Below, one piece after another: positions 1 through 64,000 of a DNA stretch of 64,000 nucleotides. The translations under genes were made by a program, and so were the position numbers. The first letter of the stretch is position 1, and each line of letters opens with the position of its first letter. Location of the stretch: assembly GCA_000004985.1 (NCBI GenBank), contig GG738887.1, one strand, 5' to 3'. The notes under the pieces are model-generated. The model had not been told where the DNA came from. It searched no databases and saw only the letters and a list, made by a program, of their open reading frames with translations. The stretch is from Naegleria gruberi (lineage: Eukaryota).

Positions 1-1
1 C

Positions 2-3000
2 ACTGGACCAGGTGATTGTACATGTTTACCTGAATGGGGTGGAAGTATTTGTCAATATTTCAAGTGTTTCAACAAGACACATGTTGATCCAAAGGTTTGC
101 TCTGCACATGGTCAATGTATGTCCTTTAATAATTGTTCATGTGATTCGAGATGGTTTGGCAAAGATTGTAGTGTGACCACTTGTTTTGCGAAATTATCAA
201 ACGATTCGAATGTAGTTTGTTCCTCACATGGTCAATGTTTAAATCCAGATCAGTGCACTTGCAACAATGGATATAGTGGAAGTGAGTGTGAATATAGAGT
301 GTGCTATGGTTTGAATCATACAGATGCAAATGTTTGTTCTTCACATGGTCAATGTACAGCACCAAATACTTGTAAATGTGAAAATGGTTTCGTTGGAGAT
401 AATTGTGAATATCATCAAGTTTATTTGGATATTGCAAATGCATTGATTTATTCAAATTATGATTCTCTTCTCAATATTTCAAGAAATGCCAGTGTTAATG
501 ATCAACAAGTATTGAATAGTGAATGTTCAGATTTATTGGAAAGTTCAGAATTGGCCAAATTGGGTGAAAGTGATTTGATTTCATGTTATTGGACCAATAA
601 TTATTTTAAAATCAAATTGGGATATAATCACATGATTCAACATTTATCAACATTGAAATTGAATTATTTCAATATTTCACTGCAAGTCAATTCAAATTCA
701 TCATTAACTTTACTCAACCAGAGAACATTCGCTTCTTCAATGGATGTTTTATTGTTATCCATTCCATCCACACAAGATTTCATTATCAAATCTAACAGTG
801 ATGATTATTATCATACATTCAAGAAAATATCAAAGAGTTGGACATGTGAAAATTGTCCTCAATCACTTGTCAATTATTTAACAAATTATGAGAATAAGAG
901 TATGATTTTAATACCAAGTACATTATTGAATAGTATTCCATTGGATTCTTCCTATTCAAAAATTCTATCACTCAAGTATTCGTCAATGAATTCCATTCAA
1001 AAATTATTGACATCAAGTGACAAGACAAGAATTGAATCGAGTAAGAATTTACCACCCTATTTCACATGGCATGGTGAGAATGTGAAGGATGCACAATTTA
1101 AATGTGTTGGTCATAATTGTATTGTGGAAAGTTCATTGAATTCAATGAATAGTTCAATTTCATTCACATTCTCTGGATTTTTCAGTTTATTGAATTCACA
1201 ATTTTCACAAAAACAAATGTTCAGATTGGTGAATGTTTATAATAATGAATTGGTTGATAGTGAATATTCATCCAATGCACAAATTGTTGGATTTCAATTG
1301 AAAACTTATGTTTCCACTTCACTTTCTTATTATTTCTCCTACACAACATTTGATAGATTGGATCATGTTTTAACCAATGTTAATAGAACTCTATCTCTTT
1401 CTGATGATTCTACATTTGCAATTTCAATTTTCAATCCAGATCCATTCATTTCAACCTTCACCTTATCAGATTATTTCACATACAATTATGAATTTTATCA
1501 AGTCAACTCAATTTCTAATAGCAATTTAAAGTTAATAACAAGTAGTAATCAAAAATCATTGAATATAGATGCTACCCAATTGAATTTATCAGAGGGAACA
1601 TATCTAGTCAACTTGACACTCACAGTTTCCAAATCTTATGTCACAATTCCATATTATTTTTTCGGATATATTCAATTGCATTCTCAATCAAATGTTCCAA
1701 AATTAACAATTGATCAATTACCTGCTATTTATGCTTCTAATAAGGATTTACAATTGAAAGTCTTGATTCAATCATCAAGTTCTATTTTAAACTATAAATG
1801 GAAATTAAAAGATGGTATTGTAAAGGAAAGAGAATTAATTGAACAATTATTACAAAATTCACAATTGACTCAACTCACATCTAACGTGTATAAGAGTGAA
1901 ATTACAATTAATAGTCAATATTTATTGGAAGGTGAATTTATTTCATTTGATTTTTCAGTTTCGAATATGAATGGCATTTCAAATGTTTCACTTTCAACAA
2001 GAATTGACGAATCTCCAAGATTTTCATGTGAATATTTCAACCTAAAGAATGAATTTACAAATTATGCATTTGAAAGTTTACTTTCCATTTCATGTTTCAA
2101 TTTACCTGAAGAACCAATTTCAAGTTTCAATATTGAATTTCATTCACAGAAAAATGGAAAGAGAATGAATGTCATTTCGAATACTTTGAAAAAGAATGTC
2201 ATTACAAGAATACCTTTCTATTCATTTGATGAACAGCAGGTGAATCTTGTTGTGAAATTAGTGAATAGATATGGTTCAGTTTCACAAATTTCAAGAAATA
2301 TTTCAGTTTTACCTCCATTGACCATTTACAATTCAGGAAATTCAATTGCATCAAGATTTAATTATCTGAAACAATCTTATTATAATTTGAAATTGAATGA
2401 ACCATTGAGAATTGATACTGCTCATTCAATTTATTCCTTAATGAGTATTCTCATTCAAAACGAAACCATTTCGAATATTACAAGACAATTAGTCAATGAA
2501 ATATCAAGCAATGAATTGTCAACATTTAATTCTCTATTGAAAGATATGATTATTCAATTGAAGAGCATTCAATCATTGAGTTACAAAGTTGATGAAAAGT
2601 TTATTCAACTTTCACTTCCAATCATTTCACAAATTTATTCGATTTTGGATAATTTATCATTGGATGACAGTTGGGTTTCAGATATTTCTACATGGCTTGA
2701 TTGGATTTATTCTGGAATGTCAAGTGCAAAACAATATTATTCTGAAACATTGTTAGCAACTATACTTTCGAATGAACATTATGAAGAATTGAAATTAATT
2801 CAAAATATACTTTCTAATAGATATTCGAATCGATTGGACAAACAAGAATTGATTTCAAAATATAGAGCTCAATATTTAATGTTGACCGGTTTATCAGATG
2901 ATTCATCCTATCAAGTTTATCCAGTTGAAGTTGCTTCTCAATTGAATGGCAAGTCAATCATGACAACTATCAATCAAGAAATTCAAATCCAAGCCACACT

Positions 3001-4546
3001 TCCATCAGATTTAACCAGTCAATTGTCAAGTATTTCAGATAATTCACAATTATTCTTTTCATCTTCTCTAATTAGCAATGACAAGACATTGAATAATATT
3101 TTATCAAATATACCTGTTTTGGACTTGTCAATTTATTCATCAGATGGATCATTGACAAGTGTGAATAATTTATTGAATCCAATTCAAGTGAAATTTAATA
3201 ATCTCTTTACAGATTACAAAGTTAACACTAATTTATCATGTGTTTATTTTGATTCTTCATTGAATACATGGTCAACCAATGGAATTTCATTCAAATCAAC
3301 AATTACAAAACAAGAAAATGGAAAATTATACTTTGATATGGAATGTAACACAACTCACTTGTCATTATTCTCAGTTCAAGAATTGGATTTTGTTTATCCA
3401 GCAAACTCCACTTCAACTGACTCTAATTTGGGATTAATTCTTGGATTGGCACTTGGCATTTCAATTCCAGTAATTTTATTGATCATTCTTGCATTTATTA
3501 TCATTGTAATTGTGTTATCAGTATTTGTTTGGAGATTGAAAAAGAAGAGTAAGGCACAAATGGCTAAATTTGATATTGAAATGACAGGAACAGACTTCCC
3601 GTCAGATGCCAGCATGTTCTTGACACCTCTTGTCAGCGTTTCAGGAAGCTCAAGTAATAATGAAAGTTTTAATCCACTTTCAAGATATTTAGATTTGGTC
3701 AGAATAGGACAAGGTGCATTTGGATCAGTTTTCAGGGCAATGGACTCAAAAACCAATACAATGAAAGCAATTAAGGTGATGAGATATCAATCCAATGAAG
3801 AATTGAATGGATTTATGAAGGAAGGAACTCAATTAATGAATGTGAGCCATCCAAATATTTTGAAAGTGAATGATTTCTTCATTAGTCAAGATAATTTATT
3901 GTGTATTGATATGGATTTTTATGAGAAGGGAGATTTGGTTCAATTGACTTATGATTCTTTCATTTGTTCTGAAAAGATCTTGTTGCAAATTATTTATCAA
4001 ATGTTGAATGCATTGAATTTTATTCACACATCAATGAAACTCATTCACAGAGATATCAAACCATCAAATATTTTCATCAAATCAATTGACAATGATCATA
4101 TTGAAATTGTAATTGCAGATTTTGGATTGGCAAGAGCTGATCAAGGTTCTGCTCACAAATCATATGCTGGAACTCCTCTCTTTATGGTATGTTTGTTGTA
4201 TTTTATATTCAAATTTAATCCATATTTCTAATAATTCTTTATTGGAAACTTTCAGTCACCTGAACTTGGATATGGTGGAAAATACTATTTCAATACAGAT
4301 ATTTATAGTTTAGGAGTAACACTTTATCAAATCATGACCAAAGACACTCAAACTTCAATCAGTCAATTATTAATTACCAAAGATAAAATTGAAGTGAATG
4401 CAATTCTCAAACAAAAATTTGAAGAATGCAAAATTTACTCATCCAACCTCATTGATTTGGTCATTTCAATGTTAGAAAAGGATTTAACAATCAGACCACA
4501 AGCAAAAACTCTCCTCAATAATCCACTCTTCAAATCATTCCAATAA
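2..4546 (+). CDS. Receptor-like Ser/Thr protein kinase with tenascin-type EGF-like repeats, large Ser/Asn-rich ectodomain and one TM helix. 5' partial: the ORF is open to the window edge. Exons 2..4186 and 4256..4546; intron 4187..4255 (69 nt, GTATGT...TTTCAG).
   Basis: Repeated CSSHGQC..C.C..G..G..CEY EGF-like units at the N-terminus. Hydrophobic TM segment ILGLALGISIPVILLIILAFIIIVIVLSVFVW followed by basic RLKKKSK. Kinase subdomains GQGAFGSV, AIKV, HRDIKPSNIF, DFGLA. Splicing joins GTPLFM to SPELGYGG (APE-like subdomain VIII) and continues in frame to TAA at 4544-4546. Confidence 0.8.
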
Positions 4547-4841
4547 ATCCTTTGTAATATTTTACATAAATGATGATTTACATTCATCTGGAGTAGTTGA
4601 AAAAGATGGTAAAATCCACCAATAATCTCATTTCCCATGGTTCCTTCAGCTCCGCATTATTTCCTCCGTTCTATGTAGCTATCAAGTAAGGGTAACCTTC
4701 ATTACTAATTAGATTCATTTTAGAATCCAAGCACTGGAATCATGATGATCATAAAAGGTCGTTTTTGCTTCAAGAAGATAACTTTCAAATTCAAAAAGAA
4801 AGTCACCACACACCAACCACAATATATTTCACAAACACAAA

Positions 4842-5227
4842 ATGGAATCTCAACCACTCGCCTATAACACCAGTGATCAATTGCCACCTAATAGCACTGC
4901 CGAACCAATTCTTATTTTACTTCTTAATTTCTTGTTTGCTGGTTTGGGACATTTAGTGTTGGGTCAAGTAAGTAATCTTGCTAATGTGTTGAAGAAGAGT
5001 GTCTAATCATCGTGTTGTTCTTCTTATGTGTTGTCTAGTCCGGAAAGGGTATTACCTATATTGTTATTAATTTCCTTCTCTTCTTCTTGATTGTTTTATT
5101 GAGTTTTGTCTTTATTGGCATTTGCATCCTTCCACTTCAAATTGTTTGGTGGGTGATGGTTATGGTTGATGGATATGTCATTGCTCAACGTTTGAAGGAA
5201 GGAAAGGCTGTAAGAAAGGGAGAGTAA
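4842..5227 (+). CDS. Small (~104 aa) two-TM membrane protein. Exons 4842..4967 and 5039..5227; intron 4968..5038 (GTAAGT...TCTAG).
   Basis: ATG at 4842. The splice restores the frame between ...FAGLGHLVLGQ and SGKGITYIVINFLLFF...VWWVMVMVDGYVIAQRLKEGKAVRKGE, ending at TAA. Two hydrophobic helices. Confidence 0.5.
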
Positions 5228-5643
5228 GTAGTAACAATAGTTTCACATTATTAACTGTGTTGTTGAAATCTTATCTACAATAGATGTGCTTTTTCTATTA
5301 CCAAGTTTGGAGTTTCCCTCTTTGAAAGTTCTGAAGTTTTTGTTCAATAAATTATCAATTTCTGAGCTAGGCGGCTTACATTCATAATAAATGATATCTC
5401 CTAATGAGCTTACTTTAAGCAAATTCACTTTGTGTACAGTTAAATTCAGAGGGGAAATAATGTTCCTTCAAATCCAAAACCTTCTTTAAAAAGTAACTCC
5501 AAATATTCCAATAGTAACCCCTTGAATCCTTGAACCTACACTTTCAAAGATATCCCGCGCTACAGAACATTCAACAATATTACAACTTTCCCGCCTTTAA
5601 ATATCGCATCATTGGACATCAACAGGAGAATTATTCAAAAAAA

Positions 5644-6048
5644 ATGCATGCAAAACACTTGCTCATTTCCTCTGGATTGGTTGAAATTTGTTGGGCCATA
5701 GTGTTGGGTTGGTATCTTGCATTGTCTATTATTGCCAGACCAAGGAAAATTCCTCCTTTCAATAATTTTCGTCGAGTTTTGCAGGCACACATTGATTATA
5801 TATTGATGGGAATGTTGCAGATGGGTGTGGCTGTGGCTACGAGTGATGTGATGGTTCTTCCTGATTGGGTTGTAAAGATGTTTGTGTTTGGAGCTTGGGC
5901 AAATGCTAGCTCGTTTTTAATTTTTGCAGTTTCTGAAGATTATGTGAATTATATGGTGGTAAAGATATTTTCAGTGATTAGTTTTCTTTCGTTGACAATT
6001 GTATTTCCTTATATAGCCATGGAATATATTTCAAAGACTATGGAATGA
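5644..6048 (+). CDS. Hypothetical 134-aa multi-TM membrane protein.
   Basis: ATG at 5644 inside track ORF 5530..6048. Four hydrophobic segments. TGA stop. No recognisable family. Confidence 0.35.
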   Translation: MHAKHLLISSGLVEICWAIVLGWYLALSIIARPRKIPPFNNFRRVLQAHIDYILMGMLQMGVAVATSDVMVLPDWVVKMFVFGAWANASSFLIFAVSEDYVNYMVVKIFSVISFLSLTIVFPYIAMEYISKTME

Positions 6049-6280
6049 AAGTAAAGTTTTACTGAATCTCTTTTATCTTCATCATTGTACTATTGATTGA
6101 GAAATGATTCGTTTGGATTTGAATTTTGGAATTGTCTTCACTCTCCTTTGGTTGAGTAGTTAATGATACTTTTCCAATAATCCACAAATCACCATGTGAT
6201 GAATAAATCGGATTAATTTCAAATGATTTTAATTTTCAAAAAATTCCATTGAAAAAAGAAAAACATAAATGTGGAATGAA

Positions 6281-6288
6281 AAAAAACG
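6281..6288 (-). terminator. Pol III oligo-T terminator (T-run of 7-8) directly 3' of the tRNA-like gene.
   Basis: Minus strand reads ...GTGGTCGACCACGTTTTTTTTCATTCC. Confidence 0.5.
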
Positions 6289-6292
6289 TGGT

Positions 6293-6420
6293 CGACCACG
6301 GTGGGGCTCGAACCCACATCTTTTTCTACGAAAGAAATGCGAATTGTTAATTGCAGTTAAGTTTCAGTACTGAAACCATTTGTTCTTCTGCTTTTTCCAA
6401 TTAAGCTACGTGGCCAATAA
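6293..6420 (-). tRNA. tRNA-like Pol III gene. It has canonical acceptor and T arms and A/B boxes, but a ~50-nt insertion (intron-like, containing a perfect hairpin GTTTCAGTACTGAAAC) sits between the D arm and the T arm. Anticodon could not be assigned.
   Basis: Minus-strand read begins GGCCACG-TA-GCTTAATTGGAAAAAGC and ends GTGGGTTCGAGCCCCAC-CGTGGTC-G. The 7-bp acceptor pairs with one G-U. T-arm GTGGG/TTCGAGC/CCCAC. A-box-like TAGCTTAATTGG and B-box GGTTCGAGCCC. Immediately followed by ACCA and a T8 Pol III terminator (plus 6281-6288). Confidence 0.5.
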
Positions 6421-7195
6421 ACAATGCTTTACTTTCTCGACTACACCAAGAATAATATCTTTTTATTAGCCAATTTGGTTCAAAAATATTATAAATATCA
6501 AGTGCCATTAAAACGAAGTACAATATTGAACAACTGTAAACAGTAGTCTGAATAACGTAGTTTATTGTTGATTACTTCAAAAAAACAAAACCACCTCTAC
6601 AATGAAGTACCTTAGTCGGAAACAATTACACAATTGGTGTAACAACAACATCTGAGAGAAGAACAAAAATTGTCCTCCAGCAATTTCTACGTACTTTGGG
6701 CGACTACCTACAACCCAAAACACTTGGACAATTCTGTATGGTTACTAAGCAAGGAAGGCAATAAGGTAAACTTGATTACATTTTCGAGCCTCTGAAGCAG
6801 AATTAGGTTTTTATTGGTGTAAATTTGTTGCAAAATATGCAGGATTTCCTACAATTATTATCTGGATCATATATCTGATTTATTTCTTTGAATGTATCCC
6901 ACATTCATTCGAACCAGAAAAGTTAATTGTGAAAAAACCACTATAGATACCTAATCTTTCTGATGAAGAACCTCACTTTCCCAAAGTACTAGAACAGGAA
7001 TTACTTCCAAACGAACTTTGACTAACTATTACTACAATATGTTTCTACTTTAGCTTCTACAGTAATATGGAATATGTTAATGATGCCCCAAACGCTTCAA
7101 CTCCATTATCAAAGAATCATGATTTACGATAAATCTGATAGGAAAATAGTGGAGATAATTACCTAACTTTGTTTTAGTAATTTAAAGTTTGTAAT

Positions 7196-8143
7196 TTATT
7201 TAAAACTTTTTCCTAATAAAATATGATTAAGTGAATCTGGAAGAATATGATTTTGGAAAAAGTCCAATCCAAAGTCTGCAGTCTTCAGTTCAGTCTCATG
7301 ATCAAGGTATTCTGGAATGAGATGATAAGGCTTGTATCCATATTTGTCCTCATAATTAATGGTTTCTGGAGCAATTTCAATAAACGGCTTGATTAATTGA
7401 TATCTCCTCTTGTTAGTGAAACAGTAGTGAAGAGGAGTTTGATTGTTGAATGAGGATTTTTGATAGAGAAGTTTAGGATACTTTCTTGCCAATCTCTCAA
7501 TAATGGAATTTGAAATATCTGATTGCAAAAGTACTACAAATTTGGAAGCTCCATTATTTTCAGATTCTAGATAGGTGATATCGCAGTAATTTTCCAATAT
7601 GAAACTTGACAATAGCTCTGGTTGACCATCTACAATTCGTAACAAGTCCAAATTTTCACTATTTTGAATGTATGGAATTAATTGAGCTAGATAGTAAATA
7701 ACCATTGTGGAATTTCTAAAGCTCCAAATTAGAGTTTCAAATTTGTCCACGTTAATATAATTCGGAATAGTTTTCAATTTTTCAATCGTTAATTTCACAC
7801 CAATATTTCCAAAAATAGTACACAAATCGAAAATAACTTCAGGACAAATTGTAATATCATAACCCCAGACAATAACATCCAAGAGTTTTCTGCTGCGATC
7901 ACTTGGATTAATACTTCCATGATAATTCAATCTTGCTTGATTGACATTCATTAAGTGAAGGTAGTATTGAACAAATGCCTCATCTAATTGAGTTTTAGAT
8001 TTGTGCCACTCGAATGGATAACCATTATTAGCAAAGTACTTAATCAATTCCTTCTTTTGGTGGGTGTCGAAAAAATTAGCTCCAAAGATTGGATCCTTTA
8101 TCTCCTCGGATTCGATTGAATGTGAAGGTGATTTCATTGGCAT
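7196..8143 (-). CDS. Hypothetical protein (315 aa). A protein-like upstream ORF at 8336..8146 in a +1 frame may be a 5' exon or a separate uORF.
   Basis: ATG at 8143, TAA stop. The upstream ORF MFSFGTVAEPAITFGGVAAVFD... overlaps it out of frame, and no convincing splice was found. Confidence 0.45.
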   Translation of the reverse strand: MPMKSPSHSIESEEIKDPIFGANFFDTHQKKELIKYFANNGYPFEWHKSKTQLDEAFVQYYLHLMNVNQARLNYHGSINPSDRSRKLLDVIVWGYDITICPEVIFDLCTIFGNIGVKLTIEKLKTIPNYINVDKFETLIWSFRNSTMVIYYLAQLIPYIQNSENLDLLRIVDGQPELLSSFILENYCDITYLESENNGASKFVVLLQSDISNSIIERLARKYPKLLYQKSSFNNQTPLHYCFTNKRRYQLIKPFIEIAPETINYEDKYGYKPYHLIPEYLDHETELKTADFGLDFFQNHILPDSLNHILLGKSFK

Positions 8144-8874
8144 TGGTGACTGTTTCAGCTGTTCTGGCTTGTTTGAGGAGAGAGGCTAGTTTAGTACGGA
8201 TTAGTTCTGTTTCGTTTAATAATTCTGTTAAATATTTAACAAGGTTAACACGTGTGGTTGCTGAAGGGATATCGAATACTGCTGCAACACCTCCGAATGT
8301 TATTGCTGGTTCAGCAACAGTACCAAAAGAAAACATTTTTTTACATGTGATTCTTATAGGCTAATTGATAATTTCCAGTTTCTTACGGGAGACAAGACTT
8401 TAGAACATAATGAATAACAATAAAAGTCTTTAAATTAAGGTTACATTCATTTCATGTGTTCAATATAGTTCCTTGCAAGGATGATGAGTGGATTGACATC
8501 AAAACGTCTGAATTGGAAATTCGTCGTTGAAGGTCCAAATCCAATTCAATTGTTCAATTATCATATGAAATTCTCCATCACAATTGGCTCCATAATAATT
8601 CGAATCACATTTACAATATTTTGCTGAACGCCCCAAATAGCAAACAGATAAAAAGACTACAGCACCACAGGTTCCCAAGTTGTCTCCAACCTCAGTACTG
8701 ATGTGGCTCGACGATGCTTAACTTCTCAAATCGGACGGGATGAGGTGCATTCATCGTGATATGGCCGTAGCCATTCAATAGTGCAAAATTTGAAATATTA
8801 ATGTCAAATTACATAAATGTCTTGCAAGTTTGTTGATGATGTTACTAAATGTAAATAACAAAATGTCAAAAGGT

Positions 8875-9480
8875 GCATCTCTATTGAGAGCTTTTTATTA
8901 TTGAAAATAAATAAAATCAGACCACACAAATTTTTTGTGCTTGAAGTTTTGTTTGGAATAATAAATTTGTGATTTGTGTTTGTGAAGTTGGCCATTTTAT
9001 TTTACACAAACAAATATTTGCAACAAATTTCACTGAGGTACCCAGACATGCCTTCAAGTAATAGAAAATGGTCCAATTATTCATAGCATTCATATTCTAT
9101 CGCCTAAATACGTATTTTAACTGGTTTACCTGTTGATGATTTCTCATGTTGGCTTTTAATATTAAATACCTACGGAAGACAAAAATCTGACAGAAATAAT
9201 AAATTCAATTCAGAAAAATTCCAAATCCATTAATTAGTAATCCAATAGCATCCAATATTTGAAGGTGATTAGTATTGGTCTTCATGAAAACATGTTGATA
9301 CGTGTGATGACGTGATGGTGAAGATCCTTCAAGGCATTTTTTATTATGCAATTATCAAATATTTGTGTAAAATAAAATGGCCAGTCAGCACAAACACAAA
9401 TCACAAATTTTCGGTTTGTGTAGTTGGAATTTATTTGCTTTCAAAAATAAAAAGCTCTCATTGGATTCATTATTTTCAGA
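8875..9480. repeat. Imperfect inverted repeat. Arms ~8875-9022 and ~9340-9480 (~150 bp, ~75-80% identity) separated by a ~320-bp spacer. Possible foldback/MITE-like element or inverted duplication.
   Basis: Left arm gagagctttttatt...aaatttgtgatttgtgtttgtgaagttggccattttattttacacaaacaaatatttg. Right arm is its reverse complement: caaatatttgtgtaaaataaaatggccag...cacaaacacaaatcacaaattt...aaaaagctctc. Track ORFs 8804..8995(-) and 9312..9581(+) both contain TNTNHKF, which reflects the same repeat. Confidence 0.6.
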
Positions 9481-9577
9481 ACAAAAACACCAAATGGATT
9501 ATATTATTCAGCATTGATTGTAACCCCATCTCCAATAAATCCTGGCTGCCCATTTCAAGAATGCTTAAACAACTTGT

Positions 9578-10714
9578 TTAAAACTTGCTTTTCTTTGATT
9601 TTGTTGTGGATTCACTTGCTTTACGTTTTTTTCCACATTCTTCATTTGTTTTCATGAATGAATCAAGGTAAATGGCAGGTTGATCAAAATCAGACTCTTG
9701 CAATTTCTCACGAAATTCATCCTTCATTTTTGACTTTCCAAGAAGGAATGGACTAAACCAATGATAGAGTAGTGTATTGTAAACTTTGTTAACTTTCAAT
9801 TCTTTTGGTATGTCATCTTGTTTCACACAGAGAAAATTGTTCATAATTGAGTAAGTAGTTTCATATGTGGATAGATGATAGGTAGTTTCAGCGTAGAATA
9901 ACTGATTTTCACCATTGGAAACTTCTTCTTTAAAGTAGGCATAATCTATTTGAACAACGTAATCTCCTCTAAAGCTAATATTCAAGGGATAACCAAATCC
10001 CATGAATATGACCGTCTCAATATTAAAACCTCCTTGTTCATGATTAAATTTTTCTCGAATTGGTGTGATTGACTTGATAAATAATTGTTTCAGTGGGCCA
10101 CCTTTCCAAAATCTTGAAACATTGTTAATTTCATACCTATGACCATTATCTGTAATGATTAAATCACAATCATAGTATTCTGTAAAGACCTCCTCAAATA
10201 TTTTCAATCGTAGACTCAAAGCTTTGTGTTCATCTCCAAGTCTGCTTAACATTGAATCGGTAACATTGTCATCACACTCAATCGAATATTGTGAAACTAA
10301 ATTTTTCAATTTTATCTTTGGCAATAAAGAACAATCAACATATTCCTTAAAAACAGCCTGCATGGATGAATAGTTTGGACTTGTATTTGACTGCTGACCA
10401 ATCTGACATGGATCGAATTCCTCATCACCATAACCAATATCATCGAATGAAATAGTGCTAACAATAGGTTTAAAATTTTCAACTCGTTCCTCCAAAAGCT
10501 TAACTTGCTCATCATTTAAATTCAACAATGAATGAACAAGATAACTCTTGGCAAAGTGCTCGGAATTGAAAACATTATAAAATACTTGATTGATCAATGG
10601 CGGTTGATTTTTAATCCAATCGCAAACATGGGTAAAGGAGAGAATTTTCTCTACGAGCAATGCTTCACAAAAAATGGAAGCAACAGGGCGAATAGAACAA
10701 CAGAGTTCAGACAT
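9578..10714 (-). CDS. Hypothetical protein (378 aa) with a lysine-rich C-terminal tail.
   Basis: ATG at 10714, single uninterrupted ORF, TAA stop. Tail KKRKASESTTKSKKSKF resembles an NLS. No family recognised. Confidence 0.45.
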   Translation of the reverse strand: MSELCCSIRPVASIFCEALLVEKILSFTHVCDWIKNQPPLINQVFYNVFNSEHFAKSYLVHSLLNLNDEQVKLLEERVENFKPIVSTISFDDIGYGDEEFDPCQIGQQSNTSPNYSSMQAVFKEYVDCSLLPKIKLKNLVSQYSIECDDNVTDSMLSRLGDEHKALSLRLKIFEEVFTEYYDCDLIITDNGHRYEINNVSRFWKGGPLKQLFIKSITPIREKFNHEQGGFNIETVIFMGFGYPLNISFRGDYVVQIDYAYFKEEVSNGENQLFYAETTYHLSTYETTYSIMNNFLCVKQDDIPKELKVNKVYNTLLYHWFSPFLLGKSKMKDEFREKLQESDFDQPAIYLDSFMKTNEECGKKRKASESTTKSKKSKF

Positions 10715-10852
10715 TTTTTAAGTTTTTTTTATTTACTAACCGGTACTAAGTTGTGCATGTTCAAAGGTGTTGTAACAGATGATGATTACATCTCACACTC
10801 AATTGATTGAGAAATGATTAGTTTGGATTTAAATTTTGGAAAGTCGATTTAT

Positions 10853-12590
10853 TTACAAGTCAGTTCTTGGTTTCATGAGTAATCTCATATTTTTAGGTCT
10901 AACAGTGACACCAGGTAATGGTTGAACTCTATCTTTCACATCATTTTCATCATTCAATAATTCGAAAGTGTAGAACTGCATCATTCTGCACAGGATGGAG
11001 AATTTCTCGAAAAGTGCAAATCTATAACCAATGCACTTTCTTGATCCCATGGAGAAGGAGGTCAATGTGAAATCGTGCAATTTCTTGGTTTGAGATTCGC
11101 TGTCCATTGGGAATCTTTCAGGATTAAATTCTAAAGGTTTCTCATAATTCTTTTCATAACGATTGGCTGAGTAAATGTTCAAGTTGAGGAAAGTATCTTT
11201 TGGAACGTGATACTTGCCAATGGTTGTGTCTTTCTTGGCAGTTCTAAATACACCAGTGACTGGTGGATGCAATCTTAATGATTCCAACATGACAGCTGTC
11301 ACATATGGCAAATTAGCAAAGTCATCATAATATGGTTTTCTAGCATTTGGTCCTTTTCCATAGTAGTTATCAATTTCTTGTCTAAGCTTGTTTTGAATAC
11401 TTTCATTTTTAGATAATTCATATAATGTCCATTGTAAACTTGTTGCTTTGAAAATGTTACAAAAAATTGATGAATGTTAAAAACCTACACGTTGTTTCAT
11501 GTCCGGCCAGCGAAAACACATATATGTCACTCTTGAGCTCCAAATCTGTCAATCTATCCTTTCCTTCAATTGTCATGTTGGCCTCAACCATCAAGCTCAA
11601 TAAATCTCTTTTTTCTTCATTATTTGATTGAGCATCAGAAACTTCGTCATTATTCAACTCCAGCTCTTTCTTTCTATTATTAATAATTTCGTCTAGTTTC
11701 GTACTGACATTCTCAACAGCTTTATCAACTCCAAAGCACTTGTAAGCTAGTGGAAGAGCAAAATGAAGGAATGGAACTAAATCTTTGAATAAATGATTTA
11801 ACAGAATTCCATTTGTGAACATATTTTCCAATGACCTTCTGAAAATCATTCCTTCTGGATTAGAATCATCGAAAATTGAGAAATCCAATCCGAAACCAGC
11901 CTTTCCAAGAACATCTTGAAATAGTTCAATAAAAAAATTATTAGAAACAAATAAAATTGATCACATACCCAAAGTGATATCACTAAAATCAGCATTAGCA
12001 TCCAATAAAATTCCCTTTTCTCCCTTCTTCAATGCACTTTCAATTTGTTTCTCCCATTTAAATGTACGAATCAAATCGACACTATTTACAGCCACACTTG
12101 TCATGTGTTCCAAGTTTTTCGTACCAAAGGCATTAGAGGCTACTTTGTGGTGTTTTTTCCAATCATCTCCACTATCCAAATTACTCAAAATATTAATGCC
12201 GAAAGTGTTGAATAATTCGTACAAATGAGGAGGCTTGTGGAAGATATGATTCTTGACAACGAGAACTTCCTTCAACATGTCTTTATCACAAATAACAAGG
12301 GCATTGCTCTTACTCATTGTAATTCTGGTAGTTCTTGTTTCTGGATCACCTTTCTCTCTCATTACTTGATCTGTTTCTTCAAAGCTTCCCCAGAAAACAT
12401 ATGGAGCGACCCATGGAATTTTGATTAAAGTTGCAAAGGCTTGCCACGTTCCTGGGACATTTGGCATTTTCTTGTAGTTTGAAATCAAACGCACAGCAAG
12501 ATAGAGTACCCATAATAGGAAACTCAAAATGAGCACAACAACAATTTGTTGGCCAGCAGATAATGAATCAATCAACTCGGTTAAAATCAT
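10853..12590 (-). CDS. Cytochrome P450 monooxygenase (~546 aa). Exons 12590..11969, 11914..11489 and 11445..10853; introns 11968..11915 (54 nt, GTATGT..CAAG) and 11488..11446 (43 nt, GTAGGT..CAAAG).
   Basis: N-terminal membrane anchor. I-helix AGHETTS. ExxR within ESLRLHPP. PERF. Heme-binding loop FSMGSRKCIGYRFA. Spliced junctions give ...ITLG-D-VLGKAGFGLDFS... and ...AGHETT-S-TSLQWTLYELSKN. Confidence 0.85.
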
Positions 12591-13187
12591 TCCGATTCAA
12601 GCAAAAAACAGTAAATATATTTCAAAAGGTGTGTATTGTTCTTTTTTTTGTTTTGTTTTCAGTGTTTCAAAGTTTTTTCCTTTTAAAGGTCGAAGTTTAT
12701 CGGCGGGATGTAATTTAGGAACGAAGTAATGGGACGGAGATAATGAACGGAAGGAAAGCACCCTATTTCTAATGACCTGCTTTTCAACCTCAATGATTAT
12801 TCGATAGAGGATGTATTTTCCGCTTCAAATTGATTTCCCCTAATGGAGTTTTATTTATTGGTCAACTGAGTTTGAATTATCCTCCAACTTTTACAATTTT
12901 ATCTTGAAAATAGCCCTGTTGTTTATTGCAATTAATTTAATAACCATGAAATGAAAATTAGTCATGGAATAATTTTCAACCAAAATTGGAGAAGCAAAAA
13001 ACCTCGCCAATAGAAAGTAAATTTAACCTTCCACTGAACCATTGATAAAATTTCTGCCATTATATCAAGAAGAGAAAATATCTCTAATTAGGCGTTGTTG
13101 AAACTCTTTAAAATGTTTCCAATAACCTAGAATTCTAAATTGAAACCTATTGTCGTAAATTGAAATCTGTAACATGTTTTGAATCCA

Positions 13188-14195
13188 TTAATCACCATTA
13201 AAAACACTACTCTTTCTAAAACTCTCCAATTGAACCATTTGTCCAAAAAGTCCATTCTTGTTAATTTCCTGATCGATATCAGAAGGTGGTGGTGATGAAT
13301 ATTTGGTTTTCTGTCTCTGCTCTTGGAATCTCTCAATATTCGTTATTGGAATGAATAATGGACCTTCATCAAGGTGATTCTTCGATGAGGATGAATTACT
13401 TGTTGAAATCATTCCATAAACTCCATCATTTTCGAATTGTTCCTGAAGTGTTGAGAGTTCATGCAGGTAGAAACGACCCTTAACAGAACGAGGAATGTCG
13501 TCATGATGATCGATGGATTGGAAAATTGGTGGAGGAATCAAACCAATTGTTGTTGATTGTTTCCTGGTGTTCATGAGTGAATTATTGGACATGCCATGGA
13601 CATGACTGGAAGGAGTATGATTGAAAAAGGATAAAAACACACTCAAAAACTTGATTAGTGAAATGGTAGCCAATGAAGAAACCGAAATCCAACCCAAACT
13701 TTTCATCAATTTTCCTGATTTTACAATTTTCTGAATAAACTTCCACAATTTCATCCAAATTGATAATTTTCCATTCTCATCAACAACCACTTCATCAGAA
13801 TTCAATCCACTTTCATCTCCACTTCTTTCCTTATTTTCTTCCAAAACTTGTTCAGAAATTCCTCCTTCTGATAAATCTAATTGTGCTGATGATAATTCCG
13901 CATCTCCATTCTCACTATTATCAATAATGGTAAATGATTTACGAAAATTTGAATTTCCACCTTCCTGTTGCTGTCTTCTACCTTTTTTCTGTTTTACTTC
14001 CGATGATAATGATAATGACGAATTTAGTGTTTTCATATTCTTGTTCTTCTTATCATCTTGATCCATTCGGAACAATAAACGATGAAGTGCCTTCTTTTGT
14101 AATTCGAGGGCTACCCAAGCAACTTCATCCATGTCATCTTGTTGTTGTTGTTGATTGTTATCATGTTGATGATGACGTTGGTTGTTGTTTTGCAT
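13188..14195 (-). CDS. Hypothetical Q/N-rich protein (335 aa).
   Basis: ATG at 14195. N-terminal QNNNQRHHQHDNNQQQQQ tract. One predicted TM-like segment. No family match recognised. Confidence 0.4.
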   Translation of the reverse strand: MQNNNQRHHQHDNNQQQQQDDMDEVAWVALELQKKALHRLLFRMDQDDKKNKNMKTLNSSLSLSSEVKQKKGRRQQQEGGNSNFRKSFTIIDNSENGDAELSSAQLDLSEGGISEQVLEENKERSGDESGLNSDEVVVDENGKLSIWMKLWKFIQKIVKSGKLMKSLGWISVSSLATISLIKFLSVFLSFFNHTPSSHVHGMSNNSLMNTRKQSTTIGLIPPPIFQSIDHHDDIPRSVKGRFYLHELSTLQEQFENDGVYGMISTSNSSSSKNHLDEGPLFIPITNIERFQEQRQKTKYSSPPPSDIDQEINKNGLFGQMVQLESFRKSSVFNGD

Positions 14196-14523
14196 TTTTA
14201 TTCAAATTGGTTTTTTTGAGGATCTTGTGTGTGAAATTTGGTAATGGAGGGAGAATTGTTGATGACTTTCGCACTGTGGAGAATTGAAAGGACGATTACA
14301 ATAAGAACGAAACTTGGTTTGTTTTACAATGAGAAAATTGAGGCCATTCCTTTGGTCAACTCAAATATAGTTACATAACTTTCTTAACATGCACCAATAC
14401 ATTTAGAGTCAACCCTTTTCTATCTGAATCTTTAACATCAATTGAGAAGTAATTTTCTGAAGGTTTTGTAATTTTCATAGCTTGCACTTTTTCATATTTA
14501 CCACTAACTAATGCAATAGATGA

Positions 14524-15779
14524 TCAATAGAAGAGTTTGATTTTAAGTTTTGTTGGTTCATCATCCTCATCATCAGATTCTTCATCATCCTCATCCTCAT
14601 CATAATCCATAACATCATCATCTTCCTCATTGTCATCCTCAGTTTCATCTACATGATCTTCTGGCTCATCATTGACAATAATCGAGTCCTCAAAGAATGT
14701 CCTTAATTCTAAATTGAACTTGCGATGGCATGAATCAAACTGCAACCTTATTTCAACACGGCCATCAAATAATTCAGTTGTCTTGAAAAGTTATCATCAC
14801 AACAAGTTAAAATTTCAATACTTACTTCAATTTCTTCATCCTCATCTTCTCCAGCTTTTACTTTCCTATACTCGGCAGATGAATAGCCATCACAGAAAAA
14901 ACAATGATCGTATCTCCTCGATCTGTTTTGTATTCCTGTAATTTTAGAAAAATCCTCATCTAGGTAAATGGCAGATTCTACTCCTGACAATTTGATTAAG
15001 GATGATATTGATTGTTTAAATGGTGAAAGCATTTCCATAGTCATTGGGGTAACATTCTTTGTTTTTTCGTGAATCCTTTGACATATTAATCTGGCCCTAG
15101 TATGGAATGGAACAATTTCTTGCTGGCAAATGTAATTAATCTCCTCGTCTGAATTTGTATTTTTTGCATGGGGTTGAGAACTTTCAAACACAAACTCTGC
15201 AATTTGCTTCTCTGTCATTATTCTAAGCCATTCCTTGATGAGCCATTGTATTTTAGTACTGGAAGAATTGACCATCTCTTGCATCAATGCTGGTAAATCA
15301 AGGTACTTTGCCAACTTGACAATCTTTTTCAATTTTCCAAGATCATCAGCTAGCCCATTAATATTCAAATTATCTCCATATAAATATTCCAAAACTACAT
15401 CAAAATCAGATCTAACCAAATATGTTCCTTCAGTCAACTCTATTTGCTGACTAATATCTGCCACCTTCGTCATATCAACAACATATTTTCCATCCACAAT
15501 GGCCACATCACTCTATTGTTCAATCATTCTCCGTATCAATCCACTCCTCTTCACAATAAAATCATGAACCTTATACTCAAACCAAGGAGTCTTGATCATC
15601 ACATTCGGAGGAACAATTAATGGCTGATTGTCGCTCCTTTGATAAACAACCGATTGAGCATCATCATCTCTGTAACTTCCATTAAGACTACGGAACATGT
15701 TTAACAAATAATTGGACATGTCCATTTCTTCGAGTTGATTTCGTGGCCAAGCAGAAAGCCAATTAAACCTTTTCGACAT
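14524..15779 (-). CDS. Elongin-C/Skp1-fold (BTB-like) protein with an acidic D/E-rich C-terminal tail. Exons 15779..14826 and 14781..14524; intron 14825..14782 (44 nt, GTAAGT..TCAAG). An in-frame TAG at 15515..15513 interrupts the fold (see findings).
   Basis: KVHDFIVKRSGLIRRMIEQ aligns with Elongin C [21 protein letters not shown]. Downstream IELTEGTYLVRSDFDVVLEYLYG and KIVKLAKYLDLPALMQ align with the rest of the fold. All three track ORFs (15513..15779, 14748..15506, 14524..14745) are joined in one frame after removing the 44-nt intron. Confidence 0.55.
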
Positions 15780-16118
15780 TTTTTTTCTCTTTTAATTTCC
15801 ACTAATTTGTTTCCTTTGTAAAATCTTTGCAAAAAATTGTTGGTATTCAAAGATATTGTTTTATCCAACAATACACCAATAAATTCGGAAATTATGAGCT
15901 TTATTCTACTACACGCACGTAATAGATTATTTTCAACACTGAACAACCACAAAACCAATTTCTACTAATCTATTACCCTTGAAATACTAGCAAACCGAAT
16001 AATGGTTGACAAGATGAAAAACTTGAAAATTAATTTTCAAGAAAATCTTGCCTAATTGTAATAGAATCAATTCTATTACAATTACCTCGTCCAATACTAC
16101 AACCATTATTCAAACACC

Positions 16119-16320
16119 CACAAAGTCTTTGACACTCCAAAAAATCCCCTCACCAACCCTAGAACCCAGTTCTATGTTGGCCTATTGAGCGCAGATCTTC
16201 ATCAAGCATCAAATTTGATCACCTCTATAACACCTAAAAATCCCCTCACCAACCCTAGAACCCAGTTCTATGTTGGCCTATTGAGCGCAGATTTTTAAGC
16301 ACCACAAAGTCCTTGATAAC
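16119..16320. repeat. Tandem duplication (~2.2 copies of a ~98-bp unit).
   Basis: The sequence ...aaaaatcccctcaccaaccctagaacccagttctatgttggcctattgagcgcagat occurs at 16139-16196 and 16236-16292. The flanking cacaaagtc(t/c)ttga(c/t)a also recurs. Confidence 0.7.
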
Positions 16321-16397
16321 ACACCACTAATAAAATAACAATAAAGACGTATCAAAAGAATTAATATACTCACCGAGTGTTGGGGTGGGTGGTGGGG

Positions 16398-16499
16398 AAT
16401 CAAAGTATTAAGCTTGCTCAATGTTGAAAATTTTTTAGACAAATTTTCCTATTTCTTGGTGTATTGTTTACAATAAACTTTAGTGAGTTGAATACTCAC
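16398..16499. repeat. Left copy of an identical 101-bp direct repeat (right copy at 17351..17451).
   Basis: Both copies read aatcaaagtattaagcttgctcaatgttgaaaattttttagacaaattttcctatttcttggtgtattgtttacaataaactttagtgagttgaatactca. Confidence 0.75.
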
Positions 16500-17350
16500 T
16501 CCAATTTATCCAACAATACACCAATAAATTCGGAAATTATGAGCCCATACTAGCAACCTAATTCTTTTGATACGTGATTGGCTAAAACTTAACCACAAAC
16601 TCAACTATCTAGATAAACCATACAAGCTAATTCTTCCATATAAATGGAGAATGTGCCTTAAAGGAGCCTGAATCAATGCATTAGCTTAAATCAAAACATC
16701 ACCTCTCTGGAGAACATCAAGCCAATGATTACTAATCGTGATGAATAAATAGGTTTCGCTGTGAATGGATCATTAAGGGTATTCAATTTTGGAGGTCAAC
16801 AGGAATATTAATACCATGTGGAAGTGGCGGTGTGTGTTCAAGATTATATGCTTGGCTGATAATATTCTCAAATTTAAAACATCTAGCCCATTATGTCCAA
16901 TATATTCGGAAGGATTGATTGAAGCCCTGAATCCTTTGTTAGCAATCAAGTTACTGTTATTAGGTGAGATGGAGACTTGCTGGTTCATCAGTCTTAAGGT
17001 TCATGAATTTCATAAAAGACTAGAGAACCTAAGGTGGAAGTGATGAGTCGTCTCCACTTATTCCGAAGTAAGTACTCTTGGGAAATAATCTTATCTACTT
17101 GCGTATGGTTGAACTCTATCCTTTAGCGTTCACTTTTGCAACCATCAAGAAAAAGGATACTTGTTGTTGTGTATCACCTTGACTATAAGAACAACCGTTT
17201 TGAAAGTGTTAATGTGTTCTGTTGACTTAACAATTATTATAAACAGTGTCCGAATGTTGAAGATGAAGGAACGGATGTCTGGTCGGAAGAGAATTGGTGC
17301 TAGGTTTATCGTGCTGTTTCTTGCTCTGGTTGAAAAAATTACTCTCCTTG

Positions 17351-17451
17351 AATCAAAGTATTAAGCTTGCTCAATGTTGAAAATTTTTTAGACAAATTTT
17401 CCTATTTCTTGGTGTATTGTTTACAATAAACTTTAGTGAGTTGAATACTCA
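17351..17451. repeat. Right copy of the 101-bp direct repeat (spacing 953 bp).
   Basis: Exact match to 16398..16499. Confidence 0.75.
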
Positions 17452-17655
17452 ACTTGGAAAGCTCAAGCAGTGAAATGAAACTCTTGAAAAAAAACCAAAA
17501 AAATACCCGTTCGGCAATTGGCTTATCTTGGTGAGAGATCATTGTCATCATTGGCTTTCTACATCATTAATTTATTTGTGCAGCTTGTTATTGTATTATA
17601 TAAATTGTACATATTCCGAGTGTATATATTTTAATTAGTAATTATAAAGATCATC

Positions 17656-18594
17656 ATGATTGAGCAAGTGATTCAAGTTGCTTCATCATATTGGTATTTA
17701 GTATTAGCACCTTTGGGATTATTTAAATATGAAGGAGCAATGACAACTTTTGACTTGTCAATCATGTCAGCCTTTTTCTTATTCTTTTGCCCAGTGGTGT
17801 TAATTCCATTGTTATTCTTTGGTGTGAGAGCACCTTATGGAAAGTTTGCTTCTACTAATAGCAATGAAGGAGAATCAGCAGTGAGCAAATGGTGGAGAAG
17901 AATATCAAGTAAGACAGATATTGTCTTGAATGGTAGATTTGCATTTGCATTCCAAGAATCATTCGCATTATCTTCCTTCCTCTATGTATTATTAACTTGT
18001 GAATGGAATTGGCAGGATAATTTTTGGCTTAATGCCCAACAAGTGATTGCAACTGCCATGTTTATTGGACATTACATTCATAGAGCATTCATATTTACAT
18101 TGATTAGAACTCATAGTATGAGTGATTCAACCCTATCAACCATGTTGATGGCTTGCTTTTTCTGTTCATGCAACGGTTACTTGAATGCAAAAGGTATTTG
18201 GATTTATAGTGGTGGATATTTTGGAGCTATTAACGTCATTATCATGCTATTAGGAATGATTCTCTATATTATTGGATTTTACATTAACTTCCAATCCGAC
18301 CAAATATTGATTAATCTCAGAAAGAAGAATCAAACCACTGATTCTGAAAAGAAGTACTTTATTCCAACTGGAGGATTATACAAGTATGTTAGTACACCAA
18401 ACTACTTTGGAGAATCGGTCGAATGGTTTGGCTATTTCATGTGCATTCAAAATAGGTTTGCTTTTCTCTTTGTCATTTTGACCTTATCGAACTTGCTGCC
18501 AAGAGCCGTTCAAACACATCAGTGGTATTTGAATAAGTTTGGTGACAAATACAGATCTTTGAACAGAAAAGCATTTGTTCCATATTTGTTATAA
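17656..18594 (+). CDS. 3-oxo-5-alpha-steroid 4-dehydrogenase (steroid 5-alpha-reductase/polyprenol reductase) family membrane protein (312 aa).
   Basis: ATG at 17656. Multi-TM. C-terminal family signature YFIPTGGLYKYVSTPNYFGESVEWFGY. Confidence 0.75.
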   Translation: MIEQVIQVASSYWYLVLAPLGLFKYEGAMTTFDLSIMSAFFLFFCPVVLIPLLFFGVRAPYGKFASTNSNEGESAVSKWWRRISSKTDIVLNGRFAFAFQESFALSSFLYVLLTCEWNWQDNFWLNAQQVIATAMFIGHYIHRAFIFTLIRTHSMSDSTLSTMLMACFFCSCNGYLNAKGIWIYSGGYFGAINVIIMLLGMILYIIGFYINFQSDQILINLRKKNQTTDSEKKYFIPTGGLYKYVSTPNYFGESVEWFGYFMCIQNRFAFLFVILTLSNLLPRAVQTHQWYLNKFGDKYRSLNRKAFVPYLL

Positions 18595-18791
18595 AAGGCA
18601 AATAAGTAGATTAGAAATAATTTTTTATTGCTTGACATGCAACATTTGGTCTATTTCTGGGATTAGATAGTTGCAGCAAACTGCTCACTATGCTTTTTTA
18701 CTTTATTTCTCATTTGCCTTTATTGAGGTACGAAATGATCAGATGAAATGATCAGTGAGTGACAATCAAAAAAAACGATCTAACAAGAATA

Positions 18792-20772
18792 ATGGGACAA
18801 ACTGCAAGTACTGATGTGTTTACATCTCGATCTGCTGGAGTACTTAATATCATTCCAGAAAATGTTTGGAAACAACCTGTCCGATTACAAAACACACAAG
18901 TAGATACCAATCCAGTGGAATTTTCATTTGTTGTGGATGAGAATGGAAGAATTCGAGATTCAACCTCACCAGTTGATAAACCGAAAAGAAGGAAAAAGAA
19001 AACTACCCATGCTACCCAACCAGAAACCCAATCAGGCACAACACCAACTTTGGAAAATCAACAAAAACCAAGAGCAAGTCAACCAAGCGAGCATGTACCT
19101 GAATCAGAAATTCAACAACATCAACAACAAAGAAGTCAATCTTCCAAAAAGCGAGTTGCAATCCCAAAAAAGATTCAACCTCTGCCATCCACTACGACAG
19201 CACCACCTACAATACAAGAAGAACCTACTGAGGAAGAACCTGAATCTTTATATCACTCATCAAGTGAATCATCAGTTCAATCATTGGAACCTTCTAATAT
19301 AGATATGGAAAAACACAAAGGACAACAAATATTTGGATTTGGAACCTCTCAACAGAAACTTTCAGATGAATCAGATAATTCTTCATCTGATTTGAAATCT
19401 GCAAGTGATTTGGAGACAAGCCAAGATGGAGAGTTGACTGGAACTCCAAGAAATGATCCAAGACGTGTTGTTATCATTGACTTTGGCCACCAAACTACTA
19501 AGGTGGGTTATTCTGGAGAGGATAGACCTCGTCTCATCATTCCAAGTTGTTATACTGTATCTACAGTTCCTGCTCAATCAGGAGAACCTGCAAAGAAGAC
19601 AATCAAGTTTGGAGGTACCATCTCAAGATTTGACAGTACATGGTTTCTAAAGCATGGAAAATTTTCATTCAAGAGAAATGATCCTGACCAACAGATTTTC
19701 GTTGCCTATCTCAGATACATTTCCAAGGTATTGTTAGATCTCAAGAATGCATTCAGAGGTAAAACAGTCATGATTAGTTTGCCATACCTATTCGGTGAAG
19801 ATAAGGAACAATTGAGAATATTGTGTGAATGCTTCTTCCATGAAAGTGTTCAAGCCAAGAGCTTGTTTTTATGTGGTTGCCCATTATTCTCCTTCCTGAG
19901 TGCTGCTGCTAATCACGTGACAGAGAATAGAACAACAGGTCTCAGTGTAACAGTTGGACATGGTATCTCTGAGATTGTTCCAATTGTTGAGGGTTGTCCA
20001 TTCTCAACATGTGGATCTCATTCGTATGTTTGTGGCTCGTCACAAAGTGAATTTGTGCTCTCCTTGATTAAGAGTGAAGTGCAGAGACAAGGAGAAACTC
20101 TCGATGAAGAGCTTGTCACCTATGAAAATGTTGAAAAGGAAAAGATGGACAATTGTACCTTGGTGAGATCATTTAGAGTGAATAAGAAACATCCAAATGA
20201 GTGCAAAGCCAAGTTCTTTAAAAAGACATTCGAACCAGTGAAGGGAGATATGCTTGTGGTGTTGGATCATCGTTATTTGACTCCTGAGCTATTGTTCACA
20301 CCCAAGATATTTATTAAGGAGGAATTACAACTTGGTGAGGATGGAAAAACTGAATCCGAACCTAACTGGCTTGGAATTGTTGCATTAATTGAGACTTGTC
20401 TCAAGAAGTGTCCAAAAGAATTTCATGAAATTCTACTTTCTAATGTGATTGTTTCTGGAGGCCCAGCTCAAGTCAGGAATTTTTCAGAGGTATGTTTAAT
20501 TTGAAAATTACATAGTATAATTCTAATTTTAAAAGAGGGTAAAGTATCAGCTCAAAAGAAAATGTGACATTATTGTTAATCCTTTATCCGATATTAAGCC
20601 AAACAAGCCACCTTACGACTTGTCTGCATGGTATGGCATGAGTTTTCTATCCTCAGCCATTGATGTTGACAATAGAGAGCTCGATGGATTACATTGCAGA
20701 ATTCTATTGGAAGAAACGAGATTGGAGCATTATTCTCTCGAAGATGTGTTATTGTCGAAAAAATTATGCTAA
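18792..20772 (+). CDS. Actin-related protein (Arp family) with a ~220-aa low-complexity N-terminal extension. Exons 18792..20489 and 20536..20772; intron 20490..20535 (46 nt, GTATGT..TAAAAG).
   Basis: Actin-fold motifs VVIIDFGHQTTKVGYSGEDRPRLIIPS, TTGLSVTVGHGISEIVPIVEGCPF, LSNVIVSGGPAQV. Exon 2 supplies the actin C-terminal-like IIVNPLSDIKPNKPPYDLSAWYGMSFLSS. The track ORF starts at GTG 18759; the first ATG is 18792. Confidence 0.7.
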
Positions 20773-20868
20773 TATTGCGTGATTTGTTGATTTGTGTGAA
20801 ATTGCAATTTAGTGATTTTACAATAAATTAGTATTAACCCAAAAAAAACAGTTTCAATACTCATTGAT

Positions 20869-22759
20869 TTATTGATGTTCGTTGAATTCTCTCAAAAAGT
20901 GAGACTTCTTGCTTTCAATTACTTCTTGTAACATGCCAACATTCTTACCTGTTTCCTTAGTGGCAACAAGAGCTCTGATTGACATGGCTCTTAAAGCATC
21001 ATAAACAGAGAGTGTACCAGTGGCAGAATTCTTTCTTCCTGTGAAAGGAAGGCTATCAGGACCACGTTGACATTGACAGTTAATGTTAATTCTACTGACG
21101 TGGTGTGTTAATAAATCTACAAGTGGAATAAAGTATTCAGAGTTTACAGCAACACCTGATTCAGTCTTGATGTAAACTGAGGCTTGTTGACCAAATGTTG
21201 TGCTTGTAATGTAATCTTCCAATTCTTGAAGGGTAGAATATGAAACAATTGGAGTGACTGGACCAAATTGTTCTTCGTGGTAAATCTTCATGTCAGAAGT
21301 GACTGGATATAATACAGTTGGAGCAAACAAAGCAGATGAACCTCTGTCAATTCTCTTTTCTGGATTGGTTTCAGTGTCATTGGCGAACAATTGTCCTCTT
21401 TCATTGACAATCTTGGCACCCTTTTCGACTGCTTCCTTAATATATTCTCTTAAAATCTTTGGTTTTTGTGGTTCAGCAAGTGGAGTAATACTGACACCTG
21501 ATTCCCATGGATAACCCATCTTTAAAGCATCTACAGCCTTACTGAACTTGGCTACAAATTCATCTACAATTGATTCGTGAACAAAAAGAACTGTTTTGAA
21601 TCATAATTCCACAAATTAATTCCGAAATTATCCAATCATGAAATACGATTACGTAAAATTTGATTAATAACCATTAGAAATCATGCAAATATTAAAAACC
21701 TACTCTTTTGTGCAGTACAACGCTGGCCATTATATGAAAATGCACCAAGAGCGCATTCAGATACAGCAACGTCAATATCAGCTTCTGGTAAAACAAATCC
21801 AGCATTCTTGGCATCCAATCCAAGAACATTTCTCAATTTGTAAAGATTAGGGTGAGCATTGATGAGTGAGTTGGCAGCATTGTGTGTACCAATAAAAGCC
21901 AAAACATCAATCAAACCAGTCTTCATCATTGGAGGTAAAGTTTCACGACCAGAACCGTGGATAACATTGACAGCTCCAGGTGGGAAACAGTTCTTGAACA
22001 ATTCCAATGTTGGAAGGTGACATAAACCACCAGTTCTTGGTGTCTTTAAGATGACAACATTACCCATCAACAAGGCAGGAATGAGTGTTGTGTATCTATA
22101 TATTTTAAATCAGTGAAATTGTTCCAATAATTCCATCAAACAATCATTGGTCAATGCATATTTCAACAATTCAATTAATCGGAAATAAATTGACTTGACA
22201 CTTACGTTTCATTGAAAGGATAGTTGAATGGAGCAATACACAAGACAACACCCAATGGAGAACGTTTAACTTGAGTACTAATACCTCCTACAGAAATAAT
22301 TTTAGATTGGTGAGTTTCCAATTTGCTCAATTCCTTGATAGTATCTCTGATATATTGAATGGTACGATCAACTTCTTGTTCGGAAGCACTTCTATTCTTA
22401 CAAATTTCCCACATTAACAAGTTGACAATCTCTTCTCTCTTAGCCAACAATCCTTCAGTGAATTTTTGCATACATTCAATCTTCTTTTCTGTGGAATAAC
22501 AAGGCCATTCTCCTCTTCCTTTATCAAAAGCAGTAACAGCAGCTTGAACTGCTTCTTCAGCTTCCTTCTCTGTCATGAAAGCATAATTACCAATGTGATA
22601 TTTAACTTGAGTTTGATCTTGTGGATTAATGGTAGTAACAGGACTGTAAACATGTTCAAATTTACCAGACCAAGTACGAATCTCTCCTCCGATCAAGTAA
22701 TTTTCACCATTAGTAAAAGGTGTTGGTGGTTGCACTGTTGTTGTTGCTGTAGTGGACAT
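20869..22759 (-). CDS. Aldehyde dehydrogenase superfamily enzyme, most similar in motif content to NADP-dependent non-phosphorylating glyceraldehyde-3-phosphate dehydrogenase (GapN/ALDH11-like), 555 aa. Exons 22759..22206, 22095..21704 and 21590..20869; introns 22205..22096 (110 nt) and 21703..21591 (113 nt).
   Basis: Joined protein reads ...IAPFNYPFNETYTTLIPALLMGNVVILKTP...ECALGAFSYNGQRCTAQK-I-LFVHESIVDEFVAKF...EEQFGPV. Catalytic Cys within GQRCTA. Donors GTAAGT and GTAGGT. Total 1668 nt, in frame. Confidence 0.8.
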
Positions 22760-23358
22760 TTTCTCTGTTTAAAATTGCAGAATGAGATTTGTAGTTTTTT
22801 TTTAGATTTTGAAAATATTTTGTTCATCCTTGATAACTTGGTGTCATATTGAGAATTGGGGATGGAAGGAAGGAATGCATTATCGGATAGAATGTTGAGA
22901 AGATATTGGAGAGAGATGAGTGAGAAAATTGCTCTCGGAAGCACAATTTTTGAATGGACATCCTGCTAAACGAGTTGATTCAACCAAAGATGTCGAGAGA
23001 ATGCAAAGATATGATAATACTTTGATTAGGTTGAGCAATACAGGAGGAGAAGAAGAGAATGTTAAAGGTAAAAGAATATGAAATGACAATACTTCCTTCT
23101 TTGGCTAATTGGATAGATTTGGAAAGTATTCTGATACAGTATTGTTGTTGTGTGAAACTTCTAAAATTGTGTCTTCTGAGTATAGTTCTTGAGGTACAAA
23201 CAAGTTGATATTTCAAGGAGAAGGTTCTTTTGATTATTCATTAAGGTTCAACAACTTTACAACAATATCATTCAGCAAAAATCAAAAGATTTGGAAATCA
23301 TTCTTATTGATTCAGTAAGATAGTTCAATGAAAAAGTTGGTGTCAGCAAATATAAATA

Positions 23359-24036
23359 TTATTTCTTTTTTTTGGATGGTTTTTTCTTATTGGAAGATTG
23401 TTTTGGTGGAGGAGGTGGAGCTTGTTTTTTGTTAGGTTTCTTTTGTTGTTGAGGTTTCTCATCCGAATCCTCATAATAAATGTCATCATCTTCCTCATCA
23501 TCATAGTACAAATCATCTTCCTCATCATCATCATAGTCATCATAATCGTCCATCAGGTCGGAGAAAAAGTTACTGAATGCTTCTCGTTGTTCATAATTAT
23601 CCTCCCCACCTTCGTCAACCCATTCATTTTCTTCCACAGTTTCAATACATTTTTCTATACTACCATAATGATAAATCATTGACCAAAAGGAATTCAAATC
23701 GGTCGAGTAATGTTCAGGTTCTTCATACCTTTCGGTAACCTCTATATATTGAACCAGTTGATCTTCTCCTAATAATTTGACATCCCTATCAATGACTTGT
23801 CCTTCCTCCTTCGGAGGAGAATTGCTACTCGATTGCCAAAACATAACATCACCTTTATATTTACCATCTTCCGAATTTCTTTTTCCAAAAGTAATAAATT
23901 TATAATTTCCATTCCTCACTGCGTGATATCTTTTCAAGCCTTGTTCTTTACAATGTTGGCATCCTCCTTCTTTCCAAGGATGTACTTCAAAATCACCATG
24001 GTCACATAAACTATAGAGAGGACAAATAATTGGCAT
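23359..24036 (-). CDS. Hypothetical acidic protein (225 aa) with a Cys/His-rich N-terminus and a D/E/Y-rich, K-rich C-terminus.
   Basis: ATG at 24036. Uninterrupted ORF. No family recognised. Confidence 0.4.
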   Translation of the reverse strand: MPIICPLYSLCDHGDFEVHPWKEGGCQHCKEQGLKRYHAVRNGNYKFITFGKRNSEDGKYKGDVMFWQSSSNSPPKEEGQVIDRDVKLLGEDQLVQYIEVTERYEEPEHYSTDLNSFWSMIYHYGSIEKCIETVEENEWVDEGGEDNYEQREAFSNFFSDLMDDYDDYDDDEEDDLYYDDEEDDDIYYEDSDEKPQQQKKPNKKQAPPPPPKQSSNKKKPSKKKK

Positions 24037-24086
24037 TTTTTTTGTTGATGATTATTTAAAAGTTTAATTTTTTTTAATACTTTAAT

Positions 24087-26084
24087 TTATTTAGTTTTTG
24101 CCAATAAACTTAAAATATTCTCAATGACTGCTTGTGGATTATCGATGGCAATGTTGTGTGAGGAACCCCAAACAATTTCCTGAGATGATTCTGTGGAGAG
24201 TGAGAGAATATCATCGACAAGAGTGTCAAGTGCCTTAGCTCTTGGAATCATGTATTTGATGAATTGAGAACACAATTCTGAATCTTCTTTAAGGTGGTTT
24301 TCAGCACATGTTCCATTAAGGTTGGCACCAGCTCTCAAAACAACAAGTGGTAAATTTCCAAATCCATTTCCTCTATTTTCGTATACTTGTTGAGCTGAAA
24401 GTGTTGCAAAGTTAGTTCCTTCAGAGTAGACTACGTTTGATTGTTTGTTGGAAAGTGCAGTAAATGAAAGAGTTTTAGATTGGAGACTGGTCAAATAAGG
24501 TTTGCTAAATGGATTGATAATTTCAGTACCTTGGACTGCAGAGGTCAATCTGAGAAAACCTAAAGGAGATAAAACTCTAGCAGTATTGAGATATGCTTTT
24601 TCAATTAATTGATCCTTTTCAATTGCTGATGGTTCGATACTCTTACCTTCAGCTGCTCTGAGGAGTGTAGTTTGATTTTCATGGGATGGATCAATAAGGA
24701 GCAAACCAGCAACACTCTCAGGATATTTACTGGCATAGAGTCTAACATTCATTCCACCAAATGAGTGACCAACAAGGAGAATTTTTTCTGTGATATTTGA
24801 TGTCTTCAATAGTGTGTTCAATTCTTCTACAATTTGAAGGGAAGAACGAGGGAAATAACCATTATCACTAAATCCATAACCAGCTCTATCGTAGACACAA
24901 ATCTTTGAATGATTTGAAATTGCACTTTGAATATCAGACCAATAGACACCAGAGCTTGAAATGCCCAAACCTGAATCTATCACCACAGTTGGATACTTAT
25001 TATTTGAATCTCCTCTGCAATCAATGTGAAGTCTGTAGGTGGATCCATCAGAGAGGGTTATTTGCATGAGTTTACCACTTGGCAATACTTCATCAACTGC
25101 ATAACCAATCGATTGATACAAGTAGAGGGCAGATAAGACCAATAATGGAATCCAGAAAGTTATGAGAAGGCATCCCTTGACACACATGTTACACATGCAA
25201 TACTTGGTCAATTTAAATGATTCCTTAGCTCTGTCAGCGAAACCATTTCCGTTTTCATCAGTGAGAGGTGAAACTCTATTGTCTCTTCTCATTAACCCAA
25301 CTGGCTTCAATTCTTCCTCATATTGAGGGTCATAATAAGTACTGTCATTATATTGTCTTGAATATCTACTGTTATTACTGGTGGCATTACTATAATTAGC
25401 ACTGTTATATTCCAAAAATCCTTCATGCATTGAATCTCGAGGTCTCAATAACTTGTCGTAGTGATAAATTTCAGAAATCCCTCTTCCTGCAACCCAATTA
25501 TACTTGATAATAGTGAGAACAATTGTGAAAATTCCGAGTGAAATCAATGAAAATCCACACAATCCAGCAACATATTCCACTTCAGCCACACTTGCATATG
25601 TAATAAAAATAGTAAATCCCATTCCAATTAATAAACTAGCCATTAATCCTCTCAATATTAAAAAGCACTTTGTTTTGATATTTCATAATACTCTCCAAAT
25701 GAACTAAACTTACAATCAGTGATGGAAATTGTTTATGTTTGTTCCTAAAATCAAACACCAACTTGATAAGAATATCCGAATACGCATCCAACAAGACAAA
25801 GAATGCATAAATTGATGTTATCATCAAACACCAAAACCCAGTAAACGAACTATCGAATAACAATAATAATCCATTACATGATACCAAAAAAGATCACCAA
25901 AATCAAAATCATCACACATTCCGATCATTATCAATTTTACTCACCTCGTAATTGTATGAAATCCATCACTAAAACCCTGCACTGCGAACAGAATCGCAAC
26001 ACTCAACGACGGCACACCCACAAACAAGAGTAGAAGTATAGAAAATACATAGAAAAGTGCCCGAAAGATTTTATGTTTTTGCAT
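24087..26084 (-). CDS. Lipase-like alpha/beta-hydrolase with a four-TM N-terminal region (~618 aa). Exons 26084..25945, 25849..25714 and 25667..24087; introns 25944..25850 (95 nt, GTGAGT..ATAG) and 25713..25668 (46 nt, GTAAGT..AAAG).
   Basis: Nucleophile elbow LLVGHSFGG. Splicing links three track ORFs in different frames (upstream exon, then 25636..25887, then 24087..25655) into one reading frame. Four hydrophobic helices precede the hydrolase domain. Confidence 0.65.
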
Positions 26085-26296
26085 TTTTTTGAATAATTTA
26101 AAAAGCAAAGTATAATCAGTATAATCCTGGATGGTTGGAAGTGGAAATTGAACAAGTTTGGAAGCGCGTTCCTTTAAGTTATCTTAACAATGTTAAAGAG
26201 TCATTTACAATATTGGTTTAAATAGTATTAAATAGTGTTGTAACATTAAGTCATCTGTCAAGCCATCAATGATAAAAAATCAAATCATAAAAAAAA

Positions 26297-26839
26297 ATGG
26301 CTCTCTCATCAACCTCTTCCACTAAGAAAGATCTCACTGAAGAACTCCGAGACGAATTCTATTCCAGTACCTATCGTAAAGTCTTTACCACCACCAAACT
26401 TCCTCTCTATCATCGCAAACGTGTCTGTAACATTCTGTGCTCCATACAAGAAGGTGCACTCAGAAGAAAAATCTCACGATACGAAGTTTCCTTCAACGGT
26501 ACAATGAATCAAGTATTCCAAGTGACGGAAAATAGGCAAAACCCAGAAGATGTGAGCATGTGGCTTCCAAAATTCGGATCACACATCATTAGATTTCAAA
26601 ATATTTTAAATTTGAATATTGGCGCCCAAATTAAAATTACATTCTATACACCGAATGATGGCTCGTCGTCGGGTGAGTTGCAGCTAGGTAGAGTGTTGAT
26701 TGATTTGTTTGATCCGAAGGTTTTTGCAGAGTCGAAGAATGAGGCTCGTTTGGTGGTGGATGTTACCGATTTTGAGAATAAGAATCATGGAAAGGTGGCT
26801 GTTTATATACAGGCTGAAAATTTGGTACAACAAAAGTAA
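26297..26839 (+). CDS. Hypothetical protein (180 aa).
   Basis: ATG at 26297, TAA stop. No family recognised. Confidence 0.4.
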   Translation: MALSSTSSTKKDLTEELRDEFYSSTYRKVFTTTKLPLYHRKRVCNILCSIQEGALRRKISRYEVSFNGTMNQVFQVTENRQNPEDVSMWLPKFGSHIIRFQNILNLNIGAQIKITFYTPNDGSSSGELQLGRVLIDLFDPKVFAESKNEARLVVDVTDFENKNHGKVAVYIQAENLVQQK

Positions 26840-27205
26840 ATTTAAATTGTAAAATAATAATCAATAATTGATGATACATGTATATATTTAAATAATAATA
26901 ATTATTTCGTTTTTATTTTGAAGGATTAATTTTTAATTGATCATCAATTCAAGTTATTTCCGATGTGATGAGGATGGAAAAACTTTAAAAAAAACAAGAT
27001 TAATTCCGATTGAGAAAAAATCCATTTTAGATTAATCTTTATTATCATTCCCTAGGTTGTTTAATTTACTAGTTGAATAGAAAAGCTTTTGCTTATAATT
27101 GTACATAGTCCTAGGTTAATATAGCATCAACAACAACACATTCATCATCAGCAACACTCGATTCTTTGTAAATTATTAAAATAATAGAGGAAATTAAACA
27201 ACAAT

Positions 27206-28447
27206 ATGAGTAGTGGAGCAATGGTACCTTTATCGGACAAGGAAAGACAACTTGTTACCTTCCTCTATAGGTCCATCATGAAGGCTTGTAGAAAATACGA
27301 TCAATATCCTCTCAGTAAGACAACTCTGCCCAATCCAGCCTTTACTAAATCAGAGAGTATCATGACAAGAGGTTGGACTTGTACAAAATTCGGAAAGGAA
27401 ATATTGGATAGTATTTATGGACATGGTGGAATGTACTATATTCCGAGATATGTTGGAACTCAATCTAGTGCAGCTGAAGAGGTAAAAACTGGAAAGGAAT
27501 TACTCAATACTAACAAGTGGGCGGAAAGGGAACAAAGAAGACCAATTACCTTGACAGATATGTGTAAAAAGGCATTCAGAAAACCAGAATTATTGGATGA
27601 ACAGGTCAGACAAGAGGCCTATGAAACTGGATTTGGATTTTTGAGTGAATTCAATTCACATTGGGACAAGACCAAGAAGGAGGAAGAGAAGGGAAATCTA
27701 ATTCTCAGAAAAGTCGATGGCAATACAGTGAGTGTTGAACTGACAAAGAAGGGAGAATTGGAGCATGATAATTTTGATGAAGATTCCATTGTGGCCAATT
27801 CTTACAATGACATGTTAGAGGACGAAAGAATTGCACAAATCTCACAAAAGCCTTACATTCCAGAAAATTTGGAAAAGGCCAGTGTAAATTTAGTATGCAC
27901 AAGTAGACCTCTGAAGAATCACCTCCTCATAGCTCATCCCATGCTTGCTAACAAGTATTTCGAAAGAACAGTCATTAGAATGGATGATAATATTCAAGAT
28001 ACTGGTTACATTGTTGGAAAATTATCGAATGATGAAAATACAAATGAAGACAAGAAGAAATTCGAAGATCTCCTTGAAGATGATGAAAAAACTCCAGAAT
28101 CAGAAGCTAAAGCCAAAACCCTTATGGATTTTGTTTCTCAAATTAACAGGGAGTTTGAATCTTTGGAAAAGAAGCATAGTAAAGAGGCAGAACCTGAAAG
28201 ACTTGCCAGATGGTACACTCATCAATTGGCAAATGAAATTCTCGATGGTGTTTGGATTGTTGTAGCTGTTGACATGGAAGCTTTCCTTCCATTTGCTAAG
28301 GAAACTCCATACGATAAGGTTTGGGAATATCTGGTATCACGTCTAGGAGGAGAATACGAATGTTGGAAGGATTACTTTGTAAATAAGCAAGCCAAACCTC
28401 TAAAAGAAAGAAATGAGTTTCCTAAGGTTAAAATTATTGTATTGTAA
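27206..28447 (+). CDS. Protein with a C-terminal AlgH/YqgE (UPF0301, DUF179) domain and a ~220-aa N-terminal extension (413 aa).
   Basis: NHLLIAHPMLANKYFERTVIRMDD matches the family motif LLIAxPxLxDxxFxRSVV. C-terminal LANEILDGVWIVVAVDMEAFLPF matches the AlgH C-terminal W-containing motif. Confidence 0.6.
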   Translation: MSSGAMVPLSDKERQLVTFLYRSIMKACRKYDQYPLSKTTLPNPAFTKSESIMTRGWTCTKFGKEILDSIYGHGGMYYIPRYVGTQSSAAEEVKTGKELLNTNKWAEREQRRPITLTDMCKKAFRKPELLDEQVRQEAYETGFGFLSEFNSHWDKTKKEEEKGNLILRKVDGNTVSVELTKKGELEHDNFDEDSIVANSYNDMLEDERIAQISQKPYIPENLEKASVNLVCTSRPLKNHLLIAHPMLANKYFERTVIRMDDNIQDTGYIVGKLSNDENTNEDKKKFEDLLEDDEKTPESEAKAKTLMDFVSQINREFESLEKKHSKEAEPERLARWYTHQLANEILDGVWIVVAVDMEAFLPFAKETPYDKVWEYLVSRLGGEYECWKDYFVNKQAKPLKERNEFPKVKIIVL

Positions 28448-28484
28448 ATATATAATGTACATAAGAGTATTAATAGAGATGTAA

Positions 28485-29327
28485 TTAATTATCTTTCACA
28501 AAATTGGCGAGAGCTAGTTCATATTCACATTTTAACAAACCAATTTGCTCGCTCAAATAGTGTTCGTATTGATTGGAGTTTTTCTTCTTCTTTGGAGTGG
28601 CAATATCTGAATCATTCAAACTCTTTAGATTGGTGGCTGAAGTTGTTGCTGAGGTCAAAACTCCTTGATTTTCCTTAACTTCACGATTCTCCAAAATATA
28701 TTTCAATCCCAAACGAATATCCAATATTTCACTCACTGGATCGAGAGCTTGTTCTGGAGTTTTCATTATTGGCTTATCAATTATTCCTCTCGATTGAACA
28801 TTTCTCTGAGTTTCTGTAAATTCCTCTCCAATCTTGGCAACCTTTCTCACCATCTCTTCAATAATATTGAAATCACTTTGATAGTGAGAGAATGGTTCTT
28901 TTGTATTTTGTAATTTTTCAATATTTCCCAACAAGTGAGTCAAAATCTTGAAATCTTTGGATACACTGGACATTAATGTCTTGATTTGAATCTTTTCCTT
29001 TAAACTCAATTGACCAACTTCGGAACTACTTGTCGAAATGATATCTTTCTTTTGTGATTGCATTTGTTGTATATAAAAATCCAAAACTGCTAGGGCTTTC
29101 CTAGAACCACCAACTAAATGTACCTTTCGAATTTCAAACTCACGAATCGGATCGACAACTTTAGATGTTTTGGCAGCAATCATTTCTTCAACATGTTTAC
29201 TAGTTTCGGCATCTTCTTCAGAGAAGGAAGCAAAAATTGCAAAATCATTTTGTTTTCTCTTCTTTCTAGCTTCGTTGAAGTGTTTGATAGATTGGCTATC
29301 ACTTTCACTGGAGAGAGATTCGAACAT
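28485..29327 (-). CDS. Hypothetical protein (280 aa).
   Basis: ATG at 29327. Uninterrupted ORF. No family recognised. Confidence 0.4.
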   Translation of the reverse strand: MFESLSSESDSQSIKHFNEARKKRKQNDFAIFASFSEEDAETSKHVEEMIAAKTSKVVDPIREFEIRKVHLVGGSRKALAVLDFYIQQMQSQKKDIISTSSSEVGQLSLKEKIQIKTLMSSVSKDFKILTHLLGNIEKLQNTKEPFSHYQSDFNIIEEMVRKVAKIGEEFTETQRNVQSRGIIDKPIMKTPEQALDPVSEILDIRLGLKYILENREVKENQGVLTSATTSATNLKSLNDSDIATPKKKKNSNQYEHYLSEQIGLLKCEYELALANFVKDN

Positions 29328-29563
29328 TTTTTTATATCTTTGATAAAACTACTGTTTGAATAACTCTGGAAGGTGATGGGAGACATTTCATACGGTTGTC
29401 ATGTAATTTACAGTTGTAAATGAACATTTGTGGCATAGGTATACGCTTACGGTTCTTCTGCCCTTTTCATTAATTTCAGTTAGGTCATGTCAGGCCATGG
29501 ACACAAATATTGAAGAGTGGACATGATATTTGGAATTGCAGCTCGCTGTCAATATCATATCTT

Positions 29564-30532
29564 TTATATGAAAACTAAACCCCAATCTTTGACAATCCTC
29601 TTCAATAAAGTATTCTTCTTGTTTGCATTCTGAAATATCTCATAAAACGAATGATTCGAAATGGCAAAATTGAATATCGTCTTGACATTTCCAATATATT
29701 CAAGAATGCAAAACAGCATGTCCTTATCATGTTGAAGTCTACTAAAATCTAAAGGTTTGCCATCACCAACTCTATCATCCTCATCAATTGGATTAATTTT
29801 ATGCATCATTTTTCTATATGCTCCCAATAGATCTTCATCCCAGTCAAGATTTGAGGTTTCCTTCTTGATAAATTCCAATACCTCCCTATTAAAATCATCC
29901 TCATTATTTTGCTCCTTATTATGATCATCATCATTGCTGACCTTCTTTTTCTTTCGAGGTGTTTCACTACTAAAATACTGTTGGTATTCTTCACTCAAAA
30001 CTTTCAATAAAACTCTATCATTCACTTCAGTGTCAAATTCACACAATTCCACATATCTGAATAAATAAACTGGATGAATGAAAGCTTGGTTTAACACTGT
30101 CCAAACATTCTCAAAACTCGAAAACATTCGATAATCAGCAAAACATTCCTTTTCCAATTTAGGAACATTCCTTTCACCAAATAATTGTGCCATGATCACC
30201 TTCTCTCCTTCCTCTCCATCTTCTTCATTCTCTTCATCATTCTCTCCTTCAACATCCTCCTCATTCTCTTGATCATTATTTTCCACTATTATCAATTCAT
30301 CATCATTATCATCACCATCAAATAAAACCAAATGATCATCAAATTCCGAAATACCAAATCCCTTCATTGAATAAAAACTCTGTGTATAGACAATTGTATT
30401 TTCAATGGATTGGAGGAGTTGCTTGCAATAACCCGAAACTCTGTTTGGTGTAGCATGTTTTAAAGCCTCTCCTAATTCGATTAAATTAACAAGATAGAAA
30501 TTGATTGGTGTAGAGTTTCGTGTTCTTGCCAT
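29564..30532 (-). CDS. Hypothetical acidic protein (~322 aa from the first ATG at 30532; the track ORF starts at TTG 30595).
   Basis: Long D/E/N-rich tracts. No family recognised. Confidence 0.4.
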   Translation of the reverse strand: MARTRNSTPINFYLVNLIELGEALKHATPNRVSGYCKQLLQSIENTIVYTQSFYSMKGFGISEFDDHLVLFDGDDNDDELIIVENNDQENEEDVEGENDEENEEDGEEGEKVIMAQLFGERNVPKLEKECFADYRMFSSFENVWTVLNQAFIHPVYLFRYVELCEFDTEVNDRVLLKVLSEEYQQYFSSETPRKKKKVSNDDDHNKEQNNEDDFNREVLEFIKKETSNLDWDEDLLGAYRKMMHKINPIDEDDRVGDGKPLDFSRLQHDKDMLFCILEYIGNVKTIFNFAISNHSFYEIFQNANKKNTLLKRIVKDWGLVFI

Positions 30533-30617
30533 TTTTTTTGATTGTAATTGTTGGTCAACCTGAAATATTAGTATTAAAAAATTAGTTAATTTCAATTTAA
30601 TTTCAAAGAAGAAATCA

Positions 30618-32069
30618 TTATTTTTGCTGCCTTATTAAAACTCCGTTAACACTCAATTTTTCCAAACTCACCAATGAAGTACAATTTTCAAGCAATTTCA
30701 AAGCAACTTCAGTAGCTTCATTACCTCTATAGATCAGCTTCTTTAAATTTGGAAATAATTGATCCATAACAGGTTTAAAGAGCAGTGAAAAGTAAATTAG
30801 TTCTAAAGTTTCCAATGAGTATAAACATTCGGCTGAAAAATATTCTGAGAAATCGAATGGAGGATGATACCAATTTAAGGGTCTTTGAAGAGAAAGACTC
30901 TTGAGATTCTTACAATATTTGGTAATTAGTGCTAGGTTTTGAATATTTGACATTATTTTCAGTTCCTTGATTAGGCAATTTGGATTAGGTTCGTCTAGTT
31001 TCGTATCGGTATTGGATTCTTTCACAGTAATAGACTTTAGTTCCAAATACTTTAAATTAGGAAACCTTGATGAAACTAATTGTGAAAGGAATGATTTGGT
31101 TACTTCACAATCTTCCAAAACAAGCCTTTCCAATACAGGTAATTGTAATTCTACTGAGAAGAATGTCATGTAGCTCAATTTCACACGTTTCAAAAGTGGA
31201 CACTTTGCCATCAAATTACAAACAATATTCCTGTCATTGAAATTAATTAGGTTTCTTCCAGTTACTTCAAGATTGGCGAGTTTAGATAACTTGACATTGT
31301 CCCATTCATTATTGGTAGTAGATAATGCTAACAATTCCAAACTCTCCAAATTCGAAACCATTTGCGAGGAGAGCATTTTCTCCACACATCCTGAAAAGAA
31401 TGAATTGAGAACTAACTTTTTAGGTTTCAGCCTCTTGGTAGAACACAATTGGGAAATACTTTGAACGCCCAAATCAGTCAAAGATAAATTCTCAAGACCT
31501 TTCAAACGTTTCGTCTTGCACAAGACCTTAATAGAATCAAGGGAAGGTTTGTTAATATCCAATGAAGTTATACGATTAGCAAACTTGAAATTCTTCATGC
31601 TTCTAATCAGGTAGCTCTTCTTCTTTGAGAGGGTTCCATAGAGTGATGTCTTGCTCAAACTCTCTCTCCAAATCTTGGACACGTATTGGCAAGTACAGAG
31701 AATCATTTTAGAATCGAGGAATTGGTAAATGTAAGAGATTGTGTCTGTATTTAATCGCTCCGAGGCAAGTTTCTTTCTTAAAACTCCCAAATGACCCAAG
31801 AATAGATGAATATTATCCACAAATTCATCGACCATATCACAATGATTCAACATGTACGAATAGTCGACACTGAGGAGTTTGCTATTGAGGGTAATGAGGC
31901 CAGAGTTCACTTTTGTCATATAATCAAAAACTTGGTGCTCAATGGATTTTTCTTCACGGCGGTCTTCATAGAGCATAAATTCATCAGTATCCACTTCGAT
32001 AACATCAAGTGGTTCTTGTGCAATATTGTCGTACTTTCTCTTCTTGATTTGTTGTTTGTGTTGAGACAT
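30618..32069 (-). CDS. F-box/leucine-rich-repeat protein (483 aa).
   Basis: N-terminal F-box-like segment followed by LRRs of the LxxLxLxxC/N type (NLKYLELKS, NLKSLSLQR, LEKLSV). Confidence 0.6.
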   Translation of the reverse strand: MSQHKQQIKKRKYDNIAQEPLDVIEVDTDEFMLYEDRREEKSIEHQVFDYMTKVNSGLITLNSKLLSVDYSYMLNHCDMVDEFVDNIHLFLGHLGVLRKKLASERLNTDTISYIYQFLDSKMILCTCQYVSKIWRESLSKTSLYGTLSKKKSYLIRSMKNFKFANRITSLDINKPSLDSIKVLCKTKRLKGLENLSLTDLGVQSISQLCSTKRLKPKKLVLNSFFSGCVEKMLSSQMVSNLESLELLALSTTNNEWDNVKLSKLANLEVTGRNLINFNDRNIVCNLMAKCPLLKRVKLSYMTFFSVELQLPVLERLVLEDCEVTKSFLSQLVSSRFPNLKYLELKSITVKESNTDTKLDEPNPNCLIKELKIMSNIQNLALITKYCKNLKSLSLQRPLNWYHPPFDFSEYFSAECLYSLETLELIYFSLLFKPVMDQLFPNLKKLIYRGNEATEVALKLLENCTSLVSLEKLSVNGVLIRQQK

Positions 32070-32246
32070 TTTTTCTCTGGTTTAAATTTCTGTTGAATAA
32101 TCATCGTGATGGTTTTATTGCCCTTTCGATTGCTTTACATCTTCCATGATAAGGTGGATTTATAGGGCCTTAGTGGAAATTGTAAATTCTATCAAAGCAT
32201 CTACCTAAGAACAAAGAAGGACAATGTGAAACTAATTCACCACCTC

Positions 32247-33521
32247 TCACAAAAGATTAGGATTTAAAAAGATAGGTAATCTCTTCTTGGATATTAGCTT
32301 GTCCATACTCCAAATCTCTTCATAGTTGGTACCATCACTCGTTGAGATGATACCTCTTCCGTGCTTTTTAGAATAGTCCCACTTTCCCTTAAAGCAACCA
32401 CCATTGGCAAAGTAATAAATTCCCTCACCATGTTTCTTATCTTGTTTCCAATTTCCCTCATAGACATCACCATTCTTATAACTGTACACTCCATATCCTT
32501 CCTTAACATCATTCACAATGCTGCCTTCATATATTCCGTTGGAGAGAATGATTTTAGCTTGGCCAAACTTTCTGTCTCTTTCCCATGTTCCTTCATAGAC
32601 AGTTACTCCATCACTATAGTACAGCGCTCCAAGACCATGTCTTTTACCTTCAATGAATTCACCCTCATAAACTGATTGGTCCTTGAAAATATATCTTCCT
32701 TTTCCATGAGGAAAGTTATTGGAGAATTCTCCCTCATAAGACTCGCTATTACTGTACAGTAGGACTCCACTTCCTTCCTTCTTGTCATCTCTCCATTCAC
32801 CTTTATATTTGTTGGAGGAGGTTTTTAAAACACCCTTTCCATGTTTCATTCCATTGACAAAAGTTCCTTTGTACATGGAGCCATCTTTGAAGATTTGACT
32901 ACCTGCACCATTGGCTTTTCCATCTACAAAGTTGCATGTCACTACATTTCCATTGTAGCCAGTTAATGTTCCTGCACCATTTGGAATAAAATCGAAATGT
33001 TGACCAGTGTAAATTCCTTCTCCTTCAATTTCAAATGAATCAGTGTTATCATAGGATGGATCGTTCTTAAGGGCTGATTTGTTCAAACTGCTTCGAGAAG
33101 TATTTAGTGCTGAACGATGGTTTTCAATCTTTTCAAGAATTGGATCAGATCCCCTATCGAGTGGAACTTCTTCTGAGAAAGGTGCTTCAAGACCAGGCAA
33201 ATCTCCCTCATCAATCTCCTCAACAATCAACTTTTGGAGTGGTATTTGAGGTGAATATTTACACCAAAAATCATCATTTGTAAATGGTACACTGGATTCT
33301 TTCAACATTCCATTCAGATCATCAACGTGCTTTCTCGTTTTTTCTATCTGCTTGTTGATACCGTCAATGTCAGATTCATTTAGGAGTGTGGAATTGTTTC
33401 CCTTTTCGAGGGTAGGCATTGGAGTGACCATGATGGTATCGTGGGGTTGGTTGTGGTAATCAATCTTGTAATTAATATATGCTTGATGAGTTGGTGAATT
33501 AGGGTTATATTGAGAGAACAT
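32247..33521 (-). CDS. MORN-repeat protein (424 aa).
   Basis: At least eight tandem YxGxWxxxxxHGxG MORN units (YEGEFSNNFPHGKG, YEGEFIEGKRHGLG, YEGNWKQDKKHGEG, ...). Confidence 0.75.
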   Translation of the reverse strand: MFSQYNPNSPTHQAYINYKIDYHNQPHDTIMVTPMPTLEKGNNSTLLNESDIDGINKQIEKTRKHVDDLNGMLKESSVPFTNDDFWCKYSPQIPLQKLIVEEIDEGDLPGLEAPFSEEVPLDRGSDPILEKIENHRSALNTSRSSLNKSALKNDPSYDNTDSFEIEGEGIYTGQHFDFIPNGAGTLTGYNGNVVTCNFVDGKANGAGSQIFKDGSMYKGTFVNGMKHGKGVLKTSSNKYKGEWRDDKKEGSGVLLYSNSESYEGEFSNNFPHGKGRYIFKDQSVYEGEFIEGKRHGLGALYYSDGVTVYEGTWERDRKFGQAKIILSNGIYEGSIVNDVKEGYGVYSYKNGDVYEGNWKQDKKHGEGIYYFANGGCFKGKWDYSKKHGRGIISTSDGTNYEEIWSMDKLISKKRLPIFLNPNLL

Positions 33522-33881
33522 GGCAGCAATACTATTATTAAGAGTCCTCTTTTCTGAGCTTTTAGCTGTCTTTGCTGGTTTGGTTTCACAAAGGAAGGAG
33601 TGGCCATGAGTGGAGAGAGCTTGTCAACTCCAATTGGAGATACATTTGGGAATAAATGGGAAGGAGTTGAGAGAATATTTTTCATGATAGCTAGGGGAGT
33701 TGGAGGTTCGAATGTATCTGCAGCTTCATTAATTTCAATTGGAGAAAGCTCGTCCTCTATTGATTTTGAATTTGAACCACCTCCTGCAAATTTATAAACA
33801 ACAAAGAAGGGAATGCTTATTCCTCTATTTAACAGAATTGAATAAGGTGAAACGATAAATCCAATTATTAAATCCCAAAAC

Positions 33882-35450
33882 TTACCCTTCTCCAAAAAAT
33901 TCAATTTCAATCAAATGTGATACAGTCATCATTTTGGTCAATCCTCTTGTTGACTCTGAAATGTCACTCGGAAGAATGACTTGAATTGTCTTGCTGACTT
34001 CGTCTTCAGTGTGGCAATCTGTCAGAGTATGGAACACAATGACATTATTGTCTTGCTCCTTAAAGTCATCCAATAATGATCGATAGGAAGTTCTCTCCAC
34101 TACCTTGATGATTATTTCTTTGGATTTCACATCTAAAGCACAATCTTTAATATCTAGTGTGAACTGAATCACATCCTCTGGTATAAATACATTTCTTGTG
34201 AGCTCAATGTTACATTGACACGAGCTGCTCTCGCCGTAACTATAGTTGATTGGTTGCATACTAGCCGTTTCCTTAATGTGTACTGTAAATGAAGAAATAC
34301 AGCTCAAATACTGCTCTTCATAGTCACCATCCACATTTTGCAGCAAACACTGGACTGATGCATTGATTGTATAACTGATGGTTGCAAAGTTTTTCACAAT
34401 CGATGGTTCAATATTATCTGGGAGAGTGAAAGAAAATTCCAACATGTGTGCTCCCCTATAAAAAATACTTCTTCCAAACCTAGTCTCAATTTGTGTAATG
34501 ACATTTTCTTCAACAGATAATTGTGGATAGAATAAAGATTCCTTTCCCAAGAGGGTAATAATTGCCTGACTCATTTCCATTTTGATTGCATTTTTCAATT
34601 TCACATATCCTTTTACAGTTTCACCAGGTTTAAACTCTTTAGATTGTTTTTCGTATTGAATTGTAATTTCATAAGGTTGTGTTTCTGCAAAACTATTGTT
34701 AAACTTCTTTCTCTCCTCGGAATTCTTCTTCACCTTAATATTATTAGAGTGAGGAAGAATGTCAGGACTCGCCTCATAAGGAACTGCATACATAAGCTCG
34801 GAAGATTCCGACTCTGTTATCAATTCATCCTCTTCAGCAGCACTTTCCATCAACATTTCATCTACACTCTCTCCTAAACTAGAAGGCTCTGAAATTTCTT
34901 GCAACATGTCATTAGATTGACTTCGAAAACTAGTGGCATTCTTATATGGAGAGGAAGAGTCCAAAAACTCTTCGACTGGTTCAAGTATTTCAACTCTACT
35001 TGAGTCCAATTCCTTCTTCACTGCAGCTAAAGTGCGAGGAGAAACAATTGGAGAAGATTGAGGAAGGCCCTCTCCTGTTAATTGCTGTTTTTGGTTCTTT
35101 TTGAGGGTGAGAAAGTCTTGAAAGGAGACCATTGATGATGAATTATTTTCCTCAATAAGGCTCAAAGGTTTTATGGTAGAGATTGATACGGCTTCTTCTT
35201 CCTCATTGTATGATATTGGTTTTTCTGCAGTTTGTTCGACTGGTTGATCTTCCGAAATGGTTTGATTCGATAGTTGCTGTTCTTTCTCTGCTATTGTTAA
35301 ATCTTCAACCTCAACCTCCTCATCAACATTTTGTGGAGTATTTATCAGAACGGAGGCTGCCAGTTCCTTTCTTGATGTTGTGGCCATGCTCGAAAGAGAA
35401 GGTGTCGAGTCGAGCGATGTCATTCGATGAGGTGATATTGGCAGAGACAT
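33882..35450 (-). CDS. Arrestin-domain-like protein (522 aa) with an S/T/E-rich N-terminal half.
   Basis: The C-terminal ~300 aa show an arrestin N/C-domain-like beta-sandwich pattern (YVKLKNAIKMEMSQAIITLLGKESLFYPQ..., IIIKVVERTSY). The call rests on pattern resemblance only. Confidence 0.4.
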   Translation of the reverse strand: MSLPISPHRMTSLDSTPSLSSMATTSRKELAASVLINTPQNVDEEVEVEDLTIAEKEQQLSNQTISEDQPVEQTAEKPISYNEEEEAVSISTIKPLSLIEENNSSSMVSFQDFLTLKKNQKQQLTGEGLPQSSPIVSPRTLAAVKKELDSSRVEILEPVEEFLDSSSPYKNATSFRSQSNDMLQEISEPSSLGESVDEMLMESAAEEDELITESESSELMYAVPYEASPDILPHSNNIKVKKNSEERKKFNNSFAETQPYEITIQYEKQSKEFKPGETVKGYVKLKNAIKMEMSQAIITLLGKESLFYPQLSVEENVITQIETRFGRSIFYRGAHMLEFSFTLPDNIEPSIVKNFATISYTINASVQCLLQNVDGDYEEQYLSCISSFTVHIKETASMQPINYSYGESSSCQCNIELTRNVFIPEDVIQFTLDIKDCALDVKSKEIIIKVVERTSYRSLLDDFKEQDNNVIVFHTLTDCHTEDEVSKTIQVILPSDISESTRGLTKMMTVSHLIEIEFFGEG

Positions 35451-35625
35451 TTTTTAAGGAATTTAAAAAACCGTTACATGTAAATGAGTGAGAGAATTGA
35501 AGTTGAAAATAAATAAGGATTGAAATTTAAACAGTTTTTTATTAATGTTTTGAATCGGAGGCGTTTGGTATAATTGTGTAATCTTTGTGAAAATTTTTGG
35601 GACTGTACAGTAAGATTTATTTACA

Positions 35626-36191
35626 TTAATGTTGGGTCTTGATGCTCATAAGGGACTTGAATTGAGCATATTCGAGTTTGTTTCCTTCGTAGGAAATTCC
35701 ATTTTCCTTTGCAATTTTAGGAACATCAAAATTCAAGTCAAATCTTTCACAGAAAGATCTCATTTCATTGATAGAGATGGTTCCAGTCTTGTTTGGATTA
35801 CCTCCGAGAGCAATGAATGCATCCAAAATGTCTTCTTCATTGGCTTCATCATCCTTACTAGCACTATATCTTTGTAAAAGTTCCATAAATAAATAAAATT
35901 CAATCTTGTCTGGATTAAAAGAATCGGAATGTCTTGAAGAACTCAATTCATCATCATTACTATCCTTTCCAGCATTGTGAGCCTTGCTCAGAGCATCCAA
36001 CAATTTTAAAATTTCATCCAAGGAAATTTCATACCCAAGTTCTTTTAAAAATCTAACAATGTCTCGGAATTGTTCTATCACTTACCTATAAATGCTTCTT
36101 TAGCATCCTTAGCATCAATATATCCCAAATCATGATAATCATAGGATGTATAAACTTCTCTAATCCTTTCCACGTCTTGTTCAGTGTACAT
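35626..36191 (-). CDS. EF-hand calcium-binding protein (calmodulin/myosin-light-chain-like). The 5' exon junction is unresolved.
   Basis: Upstream ATG exon (36191..~36089) encodes the EF-loop DYHDLGYIDAKDAKEAF. The main ORF (35626..36081) carries further EF-hand helices. The two are joined only by an implausibly short 23-nt GTAAGT..CGAG interval or by a frameshift. Confidence 0.45.
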
Positions 36192-36550
36192 TTTTTTCAG
36201 TGTTGTTTGTTTTCATGTTGTAGTTTGGCGAGTAAATTGATTTGGGAATTGGCGGGAAATTTAGGAATGAGATGTTGTTAGGTTTATTTTAACAATTCTT
36301 ATTTCCTTCCATTCAAAGCAATACCAACAAACTGATAGCAAGTCAATATGATTATTATTGGACTCTAATTTTTTTACTCAAACACCTTTATTGTGGTCTT
36401 GTAATCTCAAACTGCATCATTCTATAGATTTATGCGCATTACAAAATATTTACTTGGAACATAGAGTTCCATAACAATACATCGTTACCAAACCATTCAC
36501 ATGACACACGTCAAAATTTGAATAACTAATTCTCTAAACAGCCAAAAAAT

Positions 36551-39067
36551 ATGTCAACACAACATCACTTTCCACATCAACACATTGTTGCAATGACATC
36601 TTCTCGGCAATACTCTCAAAGACACAAACCACTTCTTATCTTCTCCCTCATCTGTCTTATCCTATACGCAACAAGCCTTCAACCCCATCATCTCATCTCG
36701 GCACAACTTGCACGCTGTTCACCACTGATAAAAAATGGCGCCAACGCTGAGGATGCATTCTTCAGCTATTCTTATGCGAGTAGTGATTTTAATTTGACTT
36801 CATCTTCTGCGTCATCAGTTTCGAGTGCTGGAGAGTTTACTCACTATGTGGATACGCAAACGTATGTGAGTGGAGTTTCATCCAAGTGGAGACAATTTGA
36901 TGGAAATATGTTTTATGTTCTTGGTGTGGTGAATGTAGATGGAACAGTGGTAAATTCGGGAGGTGAAACTCTTCAAGAGGTGTTGAGTAGGAAGAAATCT
37001 GATGAGAGTGTTTCATTGTTGGATGTTGTTCCTTTTATTAGAAAATCAACATTTGCTATTAGCAGGAATACTGGTGACTATTCCATTAGTATGTACAAGA
37101 TGTATTTTGGACAAGGAAATGAAGCTAGGGATAATTTGACATCTGTGACTACTAGTAGCTCATCATTTGCTGGATTGAATGGTTATGACGCAAGTGGTAA
37201 TTTAATGACCATGATGAATGTGAAAAGTTTCAATGCAACTTCTTCAGTTTCTTTGGACCTTGAGTTTGGATACTATTCATCTAAATTGGAAACTGTGTTT
37301 ATTTTCACTTTGGGAGCCAGAGCTTACAATTCTTCTGGTTTCTCCTTGTACAATAGTAATTACAATATTAGATTGGATGGCTCAGCTATTGAGAGTATTC
37401 GAAAGTCATCAAGCGAGCAGCTAGTTCTCTCTTTCTATGTGAGTGATGCCAGCTATACAGGTTTATTTTCTTCTCTTGAGTATACTACAAAGGCACAGAT
37501 CTACCCATTTCCCACCACAGTTAGTGGCTTTAGTTATCAATTTGTGAAATTTAACATTTCTGATACTTCCAAAGTCACATGTTCAAACTATCCTAGAAGT
37601 GTTCTGTATTCTTCCTTCTTGAACACTACACTTGCTATTGATTGGATCCTATTCGGATTGGTAGTCCTATTGACTCCTCTCTTTTTAATTTTCAGAAACG
37701 AACAACCACTCAAGAGTCGTTTAATTGTTCCCTACCTAGGTATTGTCTTTTTACTGATTTTATTTATTGGAGTTCAATATTCGATAGATAGTACTAGGCC
37801 ATCAGAAATTAAGAGCATCATCAGTGTTTCATTCTTTATAATGTCTTTGTTTGCATTTATTTTCCAAGCTTTTCGTTATTATTATTTAAGATATCTCTAT
37901 TCTAAGGTATGTGGTAAATCAATCTTTTTGGGAAAAGCTAACCCAAAATGAACTATATAGACTGACATTAGTGTGAAACAATCCAGAATTAAGAAATTCC
38001 TTTCCTCCAAGACTGTTTTTGTAATAGCACTAGTTGTTTCAATGGTTTTAGGTATCATTTATCTTGTTGTAGTCTTATCAGTTGCCTTGACCTCAACTAG
38101 TGTAAGCACGAATGGAGTAAAGGAAGATGTAGAAGTGGAATATTATACAAGAATAGCAATCCCTGCCTTTACAGTTCTTATTTTAATTTCTTGCCTCCTT
38201 ATTGATATTTTGCTTAATATCAAATCATTCTTTGGTAATATTGGAAGATTCCTCTTCTTTGAGGATCCTCTATTTTTCAGATCTGAACTTTTGCTTGTCA
38301 TTCCAACATGTATCTTTTACGTGATAGAGTTTGTACTCAATTCTGGTAAGTAATTATTTTCCAATATACATTAACAACTTGTAGAAACTCGTCCATATAT
38401 TGATGGATCGCTCACAACTTTCCTCATTCCAAAGAACATTCATGAAATTAGAACAATGATTGGATTTTTTGGAATTTTCCGTTTCCTCAATCTATTCTGC
38501 TTTGTTCTCTTTTTTGGTGAGGCTCTCGTGCTAGCTGTTACCATTACACGAGTCATTAGGAGAAATTACAAGCGAGGCAAAAAGGGATTATCTCTTTTAC
38601 AACCACACAATAGTCCTCTAGGAATGTTCAGATCTAAATCAAGTTCTGAAGATGATATAATTGAGAACTTTGTATCAAAGGATGATGGACACAAGCTTTT
38701 AGAAGAATTTTCCAGAAATGAGTTTTCAATTGAGAATATTTTACTCTATGATATTTTACACCAGTTCCCTAATGAGAAGAATGATGAAAACAGAAGGAAA
38801 ATTCTCTTGGATATTTATCTGAAATTCATCATGTCAAACTCTGAGTTTGAAATTAATCTTTCATCTTCAACTCGTAAGGAATATTCCCAACTTATTGAAG
38901 ATTTACAGGATAACAAACCACTGCAACCAGATGAACTGATTCAAACCCTCAAGATTGAGGTTATTCAAAACATGGCAGATACATTCAGTCGTCTGGAAAT
39001 GTCTCCAGAATACAGTTCACTTCTTTCTAAATGGGAAACTGAAAAGGCAACAGCCCTTAAAATATAG
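36551..39067 (+). CDS. Seven-transmembrane receptor fused to a C-terminal RGS domain, with a ~330-aa N-terminal ectodomain (~807 aa). Exons 36551..37906, 37961..38345 and 38385..39067; introns 37907..37960 (54 nt, GTATGT..TATAG) and 38346..38384 (39 nt, GTAAGT..TGTAG).
   Basis: Signal-like N-terminus (likely start MTSS at 36590). TM1-3 in exon 1, TM4-6 in exon 2, TM7 in exon 3. RGS-domain motifs EEFSRNEFSIENILLYDILHQF...ILLDIYLKFIMSNSEFEINL. Splicing joins three track ORFs in frame. Confidence 0.65.
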
Positions 39068-39497
39068 AGAATTCATTGATATTCAAAGTTATCAAAACTC
39101 TTTTATGTACACCACTAGACATTTTCTTCTCGAAAGGAAATTGTATCATTAGTTATCACTATTAAGTTTTAGGAAACTTGTTTAGTAATATTTAATCCTT
39201 ACCTGAAAGAAGTTTTTATTTGTCCGCCTCTTGCGTTTTCGTTGTTATTAATTAGAATTAAAATTGGATAATGTGCCTTATTAACATCCAAGAATGTAAC
39301 TTCAACTGAGAATTTATCAATACTTTAAAGATGCATTAATATTAGACCGTTCTCTAGACCTTTCGTACGTACTTTCTACAAAGACATCCAAGAAAATCAC
39401 TACTCAATATCCAAATTATCATCCAAATTACTCCACCCTCAATTGTATTTAAATTCGCCTCAATCATGCAATAATTTTCTGACTTGAAAAAATCAAA

Positions 39498-40699
39498 ATG
39501 TCTGCCACTTTCGAATCAACAACAAGCAAACTCTTCACACCACTCACATTGGGAACTGACAAAATTCCAGCCAGTCAGAGAATTACTTTGTCCCATCGAA
39601 TTGTGATGGCTCCACTCACTCGTTGCAGAGCAGTGGATGTAAGTATTATCAACAATTTTCATCTTTAACTGTTAAACACAAATATTAGGGAGATTGTGAA
39701 CAAACAGAACATGCAATTACTTACTACTCTCAACGTGCCACACCAGGTGGTTTAATCATTGCTGAAGCTTCACAAATTACTCCACAAGGACAAGGATATC
39801 CATGTTCTCCAGGTTGTTATTCTGAAGCTCAGGTTAAAGCTTGGAAAAAGGTGACAGATGCTGTCCATCAAAAGGGAGGTGTCATCTTTTTGCAATTGTG
39901 GCATGTTGGTAGACAACGTTATGCTGACAATGTATCCTCTTCTGCAGTTCCAATTCAAAATGAAACATCTACAAATTTGAAAACCAGAGAACAACAATTG
40001 CCAACTACTCCAAAGGCATTGTCCATTGAGGAAATCAAGGTCATTATGGGACAATATAAGCAAGCTGCTAGAAATGCTAAATTGGCTGGATTTGATGGAG
40101 TAGAATTGCATGCTGCTAATGGTTATCTAGTTGACCAATTTTTACAAAATGGAGTTAATAAGAGAACTGATGAATATGGTGGTTCCATTGAAAATAGATT
40201 GAGATTTATGCGTGAAGCTATTTCAGCATGTATTGAAGGATTTGATAATCAATCTGATCGTGTTGGAATTCGTTTGAGTCCAAGTGGATGTTTCTTGGAA
40301 ATTAGTGATTCAGATCCAAAACCTCTCTTTGAGGCAGCTGTCAAGGCATTGGATGAATATGATTTGGCATATATTCACCTTGTAGAACCAAGAATATCAG
40401 GTGGAGCAAATTCAGATGATGGCCAAGCTGAATCCAAACCTGTGGTTGTAACCAAGGAATTGAACCCATTGACAAGATCTCCAATTATTTCAGCTGGTGG
40501 TTTTACTCCAGCCACAGCAAAGAGTACCACAGAAGAGGGTGCCACAGATATGATTGCTTTTGGAAGACACTTTATTTCTAATCCTGATTTGGTTGAAAGA
40601 ATTAGAAATGGTCATCCACTTAATCATTATGATAGAAGTACTTTCTATGGTTCCAAAGATGTTGTTACTGGTTATACCGATTATCCAACTTTTCAATAA
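39498..40699 (+). CDS. NADH:flavin oxidoreductase of the Old Yellow Enzyme/12-oxophytodienoate reductase family (~383 aa). Exons 39498..39638 and 39689..40699; intron 39639..39688 (50 nt).
   Basis: OYE motifs GGVIFLQLWHVGRQ, ELHAANGYLVDQFLQNGVNKRTDEYGGSIENRLRF, AFGRHFISNPDLVERI. Confidence 0.85.
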
Positions 40700-40967
40700 T
40701 TATCATTTCACGGATTATTTAATTTCCTCTTTTTTAATTAATAAATTATCATATGAGATTGTAATTGAGTTCTGGAATGACACTAATATAGTATTTCTAC
40801 AAAATAATGGTTGTATTGTTGTTCAACTTTGACATCCTTACTTAAGGTAATCTGTCATAAACTTGAGACCTTCTTCGTTAGCCTTATTTCTTTGCCTATG
40901 TCTTCCAGTATTGTTTATTGGTTTATGGTTATAAATACTATTCTTCTTAATTAAAAATGCTAAATGA

Positions 40968-41054
40968 TCCGATGAGACGGAATCGAACCGCCGACCACAG
41001 GATGACAGTGTTCCTTGCTACAGTCCCATGCTCTACCAGCTGAGCTATCATCGG
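40968..41054 (-). tRNA. tRNA-Tyr (anticodon GTA) with a ~14-nt intron immediately 3' of anticodon-loop position 37 (approx. 41017..41004).
   Basis: Minus strand: CCGATGA-TA-GCTC-AGCTGGTA-GAGC-A-TGGGA-CTGTAG-[caaggaacactgtc]-A-TCCTG-TGGTC-GGCGG-TTCGATT-CCGTC-TCATCGG-A. Architecture is near-identical to metazoan tRNA-Tyr genes (ACTGTAG|intron|ATCC). T-run downstream. Confidence 0.85.
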
Positions 41055-41265
41055 TACATTAATGATCATTAAGGTCTATTCCACTATGTGTAATAAAGCA
41101 TTATTGATGTGGATTGATGACCATTTTCATCTATAATACAACCAAACAGGTGGTGTCGCATCGACAGAATAATTTCGATTTATTTCTCTAGAATAAAGTG
41201 ATGCTTCCAAAATGATTACAAAATTTAAAAATTAGTTTAAATTTAATATTTTTAATATCAAAAAA

Positions 41266-41598
41266 ATGTCAGCAAATGAACACAGGGAAGATTTTGATTA
41301 TTTGGAAGCCATGAAGGAATTGGAAGAATTTAAAAGAGATCTGGGCGAAAATCAACGTATTATTAAAATGAATAAAGAATTGGATGAACAAATTGCAAAT
41401 CTAGAGAATAATAAAGTTTCTCTTTCTGATATGGATGCGGAAACTAAAATGAAACATATAAAGGCTGTTTTTGGAGAGCAAGCTGGAGATTTTCTTAAAT
41501 ATTTAGGGGAAGTGAATGATTCTAATGCTAGAGTGGAAGTAATTGCTGAGAGTATTAATAAATCAATGCGTGATGATGATATGATTGATGATAAATAA
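41266..41598 (+). CDS. Small acidic coiled-coil protein (110 aa).
   Basis: ATG at 41266, TAA stop. Heptad-like K/E-rich sequence. Confidence 0.4.
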   Translation: MSANEHREDFDYLEAMKELEEFKRDLGENQRIIKMNKELDEQIANLENNKVSLSDMDAETKMKHIKAVFGEQAGDFLKYLGEVNDSNARVEVIAESINKSMRDDDMIDDK

Positions 41599-41651
41599 AT
41601 TGAGAAATAGTTTGGAATATTCTAGAAAGATTATCACAATTTTATGTGGAA

Positions 41652-44238
41652 TTACAAACATGAACATTTCTTAGATTCCTCTGGAATCACTGGAAATGGT
41701 TGGAAATAGAGAGAATTAACTTGTTCTTGAGAGAGTTGGAATGAATAACCCTCACCTGCAATAAGTTTAACATTAACTTCATTGGTTGGAGAGGAAGCAG
41801 AAAGGGAATAAAGACCAAATTTACCATTTTCAAATTCATATGAAATACCATCATCCAAATAGAGAGAACCAGAGCATGTGCCATTTCCATAGGTTTCATA
41901 AACTATTGGGGATGTGAAATTGTCATAGACTGACTGTTTGCTTTCAGCTCTCATTGGAATAATAGAACCAGACTTGACAAGCATAACCATCTTGGAGAGA
42001 GTAATGTCAGTAAATTCTACGACTTGGCCTCCTTCATAGTGGGTTTTGTTGGTAAAATCAAACCATCCTCCTTCATGGTTTGGCAAGTAGACTCTTCTAC
42101 TTGTTGATTGACTTTGTAAAATAGGAGCTATCAAAATGGAATCACCAAACAATAATTGAGTATTTTCAAATTCTTCATTGTAGCATTCCTTTTCATGTGG
42201 GAAGTCCAACCATATTGGTCTAAGGAGTGGTTGATATGATTGTTTCTTATCGGTGGAGCGTTGAATTTGAGTGTAAATGTATGGAATCAATCGGTAACGA
42301 AGTTTGATAAAGTGTTGACATGCCTTTTCGCATTCCAAACCAAAGGCCCAAGGATTTTGCTCTAAAGTGTCCTTCATAGAGTGGCTTCTAAAGAATGGAT
42401 AGCAAACTGCCGCCATTCCAATCCATCTTGCATAAAGCTCTGGATTACAATCAGAAACGAAACCTCCAACGTCAGCTCCAACCATAACTTGACCTACAAG
42501 GGACATGTTCAAAAGCATGGCAATACTCAATTTCATATCCTCAAATGTAGAATTGTTATCTCCTGTCCAAGACCAGGCATACTTTTGAATGCCACTGTAT
42601 CCACTTCTTGTCAATAAGAATGGTCTGGTATTTGGTTGTAATCTTCTCAAACCTTCATGAGAAGCACGAGCCATTAAATGTCCATAAGCATTGTGAACAA
42701 ATCTGTGGGCTAGTTTGATTGTCTTGCCACTTTTTTGGGATAATTCATGTTCCACTGCCAATGTAAATGTCTTGGATGTTCCATCATTGAATACAGCTGG
42801 TTCATTCCTATGAATTTAAATTTGTTAACAAAAGGGAGTAATTAAAACTTACATATCATTCCAAAATGCCTGAATTCCATTATCCATCAAATTTTGGTAA
42901 TACTTTCCCCACCACAATCTCACTCTTTCATTGTAGTAATCTGGAAATTCACATCTATTAGGCCAAACTCTTTCCACATATTCCTCACCAGAAAGTTTAC
43001 ACCAGACATTTTCTTCAGAACCTTCTTTATAGACCTTATATGCCATTGGATTGTTTTCTGCCTTGCTGATACCTGGATCAATAATAGAAACGAAACGTTG
43101 TCTATTATTGAGCAGTAAATGATTTGCCAGTCCAATAGGATTTGGGAATTCAGTTTTGGAAATTGTAAAACACTCAAAATTATTCATATAATCAATGTCC
43201 AAATAAAAAACATCACATGGAACATCATGTTGAATGAATCCATCACTAATTTCTCTGACCTTTGATTCTGGATAGTAGCTCCATCTACATTGTTGGAAAC
43301 CGAGAGCGTACTGTGGTGGGAGAGAAGTTCTTCCCGTCAATTCATCAGTGAAGGACTGAACGAGAGCAAGTGGGCTTTCTCCGACTATTAAATAAACTGG
43401 AAGTGCACCATATCTTTCAACTGAAATCTTGATATTTTCAGAGGTGGTAAGATCCCACTCTTGCTTGCTAGTAGCATCAACAAAGATTGCATGACTCAAT
43501 TGTTGAGAATTTCCAGAGCAAAACATCAAGAATGGACATGATTGATACAATGGATCAGAATTGAATGAATATCCAAAGTGATCGTAGTTCCAAAACTTCC
43601 ACTTTCTTCCATCCTTTGACAAATTTCCAGACTTTTCTCCAAACCCATAACATTTGGTATGTTCTTGTGAAAATTCAATTAAAGTTTCATAACATTCTTG
43701 ATCTTCCCATGTATATGATGAATCTTCCTTGAAATATTTGGAGGTAGGATTCAGATTTTGAACTGGAATTTTATGAGTTTCATGTTTATGAGTGAGTTTG
43801 AAACCTCTCTGTAACACATGATCATCACTCACCTGAATTAAATCAAATGTAAAGTTTTCATAAACTCTCAAAAGGGTCTTTCCATTAGAACTAGACAAAT
43901 CCCATGAATGTTGATCATCATTTTGAACAATAGACAGTACGAGTGCTTGTTCAATCAAGTTAGTTTCATGCTCAACAGCAAATGATTCCAAAGTTTCATG
44001 ACTATTAGTTGTTAATAATAGTTTTGTTAAATAGTAAATATTAGAAATTTAGTTATGATAATCGTTGATATGGTGGTTAAAAGACTCACCTTTCCTTCGG
44101 ATCAGAGATGTCCAATCTCCACATATGATCGGAAAGAGCTCTAACACTGATTTTTACCTCTGGGTGAGAATCCACTGAAGAAAGAATAGCAACACGGCCT
44201 TCATCAACACTTTCACATTTGATTTTGTTTGCTGACAT
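41652..44238 (-). CDS. Glycoside hydrolase family 31 alpha-glucosidase (~817 aa). Exons 44238..44090, 44001..42853 and 42807..41652; introns 44089..44002 (88 nt, GTGAGT..AATAG) and 42852..42808 (45 nt, GTAAGT..CATAG).
   Basis: Splicing reconstitutes the GH31 signature across exons: ...QAFWNDM|NEPAVFNDG. The catalytic region has GADVGGF. Total 2454 nt, in frame. Confidence 0.85.
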
Positions 44239-44271
44239 TTTTTTGATTGTGTCATGTTGTAATCACCAGCT

Positions 44272-45186
44272 CTAAAAGGTATCGAAAAAATCATAATCAT
44301 CCAAATCCATTTCCCATTCATTAGTAGTACTATCCACACAGACATCCAAAGGAAAATCATACTGCATAATAATAAGTTTCGGAAAGTGGTTAAAGAGACT
44401 TCTAACATCATCGAATGTAACATCATTTCCAATCAAGGTAAGTGATATCAGTGAGTGAGCAAAGAGACCCTTTGAAAGTTTTAACACTCCCTGATTACTC
44501 ACAGAATTGAATCCAAGATCTAAATCTTCCAAATTTGAAAAATTAGTGTGAGCTAAATAAGTTGCACCTTCATCTGAAATATTATTGAAATTAAGATTGA
44601 GTTTTTTCAAATTCCAAAACTTTCTATTCATACACAAACATTTCACAACAGAATCTCCCAACCTATTTCTACTCACATTCAAATTCTTCAATTCTGACCC
44701 TTTGAATCCATTCAGAAAGTTTTCTAATACCTTACCAGTACAATCATTATATGACAAATCCAAATCTACCAATTTCTCTAAACTTATCAATGTTTCAAGA
44801 CCTCTATCTCTCATTGTACAATCATGCAATTTTAAGCTAGTTAATCCTTTCAAATAAGCTATAACCTTACAGCCTTCTGAATCAACATTTTGGTTACTCA
44901 AAGCCAAAATACGCAGAGATGAAAAGGCAGCTAATTGCTTAAAGCCTTCGGAGGAGATACTAGAATCTCTAAGTTTGAGTGATTGTATTCTAGGAAATTG
45001 AGTCATCTTCTTCAGATCCTTATCAATGACAAATTCAATAGGGAAGGAGAAGAAGAAGATTGCTCCTCGTACCATTTGATTCCATCTTTTACAAATTAAA
45101 TAACATTTACTAACGAGAATGTATCCGTCCAAATAGGAAAATATATGTTCGGTGAAAATTTCGTCAGGAAGGCTTTGTATTTCCAT
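44272..45186 (-). CDS. F-box/LRR (RNI-like) protein (304 aa). Its TAG stop lies 33 bp upstream of the GH31 gene start codon.
   Basis: N-terminal F-box-like LPDEIFTEHIFSYLD. Repeated LxxLxLxxN LRRs with cysteine-containing positions. ATG at 45186. Confidence 0.6.
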   Translation of the reverse strand: MEIQSLPDEIFTEHIFSYLDGYILVSKCYLICKRWNQMVRGAIFFFSFPIEFVIDKDLKKMTQFPRIQSLKLRDSSISSEGFKQLAAFSSLRILALSNQNVDSEGCKVIAYLKGLTSLKLHDCTMRDRGLETLISLEKLVDLDLSYNDCTGKVLENFLNGFKGSELKNLNVSRNRLGDSVVKCLCMNRKFWNLKKLNLNFNNISDEGATYLAHTNFSNLEDLDLGFNSVSNQGVLKLSKGLFAHSLISLTLIGNDVTFDDVRSLFNHFPKLIIMQYDFPLDVCVDSTTNEWEMDLDDYDFFDTF

Positions 45187-45272
45187 TTTTTTTAAATATT
45201 AATAAAATTACATATTTAAACAATTATACGTAATAGTTAATATTAAATATATTAAAAACACAATTAAAAAAA

Positions 45273-46689
45273 ATGTCGAAACAAGGTGGAATGACACGAT
45301 CTTCCCTCCAACAACAAGGAAATAGAACCAAAAAATCTAAAAAACCAATCAAGAAAGAATCCATCTCCGATCTTAGAAAGAACATTCTCGGATCAAAATA
45401 TGACGATGAAGAAGAAGATTTATCCAGTGGTGCTGCTGATTTCTTCAACGTCTTTTCTCCTATTGAAGCACAGGCTGCCTCTCATAACGTAAAGAAAACA
45501 ATTAGGAATAATCAATCACCACTTTCATCGGCTAATCGTCGAGTCACTAAACATGACAGTGATGATGAATCTTATTTGAAAATTAGACAAGACAGGGATT
45601 TAGTTCCAGTCACTTATGAACCTGTGGTTAAGAGGGATTTAAGTAAATTATTTGGAAAAATTAGGATAAAAGAGGAGGAAAGAAGGAGAATGGAGGAACA
45701 AGAAAACTTTTTCTTCACTGATGATTCTACTTTGCAAAATAATGCAGAGGATGAAAATCTATTGAGTACTAATCATGGTGATATTGAAATGCCAGAGAAG
45801 ACGGAAGAGGATGAGTGGGTTGACTTGTTGGAATATTGTAAAAAACAACTATCGGATATTAAAGTTGGTGTTTTCAAACTCAAGTCACTCCATCAACAAC
45901 ATGTAAAATTCACTGTACAAAAGAATTTCCAAGCAGAGGAACAGGAAATTAAAATTCAAACAGACTATGTAAAACAATTAATTGCCCAATCAAAGAAGAG
46001 TATTGATAAATTTGACTCGTATGCAAAAGTGGCTAGACGTAGGAAAAAGACACAATTCGAAACGCTTGTAAATAATGCTAAAAAATCACTACTCACTGAT
46101 TTGAGTAATTTATCTACTGACTTACAGCATGAACAAAGATCATTTTTGGATAAGCTTACCCAACTAAAAACTAAACGAAAAGAGCTACAAAGAATACATC
46201 AAAATGAACAAGTTGAGGAATTTTCTAAAGAGGAATTGGAGAGAATGGAAGCAATAGAGCAAAGATTTTACGAACCTAATGTATCAGAGGAGCAAATGCA
46301 TGATTTAATGTTGAGAGAACGTGAAATTATCAAAAGAGATCAGGAATTGAGGTTTGTTTCAAATATTTGTAATATAATTCTTCTAACTTTATAACAGAGA
46401 GGTTCTTCAATCCATTGTAGAGTTGCATGAAATGTTTCAACAAATATCATCACTCATTATTGAACAAGGAAGTCTTCTCGATAGAGTTGACCACAATATT
46501 GAACTCACTTTCGAGAATGTCAAATCTGGAACAGACAATCTCATTATTGCAGAAAGAGCACAATCTCAAGGTGGAGGATGTATGGTATGCCTCATTATTG
46601 GTCTATCTTGTGTAGTTGTTTTTCTTTCCTTCCTTCTCATCATCAAATTAAGGTTTGTTTCATGTAGTAATCTAACTATTCATATTTAA
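45273..46689 (+). CDS. Syntaxin-like Qa-SNARE with a long N-terminal region and a C-terminal TM anchor (~456 aa). Exons 45273..46351 and 46398..46689; intron 46352..46397 (46 nt).
   Basis: SNARE motif REVLQSIVELHEMFQQISSLIIEQGSLLDRVDHNIE followed by the hydrophobic CMVCLIIGLSCVVVFLSFLLII. Confidence 0.7.
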
Positions 46690-46717
46690 CAATCTATAGT
46701 CTTTTGAGAATATAATT

Positions 46718-48379
46718 CTACTGATGATTTTGTATAAAATATCTATTGTAGATTGATTTTAACTTTTCTAGAGCATTTTCAGCATCCTCTGAAGAACTAG
46801 AATAGGAAGAGCTTGAATAATGCTCTGGAGAGGAAGGATTTGATCTATCATTAGGGTTAATATATTGATATAAGGTTTTTGGAGATTGTGAGTTCACTTG
46901 GATGGCTTGGTTGGTGTAGGAAGGAGCTTCTTGAATTTTAAACCTTTCCTTCTCAGTTATTGTTGGTTGCTCTGCTTGGAGATTTTCAGTGGCATGTCCT
47001 TTTGAATTTTTAAGGTAAACTTCAACTTTTTCAATCTTATTTGTTGCACCAATAATTTTGAAAGCAATCTCATCATCTCCACCTAGTGTGGTTAAACTAT
47101 CATCAAGTTGTTGAGCCTCCTCTGATATTAGTGGTTTTGATTGCACATTTTCAATAATCATACTTGTCTGACAAGATTTTGTTTCCACATCTCTTTGTGC
47201 ACTATAATAATTAGGAGCATTAATAATTATTTCCTCAAAGCTAGTACTACCACTACTGCTGGTCAATAAGGATGAGCTCAAGTTTGGAGAAGGCTCAAGA
47301 GGAGTTCCGGGTAATGAAATACTTTCATCTTCCTCACAAGGAACTTCAACAATTTCTAGTGCTTTTGGTAGGACAATTTTGTGTTTCATTGAGCTAGTAG
47401 TAGTATTGGATGAGGAAGGAAGTTTTGAAGTGGAAGAGCTTCTTTTTGGTTTAGGAGTTGCCAGTGGAGTTGATTTTTTAGTTTCTACTGTTTTTGAGAT
47501 TAGTTTTGGAGTGGGAGTTGTAGCACGCTTTGGCGTGATTGTCTTTTTTAATGATTTCTTCTCCTCCACTGTAGTAGATGATGAGATCGACTTGGTAGAA
47601 GATTTTAATGTTGATACCTTAACTGATTGAGGTCTTGGTTTCTTAGTACTTGAAGGTGGGATGGTAGTCTTTTTGTTGGATGTTTTTTTTGATTTTTTAA
47701 CTTTTGGCTTGATGTTTTCCTTATTACTTTCTAATGAGGTGAAAGAAATATCCAAATTATTTCTTCTTCTCGTAGGTGATCCATAATTATTAAACAAGTA
47801 CTTGTCAGAATAGTGCTCAAGCTTTCCGTACAATTCATCCGAGTTTGTGGTCATGGTAGATTCAGAACACAATGAGAGAAGATCATCAATAGTTCTTTGA
47901 TTTTCATCAGCAACAGGTGCAATCGAGGAGATTGATGTATCCAAATATTTAGTTTGTTGACTCCTTGAATTGTTACTATTAACAGAGTCTTCGAACGAAG
48001 AATCTGATAATTGCCTCGTTGGTTTGCATTTGTACTTGTCTATATAATTCTTTAAAAGATCGAGAGTTGAATCCAAGTCACTCAGATGTGTTGTCGACTT
48101 GCTTGGAAGAGTTCCACATTTCGGCTGTGTAGATTGCTTAACACTCAAAGGACTCAGGCTACTGTCATCCGATACACTAAGATTTTTAACAGCAAAGGAG
48201 TGTAACTCTTTGGAAATCATATTCATCTCCTCCCATCTAGAAGATACTGAGGATGTACAAGAAGCTATTGATGAATTAAGGCTCTCTCTATTACCAACAC
48301 CAATAATAGACAACGATGATGAACATGTTGATGATGGAGAGTAAGAACCAAGCCTAGATTGTTGAATGCATTTACTCAT
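46718..48379 (-). CDS. Hypothetical Ser/Thr/Lys-rich low-complexity protein (~553 aa from ATG 48379).
   Basis: Long uninterrupted ORF with an extreme S/T/K/P bias. No domains recognised. Confidence 0.35.
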   Translation of the reverse strand: MSKCIQQSRLGSYSPSSTCSSSLSIIGVGNRESLNSSIASCTSSVSSRWEEMNMISKELHSFAVKNLSVSDDSSLSPLSVKQSTQPKCGTLPSKSTTHLSDLDSTLDLLKNYIDKYKCKPTRQLSDSSFEDSVNSNNSRSQQTKYLDTSISSIAPVADENQRTIDDLLSLCSESTMTTNSDELYGKLEHYSDKYLFNNYGSPTRRRNNLDISFTSLESNKENIKPKVKKSKKTSNKKTTIPPSSTKKPRPQSVKVSTLKSSTKSISSSTTVEEKKSLKKTITPKRATTPTPKLISKTVETKKSTPLATPKPKRSSSTSKLPSSSNTTTSSMKHKIVLPKALEIVEVPCEEDESISLPGTPLEPSPNLSSSLLTSSSGSTSFEEIIINAPNYYSAQRDVETKSCQTSMIIENVQSKPLISEEAQQLDDSLTTLGGDDEIAFKIIGATNKIEKVEVYLKNSKGHATENLQAEQPTITEKERFKIQEAPSYTNQAIQVNSQSPKTLYQYINPNDRSNPSSPEHYSSSSYSSSSEDAENALEKLKSIYNRYFIQNHQ

Positions 48380-48637
48380 TTTTTTAAATTTGAATATTAA
48401 AAATTGGCGCCAACCAACAGTCACTTGCCTCAATCCATTGACTCTTGATAATGCGTGGTGGATCGCACTCTATTAAAGCTATTTCAAAATATCAATAACA
48501 ATTAATTAGGCAATTTGAAGTAACTACAACTTTCTGCTTATTTTGAAAATTGTAAAATCATCTTGTTTTCCTCTCCTTGCTTGAATTTCCAGTTATCTAC
48601 TTTCTCTCGTAAAATTCAAGTAAAAAAAATCGCAAAG

Positions 48638-51600
48638 ATGTCTGAAAAGCCTGTTGTTGGAGACTATAGCGTCGAGTATTCCAAGTCGAACCGATCAACA
48701 TGTAAATTAACCAACAAAACCATCAAGAAGGACGCGCTTCGTATTGGTAAAATTGTACAGTCGCAATCTTTTGATGGTACCTATCCGATATGGTACAATT
48801 TCGAAGGTAGGTTTTTAACTTGGTGATGATCATCAACATGTTATAATTGTTGCTTTTTTGATCGTACAATATCTTGTTTGGATCACTCTTTATTGCTTTT
48901 ATGTATGATGATATTTGTGTGAATACCTATGTTGTATTATCTTTTATCTTGTGTGGAAAATTAAATCATTTGATGATGATGAATGTGGACGAAACAATCA
49001 CCGATACAGATTGGGCAAAGGATAAGAAACTTGTTAAAGAATTCCAAACAAAATGCAAGAAGGTTCATGGTTTGTCCAAGATTCGTCTCGAAGATCAAGA
49101 ACGTATCAAGAAATTGATGGGACAATCAAGTGATGATGCTAATGGTGCTAGTGATGATAATCTCTCCGAAGAACAAAAGCAAAAGAAGAAGGAATTTGAA
49201 GAGGAAAACAAAAAGATTTGGGAAATTAAAGACAAACTTAAGAAGTTAAAGTCTTTACCATTACTGAGATCAATGCTCTCAGAGAATGATCAAATTGAAA
49301 AGGGAGGTGAAGATTTATTAATTGATAGATGTGCTCTTGGATTATTGTTTGGTAACTTGCCTGCTTGTCCAAATGATGAATGTGAAGATGGATATATGAC
49401 CTTCGCAGGTGGTGTATTTAAATGTAAGTAGTTTTTCACCATTTTCAAAATGTGGTGTTAAAATATCAAATTCTAATACATGTTATCTTCAGGTCATGGT
49501 AAATTACCTTGGGCAAAGTGTGACTACACATTATCTGTTGATGATGCATATGAAAAGGCAAAAGACTGGATTATTCCAGATGATATTGCCGAATCTAAAC
49601 AATTTGAAGATTTTGAATTTAAAAAACACAAAAAATGTAACTTTGCTTTGGATACAACTGTTCGTGCACCTGTTGCCTCTTCAAGTGAAGAAAAGAAAGA
49701 GGAAGAAGAGGAAAAGGAAGAAATTGATCCAGAAAAGGAAAAATTACCACTTGGTAATTTCAAGATTGCTTGCTCTGGTAAATTGAGTATGAAACAAAGT
49801 GAATTGCAAGAAATTATTGAAGAAAATGGTGCTACATTCTTGAAAGATGTTTCAAGTGGTTGTACTCACTTGGTTTGCTCAGAAAGTGAATATGATAAGG
49901 AAACAACCAAAGTTAAAAAAGCCAAGAAACAAGGCGTTTTAATTGTTGATGAAGATTGGATTCACATGTCTGTTGAGAAGGAAAGAAAATTGACAGAAGA
50001 TGAAACAAAGGAATATGTACATTACAATCCTCAAGATAAAAAGAGAAAAAAGGAAGAAACTGAAGAAGAAGAAGGTGAAGGACAAGCAGTTCCAAAGAAG
50101 AAGAAGGTAACCATTAAAGGAAGAGCTGCAGTTGATGAAGATTGTGAAGATGCTGATGTTTTACATGTCTATGAAAAGGGTGATGATATTTACTCTGTAC
50201 ATTTGAACTTGACAGATTTATCTACTGGTGCTAATTCTTACTATGTTGTTCAACTTTTGGAACATGATACTAGAAAGAATTATTATGTATTTAGAAAATG
50301 GGGTAGATTGAATACAAATATTGGTTCAAACAAACTCACTGAATATGGATCTGATTTATCATCTGCCAAATCAGAATTTGAAAATACTTATTATGACAAG
50401 ACTGGTAATTATTGGTATGATAGACACAATTTCCAAAAGAGACCTGGTAAATTCTTACCAATTGATGTTGACTATGGTTCAGATGAAACTGATTTGGATA
50501 AGTTACAATCAGAAATGAAGAAGGATTATAAGGGTAAATTGCATCCAGAAATTGCCAACTTGGTCAAATTAATCTTTGACGTTCAAACAATGAAGCAAAC
50601 ATTGAAAGAAATTGAAATTGATACTGAAAAGTTACCTCTTGGTAAATTGAAAAAGTCACACATTTCAAAGGGTTATGAAGTGTTAACAGAAATTCAAAAT
50701 CTCATTAAGAGTGTTCGTGAAAAGGAGAAGGAAGCAGGTGTATTTATGGAAGATGATCCACCAGCAACATCTTCAGTTGATACAACCACAACTGCCACTC
50801 CTTCATCATCAGTTGATGCCACTTCTGCTCCAGTTGATAGTTCAAGTGCTACTCCTTCTGCAACTCCTTCATCATCAGCTGATGTCGCTTCAAGTGCACC
50901 TGCTGCTGTTGTTGAAAAACCTAAGAAACCTAAAACTTCAATTCATCAACAATTCAAACAACAATTCCTCACCCTCTCCAACAAGTTCTATACCATCATT
51001 CCAACTTCAAATCCAGAAATCATTGATGATGAAGATGCTTTGAGTGCAAAGGTTAAGATGATTGAAGCTTTACAAGAAATGGAAATTGCCACCTCACTCT
51101 TGAAGAAGGATGACGAAAGTGAAGAAGATCCATTAGATGGATACTATAAGAAGTTAAAGACTCACCTCGAACCACTCGGCAAGGATAGTGACATGTTCAA
51201 GATGGTTGACACTTATTTGCAAAATACTCACGCCTCTACCCATCGTGAATTCTCACTTGAATTATTGGATGCCTTTGAAGTTGACCGTGAAGGAGAAGGT
51301 GAAAGATTTAAGAAGTATGAGGATTTACACAATCGTAGATTATTGTGGCACGGAAGTAGAGTTTCAAACTTTTGTGGTATCCTTTCTCAAGGTTTGAGAA
51401 TTGCTCCTCCAGAAGCTCCAGTTACAGGGTAAGTCAACTTCGTTCAATATTCTTTTTTAACAATTTTTCTATCCATATTTGTTGTAACTATGTAACATTT
51501 TTATTATTTCAATTTTATAGTTATATGTGTAAGTAGTTTAATTATTTCACTCATTTGTTTAAAACTAAATTGTTAACAGTTGGTAAGGGTATTTACTTTG

Positions 51601-51962
51601 CTGACATGTCTTCCAAGTCTGCCAATTATTGTCGTACTAGTCCAGATCAAAGTACTGGTATTTTACTTTTGTGTGATGTTGCTTGTGGTAATTTATATGA
51701 ACGTTTACAAGCTGACTATATTGAAAAGTTGCCGCGGGGTTATCACTGTTGTTTTGGTCATGGTAGAACTGAACCAAATAATACCATGTGTCAATATATC
51801 CTTGATGGTAAGGTTATGGTGCCACTTGGTACACCATCTGCCTCATTGTTGTACAATAGACATACCTCATTGTTGTACAATGAATTTATTGTCTATGATG
51901 TTGATCAAGTCCAGATTCGTTACTTGCTCAAAGTTAAATTCAATTATGACAGACGTTATTAA
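48638..51962 (+). CDS. Poly(ADP-ribose) polymerase, PARP1-like (~969 aa). Exons 48638..48806, 49010..49423, 49493..51428, 51521..51528 (8-nt micro-exon) and 51580..51962.
   Basis: PARP zinc finger (YSVEYSKSNRSTCKLTNKTIKKDALRIGKIVQSQSFDGTYPIWYNF). PADR1-like Cys cluster. BRCT (FKIACSGKLS...THLVCSE). WGR (YYVVQLLEHDTRKNYYVFRKWGRLN). Catalytic domain (LLWHGSRVSNF..., VTG|YM|FGKGIYFADM, YNEFIVYD). All exon phases are consistent and the total is 2910 nt in frame. Confidence 0.85.
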
Positions 51963-52167
51963 ATTATTAATTTATTCATACAAGACTTTCACTATTGATC
52001 CTTAAACATTCACCAATATTTCATCCCACTAAACGACAACAACAGTACGGCTCATCATTACAAAAATTTTGGCTGGAAAATAAGCACAGCGCCTCAAGTC
52101 GTTTAATAAGAAATTGGCCAGAAAAATATTGTAGTGTTGAAAAAATTGTGCTTAATTGGATATTTAT

Positions 52168-54361
52168 TTAACTGTATCCATACATCATATTGACAAAGTT
52201 ATCAATATAGTATTCAGCTCCATTCAAAACTCTGCATGGTTCACATTCTAAATTGTTAGGAGTATTACACCAATAAACTCCAACCATTGGATAGACATTA
52301 CCTCCTCCCCAATTCAATATTGGAAGAACAGCAGAACAAGTAAGGAAGAAACTGACTACTGTCTTGACACTACCATTGGTCATTGGTGGTTTCTTACATA
52401 ATTTAACTAATCTCCACTTGTCCAAATATAATTCAAGAATTGAAGCAACCAAGGCAATCAATGTAATCATTGGGAAGCTAGCCATACCACTGTAAATAAG
52501 GTATTGTCTATAAATGACTTCCAAATATTCTTCAGAGACGTCAAAGTCAGGTCTAACACCTTCGTCACTGCCTTTGTTTCTTCTCTTTGAAATAAAGTAT
52601 GAAACATATGGAACTACCAATTCAATAGCATTGAAAACTAAAAAGTCCAACAACATTTGGATTAAATACTGATTACCCAATGTACGAATAACACATGGAA
52701 CGTTGAATAAACCCTTAGTAAAACCCATAAAGAAGACGTTGAAAAGTTTGAAAAATAAGTACTTGAAAGTATTGTGAGAACGATATCCTGACCATGTGTG
52801 ATGCTTTTCAAAGTTGGTCAAACTGATACAAATCTTCTTCCACAAAAAATTGACCAAACCAATCACAACTGAAATGGCAATAGAAATCAAAGTCAAATAA
52901 AGGGTATTTTGAGAAAATACTGCATCAGCAGCTTCATAGATGGTTGTGAAATTTTGAAGAATTGTAAAACCAACTGTAATGGCACAGGAAATTAACATGA
53001 AGAGAATGAAGAGGGAATAACTGACAAAATATCTTCCCAATCTGTGCCATCTGGTTGTAGATAAATTTTCCTTAATAATATCTGCATCACGATCGAATGC
53101 TTCGGCAAGATCATGTTCTTCCATATCGTATACGTCACGTTTTTGGAAACTTCTTCTGACAATGAACCAATACAATGGTCCAAAACCTAGTGTGGCAACA
53201 ATACATAATCTATAATAGAGTTCATATTAACAACTATTACATTAGAAAATACATACATGTTTGTCGCAACCCACAACCAATAAAGTTGTGGAGAATAACT
53301 GCTACCATATAAGATATCAATAAGACCACCATAGTTAGAGAATTCTCCCTTGAAAAAGTTTGAAAAAGTCTCAATATAAATAGAGTCAATAACAAGATGA
53401 GGAATAAAGTTGATTAATTGGAAAAATAGCAGTAGGGCATTCAAAATGATAATTAAACGACCAAAGTCAAAGTACAGTCTTACACCCAAACCAAAGTGGT
53501 CTTCAATTTCCTTCCATTTACAACAAAATCTCAAACGAATTGAACTAAATTCGTTTTGAACTCTATTAAGGTTAGATCACTCTTATTTGAAATTATTACA
53601 TACTCTTTGATTTCATCCAATCCTAAACCTGTCTTTAACAAGTAAGGTTGACCTTTTGCAGTTCTCATAACTGTATACTTTTTGTGATGTTGTACATGTT
53701 CTTTGGCTTGATTTTTTCCAAGTTGGTCAGTACTTTCAACACGATTCATTTCTGATATTTCCTGTAACCTTTTCTTTTTACCTTGTGCAAAGACATTCAA
53801 GCCAAAAAAGCCAGATTCCCATAAACTTTCCTGATTATCATGCTTGGCATTGCAAATGAATTGAGTACCATAAATATCAGTCATATCCTCATCATTCTTC
53901 TTTGTAAAGGTTGTTTTTGAGGTGAGTGCAATATCATTCACACTCATTTGACTAGATTGACGGTTAGCTCCTTCCGAAGGGGCTTTAGGACCTGATTCGA
54001 TATATCCTGGAGGATATTCATGGGTAGGGTGTTGTTGTCGAGTTACATCTTCTGTTATTGGTGGTGGTACTGTTGTATTATCATTATTATTAGTATTTTG
54101 TTGTAATTCATACTCTTGTGAATGGTGATGATGAGAAGGTTGTACATTATAATTTGGAAGATAACTTGGAACTTGGGCATTGTTTGTGAGTGGAGGATCA
54201 TTCGAAGGATAATAAACATTGGTATTATATGATGTTGTATTGGGAACATAGATATTTTGTTGTTGTGTCCCTGGCATGTAGCTGATATTGTACATTACAT
54301 TTGGATCTTGTGGTTGATAACCACCTGGTTGTTGTGGTGGATACTGATTGTATGGATCCAT
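52168..54361 (-). CDS. TMC (transmembrane channel-like) family membrane protein (~701 aa). Exons 54361..53604, 53562..53257 and 53209..52168; introns 53603..53563 (41 nt) and 53256..53210 (47 nt), both with GTATGT donors.
   Basis: TMC signature-like segment PCVIRTLGNQYLIQMLLDFLVFNAIELV (compare CWETxVGQExYKLxxxD). About 8-10 TM helices. Q/P/Y-rich cytosolic N-terminus. Splicing unites three adjacent track ORFs in one frame. Confidence 0.6.
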
Positions 54362-55509
54362 TGTGTTGTTGCTCTATTCTCTCGAAATTATTATTTCTAT
54401 TATTATTATTATTTAATGTATTATGTTGATGATGTTGTTGTATTGAACCAATATCAAAAAGGATGATGAACTTTTTCCGACGATCAGAGAGCTATTTCCT
54501 CTTCCTTATCTTCTTTTCAATTATTGTTTTAAAAGTAGTCGAAGAAAAAGAGTCTCTGATGATGATGATTTGAATCAATGTAAATCGGTGAAGTGGATGA
54601 TGAAAATCTACAATTACGAAAAAAAGAAGCGGCAAATGAAATTCGCTGTTTTGATTTTTTTTTAAAATTGTTGATGAAGTTTTTTCAACGATAAAACAAA
54701 GCGAAAAGGAAGAGGAATGAACTTTTGGATTCTAATTAGAGGAATCGGATATTGAATAGTTGAAATTTAATACTCTACTGACAAGCACAATAGATGGCTT
54801 TCAACACTTTCAATTCTGGGTTTCTGATCTAATTGAGAATTATTATTGAACCTACCTAAATTGATGGAAAACAGCACTTCACAACTCAAAACAAGGTCTC
54901 TATAAGATTATCACACTCGATGGTATTTTATTGTTTGGTGATGGATATTCATCGTTGTTGCATTGGTCTAATGTTTACGAATCACCAATCAAGTTGATTG
55001 GATCGAACCACCAGCATTGATCAAGATAGAAGAACTGTTCCAGTAGGTTTTTATAATTGTTTATAATAATTTGTTACTTTAAAAGTGGTCGACAACAGTT
55101 TGGTGCTATTTTGCTAAGAATTTTATTGTGGATGGAATTTGGGTTGTTATTCTGGAGTTGGTGGAAAGATTGATACCTCAATCGATAGAAAAACATTGAC
55201 TTTCACCTTTTCGAATACTTTGAGTGGTTCATTCAAATATTCCATTCAATCCTAACAGGAATTATCAATTCAAACAGCAACAATTCAAGTGAAGAGAATT
55301 ATTCCATCCCCTGTAAAATCTTCTTCAACACCAGTCAATCCAAAGACTTCAGGATCTACTGGTATTAAGAAGGCTGTCTCATCATCTCCACAACTCTTTT
55401 GTATATTCATGGTTACTGCTATTATGACTCTTTTCTCTGTATTATTGTAATTTCAATAAAGTGTACAAAATTTAAAGTTTTAAATAGTTGTAAAATTAAT
55501 TAATAAAAA

Positions 55510-56127
55510 ATGTCTTCAACAACAGAAAGCAAGTACAGAAATCCATCACTCACAGTTGATGCGATCGTTCCGATCAAAACAAATGAAGGGTTTCAAGTTT
55601 GTTTAATTACCAGAGGAAGAGATCCTCACAAAGGATCTTTGGCATTTCCTGGTGGCTTTGTTGATTATATGGAAGATCCGGAAGTTGCTGTTATTAGAGA
55701 ACTTGATGAAGGTTTGTTATTCTAGAAATTCTCCTTTTAATCATGATAATTAATTAATTATTTAATTATTTAATTATTAAATAATTATATTTAATGATGA
55801 TTAGAAACACACTTGAAAGGAACACAAATTAAATTAATTTGCGTAGCAGGAAAACCAAATCGTGACCCAAGAAGACATACCGTCTCTATAGTTTATGCTA
55901 TTAAATTAGATGGTCCTAATGCCTTATTCTCCCTGCAGGCTGATGACGACGCTCAAAATGTGGGCTTTTTCAAGATGAATGAATTGATTTCAAAGGCTCA
56001 TCCATTAGCTTTTGATCATCAGGAAATATTTGAAAAGTTTAGTGAATGGTTCGAAAAGGAGGGAATTACTGAAAATTTCTACTATACCTTGAGTAAGGAA
56101 GAAGAGGAACATTTGAATAAGAAATAA
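55510..56127 (+). CDS. Nudix hydrolase (~174 aa). Exons 55510..55711 and 55805..56127; intron 55712..55804 (93 nt, GTTTGT..GATTAG).
   Basis: The Nudix box is reconstituted across the intron: GGFVDYMEDPEVAVIRELDE|ETHLKG. Confidence 0.7.
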
Positions 56128-56386
56128 TGATGATTTTTGACAATAATCTACAGATTCATGTGAATCTTGCCTGATGAAAATCAGTATATGGTGATGGAAC
56201 ACTTGTAAATTCATTAAAGAGGAATGAGAAGAACCATTCTTGTCCTGTAATTAGTTGACCTTTTCTAGATGGACGCTTTTGGTAATAGTTATTAAGGTCC
56301 TTTCATTGCCGTTCACCTCTAGATAACGTTCTCTGAAATCTGGTGGCCAAACCAAGCTTTTCATCATCAAAAAATTAACTCACACG

Positions 56387-57946
56387 ATGAACACTCTCAA
56401 CTTGTTTGTGTTGATATTTGCCTTAATACTTGGCATGCTCATCAATAAGGCAAATTCATCATCATTAAAATTGAGAGCACTCCCTAATGTTAAACTTCAA
56501 ATACAAGAGCAAATTAACAAGATGGGAAATATATGTGTGTTGTCCATGTCTGGTTTGGATTGTCCTGGAAAAGCGCAAGATATGAATTTTAAGACTTCAA
56601 TCATCCGATCTGCTTCTGGTGAAAGATTAACAGTTGATAATTTACCAATTATTGCTGGTGTTGGTTACTCTAGAGCAGATAATAGCATTAATCTGCCTAT
56701 TCTCAAATCTACACAAGCTACCACCGTTAGTGGAAGTCAAACATTGACCCGTTCGATTAATAGTGCCACTGATTATTTCAACCTCTTGCATCCAGGTGAT
56801 GGAGCTGAGATTACAAATACTGGATTATATAGTTATGGCCAAACAGCTACAGATATGATTTTTAAAAAGTTCTTCCAAGGAAACTTGAAAGGTTACAATA
56901 TTCAAAAACAATTTTATACTCATAGAGTTGAAATTTCTAACATTGAACCAACTGATGATTTCAAGAGAATTATTGATCTCTTACCTGAAAATATGGATCA
57001 AGATTTGTACATGATGGTCATTAACTCATTTGGTGATTCAATTGCCACAAAGATTACATATGGCGGTATTGTAGACATGACCACAACTGTAAGATCATGT
57101 TATAACGATCCAAGCATGGAACAATATTTAGATATTCAATTGCAAATGAGTATAAATGGTGATACTGACACTAAAAAGTTGCCAAATGGATATTTGAGAT
57201 ATCAGAGAGTTGGTTCATTGGATATTATTGGTGGTAACCCACAATTAAGTAATATTAATCAAAGAACTCAAACCTTTGCTAAAAATCCTGTACCTGTAAA
57301 GATGGAAATTATTCCAATTTGGAGAGCATTCCCAGCTGGCATCAAACAAGAAAATATGAAAAAGGTTTACACTGACTATGCAGCTGCCAAAATAAGAGAT
57401 GTTAAAGCACGTGTAGCTGAAGTTGAAGCAAAAAGAAATGAAGACAAATTGAGAGCACTACAATTCTATGCTTTCAAGACTGATCTCAGTAATGGCCAAA
57501 TTCAAAAATTTGCAAATGGCAATTCAATCTATGTACAAGCAGGATCAGTTGGTTATTTCACAGAAGAAATGATAACACTCGACTATTATTTCTGTGTTCC
57601 AATTGGTGGCTATCCAGAGAAATGTAACTTGATTAAGGCAGATGTATTGAAACCTACAGTACATAGAAGTTCTGATGGATCTTCTTTCTATTTTGATTTT
57701 ATTCGTGGAAAGTGCGACAAATCCAATAGATCCAATTGTATCTTCCCAGACAATGAGGCAGATAGCTGGAAGGTTGGACAAACACCATCCTCTACTGTTA
57801 GTGATAGTTGTACCACTGTTAAATTTGATACCAAATCTAAATATTTCAAATTGAGTACTGGTTCATTAACTATTTGTGGTGGATGCATGCCTATGCCTTC
57901 TTCTGACTTCAAGAGTGTAACTTGTGGTTGTCCTTACCTTGAATAA
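56387..57946 (+). CDS. Secreted protein with a MACPF-like domain (519 aa).
   Basis: N-terminal signal peptide MNTLNLFVLIFALILGMLINKANS. Central motif FGDSIATKITYGGIVDMTT resembles the MACPF signature (Y/F)G(T/S)H..x6GG. Cys-rich C-terminus. Confidence 0.4.
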   Translation: MNTLNLFVLIFALILGMLINKANSSSLKLRALPNVKLQIQEQINKMGNICVLSMSGLDCPGKAQDMNFKTSIIRSASGERLTVDNLPIIAGVGYSRADNSINLPILKSTQATTVSGSQTLTRSINSATDYFNLLHPGDGAEITNTGLYSYGQTATDMIFKKFFQGNLKGYNIQKQFYTHRVEISNIEPTDDFKRIIDLLPENMDQDLYMMVINSFGDSIATKITYGGIVDMTTTVRSCYNDPSMEQYLDIQLQMSINGDTDTKKLPNGYLRYQRVGSLDIIGGNPQLSNINQRTQTFAKNPVPVKMEIIPIWRAFPAGIKQENMKKVYTDYAAAKIRDVKARVAEVEAKRNEDKLRALQFYAFKTDLSNGQIQKFANGNSIYVQAGSVGYFTEEMITLDYYFCVPIGGYPEKCNLIKADVLKPTVHRSSDGSSFYFDFIRGKCDKSNRSNCIFPDNEADSWKVGQTPSSTVSDSCTTVKFDTKSKYFKLSTGSLTICGGCMPMPSSDFKSVTCGCPYLE

Positions 57947-57993
57947 AGGTTTACTCTTATTCATTAGATATATTAGATTACATTCCAAAAAAT

Positions 57994-60219
57994 TTATTGT
58001 TGGGTATTGTATAGACCTACGGTTACAGGACTCTCTGAAGGTGTGTTAAATGATGTATATGAATTCTTAGACGACTCAGAAGACAAAGATCTACTTGATC
58101 GTGCTGTCAGTGAACCACTATTCATGTAAGGGGTAGAATTGCTAGACTTTCTTTTCTGTTGTTGGGAATGGTAGTTTGGAGAGTAGAGAGCTGAATCGTG
58201 ATTGGTAGAGACTGCATCACTGTTACTGATTGTGTAGAGTTCTGTTTCATCAAATTCGAGAGGAGTACCCACATTTTTCAATACTTGATAGTATGACGGG
58301 AAGGAAAGATCCATCTGAGCTACTCTGGAAAATATCTGTCTATGTTCTTCAGAGCTGAAATCAGTCGATTGAAGGTTAATGGTTGACTTTTTTCTGAAAG
58401 GAACTTCTGGTTCCATCATTTTAGATCCTCTATTCTTATTGTTGCTGTTCATGTAGAATCTCTTCTCCATCTGTGGCTCCTTTGAAATTATATTGCATTG
58501 CTCTCCGATATCATTCAACACTTCACCAATTTCATCAAATCTAACCGTTAAATAATCGTTTGCTTTCATTATATTTGAGAGAATTCTGTCTAGAGCAAGG
58601 GGTACCTTCTCGGTCATTAAGCAATCAAGATGGCTCTTTACATTTTCCTTAGTAATACTCAGGGTTACCTGTTGAATTGCATCATCAATTAGCTTTTCAG
58701 TCAATCTCAAATCTGTTAAGGTTTCTTCCATGAAGTTGTCATTATTACAAATGGACCTTCTATTATTTGTAATGGAAAGACTCAACCTATTTGTTGACTG
58801 CAATTTTGGAAGCGTTTGATTAGTAGGTGTAGTATCTGCTCTCAAAGTTGAGGGAGATTGATTTTCAATAATTGAAGGTATTATAATTGAAGATGGGGAT
58901 AGCACTTCTTCCACAAGCTCATCCTCCTCAATTTCTTCAAGTAATGGCTCTTCCTTATCTTCTTTAAGGTTTTCTGATATTGGGATTTGCTTCTCTTCAC
59001 ATATCAAGATATTTGGAGGAGATGGAGTATTAGAGCCTGTTGAGAGAGATTCTGAGTGAAGAATGTCGTTTGAAATTGAAAGCATGACTGGTGGGGGAGG
59101 AATAACTCCAGGAGCAATGTTAACAATTGGAGTCACTTCCTTCTTTTCTTCTTCAATAGATTTTGCCTCAACTTTAGTCTGTGGATTGATTTTAGAAAGC
59201 CTATTTCTCATTTCATCCATGAGATTAACAACTGGTCTGATTTCTTTCTTTGCCTTTTCTGAATTGTTTGATTTAGCTATTGGTGCTGATGTCTTTTTCA
59301 CAACTATCACGCTTGACGGGGTGGAGGTGGAACTGAGCCTACTGAAAGAGTAGGAGGAGGAGGAGGAATGGAGTCACTATTCATCATTGGTGGAACGCTC
59401 GAACTAGCATTAGATGGTGGAGGAGGAATAGCCAAAATTGTTAGGCTCTCTAGTTTATCTTCCTTCATCTCAATCTTTTGTTCCTTAACAGGAGAAGAAT
59501 GCTTCTTTTGTGGAAGAGTAGGAGGTGATTTTGTAAATGATGTTTTCCTACTGATTTCTGACTGCTCACTTGGAGTGGTTGGAACTCTTGGAAGAGGACG
59601 TGCCACATTAGATGTCTTTCGTCTGATAACAGAAGGTAATGGAGGAAGTTTTGAATTGAGAATGGATTTTGTTTCTTCATCAATCTCAACTGGTTGATTC
59701 TTATTGAGCAGGTCCACTACATTATTTTCTTCATAGGAATGAGCCATTAGGACTTCTTCCATCATTGAACGATTCAAATTAGACTCTAATGAATTACTGA
59801 CAACAGTTGGTTCCAAAAGATTACTAGATAGATTTACAGATTCTTCTTCTTTAACAACTAACTGAGTGGACGACATTTCTTTTTCAATCTTATTAAACCG
59901 ATAAGGAGATGAAAGTGTAGGCGATTTTGGAGACGAAACTAAATGATGAATTCGCAGAAGGACTCTTTGGCGATGATGGATTTGAAACACTTGTTCTCTC
60001 CTCAATAAATTCCCTCATTCTTTTAACGAAAAACCTTGTTCCAACCTGAGGAGGTTCTGATAAACTTGCAGTATTAGCCAATAATTCCTCTTGATTATCC
60101 AATGATGATAATAATAATTGCGGAGAAGGAGGTTGTTGTTGATTCAAATTTGCAGGTTGATCCTCCCCTGATCTGATGAGCGGTATTGATTTTTCTTTTT
60201 GATGATCATCAGTATTCAT
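57994..60219 (-). CDS. Pro/Ser-rich low-complexity protein. Three consecutive track ORFs in different frames point to an unresolved intron or frameshift near 59890-60005 and another near 59307-59310.
   Basis: ATG at 60219. Poly-proline tracts (PPPPPTLSVGSVPPPP). No globular domain recognised. Confidence 0.3.
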
Positions 60220-60607
60220 ATTGTGTTGGTAGGTTTGTTGTTTGCCAAGTGTTCTTGTTGAGGCTGTTTGAGGTAATTTACGATTTTTTTTCTGGTTGGC
60301 TAAAATGATTTTCCCGCCATTTTTTTATAATGTTCTCAGCTTGATGGTTTGCTTTCAAATCTTTTTAAGATTTCGAATAGAAATTATTGTAAATGCAATA
60401 GTTTAGAATTAAAAGTTTCGAATAGTTACAAAAAGTGAATGGTCATTTAAATCAAGTTTACCAAAAACTTCAACTTTCCAAAACCTATCCAATTAAATGT
60501 AACCGCCATCATTCACTTCATCTTTCGTAACTAAAACAGAGATACTTTCCGTCGCTTTTCGAATAAAAAATTACGAAAGTAAAAAAACACAAAAAACTCA
60601 CTCCAAC

Positions 60608-61780
60608 ATGGCCGCTCTCGATGCCAACACAGTGGACGATGACTATGTCGATTCGTTTGCCTCCCTTGAACATGACAATCACCTAGCCAGCATACCAGAT
60701 ATTCATCTCAATAACACCAACACCAACAACAATACTTATAAATTAACTCCAATAGGACAATTCGTAAAATCCGATTCACCACCAGCAGACCTTCATGATA
60801 ATGATCATACTGTTGAAAATGGAAGTGATGACAATATTAATCAAACACAAGAATTGCCATCGACTTCATCTCAACCAAATCCACAAAGTTTTTACTATGA
60901 GAAAAATTCTGCAACAAGAAGAAAAACACCAAAATTTAATAATTTGAATGAGGAAGAGGAGTTAATGATGGGAGAAATGATTGAATTGGATGATGTTGAT
61001 TTGGGATCACCTCCTTTGAAGAATGGACCTTTTCAAAGTCAATTGAGAATGTTGGATGATCATCAAACAATTTCAACACCAACAGTTGACAGTTCGAATG
61101 ATGACAAGCATAAATCAGTTTGGAGTGATTTGGCATTACAGTTTTTGAAAGGAGATATGGCTGATGAATTTTTGACATTTGAAGATGCTGAGGTATCACC
61201 TGAAATGTTGAAACTCTTACATGAGAATAAGAAGACAATTGACAATCGAAAATTATTATGGAGATTATTATCTGGTGGATTTTTATTTAGTTTTTTATAT
61301 GCATTGGGTGGATGTTTCATTTTCATCTTGTTTGGATTTTGTTTTTCATTGCCTTGTGCATTACAATTATGGAGAATTGCCAAGTTTCTTACCTATCCCT
61401 ATACGAAATCAGAAACCTACTTTTATTTACTATGTTTAATCAATACTGATCCTAAGAATACCCCATCAACTAGCTCAACACTTGACAGAAGAATGTCAAT
61501 TGCCTCCTCAATGACCACTCAAACCCTAGATAGAAAATATAGTGTGACAACAGTCAAGGAAGCACGACAAATCCTCTTCCAAGAGAAGGAAAATAAGGGA
61601 ATTTTATTGTGGATTGCCAATATTGTTTGGTTATGTTTATTTGGTTGGTGGATTGCCTTGTTGCATTTGATATTTGGTGGGTTAATGCTTGCCTCTAGAG
61701 TTGGAGCTGATTTTGGAAAGAGACACTTGTCATTGATTAAATTAGCACTATTGCCATTCGGTTTATCAATTAAGAAATAG
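60608..61780 (+). CDS. Protein with a C-terminal YccF-like (DUF307, inner-membrane-component) domain and a ~200-aa N-terminal region (390 aa).
   Basis: NIVWLCLFGWWIALLHLIFGGLMLASRVGADFGKRHLSLIKLALLPFGLS closely matches bacterial YccF NIFWLIFFGWWLCLMHIATG...IPVGIANFKIAAIALWPVG. The first half-repeat LLWRLLSGGFLFSFLYALGGCFIFILFGFCFSLPCALQLWRIAKFLTYPY is also present. Confidence 0.6.
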   Translation: MAALDANTVDDDYVDSFASLEHDNHLASIPDIHLNNTNTNNNTYKLTPIGQFVKSDSPPADLHDNDHTVENGSDDNINQTQELPSTSSQPNPQSFYYEKNSATRRKTPKFNNLNEEEELMMGEMIELDDVDLGSPPLKNGPFQSQLRMLDDHQTISTPTVDSSNDDKHKSVWSDLALQFLKGDMADEFLTFEDAEVSPEMLKLLHENKKTIDNRKLLWRLLSGGFLFSFLYALGGCFIFILFGFCFSLPCALQLWRIAKFLTYPYTKSETYFYLLCLINTDPKNTPSTSSTLDRRMSIASSMTTQTLDRKYSVTTVKEARQILFQEKENKGILLWIANIVWLCLFGWWIALLHLIFGGLMLASRVGADFGKRHLSLIKLALLPFGLSIKK

Positions 61781-62012
61781 TTTGGCAATAAAATTGTCAA
61801 TCAGTCCAAATAAACATTGTAAGTCCTGTACTTGTTTGCTTAATTCTCATAAACAGCAACTGTTGTAAAGTCCTCAGAAACCTTGTAATCCCTTGATATC
61901 ACTTAAAATTAATAAGTGAAATTTTTTTAAAACGCTTAATGCTATAAATGTTTTATAATGATATTTAAATTATTTAGTGGTAGAGTCAATACTAATTTAT
62001 TTTACATTCTTA

Positions 62013-64000
62013 TCATATTCTGTAATGTGGTAATCCATTCAAATCATATTGAGGTTGTGATTGGTTGTATTGTGGTGGAGGTTGTTGATTTGGTTGATTG
62101 TATAAAGCAGTGTTTTGTGGATATTGTTGTTGTGGTTGTTGATTTGGTTGTTGTTGTGGTGGTTGTTGAGGATAGGAAGGTACATTAGGATAAACTTGAG
62201 GTTGACTAGTACTTGTTGATGAGGAAGAAGCATTGGTATTATTACTATGGAAATCAGTATTACCATTGTTGAATCTTAGTGAACTTGTTGGTTGATCTAC
62301 ATTCAGTTTTGCCATTGAAGCACCACCATAGAATGAATCAACTTGAATTGGAATTTTTGGCTCAATTCTGTGAGCTTTCATATAGGAAAGGAATTGAGTT
62401 GGAATTTCTTTCAAAACTTCTTGAGCCAACACACTTGGATGACTATTCTTGTAATTGTTGAATGGAACAAATTGAACAATGTCTCTTGACATTCTTACTC
62501 CAGTGCTAGAGACGAGTGGTGTTTCGTCAGCATCCAATATATTCATGTTGGTAAAGTCAGCATTTCCAACACCAACAATGATAATAGAGAGTGGTAATGT
62601 GGATGCATTGACAACGGCATCAATGGTTTGATTCATGTCAGTAATTTCACCATCAGTCAAGATTAATAGAATATAATAAGTAGTTTCTGCATAGGTTCTG
62701 GCAAATCCAGCGGCAGTATTGATAACTTGAGAAAAGTTAGTAGGACCATAGAGTTGACATTGTGACAGGGCATAGTTATAGGCATCAAGAATTCCTTGAA
62801 CACCTGACACTTCAGGATTTTGCCAATTTAAATTGGCTGGAAAGCAATGAGAAACATCATAACGAGGTGGAATCTTGGCCCCAAACGAATAAACCGGAAA
62901 CTTCTTATCAGTATCATAATAACTCAAAATATCACCAACTGTGACAATGGCACGTTGGTAATCATTCATAAAGTTTGGTTGACGGTAATGGAGAGAAGTA
63001 GGTTGCATTGGGTCACCATTTGAAGCAGTAAAATCAATAGCACAAATGAGCGAAACTTCTGATCCTCCTCTAATATATTCCAAGAAAGTATGCATTTGTT
63101 CCACTTTGATACTTTCAATCGTAATATTTCCACTTCCAATGTATGATTTTTTCTTCTTTTTCAATTCAGGATTCACCAAAATGTAACTCTTTTGAGAACC
63201 TGACTTTACTAATTCGTCCAATGTTGTCTGGTGGAAACCAATTAATTCATGGTTTCCAGATCTATTCCAATCATAAACCTCCAATCTAATAGGTCTATTA
63301 TAATCACCATTACACAATCTTTGAACAGTCAATTCAAATGGTTTCCAACTACAGTTCAAAGTCTTGGTGAAATATTCACTCTTATAAACAGGTGAAAATT
63401 GCTCGGAACTAACATCACCTCTAGAAATAATCAGGAAGGGATCAGATTTACCAAAAAAGTAATTCTTTGAATCAAGATTCTTGGCAGAACATTTCAAATA
63501 GAGCATTTGGTTTGCATTCTTGACTTCCTCAGCACGGACAGCAATGTATCCTCTCTTTACGTGAGGATTTTGAGGAAGGAGAATTGGCTTCATCAATCGA
63601 CCTCCTTTGGATCCGACAATTTCAGCCAATGTGCAATACATTTCACCAACCATTTCCTGATCTTGTATTCTGATGGAATGTTGATTATCAATATCCACAA
63701 TGACAAACTTTAAATATTGATTGGTCTCGAATCGATATTTGAGAATGAATTTTTGGACAAACTATTTCGTTCAATATACATATGTATTGATAATGATGAA
63801 ATGATATTATTGTGATCAATTAATTATATTATTTGATGATATAATTTAATTAAATTAAATAATCATCATGATGAGAATACATGATGAGAGAATACATACC
63901 TTTGGATTTAAATTATCCCAAATAATTTCTGTCTTGCCAATTTCCAACCAATTGTTACCATCCTTCATGTAGATAAAAACCTGTGGATCGGTCTTGGACA
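62013..64000 (-). CDS. Copine (C2 domains plus vWA domain) with a P/Q-rich C-terminal tail. 5' partial: it continues beyond the window end. Exons >64000..63900 and 63707..62013; intron 63899..63708 (192 nt, GTATGT..TAAAG).
   Basis: Upstream exon encodes the C2-like SKTDPQVFIYMKDGNNWLEIGKTEIIWDNLNPK. The vWA region has TYYILLILTDGEITD and IIIVGVGNADF. The C-terminal QQPPQQQPNQQPQQQY tail is low-complexity. Confidence 0.75.

What the first reader, a model, noticed from the sequence alone, without database searches (positions are those of the whole stretch)
8875..9480. Large imperfect inverted repeat (~150-bp arms, ~320-bp loop) in an intergenic region
Arm 8875-9022 and arm 9340-9480 are reverse complements at roughly 75-80% identity. 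They share exact blocks such as aaatttgtgatttgtgtttgtg and ggccattttattttacacaaa. The element lies in a 1.2-kb gene-free gap. It could form a long hairpin. Candidate explanations: foldback/MITE-type transposon remnant, an inverted duplication, or a structured ncRNA locus. The similar small ORFs on opposite strands (8804..8995 and 9312..9581) are mirror images produced by this repeat and are not genes.
Basis: seen in the sequence. Interest (0 to 1): 0.5.

Follow-up and report, generated by a model that had tools for sequence, protein, structure and literature searches.

The report
Small transposon insertion beside 5S gene
The inverted repeat is real and marks the two ends of a 574-base non-coding mobile DNA element that sits next to a 5S rRNA gene in the amoeba Naegleria gruberi and is cleanly absent from the same spot in a closely related strain; this is an ordinary kind of element.

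Summary
The inverted repeat is confirmed. Its arms are about 8886-9022 and 9340-9459, 87% identical over 133 ungapped columns, and the alignment score is far above shuffled controls. The window is Naegleria gruberi NEG-M nuclear DNA. The decisive result is contig L001 from an ENA metagenome. It is 98.6% identical to the window and runs colinearly from 12436 to 9455, then jumps straight to 8886-8801, so it lacks the whole structure. The missing 574 bp (8886-9459) begins and ends with a perfect 14-bp terminal inverted repeat, GAGAGCTTTTTATT. In the window it is flanked by a duplicated ATT (or ATTG) that is present only once in L001. The arms carry 11 copies of TTTGTG/CACAAA against 0.65 expected. 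There is no conserved ORF, no protein homologue and no Rfam match. My best reading is a non-autonomous terminal-inverted-repeat DNA transposon, a MITE-like element with long arms. The weak point is copy number. I found no second copy in the 64-kb window or in any searchable collection, and the rest of the N. gruberi genome could not be searched. The superfamily is undetermined. This is a known kind of element and of low interest.

The parts
8883..8885 (.). Left copy of the target-site duplication ATT. The duplicated string is ATTG at 8883-8886, so the TSD is 3 or 4 bp.
   Evidence: The empty site in L001 reads ...GCATCTCTATTGGATTCATT... with a single ATTG. The window has ATT[element]ATTG.
8886..8899 (+). 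Left terminal inverted repeat, the perfect 14-bp GAGAGCTTTTTATT.
   Evidence: The pattern search finds only two matches in the window, 8886-8899 (+) and 9446-9459 (-), both with 0 mismatches. The left boundary of the segment missing from L001 falls here.
8886..9022 (+). Left arm of the long imperfect inverted repeat. It contains subterminal TTTGTG/CACAAA hexamers and an arm-specific stretch of about 28-32 nt at 8931-8962.
   Evidence: alignment; hexamer positions 8925, 8934, 8966, 8973, 8979, 9005.
9023..9339 (.). Central non-repeated region of about 317 bp. It has no coding capacity and no similarity to anything found.
   Evidence: There are only short ORFs. The six-frame protein search found no hit. 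Rfam gave only sub-threshold chance-level hits. blastn found no other copy in the window.
9340..9459 (-). Right arm of the inverted repeat.
   Evidence: Hexamers lie at 9362, 9389, 9395, 9402 and 9415.
9446..9459 (-). Right terminal inverted repeat, GAGAGCTTTTTATT on the minus strand.
   Evidence: The right boundary of the segment missing from L001 falls here.
9460..9462 (.). Right copy of the target-site duplication ATT (ATTG at 9460-9463).
8654..8772 (-). Neighbouring 5S rRNA gene. Its 5' end is 113 nt from the left end of the element. This is context, not part of the element.
   Evidence: Rfam RF00001, 105.4 bits, E 4e-22, full length. Distance.
9578..10714 (-). Neighbouring protein gene NAEGRDRAFT_70947 (378 aa). 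Its stop codon is 118 nt from the right end of the element. This is context, and it is the anchor used for strain comparison.
   Evidence: 100% identical to N. gruberi XP_002673987.1. A 98% relative, P0001, lies on contig L001.

Best explanation
Window 8886-9459 is a 574-bp non-autonomous class II (cut-and-paste, terminal-inverted-repeat) transposable element in the nuclear genome of Naegleria gruberi NEG-M. It is a MITE-like element with unusually long imperfect arms of about 120-137 bp.

Shown:
- The element is bounded by perfect 14-bp TIRs.
- It is flanked by a 3-bp (ATT) or 4-bp (ATTG) direct duplication of the target.
- It is cleanly absent, leaving one copy of that target, in a 98.6%-identical strain.
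- It has no coding capacity.
- Its arms are packed with a short motif (TTTGTG/CACAAA) in both orientations.

Inferred:
- A transposase encoded elsewhere in the genome bound the termini and the subterminal hexamers.
- It excised the element from a donor site and integrated it through a staggered 3-4-nt cut in the spacer between the 3' end of NAEGRDRAFT_70947 and the 5' flank of a 5S rRNA gene. Gap repair then produced the duplication.
- The long hairpin potential is a by-product of the arm structure, not a function.
- The superfamily cannot be assigned from one copy.
For: - Empty site. Contig L001 (ENA ERZ929261) aligns to window 12436..9455 at 98.6% over 2985 columns with only 7 gap positions. 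It then continues at 8886..8801 at 96.5%, skipping the element. The junctions read filled TCT-ATT-[GAGAGC...GCTCTC]-ATT-GGATTC and empty TCTATTGGATTC.
- The junction cannot be an assembly collapse. Only 4 nt are shared across it, and the longest exact inverted block is 22 nt, while the contig name records k = 127.
- The perfect 14-bp TIR occurs only at the two ends.
- The long arms are significantly similar.
- TTTGTG/CACAAA occurs 11 times, all in the arms, against 0.65 expected (Poisson p about 1e-10). This resembles the subterminal transposase-binding repeats of hAT, CACTA and Mutator elements (my own knowledge).
- No coding or RNA function is detectable.
- Naegleria genomes are reported to carry DNA transposons at low level: N. 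lovaniensis 0.68% 'DNA', including CMC-EnSpm and PiggyBac (PMC6125883), and N. gruberi 0.28% TE (bioRxiv 10.64898/2026.06.24.734286).
Against: - No second copy was found. There is none in the 64-kb window. No called ORF resembling any of its six frames exists among 5.8 billion proteins. The JGI metagenome, IMG/VR and GTDB scans found nothing. The rest of the N. gruberi genome was not searchable, so this is absence of evidence only.
- No transposase gene lies in the window.
- With one filled and one empty allele and no outgroup, polarity (insertion here or precise loss there) is inferred, not shown.
- The TSD and terminal sequence match no superfamily cleanly. ATT is not the TWA of PIF/Harbinger, the terminus is not CACTA, and the TSD is too short for Mutator or hAT.
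Confidence: 0.7

Rival explanations
1. This is an old in-situ inverted duplication, not a mobile element, that decayed to about 87% arm identity. It was then deleted precisely in the lineage of the L001 strain by replication slippage between the 4-bp direct repeats (ATTG) brought together at the base of the hairpin.
For: - Only one copy is known.
- The 4-bp microhomology at the junction and the strong hairpin potential are what slipped-strand deletion of long inverted repeats requires (my own knowledge).
- Arm divergence of 13-16% far exceeds the 1.4% strain divergence, so the structure could be old.
Against: - It needs two separate rare events.
- It does not explain the motif-rich subterminal architecture.
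- It does not explain the perfectly conserved 14-bp ends and two 22-bp blocks within otherwise diverged arms.
- Neither arm nor the centre resembles the surrounding sequence or anything else in the window, so no local template for the duplication is visible.
Confidence: 0.15
2. This is a structured non-coding RNA or hairpin-RNA (siRNA-producing) locus. The arms pair in a transcript, for example read-through from NAEGRDRAFT_70947, or each arm encodes a small RNA such as a snoRNA.
For: - The whole element folds into a long hairpin.
- It lies 118 nt downstream of a gene on the transcribed strand.
- There are weak sub-threshold Rfam hits to snoRNA models: RF00542 at 19.3 bits against a threshold of 44, and RF00339 at 17.3 against 40.
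Against: - All Rfam hits have E above 1 and lie far below the gathering scores.
- Three of the four arm strands do not fold better than shuffled sequence as RNA (z -0.03 to -0.64), and the fourth is only marginal (z -1.97).
- The locus is entirely absent from a 98.6%-identical strain, so it is not an essential RNA gene.
- No expression data were available. Any hairpin RNA would be a secondary consequence of the transposon structure and not a rival origin.
Confidence: 0.07
3. These are two divergently oriented copies of a small protein-coding gene, each starting at the shared ATGGCCA (8995 minus strand, 9377 plus strand).
For: Both arms carry an ATG in the same conserved context (AAAATAAAATGGCCA), followed by ORFs of 63 and 46 aa.
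Against: - The reading frame is lost between the copies within about 3 codons (MANFTNTNHKF against MASQHKHKSQIF) because of indels.
- No homologue exists in 5.8 billion or 1.84 billion protein sets.
- The locus is absent in the sister strain.
Confidence: 0.02

Closest known systems
MITEs (miniature inverted-repeat transposable elements), the non-autonomous derivatives of TIR DNA transposons
   Same: It is small (574 bp), AT-rich and non-coding. It has terminal inverted repeats and a short target-site duplication. It lies in an intergenic spacer close to genes. It is a presence/absence polymorphism between close strains.
   Different: The arms are much longer (about 120-137 bp) and less perfect than typical 10-30-bp MITE TIRs. 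Multicopy status, which is part of the usual definition, could not be demonstrated.
Mutator/MULE-derived non-autonomous elements and Foldback-type elements
   Same: They have long terminal inverted repeats of 100-200 bp that make up half the element, and termini beginning GAGA... as in maize Mu (my own knowledge). They also have strong fold-back potential.
   Different: Mutator and Foldback elements make 8-11-bp target duplications. Here only 3-4 bp are duplicated. The arms are not built of tandem arrays as in Drosophila FB.
CACTA / CMC-EnSpm elements, which RepeatModeler reported in N. lovaniensis (PMC6125883)
   Same: They make a 3-bp target-site duplication and carry multiple short subterminal motifs in direct and inverted orientation, as in the TNPA-binding repeats of En/Spm (my own knowledge).
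   Different: The termini are GAGAGC..., not CACTA/CACTG.
PIF/Harbinger-derived Tourist MITEs
   Same: They make a 3-bp TSD, are a few hundred bp long and tend to insert near genes.
   Different: The duplicated triplet is ATT, not the TWA (TTA/TAA) typical of the superfamily. The arms are far longer than Tourist TIRs.

Membership tests
Non-autonomous TIR DNA transposon (MITE-like) | Terminal inverted repeats at the exact ends of the mobile unit | tested here: met
   A perfect 14-bp GAGAGCTTTTTATT lies at 8886-8899 (+) and 9446-9459 (-). These are the only two matches in the window. Both coincide with the boundaries of the segment missing from L001.
Non-autonomous TIR DNA transposon (MITE-like) | Target-site duplication flanking the element, present once at an empty site | tested here: met
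   ATT(G) is present at 8883-8886 and 9460-9463. There is a single ATTG in the empty allele of L001.
Non-autonomous TIR DNA transposon (MITE-like) | Small size and no transposase coding capacity | tested here: met
   The element is 574 bp. Its longest ORFs are 40-89 aa and are not conserved between the arms. There are no protein homologues.
Non-autonomous TIR DNA transposon (MITE-like) | Multiple dispersed copies in the genome with different flanks | tested here: inconclusive
   There is no second copy in the 64-kb window or in the JGI metagenome, IMG/VR, GTDB or protein collections.
Non-autonomous TIR DNA transposon (MITE-like) | An autonomous partner with matching termini that encodes a transposase | not testable with these tools
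   No transposase domain was found in any large ORF of the window. The rest of the genome was not searchable.
Mutator/MULE or Foldback | 8-11-bp target-site duplication | tested here: not met
   Only 4 nt (ATTG) are duplicated. The 9-nt flanks ATCTCTATT and ATTGGATTC do not match.
PIF/Harbinger (Tourist) | 3-bp TSD with TWA consensus | tested here: not met
   The TSD length fits (3 bp), but the sequence is ATT, not TTA/TAA.
CACTA / CMC-EnSpm | Termini 5'-CACTA/CACTG with a 3-bp TSD | tested here: not met
   A 3-bp TSD is possible, but the termini are GAGAGC.
Tc1/mariner (Stowaway) and piggyBac | TA or TTAA target duplication | tested here: not met
   The flanks are ATT/ATTG. No TA or TTAA duplication is consistent with the empty site.
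Known RNA families (Rfam 15, including snoRNAs) | Score at or above the family gathering threshold | tested here: not met
   Only the neighbouring 5S rRNA passes. The best hit inside the element is RF00542 at 19.3 bits against a threshold of 44, E = 1.5.

The most novel reading that the evidence does not exclude
The element belongs to a still-active MITE family, not yet described, in the very TE-poor Naegleria gruberi genome, and the family preferentially lands in the upstream flank of RNA polymerase III genes. Here it sits 113 nt upstream of a 5S rRNA gene. That would be a 'safe-haven' strategy so far known mainly for retrotransposons of yeast and Dictyostelium. Alternatively or in addition, read-through transcripts of the element could yield hairpin siRNAs. 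One insertion cannot show a preference, and nothing here tests expression.
Probability: 0.05. Interest if true: 0.5.

Novelty: new member of a known kind. Interest (0 to 1): 0.2.

Why it matters
It shows that at least one TIR-bounded element differs in presence between two N. gruberi-type strains that are only 1.4% diverged. That implies recent DNA-transposon activity, or recent loss, in a genome reported to be almost free of transposable elements. It also gives a simple PCR-typable strain marker next to a 5S rRNA gene. Beyond that it is an ordinary mobile-element insertion in an intergenic spacer, and nothing suggests a new mechanism.

Tried and rejected
- Rfam at gathering and at permissive thresholds: only the neighbouring 5S rRNA and two tRNAs pass, and nothing credible lies in the element.
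- RNA folding of each arm on both strands: three are no better than shuffles and one is marginal at z -1.97.
- Protein-coding reading: the ORFs are not frame-conserved. A concatenated six-frame query against 5.8 billion proteins gave 0 hits at E <= 1. An exhaustive HMMER search with the 89-aa ORF gave only multi-stretch hits of 25-41% identity in long proteins, which I read as low complexity.
- Other copies in the window: blastn with word size 7, a TIR pattern with 2 mismatches, and a window self-blast found none.
- Other copies elsewhere: the two-block internal pattern gave 0 hits in JGI metagenomes. The 21-nt TIR pattern gave 11 metagenome hits. All are chance matches of 21-35 nt without a second inverted terminus, mostly in GC-rich contigs. 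There were 0 hits in IMG/VR, and an internal 22-mer gave 0 hits in GTDB genomes.
- Fetching the N. gruberi scaffold or further strains by exact protein look-up failed for both flanking genes and for P0002 and P0003. Only L001 was obtained.
- A transposase in the window: Pfam on 30 ORFs, none found.
- Literature: no paper in the library describes MITEs in Naegleria. PRJEB11402 is not mentioned anywhere.
- The homologue search with the ORF next to the second repeat structure (17656-18594) returned no 98% strain relative, so that side observation could not be tested for polymorphism.

Full report

Yes. The repeat finder reports three colinear inverted blocks:
- 8880-8930/9415-9465 (51 nt, 82%)
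- 8963-8984/9389-9410 (22 nt, 100%)
- 8989-9010/9362-9383 (22 nt, 100%)

A gapped local alignment of the left arm against the reverse complement of the right arm scores 165.5. Three hundred shuffles gave 66 +/- 8, with a maximum of 97.5. Anchored on the true ends, the arms share 116 of 133 ungapped columns (87%). There are 44 gap positions, mainly one stretch of about 28-32 nt found only in the left arm at 8931-8962.

It is the top-listed inverted repeat in the 64-kb window. As single-stranded DNA the unit folds to -89.6 kcal/mol, against -54.8 +/- 4.7 for shuffles (z = -7.4).

The repeat ends at 8886 and 9459, not at 8875 and 9480.

**2. What is the sequence context?**

The window is eukaryotic. 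It has about 34% G+C, a 5S rRNA gene, two intron-containing tRNA genes, and a cytochrome P450 gene split into exon-sized ORFs.

The 378-aa ORF at 9578-10714 (minus strand) is 100% identical to Naegleria gruberi NAEGRDRAFT_70947 / XP_002673987.1, which lies on a 508-kb scaffold. The ORF at 17656-18594 is 100% identical to another N. gruberi protein on the same scaffold. The window is therefore N. gruberi NEG-M nuclear DNA.

The 'gene-free gap' is not gene-free. A full-length 5S rRNA gene lies at 8654-8772 on the minus strand (105.4 bits). The left end of the repeat is 113 nt upstream of the 5S 5' end. The right end is 118 nt downstream of the stop codon of NAEGRDRAFT_70947.

**3. The decisive result: an empty site in a sister strain**

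The only close relative of the flanking protein in the 15-billion-protein collection is P0001 (98% identical). It lies on a 3059-bp ENA metagenome contig, ERZ929261 k127_484337, fetched here as L001.

L001 aligns to window 12436..9455 at 98.6% over 2985 columns with only 7 gap positions. It then continues directly at window 8886..8801 at 96.5%. Everything between is missing. Read on the window's plus strand:
- Empty allele: ...GGTGCATCTCTATTGGATTCATTATTTTC...
- Filled allele: ...GGTGCATCTCT-ATT-[GAGAGCTTTTTATT ... AATAAAAAGCTCTC]-ATT-GGATTCATTATTTTC...

The extra DNA is 574 bp (8886-9459). It begins and ends with a perfect 14-bp inverted repeat, GAGAGCTTTTTATT, which occurs nowhere else in the window. 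It is flanked by a direct duplication.

The duplicated string is ATTG, so the duplication is 3 bp or 4 bp. A 3-bp ATT gives perfectly symmetrical element ends, G...C. A 4-bp ATTG gives ends offset by one base.

The junction cannot be an assembly collapse. Only 4 nt are shared across it and the longest exact inverted block is 22 nt, whereas the contig comes from a k = 127 graph. All other indels between the two strains in this 3-kb stretch are 1-3 nt, so the 574-bp difference is a discrete event.

**4. Anatomy of the element**

The layout is left arm 8886-9022, centre 9023-9339, right arm 9340-9459.

The hexamer TTTGTG/CACAAA occurs 11 times in the element, all within the arms. It lies at 8925, 8934, 8966, 8973, 8979, 9005, 9362, 9389, 9395, 9402 and 9415. 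The window background predicts 0.65 (Poisson p about 1e-10). Because the arms are copies of each other, this amounts to 5-6 motifs per arm, in both orientations. Short subterminal motifs in both orientations are how hAT, CACTA, P and Mutator transposases recognise their ends; that comparison rests on my own knowledge and is an inference here.

The perfect 14-bp termini and two perfect 22-bp blocks sit inside otherwise 87%-identical arms. This clustering of matches is mildly non-random (p about 0.04 for the second-longest run).

There is no coding capacity:
- A concatenated six-frame query found nothing among 5.8 billion proteins at E <= 1.
- An exhaustive HMMER search of 1.84 billion representatives with the 89-aa ORF returned only five hits of 25-41% identity, each in 4-8 matched stretches of a long protein, which I read as low-complexity matches.

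There is no RNA-family signal:
- The best hits inside the element are sub-threshold snoRNA models with E above 1.
- Three of the four arm strands do not fold better than shuffled controls as RNA, and one is marginal at z = -1.97.

**5. Most likely mechanism**

The element is a non-autonomous cut-and-paste (class II, TIR) transposon, MITE-like with long arms.

Shown:
- TIRs at the exact boundaries
- a target-site duplication
- an empty site in a close strain
- no coding capacity
- a motif-rich subterminal structure

Inferred:
- mobilisation in trans by a transposase encoded elsewhere
- a staggered 3-4-nt cut at the target
- the polarity of the event, insertion in the NEG-M lineage rather than loss in the other

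The hairpin potential is a consequence of the arm structure.

**6. Rival explanations**

(a) An old in-situ inverted duplication, later lost from the L001 lineage by slippage between the 4-bp repeats at the hairpin base. This fits the single known copy, the microhomology and the arm divergence (13-16% against 1.4% between strains). It requires two rare events. It does not explain the terminal and subterminal conservation pattern or the motif architecture. No local template is visible. I give it about 0.15.

(b) A structured RNA or hairpin-siRNA locus. There is no Rfam support and the arms alone show at most marginal structure (z -1.97 for one strand). The locus is dispensable in a sister strain. 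At most this would be a secondary property of the transposon. About 0.07.

(c) Two divergent small protein genes. This is refuted by frame loss and the absence of homologues.

**7. Comparison with known families**

The element meets the structural definition of a MITE or non-autonomous TIR element, except for demonstrated multicopy status.

Superfamily assignment fails every specific test I could apply:
- Mutator/Foldback share the long arms and a GAGA-type terminus, but need 8-11-bp duplications.
- CACTA/CMC share a 3-bp TSD and subterminal motifs, and are reported in N. lovaniensis (PMC6125883), but need CACTA termini.
- PIF/Harbinger share a 3-bp TSD, but prefer TWA.
- Tc1/mariner and piggyBac need TA and TTAA respectively.

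Other superfamilies with 3-4-bp duplications, such as Zator and Academ (my own knowledge), cannot be tested without a transposase.

**8. What could not be established**

Copy number is the main gap.
- No second copy exists in the window.
- There was none in the JGI metagenome scans. The 11 hits to the 21-nt TIR pattern are isolated chance matches of 21-35 nt, none with a second inverted terminus.
- There was none in IMG/VR or GTDB genomes.
- No transposase lies in the window.
- The held literature has nothing on Naegleria MITEs. Reported TE content is very low: 0.28% for N. gruberi in bioRxiv 10.64898/2026.06.24.734286, and 0.68% 'DNA' elements in N. lovaniensis in PMC6125883.

**9. Verdict**

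The ncRNA and gene readings are not supported.

This is a new member of a known kind. It has modest value as evidence of recent TIR-element mobility in a TE-poor protist and as a strain marker beside a 5S gene. Interest is 0.2. Confidence in the transposon reading is 0.7, limited by the untested copy number and polarity.

Noticed in passing
Contig L001 of the sister strain stops 29 nt short of it. That would fit an assembly break at a multicopy gene, but I did not test this.
   Followed up: partly
window 15860-17451: Two adjacent units (15860-16498 and 16505-17451) share a 100%-identical 40-nt left end (TTTATCCAACAATACACCAATAAATTCGGAAATTATGAGC) and a 100%-identical 102-nt right end. They have unrelated interiors. 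An imperfect 27-nt inverted repeat (AACAATACACCAATAAATTCGGAAATT / AATTTTCCTATTTCTTGGTGTATTGTT) lies near each end. This may be two tandem non-autonomous elements of another TIR family. No sister-strain contig was available to test for polymorphism.
   Followed up: partly
window 16134-16199 and 16230-16295: A 66-nt direct repeat at 95% identity, 96 nt apart, lies inside the first of those two units.
   Followed up: no
window 6092-6131 and 10802-10841: A 40-nt direct repeat at 95% identity (CAATTGATTGAGAAATGATTNGTTTGGATTTNAATTTTGGAA) lies in two separate intergenic spacers. One copy is 88-127 nt upstream of the start codon of NAEGRDRAFT_70947. It is conserved in the sister strain L001. It could be a shared regulatory motif or a mini-repeat.
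   Followed up: no
window 6293-6415 (-) and 40968-41054 (-): Rfam found two tRNA genes (40.4 and 54.8 bits) that are longer than a standard tRNA, so presumably intron-containing. ARAGORN found no tRNA genes in the window.
   Followed up: no
window 9578-10714 (-): NAEGRDRAFT_70947 has no Pfam domain. Its only relatives in 5.8 billion clusters are its sister-strain copy and one 42%-identical N. gruberi paralogue (NAEGRDRAFT_45733). That paralogue also has a copy in the ENA data (P0004). This is a lineage-restricted orphan gene pair.
   Followed up: partly
window 10853-12590 (-): A cytochrome P450 gene is split into three exon-sized ORFs (10853-11311, 11457-11888, 11961-12590) by two short gaps that are presumably introns.
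   Followed up: no

What the first reader, a model, noticed from the sequence alone, without database searches (positions are those of the whole stretch)
15504..15521. In-frame TAG interrupts an otherwise intact Elongin-C/Skp1-fold gene
Track ORFs 15513..15779 and 14748..15506 are in the same frame and are separated only by TAG (15515..15513): ...SGLIRRMIEQ-TAG-SDVAIVDG.... The N-terminal half (KVHDFIVKRSGLIRRMIEQ) and the C-terminal half (IELTEGTYLVRSDFDVVLEYLYG...KLAKYLDLPALMQ) both align to one Elongin-C/BTB fold, so neither is a complete protein alone. No canonical intron of plausible size removes the TAG. Possible explanations: recent pseudogenisation, a strain-specific nonsense allele, a sequencing error, or programmed stop-codon readthrough. 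At least two other genes in this window also appear to end at TAG, so TAG is otherwise a stop codon here.
Basis: seen in the sequence. Interest (0 to 1): 0.55.

Follow-up and report, generated by a model that had tools for sequence, protein, structure and literature searches.

The report
Broken copy of a Naegleria BTB gene
A Naegleria gruberi gene for a BTB-domain protein carries a real premature TAG stop, and a second TGA stop further on, that a near-identical copy in the same genome assembly lacks, so it is most likely an ordinary, recently disabled allele or duplicate whose defect the public annotation hides behind an invented 42-base intron.

Summary
On the minus strand a TAG (15515..15513) sits in frame between an 88-codon and a 254-codon open stretch. 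The window is Naegleria gruberi NEG-M. TAG is codon 89, in a loop inside a confidently modelled BTB/POZ domain (residues ~55-172). The public gene model skips the TAG with a 42-nt GT..AG "intron" (15513-15554). That interval is a plausible size, but it lacks the local GTAAGT/GTATGT donor and is G/purine-rich. It also encodes the family's most conserved residues (R78, S79), so it is coding. A second N. gruberi protein (XP_002668386.1, on an 8,042-bp scaffold of the same assembly) is 97% identical and reads Ser at this codon. A 97%-identical metagenome contig shows a second lesion in the window copy: nine extra bases carrying an in-frame TGA (14526..14524), which cuts off 49 codons, 46 of them aligned to that contig. 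TAG ends bona fide genes nearby. The TAG has no readthrough context, significant downstream RNA structure or Rfam element. dN/dS against the relative is 0.26, so the lesions are recent. Best reading: a young null allele or pseudogenised duplicate of a Naegleria-specific BTB gene. This is ordinary and of low interest. A sequencing error at the TAG, and readthrough, are not excluded.

The parts
15513..15515 (-). In-frame TAG, codon 89 of the gene. It lies in the loop after the conserved BTB helix.
   Evidence: sequence and translation. (model: helix 80-87, strand 92-95). P0003 reads Ser here.
15555..15779 (-). Start of the coding sequence: the ATG at 15779..15777 through codon 75 (N-terminal region and the first BTB strands).
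   Evidence: It is exon 1 of the public model P0001.
15513..15554 (-). A 42-nt GT..AG interval that the public model (P0001) treats as an intron. It is in fact coding: V76-Q88 plus the TAG.
   Evidence: Removing it reproduces P0001 exactly. The donor is GTGAAG; GC is 0.40, purine 0.74 and T 0.21, against 0.19-0.31, 0.39-0.57 and 0.30-0.54 in 12 confident introns. R78 and S79 are nearly invariant in the family. Identity to the uninterrupted paralogue by codon position is 8/11/6 of 14.
15264..15608 (-). BTB/POZ domain (about residues 58-172), which spans the TAG.
   Evidence: AlphaFold2 pLDDT ~80-89. Foldseek top hits are BCL6, SPOP, ZBTB8A and NAC1 BTB domains, TM (target) ~0.6. Pfam BTB is just below threshold: 19.3 against 20.5 bits, residues 124-171.
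14826..15512 (-). Coding sequence after the TAG: the rest of the BTB domain, the helical middle region and the start of the C-terminal beta-strand domain.
   Evidence: dN/dS against L001 is 0.26.
14782..14825 (-). Genuine 44-nt spliceosomal intron (GTAAGT...TTCAAG).
   Evidence: The relative L001 keeps it with a 1-nt indel (45 nt), yet the spliced reading frame is conserved.
14527..14781 (-). Second exon up to the TGA, including a D/E-rich acidic insert.
14524..14526 (-). Second in-frame stop (TGA). The window has nine bases that the close relative lacks, in a complex indel, and the TGA lies within that stretch. The public model uses it as the gene's stop.
   Evidence: Window reads KLFY*SSIALVSG and L001 reads KLFYQALVSG.
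14374..14523 (-). Stranded C-terminal coding remnant (SSIALVSGKYEKV...LNVLVHVKKVM). It is still open and conserved.
   Evidence: Continuous ORF in L001/P0007. It aligns end to end with the C-terminus of paralogue P0004.
14371..14373 (-). Ancestral stop codon (TAA) of the gene.
   Evidence: L001 has the same stop at the same position.

Best explanation
The TAG is a genuine loss-of-function lesion in this copy of a Naegleria-specific BTB-domain gene. The gene is the locus of public model P0001 (a 389-aa N. gruberi predicted protein), between NAEGRDRAFT_70949 and NAEGRDRAFT_70951 on the 508-kb NEG-M scaffold. The lesion is probably a single-base change from a Ser codon (TCG to TAG), which truncates the protein at residue 88 in the middle of the BTB domain.

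The same copy carries a second lesion: nine extra bases, in a complex indel, that introduce an in-frame TGA. This removes the last 49 codons of the open frame, 46 of which align to the relative's C-terminus. So the copy is a young pseudogene or null allele.

An intact-looking counterpart exists in the same assembly (XP_002668386.1, on an 8,042-bp scaffold). It is either the other haplotype of a heterozygous strain or a very recent duplicate. The orthologous locus in a related environmental strain lacks the TGA.

Shown: the stop, its position inside the domain, that the 42-nt "intron" is coding, the Ser in the second copy, the second stop, and that TAG terminates other genes.

Inferred: that the change was TCG to TAG, that the lesions are real rather than assembly errors, and that no full-length protein is made. 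The transcript may be degraded by nonsense-mediated decay, because a spliced intron lies ~690 nt downstream of the TAG.
For: - The stop and frame are confirmed.
- The window is N. gruberi NEG-M: four neighbouring proteins match annotated NAEGRDRAFT proteins exactly, on a 508,457-bp scaffold.
- P0003 is XP_002668386.1, "predicted protein, partial [Naegleria gruberi]", on an 8,042-bp scaffold. It differs at 5 of 169 residues and reads Ser at codon 89. Each difference can be reached by one base change.
- L001 (ENA metagenome contig, 97% nt identity, collinear into the 3' flank) lacks the TGA and the nine extra bases, and runs on to the shared TAA.
- The post-TGA peptide aligns with the extreme C-terminus of the paralogues.
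- The segment removed by the model intron holds the nearly invariant R78 and S79. It is part of an uninterrupted ORF in the genomic paralogue L002, with a coding pattern of identity by codon position.
- The BTB fold spans residue 89.
- Under neutrality, ~1.7 nonsense substitutions are expected over half the observed dS of 0.046, so one or two lesions fit a recently released copy.
- TAG is an ordinary terminator in this window.
- N. gruberi is reported to be heterozygous (PMC9928731, citing Fritz-Laylin 2010).
Against: - No reads were available, so a consensus error at the single base that makes the TAG cannot be excluded.
- dN/dS against L001 is 0.26 and significantly below 1. The only coding indel is a multiple of three, and 309 codons after the TAG stay open. 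The copy therefore shows no sign of long neutral decay. That is compatible with very recent inactivation, but also with continued use.
- The DNA of the 8,042-bp scaffold could not be retrieved. The neighbouring genes (NAEGRDRAFT_70951, NAEGRDRAFT_70949 and the ARP3-named gene) have no second N. gruberi copy among annotated proteins. So "allele" against "duplicate" is unresolved.
- P0003 is partial, so it is unknown whether that copy is intact downstream.
Confidence: 0.7

Rival explanations
1. Sequencing or assembly error. The true sequence at 15514 gives a sense codon (such as TCG, Ser), as in the second copy, and the gene is intact at this point.
For: A single base separates TAG from the Ser codon inferred from P0003. 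The downstream frame is fully open and under purifying selection, with dN/dS 0.26. The assembly is an older Sanger draft (own knowledge).
Against: The same copy has an independent, complex lesion (nine extra bases with a TGA) that is not a typical base-calling error. The second copy differs at four other residues as well, so it is a distinct sequence and not the same locus mis-read. Consensus error rates are low compared with natural nonsense polymorphism in a heterozygous genome (inference).
Confidence: 0.12
2. Programmed stop-codon readthrough. Ribosomes decode the TAG (and perhaps the TGA) at useful frequency, so a full-length BTB protein is still made and is possibly regulated.
For: Both stops preserve the frame. 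The downstream sequence stays open and conserved. The codon before the TAG is CAA, so two adenines precede the stop, a context that raises leakiness in yeast (own knowledge).
Against: The stop is not conserved: there is Ser in the second copy, and no TGA in L001. The 3' context is TAG-AGT-GAT, not CAR-YYA, and for the TGA the next base is T. There is no significant downstream structure (z = -1.67; 13 of 200 shuffles fold as well) and no Rfam element, including SECIS. There is no tRNA in the window. In my reading of the seven same-frame pairs, this is the only gene so interrupted. A literature search on Naegleria, readthrough and stop codons gave five papers; none of the four listed is about stop-codon readthrough in Naegleria, judged from titles and abstract openings only.
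Confidence: 0.05
3. The public gene model is right. The interval 15513-15554 is a real 42-nt intron, and the mature protein simply lacks V76-Q88.
For: The boundaries are GT..AG, the length is a multiple of three, and the size falls inside the 39-112-nt range of confident introns in this window.
Against: The donor is GTGAAG. The 13 junctions that offer a consensus donor use GTAAGT or GTATGT, a motif that makes up only 0.58% of GT dinucleotides. GC is 0.40, purine 0.74 and T 0.21, all outside the ranges seen in the 12 confident introns. The interval encodes the best conserved motif of the family (VKRSGL.R.M; R78 and S79 nearly invariant), which is continuous ORF in genomic paralogue L002 and present in the second copy P0003. 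Removing it deletes the first long helix of the BTB core.
Confidence: 0.03
4. Split or truncated products are functional. Either the 88-aa N-terminal peptide is used, or a C-terminal fragment re-initiated at the next ATG (15473) is, making this a new isoform rather than a dead gene.
For: An ATG lies 14 codons after the TAG, and the downstream frame is intact.
Against: Neither piece contains a complete BTB domain. The C-terminal domain is also truncated by the TGA. No relative has such an architecture.
Confidence: 0.05

Closest known systems
Heterozygous nonsense alleles and young unitary or duplicate pseudogenes in heterozygous protist and fungal genomes (own knowledge)
   Same: A single premature stop in an otherwise intact ORF, an intact near-identical counterpart in the same genome, few additional lesions, and a low overall dN/dS because the inactivation is recent.
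   Different: Whether the counterpart is allelic is not shown here. Read-level confirmation is lacking.
Annotation artefact: short "introns" inserted by gene predictors to bypass in-frame stops
   Same: The public model (P0001) excises exactly 14 codons ending in the TAG, using the nearest in-frame GT..AG. The excised piece is conserved coding sequence.
   Different: Nothing of substance. This is a textbook instance.
BTB/POZ-domain proteins of the BCL6, SPOP and BTB-BACK type (Cul3 substrate-adaptor architecture)
   Same: The predicted fold of residues ~55-172 matches BCL6, SPOP, ZBTB8A, NAC1, KBTBD4 and vaccinia A55 BTB domains. It is followed by a helical region and a C-terminal beta-strand domain, like an adaptor with a substrate-binding module.
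   Different: The sequence is below Pfam's BTB threshold. The family is so far seen only in Naegleria and in unidentified metagenome contigs. Cul3 binding is untested, and the C-terminal domain is modelled with low confidence.
Programmed stop-codon readthrough (for example TMV UAG-CAA-UUA, MuLV UAG plus pseudoknot)
   Same: An in-frame UAG followed by a long open, conserved frame, with CAA as the preceding codon.
   Different: There is no leaky 3' context and no significant downstream structure. The stop is not conserved in the closest relatives.

Membership tests
BTB/POZ domain (Pfam PF00651) | Sequence match to the Pfam profile at or above the gathering score | tested here: not met
   19.3 bits against a 20.5 cut-off. 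Only profile positions 62-104 of 110 match (residues 124-171).
BTB/POZ domain (Pfam PF00651) | BTB core fold (three strands plus a helical bundle) recognisable by structure comparison | tested here: met
   AlphaFold2 pLDDT ~80-89 over residues 55-172. Foldseek top hits are BCL6, SPOP, ZBTB8A and NAC1 BTB domains, TM (target) 0.53-0.64, probability ~1.0. The E-values are only ~1e-2 because the query is multi-domain.
BTB/POZ domain (Pfam PF00651) | Homologues independently annotated as BTB proteins | tested here: met
   The N. lovaniensis homologues P0006, P0008 and P0012 are named "BTB domain-containing protein" in UniRef.
BTB/POZ domain (Pfam PF00651) | Cullin-3 binding (phi-x-E motif, 3-box) or dimerisation | not tested
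   Skp1 appears only at rank 42 (E 0.52, probability 0.23). No Elongin C appears among the listed matches.
Spliceosomal intron (for 15513-15554) | GT..AG boundaries and a length within the genome's range | tested here: met
   GT..AG and 42 nt. Confident introns in the window are 39-112 nt.
Spliceosomal intron (for 15513-15554) | Donor consensus of this genome (GTAAGT or GTATGT) | tested here: not met
   The donor is GTGAAG, and no GTAWGT donor is available at this junction. Thirteen other junctions have one, although GTAWGT is only 0.58% of GT sites. Caveat: the junction set is heuristic.
Spliceosomal intron (for 15513-15554) | Intron-like composition (A/T-rich, T-rich) | tested here: not met
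   GC 0.40, T 0.21 and purine 0.74. The 12 confident introns have GC 0.19-0.31, T 0.30-0.54 and purine 0.39-0.57.
Spliceosomal intron (for 15513-15554) | No protein-level conservation of the excised segment | tested here: not met
   It encodes VKRSGLIRRMIEQ. R78 and S79 are nearly invariant in 12 sequences. It is continuous ORF in the genomic paralogue, and identity by codon position is 8/11/6 of 14.
Programmed stop-codon readthrough | The stop codon is conserved in orthologues or close relatives | tested here: not met
   Ser in P0003. The TGA is absent from L001.
Programmed stop-codon readthrough | A known leaky context or a downstream stimulatory RNA structure | tested here: not met
   The contexts are TAG-AGT-GAT and TGA-TCA. 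Only the 103 nt downstream of the TAG were folded (z -1.67, not significant); the region after the TGA was not folded. The Rfam scan of 13000-17500 covers both stops and found no element above threshold.
Stop-codon reassignment (variant genetic code) | TAG occurs in frame in many conserved genes and is not used as a terminator | tested here: not met
   TAG ends 4 of 34 open stretches of at least 200 codons, three of them with Pfam domains. In my reading of the seven same-frame pairs, only this gene has an internal TAG not explained by an intron or gene end.
Pseudogene or null allele | A premature stop inside a conserved domain, with an intact counterpart elsewhere | tested here: met
Pseudogene or null allele | Additional disabling lesions | tested here: met
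   Nine extra bases with an in-frame TGA remove the conserved C-terminal strands.
Pseudogene or null allele | Relaxed selective constraint (dN/dS near 1) on this lineage | tested here: inconclusive
   Pairwise dN/dS against L001 is 0.26 (8 synonymous, 9 non-synonymous). The two lineages cannot be separated without an outgroup.
Pseudogene or null allele | The lesion is confirmed in the underlying reads and no full-length product is made | not testable with these tools

The most novel reading that the evidence does not exclude
The two in-frame stops (TAG at codon 89 and the TGA near the C-terminus) are tolerated because Naegleria reads through them at appreciable frequency. A full-length BTB adaptor would then still be produced from this copy, possibly in a regulated way. 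That would explain why the frame stays open and constrained after both stops.
Probability: 0.04. Interest if true: 0.6.

Novelty: new member of a known kind. Interest (0 to 1): 0.15.

Why it matters
There are three modest, practical points.

1. The public N. gruberi protein for this locus (P0001, the 389-aa N. gruberi predicted protein on this scaffold) is mis-modelled. It lacks 13 core BTB residues because of an artefactual intron, and it ends at a secondary premature stop.

2. If the 8-kb scaffold is the other haplotype, this is a concrete example of a heterozygous null allele in NEG-M. That bears on the ploidy, heterozygosity and sexuality of Naegleria.

3. It documents a Naegleria-restricted BTB family with a helical middle region and a beta-strand C-terminal domain.

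None of this changes current understanding.

Tried and rejected
- **Fetching DNA for the public proteins and window ORFs.** The look-up of encoding contigs has nothing on record for P0001, P0002, P0003, the 88-aa ORF or the 241-aa ORF. The 8,042-bp scaffold could therefore not be read, and the Ser codon is inferred.
- **JGI metagenome scan with P0003.** 206 pattern matches, but none is a relative.
- **Word-index protein search with P0003.** It returned only P0003 itself and missed P0001, so that index is incomplete for this family.
- **Test for a collinear haplotig.** The 90%-identity clusters of the neighbouring proteins, and a search with the ARP3-named neighbour, show no second N. gruberi copy on an 8,042-bp contig. 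Allele against duplicate is left open.
- **Literature.** The N. gruberi genome paper is not held. Searches on Naegleria with readthrough, introns or haplotypes gave nothing specific.
- **Variant genetic code.** Rejected.
- **Selenocysteine at the TGA or pyrrolysine at the TAG.** Rejected. There is no SECIS or other Rfam match, the relatives have ordinary codons there, and Pyl is not eukaryotic (own knowledge).
- **Alternative GT..AG pairs around the TAG** (donors GTATAA, GTTCAT, GTGGAT). Rejected: all lack the consensus donor and remove conserved BTB residues.
- **Other cases in the window.** The other same-frame ORF pairs are an ordinary GTATGT intron (11961) or, read by eye only, a gene start or end or low-complexity/non-coding frames.

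Full report

Yes. On the minus strand the sequence reads ...AGA ATG ATT GAA CAA TAG AGT GAT GTG GCC ATT..., that is ...RRMIEQ*SDVAIVDG.... TAG is at 15515..15513. It lies between an ATG-initiated 88-codon ORF (15779..15513) and a 254-codon open stretch in the same frame.

In DNA of this composition a random codon is a stop with p = 0.073. The chance that the 309 codons following the TAG (after splicing) stay open is ~6e-11.

I scanned all six frames for pairs of open stretches of at least 70 codons separated by one stop. There are seven such pairs. Among them, this is the only one where neither an intron nor a gene start or end was apparent at the stop; one other is a GTATGT intron and the rest were only read by eye.

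**2. What organism and what gene?**

The window is from Naegleria gruberi NEG-M. The best protein hit is "predicted protein [Naegleria gruberi]" (P0001, 389 aa, scaffold of 508,457 bp). Four neighbouring ORFs are exact matches to NAEGRDRAFT_70949, 70951, 51286 and 51287 on the same scaffold.

P0001 is reproduced exactly by joining 15779-15555, 15512-14826 and 14781-14527, followed by the TGA at 14526-14524. So the public model removes the TAG with a 42-nt GT..AG "intron" (15513-15554) and has a second, 44-nt intron (14782-14825).

**3. Is the 42-nt interval an intron?**

Its size is not the problem. Twelve confident introns in this window, each joining long open frames, are 39-112 nt long. Everything else argues against an intron.

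- **Donor.** It is GTGAAG. GTAAGT/GTATGT makes up only 0.58% of GT dinucleotides in the window, yet it sits at 13 exon-joining junctions. None is available at this junction. That junction set is heuristic.
- **Composition.** GC is 0.40, T 0.21 and purine 0.74. The confident introns have GC 0.19-0.31, T 0.30-0.54 and purine 0.39-0.57.
- **Conservation.** The interval encodes VKRSGLIRRMIEQ. The paralogue P0002 has VKRSGLFRTMIDS at the same place, and the pairwise alignment runs straight across the stop.
- **Family alignment.** In a 12-sequence alignment, R78 and S79, both inside the "intron", are among only seven nearly invariant columns.
- **Uninterrupted paralogue.** P0004 is an uninterrupted ORF on a genomic metagenome contig (L002). 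Its homologous 42 nt match the window at 8, 11 and 6 of 14 first, second and third codon positions, which is a coding pattern.

By contrast, the 44-nt intron is genuine. It has GTAAGT...TTCAAG and is T-rich. In a 97%-identical relative it carries a 1-nt indel while the spliced frame is preserved.

**4. Does one fold span the stop?**

An AlphaFold2 model was built on the family alignment, with both stops entered as X. It gives pLDDT ~80-89 for residues 55-172. The order of elements is strand, strand, helix, helix(80-87), loop with residue 89, strand(92-95), strand, then helices.

Foldseek against the PDB puts BCL6, SPOP, ZBTB8A, NAC1, KBTBD4 and vaccinia A55 BTB domains on top, with TM normalised to the target of 0.53-0.64 and probability ~1.0. 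The E-values are only ~1e-2 because the query has several domains. Skp1 appears only at rank 42, with E 0.52 and probability 0.23.

Pfam BTB is just sub-threshold (19.3 against 20.5 bits) and covers only the second half of the domain. The N. lovaniensis homologues are named BTB domain-containing proteins in UniRef.

So the gene encodes a BTB/POZ protein, and neither ORF alone holds a complete domain. The "Elongin-C/Skp1" label is too specific.

The family (14 hits in an exhaustive search of 1.84 billion representatives) is seen only in N. gruberi, N. lovaniensis and unlabelled metagenome contigs.

**5. What do close relatives have at the stop?**

The exhaustive search found P0003, which is XP_002668386.1/EFC35642.1, "predicted protein, partial [Naegleria gruberi]". 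It lies on an 8,042-bp scaffold of the same assembly.

Over 169 residues it differs from the window translation at five positions: S35G, Y36S, R37K, *89S and K158R. Each can be reached by one base change. TAG to Ser needs only A to C, giving TCG. So a near-identical copy in the same strain has a sense codon here.

I could not retrieve that scaffold's DNA.

The neighbouring genes have no second N. gruberi copy among annotated proteins. Whether the 8-kb scaffold is the alternative haplotype or a recent duplicate therefore remains open. N. gruberi is reported to be heterozygous (PMC9928731, citing the genome paper).

**6. A second lesion.**

L001 is a 1,060-bp ENA metagenome contig (ERZ929261). 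It is 97% identical to window 14289-15356 and collinear into the 3' flank.

Where the window reads CTC TTC TAT TGA TCA TCT ATT GCA TTA (LFY*SSIAL), L001 reads CTC TTC TAT CAA GCA CTA (LFYQAL). So the window has nine extra bases, in a complex indel, that include an in-frame TGA (14526-14524). After it, 49 further codons remain open, 46 of them aligned to L001, down to a TAA shared with L001 (14373-14371).

This tail (...FSIDVKDSDRKGLTLNVLVHVKKVM) aligns end to end with the extreme C-termini of the paralogues. So the TGA, which the public model uses as the stop, is a second premature stop. L001 does not reach the TAG site.

**7. Selection and age.**

Over 309 aligned codons downstream of the TAG, the window and L001 differ by 8 synonymous and 9 non-synonymous changes. 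This gives dS 0.046, dN 0.012 and dN/dS 0.26, with binomial p = 0.009 against neutrality.

The sequence has 223 single-base routes to a stop. Neutral evolution over half that dS would be expected to give ~1.7 nonsense substitutions.

The data fit a gene that was constrained for most of the divergence and whose window copy was released recently. They cannot separate the two lineages.

**8. Alternatives considered.**

- **Variant code.** Rejected. TAG ends 4 of 34 open stretches of at least 200 codons, three of them with Pfam domains (RGS, F-box/LRR, YccF).
- **Programmed readthrough.** Unlikely, though not excluded without expression data.
  - Neither stop is conserved in the closest relatives.
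  - The contexts (CAA TAG AGT GAT and TAT TGA TCA) are not known leaky motifs.
  - The 103 nt downstream of the TAG fold no better than shuffles (z -1.67; 13 of 200).
  - Rfam finds nothing above threshold, including SECIS.
  - There is no tRNA gene in the window.
  - A literature search on Naegleria, readthrough and stop codons gave five papers. None of the four listed is about stop-codon readthrough in Naegleria, judged from titles and abstract openings only.
- **Sequencing error at the TAG.** This cannot be excluded without reads. The co-occurrence of a second, complex lesion in the same copy, and the four other differences from P0003, make a real lesion more likely.
- **Functional fragments.** Unlikely, because both domains are truncated.

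**9. Verdict.**

The public annotation masks it with an artefactual 42-nt intron and by ending the model at a second premature stop.

This is an ordinary kind of event in an uncharacterised, lineage-specific gene family. It is useful as an annotation correction and as a possible example of a heterozygous null allele in NEG-M, but it is not surprising. Interest 0.15.

The most novel reading still open is functional readthrough of both stops. I give it about 4%.

Noticed in passing
window 14524-14526 (minus strand), with the extra bases at about 14515-14526: A second in-frame stop (TGA) in the same gene, inside a stretch where the window has nine bases more than a 97%-identical metagenome contig. 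The public model uses it as the stop, but 49 open codons, 46 of them aligned to that contig, follow down to a shared TAA at 14371-14373.
   Followed up: yes
window 16053-16084: A perfect 15-nt inverted repeat with a 2-nt spacer (TAATTGTAATAGAAT / ATTCTATTACAATTA), about 275-305 nt upstream of the gene's ATG in the intergenic region. Its function is unknown.
   Followed up: no
window 14374-14900 (minus strand); model residues ~298-454: The C-terminal part of the family is predicted as a beta-strand domain. Among the weaker Foldseek matches are Siah1, Ptr ToxA and Fusarium Avr2, which I would call beta-sandwich folds (own knowledge). If so, the arrangement is a BTB domain, a helical region and a beta-sandwich. 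The model confidence there is low (pLDDT <50-65). In this gene the domain is interrupted by a ~45-residue D/E-rich acidic insert that the paralogues lack.
   Followed up: partly
L001 (1-1060), L002 (1-2674); ENA assembly ERZ929261 / run ERR1078381, project PRJEB11402: This metagenome contains a Naegleria gruberi-like organism. L001 is 97% identical in nucleotides to the window. L002 carries a paralogue of the BTB family. ENA proteins from contigs of 4,484 bp and 1,666 bp (sample not determined) sit in the 90%-identity clusters of two neighbouring window proteins. It could serve as a second strain for comparisons across the whole window.
   Followed up: partly
window 16222-16309 (minus strand): A sub-threshold Rfam match to the mir-87 precursor (28.1 bits against a gathering score of 49, E 0.005 for a 4.5-kb search). 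Most likely chance.
   Followed up: no
window 11915-11968, 38346-38384, 53563-53603 and others: Introns in this window are very short (39-69 nt for most). They have a strict GTAAGT/GTATGT donor, and most have a YTRAY (often CTAAY/TTAAY) motif within ~10-30 nt of the 3' AG. This is useful for re-checking other gene models in the window.
   Followed up: partly

What the first reader, a model, noticed from the sequence alone, without database searches (positions are those of the whole stretch)
51429..51579. 8-nt micro-exon (51521..51528, TTATATGT) supplies the invariant YM of the PARP catalytic motif
Exon 3 of the PARP gene ends ...CCA GTT ACA GG|GTAAGT. The catalytic motif [14 protein letters not shown] then resumes only at 51580 (TT GGT AAG GGT ATT TAC TTT GCT GAC). 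Only one reading keeps the frame and reproduces [15 protein letters not shown] exactly: a 92-nt intron (..TTTATAG), then an 8-nt exon TTATATGT, then a 51-nt intron (GTAAGT..TTAACAG). Both flanking introns have consensus GTAAGT donors and pyrimidine-rich AG acceptors. Micro-exons this small are rare and need special splicing definition, and this one sits in the active-site loop of a conserved enzyme.
Basis: partly seen in the sequence, partly recalled or inferred. Interest (0 to 1): 0.7.

Follow-up and report, generated by a model that had tools for sequence, protein, structure and literature searches.

The report
Annotated 8-nt micro-exon in Naegleria PARP1
The 8-base exon is real at the sequence level and is needed to make an intact PARP1-type enzyme in the amoeba Naegleria gruberi, but the public 2010 gene model already contains it, and tiny exons inside catalytic motifs are a known phenomenon.

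Summary
Exon 3 ends at 51428 (…CCA GTT ACA GG). A 92-nt intron follows (GTAAGT…TATAG), then the 8-nt exon TTATATGT (51521-51528), then a 51-nt intron (GTAAGT…AACAG). Exon 5 starts at 51580. Splicing gives …[21 protein letters not shown]…, which aligns without a gap to human PARP1 (E 1e-77).

There are 45 stop-free in-frame GT/GC-AG paths through this region. Only this one restores GYMF, and it scores at least 17 bits higher on Pfam PARP than any alternative tested. The chance of such an arrangement is about 8e-5.

The window is Naegleria gruberi NEG-M. My five-exon, 969-aa model is identical to the public protein XP_002673922.1 / D2VPS6, so the micro-exon is already annotated.

The micro-exon is not conserved. 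N. fowleri and Willaertia magna code [10 protein letters not shown] continuously and instead share an intron 20 nt downstream (IYF|ADM) that N. gruberi lacks. The micro-exon therefore looks specific to the N. gruberi lineage.

I found no transcript evidence with these tools. RNA-seq project PRJEB23822 would settle it.

Verdict: a genuine, most likely constitutive micro-exon. It is ordinary in kind and already in the databases. The one modestly interesting point is local intron turnover.

The parts
48638..48806 (+). Exon 1 of the PARP1-type gene (ATG at 48638; ends in phase 1 after ...WYNFE). It encodes the first part of the zf-PARP-like domain.
   Evidence: The junction position is shared with N. 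fowleri and W. magna.
48807..49009 (+). Intron 1, 203 nt, GTAGGT...ATACAG.
   Evidence: This AG is the only acceptor available in the interval. The position and phase are shared with N. fowleri and W. magna.
49010..49423 (+). Exon 2 (rest of zf-PARP, PADR1_N).
49424..49492 (+). Intron 2, 69 nt, GTAAGTAG...CTTCAG (FK|CHGK, phase 1).
   Evidence: Shared with N. fowleri.
49493..51428 (+). Exon 3 (PADR1 zinc ribbon, BRCT, WGR, PARP_reg with a low-complexity insert, and the first half of the catalytic domain). It ends ...APPEAPVT + GG.
51429..51520 (+). Intron A, 92 nt, GTAAGTCA...T-rich...TTTTATAG. It sits in phase 2, inside the Gly codon of VTG.
   Evidence: It is absent from N. fowleri, W. magna and two other heterolobosean-like loci.
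51521..51528 (+). The 8-nt micro-exon TTATATGT. It supplies the third base of the Gly codon, the Tyr and Met codons, and the first base of the Phe codon. These correspond to human PARP1 Y889 and M890, by counting from H862.
   Evidence: The resulting protein is identical to XP_002673922.1.
51529..51579 (+). Intron B, 51 nt, GTAAGTAG...AACTAAATTGTTAACAG. It sits in phase 1, inside the Phe codon.
   Evidence: It is absent from N. fowleri and W. magna. A plant PARP1 gene has a phase-0 intron 1 nt upstream.
51580..51962 (+). Exon 5: (F)[17 protein letters not shown]...YNEFIVYD...NYDRRY, plus the TAA stop.

Best explanation
This is a genuine internal coding micro-exon of the Naegleria gruberi PARP1-type gene (XP_002673922.1).

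Shown: two short U2-type GT-AG introns of 92 and 51 nt, both with the consensus GTAAGT donor, bracket 8 nt. Those 8 nt carry the Tyr-Met of the donor-site loop ...[15 protein letters not shown].

Shown: inclusion is obligatory for an active enzyme, because every other outcome truncates the protein before the catalytic Tyr and Glu.
- Skipping the micro-exon gives VTGW-stop.
- Retaining intron A gives VTG-stop.
- Retaining intron B gives VTGYMCK-stop.

Inferred: in a genome with short introns each intron is recognised as a unit (intron definition). Eight nucleotides cannot hold 3'-splice-site factors and U1 at the same time, so the two introns are probably removed one after the other. The micro-exon would first be fused to one large neighbouring exon.

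Inferred from a three-species comparison: the arrangement arose in the N. gruberi lineage. Two introns were gained 8 nt apart, and the ancestral IYF|ADM intron 20 nt downstream was lost.
For: - Sequence and frame.
- Full domain set on the spliced protein (zf-PARP, PADR1_N, BRCT, WGR, PARP_reg, PARP; 3.3e-70).
- Gapless alignment to human PARP1 catalytic domain across the junctions, E 1e-77.
- Unique motif-restoring path among 45 in-frame paths.
- Best Pfam score by at least 17 bits.
- Chance about 8e-5.
- Identical DNA in an independent contig of the same species.
- Model identical to the public N. gruberi protein.
- YM present in 24 of 27 PARP1-like homologues.
- Consequences of mis-splicing read from the sequence.
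- Intron map of three species.
- Plant micro-exon literature describing the size problem and competition between flanking introns: (PMC8831610).
Against: - No transcript, EST or RNA-seq junction was available. Three protein searches found no transcript-derived N. gruberi fragment spanning the junction.
- The public model may have been built by homology, so it is not independent proof.
- The micro-exon is not conserved in N. fowleri or W. magna, so there is no comparative support for it as a unit.
- The order of intron removal and the branch sites are inferred only.
- Intron B has a weak polypyrimidine tract.
Confidence: 0.9

Rival explanations
1. The micro-exon is real but is used as a switch. 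Regulated skipping or retention of a flanking intron would produce premature-stop transcripts, which lowers PARP output (unproductive splicing).
For: All three mis-splicing outcomes give an immediate stop. An 8-nt exon is intrinsically hard to define. Exon skipping and intron retention have been detected in N. gruberi transcriptomes in general (PMC6142364).
Against: There are no transcript data for this gene. Both donors are perfect GTAAGT, which argues for efficient constitutive use. No conserved or significant RNA structure lies across the region (z = 0.05). The arrangement is absent from sister species, so any such regulation would be very recent.
Confidence: 0.1
2. A different in-frame splice path is used, giving a PARP with a divergent loop. 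Examples are a single intron 51421-51536 or 51421-51587, or a 2-nt exon at 51534-51535.
For: Forty-four other stop-free in-frame GT/GC-AG paths exist.
Against: These paths use non-consensus donors (GTTACA, GCTCCA, GTTTAA) while leaving two perfect GTAAGT sites unused. They delete or replace conserved residues and score 17-52 bits lower on Pfam PARP.
Confidence: 0.03
3. The gene is a pseudogene disrupted by a 143-nt insertion, and the YM-coding octamer is a coincidence.
For: None beyond the absence of transcript data.
Against: The chance of the octamer with its splice dinucleotides is about 8e-5, or about 3e-7 with GTAAGT. All five exons are open. The H-Y-E catalytic residues and all domains are intact. 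The sequence is the same in a second isolate, where the few differences leave the reading frame open.
Confidence: 0.02
4. It is a sequencing or assembly artefact of the reference genome.
For: None.
Against: An independent ENA metagenome contig (L001) carries the identical 151-nt interval.
Confidence: 0.01

Closest known systems
Public gene model XP_002673922.1 / EFC41178.1 / UniProt D2VPS6_NAEGR, 'poly(ADP-ribose) synthetase', Naegleria gruberi NEG-M
   Same: The 969-aa sequence is identical to the five-exon model built here. Under GT/GC-AG rules that protein can only be obtained by including 51521-51528.
   Different: I could not read the record's CDS join coordinates or its evidence type. 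No paper found discusses the micro-exon.
Plant ultra-short coding micro-exons (1-15 nt), such as the 9-nt exons inside the AP2 domain (VYLG) and the glycosyl hydrolase 32 / invertase motif (PMC8831610)
   Same: In both cases a tiny internal exon flanked by GT-AG introns encodes the core of a conserved functional motif. Both are easily lost by ORF-style or automatic annotation. The ENA ORF calls P0003 and P0038 lose [11 protein letters not shown] in just this way.
   Different: The plant examples are conserved across land plants. This one is absent from the sister species N. fowleri and W. magna. Its length, 8 nt, is not a multiple of three, so skipping shifts the frame.
Animal neuronal micro-exons (3-27 nt, SRRM3/SRRM4-regulated)
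   Same: Very short exons that need help beyond ordinary exon definition.
   Different: The animal exons are alternatively spliced, mostly frame-preserving, deeply conserved, and lie within long introns. Here the introns are 92 and 51 nt, inclusion appears obligatory, and no regulator is known. This comparison rests on general knowledge and the abstracts.
Human PARP1 catalytic domain (for example PDB 6m3i, 5ds3, 4dqy)
   Same: The sequence LLWHGSR...[37 protein letters not shown] is the same except at the three dotted stretches, where human PARP1 has TTNFA for VSNFC and V for S. The H-Y-E triad is present.
   Different: The Naegleria protein has a single zf-PARP domain that has lost three of its four zinc ligands. 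It also has a roughly 75-aa low-complexity insert in the regulatory helical domain.

Membership tests
Spliceosomal coding micro-exon (internal exon of 15 nt or less) | Internal exon of 15 nt or less, bounded by a canonical AG acceptor and a GT donor. | tested here: met
   The sequence reads TATAG|TTATATGT|GTAAGT at 51521-51528.
Spliceosomal coding micro-exon (internal exon of 15 nt or less) | Inclusion is required to keep the reading frame and the conserved protein sequence. | tested here: met
   It is the only one of 45 in-frame paths that restores GYMF. It gives a gapless PARP1 alignment and the best Pfam score. Skipping gives VTGW-stop.
Spliceosomal coding micro-exon (internal exon of 15 nt or less) | Both junctions are seen in transcripts. 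| not testable with these tools
   No N. gruberi transcript-derived protein spanning the junction is in the protein collection. RNA-seq project PRJEB23822 exists.
Spliceosomal coding micro-exon (internal exon of 15 nt or less) | The micro-exon and its flanking intron positions are conserved in related species. This is typical of the class but not strictly defining. | tested here: not met
   N. fowleri (L002, L004) and W. magna (L003) encode [10 protein letters not shown] without either intron. L006 and L007 are intronless here.
U2-type GT-AG spliceosomal intron (introns A and B) | GT donor matching the GTAAGT consensus, a YAG acceptor, and a length within the range of the gene's other introns. 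| tested here: met
   Both donors are GTAAGT and the acceptors are TAG and CAG. The lengths are 92 and 51 nt, against 203 and 69 nt for introns 1 and 2.
U2-type GT-AG spliceosomal intron (introns A and B) | A recognisable branch site 10-40 nt upstream of the acceptor. | tested here: inconclusive
   Only loose candidates were found by eye: GTAAC at 51484-51488 and 51492-51496 in intron A, and ACTAAA at 51564-51569 in intron B. No Naegleria branch-site model was available.
PARP1 clade (Clade 1B of Citarelli et al. 2010) | Catalytic domain with the H-Y-E triad, preceded by the WGR and regulatory (PRD) domains. | tested here: met
   Pfam hits are PARP 3.3e-70, PARP_reg 7.3e-38 and WGR 6.7e-17. LWHGSR, GIYFAD and YNEFIVYD align to human PARP1. 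A Naegleria protein is placed in Clade 1B in PMC2964712.
PARP1 clade (Clade 1B of Citarelli et al. 2010) | N-terminal zinc fingers with CCHC ligands, plus PADR1 and BRCT. | tested here: inconclusive
   PADR1_N and BRCT are present, along with one zf-PARP domain. That domain keeps only the first Cys; C24 is T, H53 is I and C56 is D relative to human Zn1.

The most novel reading that the evidence does not exclude
The micro-exon is evolutionarily young. After the split from the N. fowleri lineage, two introns were inserted only 8 nt apart in the catalytic core of an essential-type enzyme, and the ancestral IYF|ADM intron 20 nt downstream was lost.

A single event could have done both, for example reverse splicing into the mRNA followed by cDNA-mediated gene conversion of the 3' end of the gene. 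If so, this would be a datable natural case of micro-exon birth by intron gain, rather than the usual picture of ancient conserved micro-exons.
Probability: 0.4. Interest if true: 0.45.

Novelty: already known. Interest (0 to 1): 0.25.

Why it matters
For annotation, this is a clean example of how an exon too small for ORF- or alignment-based callers decides whether an enzyme looks intact. ORF calls on an environmental contig of the same species lose [11 protein letters not shown] and split the gene in two.

For biology, the instance adds little. The exon is already in the public N. gruberi model, and micro-exons inside catalytic or binding motifs are well documented in plants and animals.

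The only point that might repay follow-up is evolutionary. Three heterolobosean PARP1 genes have three different intron arrangements within the same 48 nt. This locus is therefore a compact test case for intron gain, loss or relocation, and for how a short-intron spliceosome copes with an 8-nt exon.

Tried and rejected
- **Alternative splice paths.** All GT/GC-AG one- and two-intron paths between 51380 and 51620 were enumerated.
- **Intron duplication or an 'introner' origin.** No pair of the gene's four introns is more similar than shuffled controls (best pair I2 vs IB, 41 of 500 shuffles as good). Neither intron has another copy in the 64-kb window.
- **RNA structure looping out the micro-exon.** A 10-nt perfect complement exists between 51457-51466 and 51567-51576, but the fold of 51415-51595 is no more stable than shuffles (z = 0.05).
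- **Closer relatives to date the introns.** The metagenome scan returned only relatives of 56% identity or less. The protein searches returned only N. gruberi itself, N. fowleri-type sequences and W. magna.
- **Transcript-derived proteins spanning the junction.** None were found with queries of three lengths. The look-up of the public protein's contig was not on record.
- **Ancient shared intron positions.** The Lingula PARP1 intron (APV|TGYM, phase 0) and the Phalaenopsis intron (GYM|FGKG, phase 0) lie 5 nt and 1 nt from introns A and B. They are not at the same position or phase, so there is no exact match.
- **A missing exon inside intron 1.** I first suspected that intron 1 (48807-49009) hid a missing zinc-finger exon. 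The alignment to human Zn1 shows the annotated junction is right and the zinc ligands are simply substituted.
- **Literature.** No paper links Naegleria with micro-exons. The PARP family survey that includes Naegleria does not discuss introns.

Full report
**What is in the sequence.** The finding's coordinates are exact.
- On the + strand, an open frame running from 49493 ends ...CCA GTT ACA GG at 51428 and is followed by GTAAGT.
- The interval 51429-51520 is 92 nt and ends TTTTATAG.
- 51521-51528 is TTATATGT.
- 51529-51579 is 51 nt, from GTAAGTAG to GTTAACAG.
- 51580 begins TT GGT AAG GGT ATT TAC TTT GCT GAC ATG.

Joining the three pieces gives GG|T TAT ATG T|TT, which reads ...[21 protein letters not shown]....

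**The whole gene.** There are five exons: 48638-48806, 49010-49423, 49493-51428, 51521-51528 and 51580-51962. The introns are 203, 69, 92 and 51 nt. Their donors are GTAGGT, GTAAGT, GTAAGT and GTAAGT, and all four end in AG. The CDS is 2910 nt, giving 969 aa.

**Is it more than chance, and is it the right reading?** I enumerated every one- and two-intron path with GT or GC donors and AG acceptors between 51380 and 51620. Forty-five paths are in frame and free of stops.
- On Pfam's PARP catalytic model it scores 238.9 bits. The next best path (an absurd 2-nt exon) scores 221.5. The single-intron alternatives score 213.4, 202.7 and 186.8.
- The spliced catalytic domain aligns to human PARP1 structures at E 1e-77, with no gap from LHNRRLLWHGSR through [15 protein letters not shown] to SKSANYC.
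- In 300,000 shuffles of the 151-nt interval, an AG-NTAYATGT-GT arrangement arose 25 times (8e-5). With a GTAAGT donor the estimate is about 3e-7.
- GTAAGT itself is under-represented in the window: 11 copies on the + strand against about 22 expected. Three of those 11 are donors of this gene.
- Within the PARP1-like homologues retrieved, the dipeptide is YM in 24 and YR in 3 of 27. It is near-invariant rather than invariant.
- Counting from H862 of the human sequence (my own numbering from the known motif, not a tool result), the two residues correspond to Y889 and M890. These lie in the loop that lines the NAD+ site.

**Organism and prior knowledge.** The best full-length relatives are Willaertia magna (67%) and Naegleria fowleri (66%). 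Six long ORFs from elsewhere in the window are exact matches to Naegleria gruberi NEG-M RefSeq proteins on a 508,457-bp scaffold, so the window is N. gruberi NEG-M.

The 90% cluster that contains an environmental ORF fragment (P0003) also contains XP_002673922.1 / EFC41178.1 / D2VPS6_NAEGR, named 'poly(ADP-ribose) synthetase', 969 aa. That sequence is identical to my five-exon model. Only one canonical splice path yields that protein, so the public model must already include the 8-nt exon.
- A PARP family survey places a Naegleria protein in the PARP1 clade but does not discuss gene structure (PMC2964712).
- No paper in the library connects Naegleria with micro-exons.
- Ultra-short coding micro-exons are well described elsewhere. 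One study identified 2,398 micro-exons of 15 nt or less across ten plant species, including 9-nt exons in the AP2 and glycosyl hydrolase 32 motifs. Its authors argue that such exons are too small for simultaneous assembly on both flanking introns (PMC8831610).

**Independent DNA, but no transcript.** An ENA metagenome contig (L001) is 99.1-99.8% identical to the window and identical over the whole micro-exon interval. The sequence is therefore real.

ORF-style gene calls on that contig illustrate the annotation hazard. One call ends ...APVTG-stop and the next begins MSSKS..., so [11 protein letters not shown] is lost.

I found no transcript-derived N. gruberi protein across the junction with queries of 969, 293 or 118 aa. 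The public protein's contig was not on record for look-up. Transcript confirmation remains open. N. gruberi RNA-seq exists as PRJEB23822 (PMC6142364).

**Comparative gene structure.** I reconstructed the exon chains that exactly reproduce the annotated N. fowleri and W. magna proteins.

| Intron position | N. gruberi | N. fowleri | W. magna |
|---|---|---|---|
| WYNFE\|D, phase 1 | yes | yes | yes |
| FK\|CHGK, phase 1 | yes | yes | no |
| IAP\|PEAP, phase 0 | no | no | yes |
| Intron A, inside the Gly codon of VTG, phase 2 | yes | no | no |
| Intron B, inside the Phe codon after YM, phase 1 | yes | no | no |
| IYF\|ADM, phase 0 | no | yes | yes |

- N. fowleri and W. magna encode ...[11 protein letters not shown] continuously.
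- The IAP|PEAP and IYF|ADM introns leave W. magna with a 48-nt exon. The N. gruberi micro-exon sits exactly in the middle of the equivalent block (20 + 8 + 20 nt).
- Two more distant heterolobosean-like loci (L006, L007; 42-44% identity) have no intron in this region.
- By parsimony, introns A and B were gained and the IYF|ADM intron was lost in the N. gruberi lineage. With only three species, repeated loss of older introns cannot be excluded.
- As a check for ancient positions, a brachiopod PARP1 has a phase-0 intron at APV|TGYM and an orchid PARP1 has a phase-0 intron at GYM|FGKG. These lie 5 nt and 1 nt from introns A and B and match neither position nor phase. In such intron-dense genes a near miss is not surprising.

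**Mechanism.** Shown: both flanking introns are short and AT-rich (21-22% GC) and have perfect GTAAGT donors and YAG acceptors.

Shown from the sequence: every failure mode truncates the enzyme before the catalytic Tyr and Glu.
- Skipping gives VTGW-stop.
- Intron A retention gives VTG-stop.
- Intron B retention gives VTGYMCK-stop.

Inferred from general splicing knowledge: with 92- and 51-nt introns, recognition is across the intron. Eight nucleotides cannot hold 3'-site factors and U1 together, so the introns are probably removed sequentially.

I looked for aids to this and found none.
- The introns show no similarity to each other.
- Neither has another copy in the window.
- The region has no significant RNA structure. 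A 10-nt complement between the two introns does not raise stability above shuffles (z = 0.05).

Branch-site candidates (GTAAC twice in intron A, ACTAAA in intron B) are eyeball guesses only.

**Verdict.** It still lacks direct transcript evidence.

In kind it is an ordinary micro-exon, and as an instance it is already in the databases, so I score interest low (0.25). The residual interest is the local intron turnover. Three related amoebae have three different intron arrangements within 48 nt of a catalytic motif, and N. gruberi's version appears recent.

Noticed in passing
window 48638-48806 and 49010-49120 (residues 1-95): The single zf-PARP domain has lost three of the four zinc ligands of human PARP1 Zn1. 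C21 is kept, C24 is T, H53 is I and C56 is D. The same substitutions occur in N. fowleri and W. magna. This looks like a zinc-less 'zinc finger' in heterolobosean PARP1.
   Followed up: partly
window about 50750-50930: A Ser/Thr/Ala-rich low-complexity insert of about 75 aa splits the PARP regulatory helical domain into two Pfam stretches. Its length differs between the NEG-M window and the environmental contig L001. N. fowleri and W. magna have unrelated low-complexity inserts at the same place.
   Followed up: partly
L003 4867-4914 (Willaertia magna) versus window 51409-51599: W. magna has a 48-nt exon ([16 protein letters not shown]) between two 55-nt introns. The N. gruberi 8-nt exon lies exactly at its centre (20 + 8 + 20 nt). 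This is probably coincidence, but it is unexplained.
   Followed up: partly
L017 about 20440-20545 (Phalaenopsis PARP1); L016 10887-11323 (Lingula PARP1): The orchid gene has a phase-0 intron between M and F of GYM|FGKG, 1 nt from N. gruberi intron B. The brachiopod gene has a phase-0 intron at APV|TGYM, 5 nt from intron A. Both are near misses rather than shared positions.
   Followed up: partly
L002 4910-5192 (N. fowleri IYF|ADM intron): The 283-nt intron contains an internal direct repeat (CACTTTTCTCACTTGGCTTTCTCTTGAATTTT occurs twice). This suggests the intron grew by tandem duplication.
   Followed up: no
L001 142-2037 and 2211-2567: Prokaryote-style ORF calls on an environmental N. gruberi contig split the PARP gene at the micro-exon (P0003 ends APVTG-stop, P0038 starts MSSKS). 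This shows how such exons disappear from metagenome protein catalogues.
   Followed up: yes
whole window, both strands: The hexamer GTAAGT is under-represented (11 on the + strand and 8 on the - strand, against about 22 expected per strand). This is consistent with selection against cryptic donors in a genome that relies on a strong donor consensus.
   Followed up: no
window 52200-53200 (- strand) versus L002 5625-7552: The downstream neighbour of the PARP gene differs between species. In N. gruberi it is an anoctamin/TMC-like gene (as called on L001). In N. fowleri it is an XRN 5'-3' exonuclease gene. Local synteny is therefore not conserved.
   Followed up: no
window 51582-51587: A cryptic donor-like GTAAGG lies 3 nt inside exon 5 (TT GGT AAG GGT), within the conserved FGKG codons. 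It must be ignored by the spliceosome.
   Followed up: no
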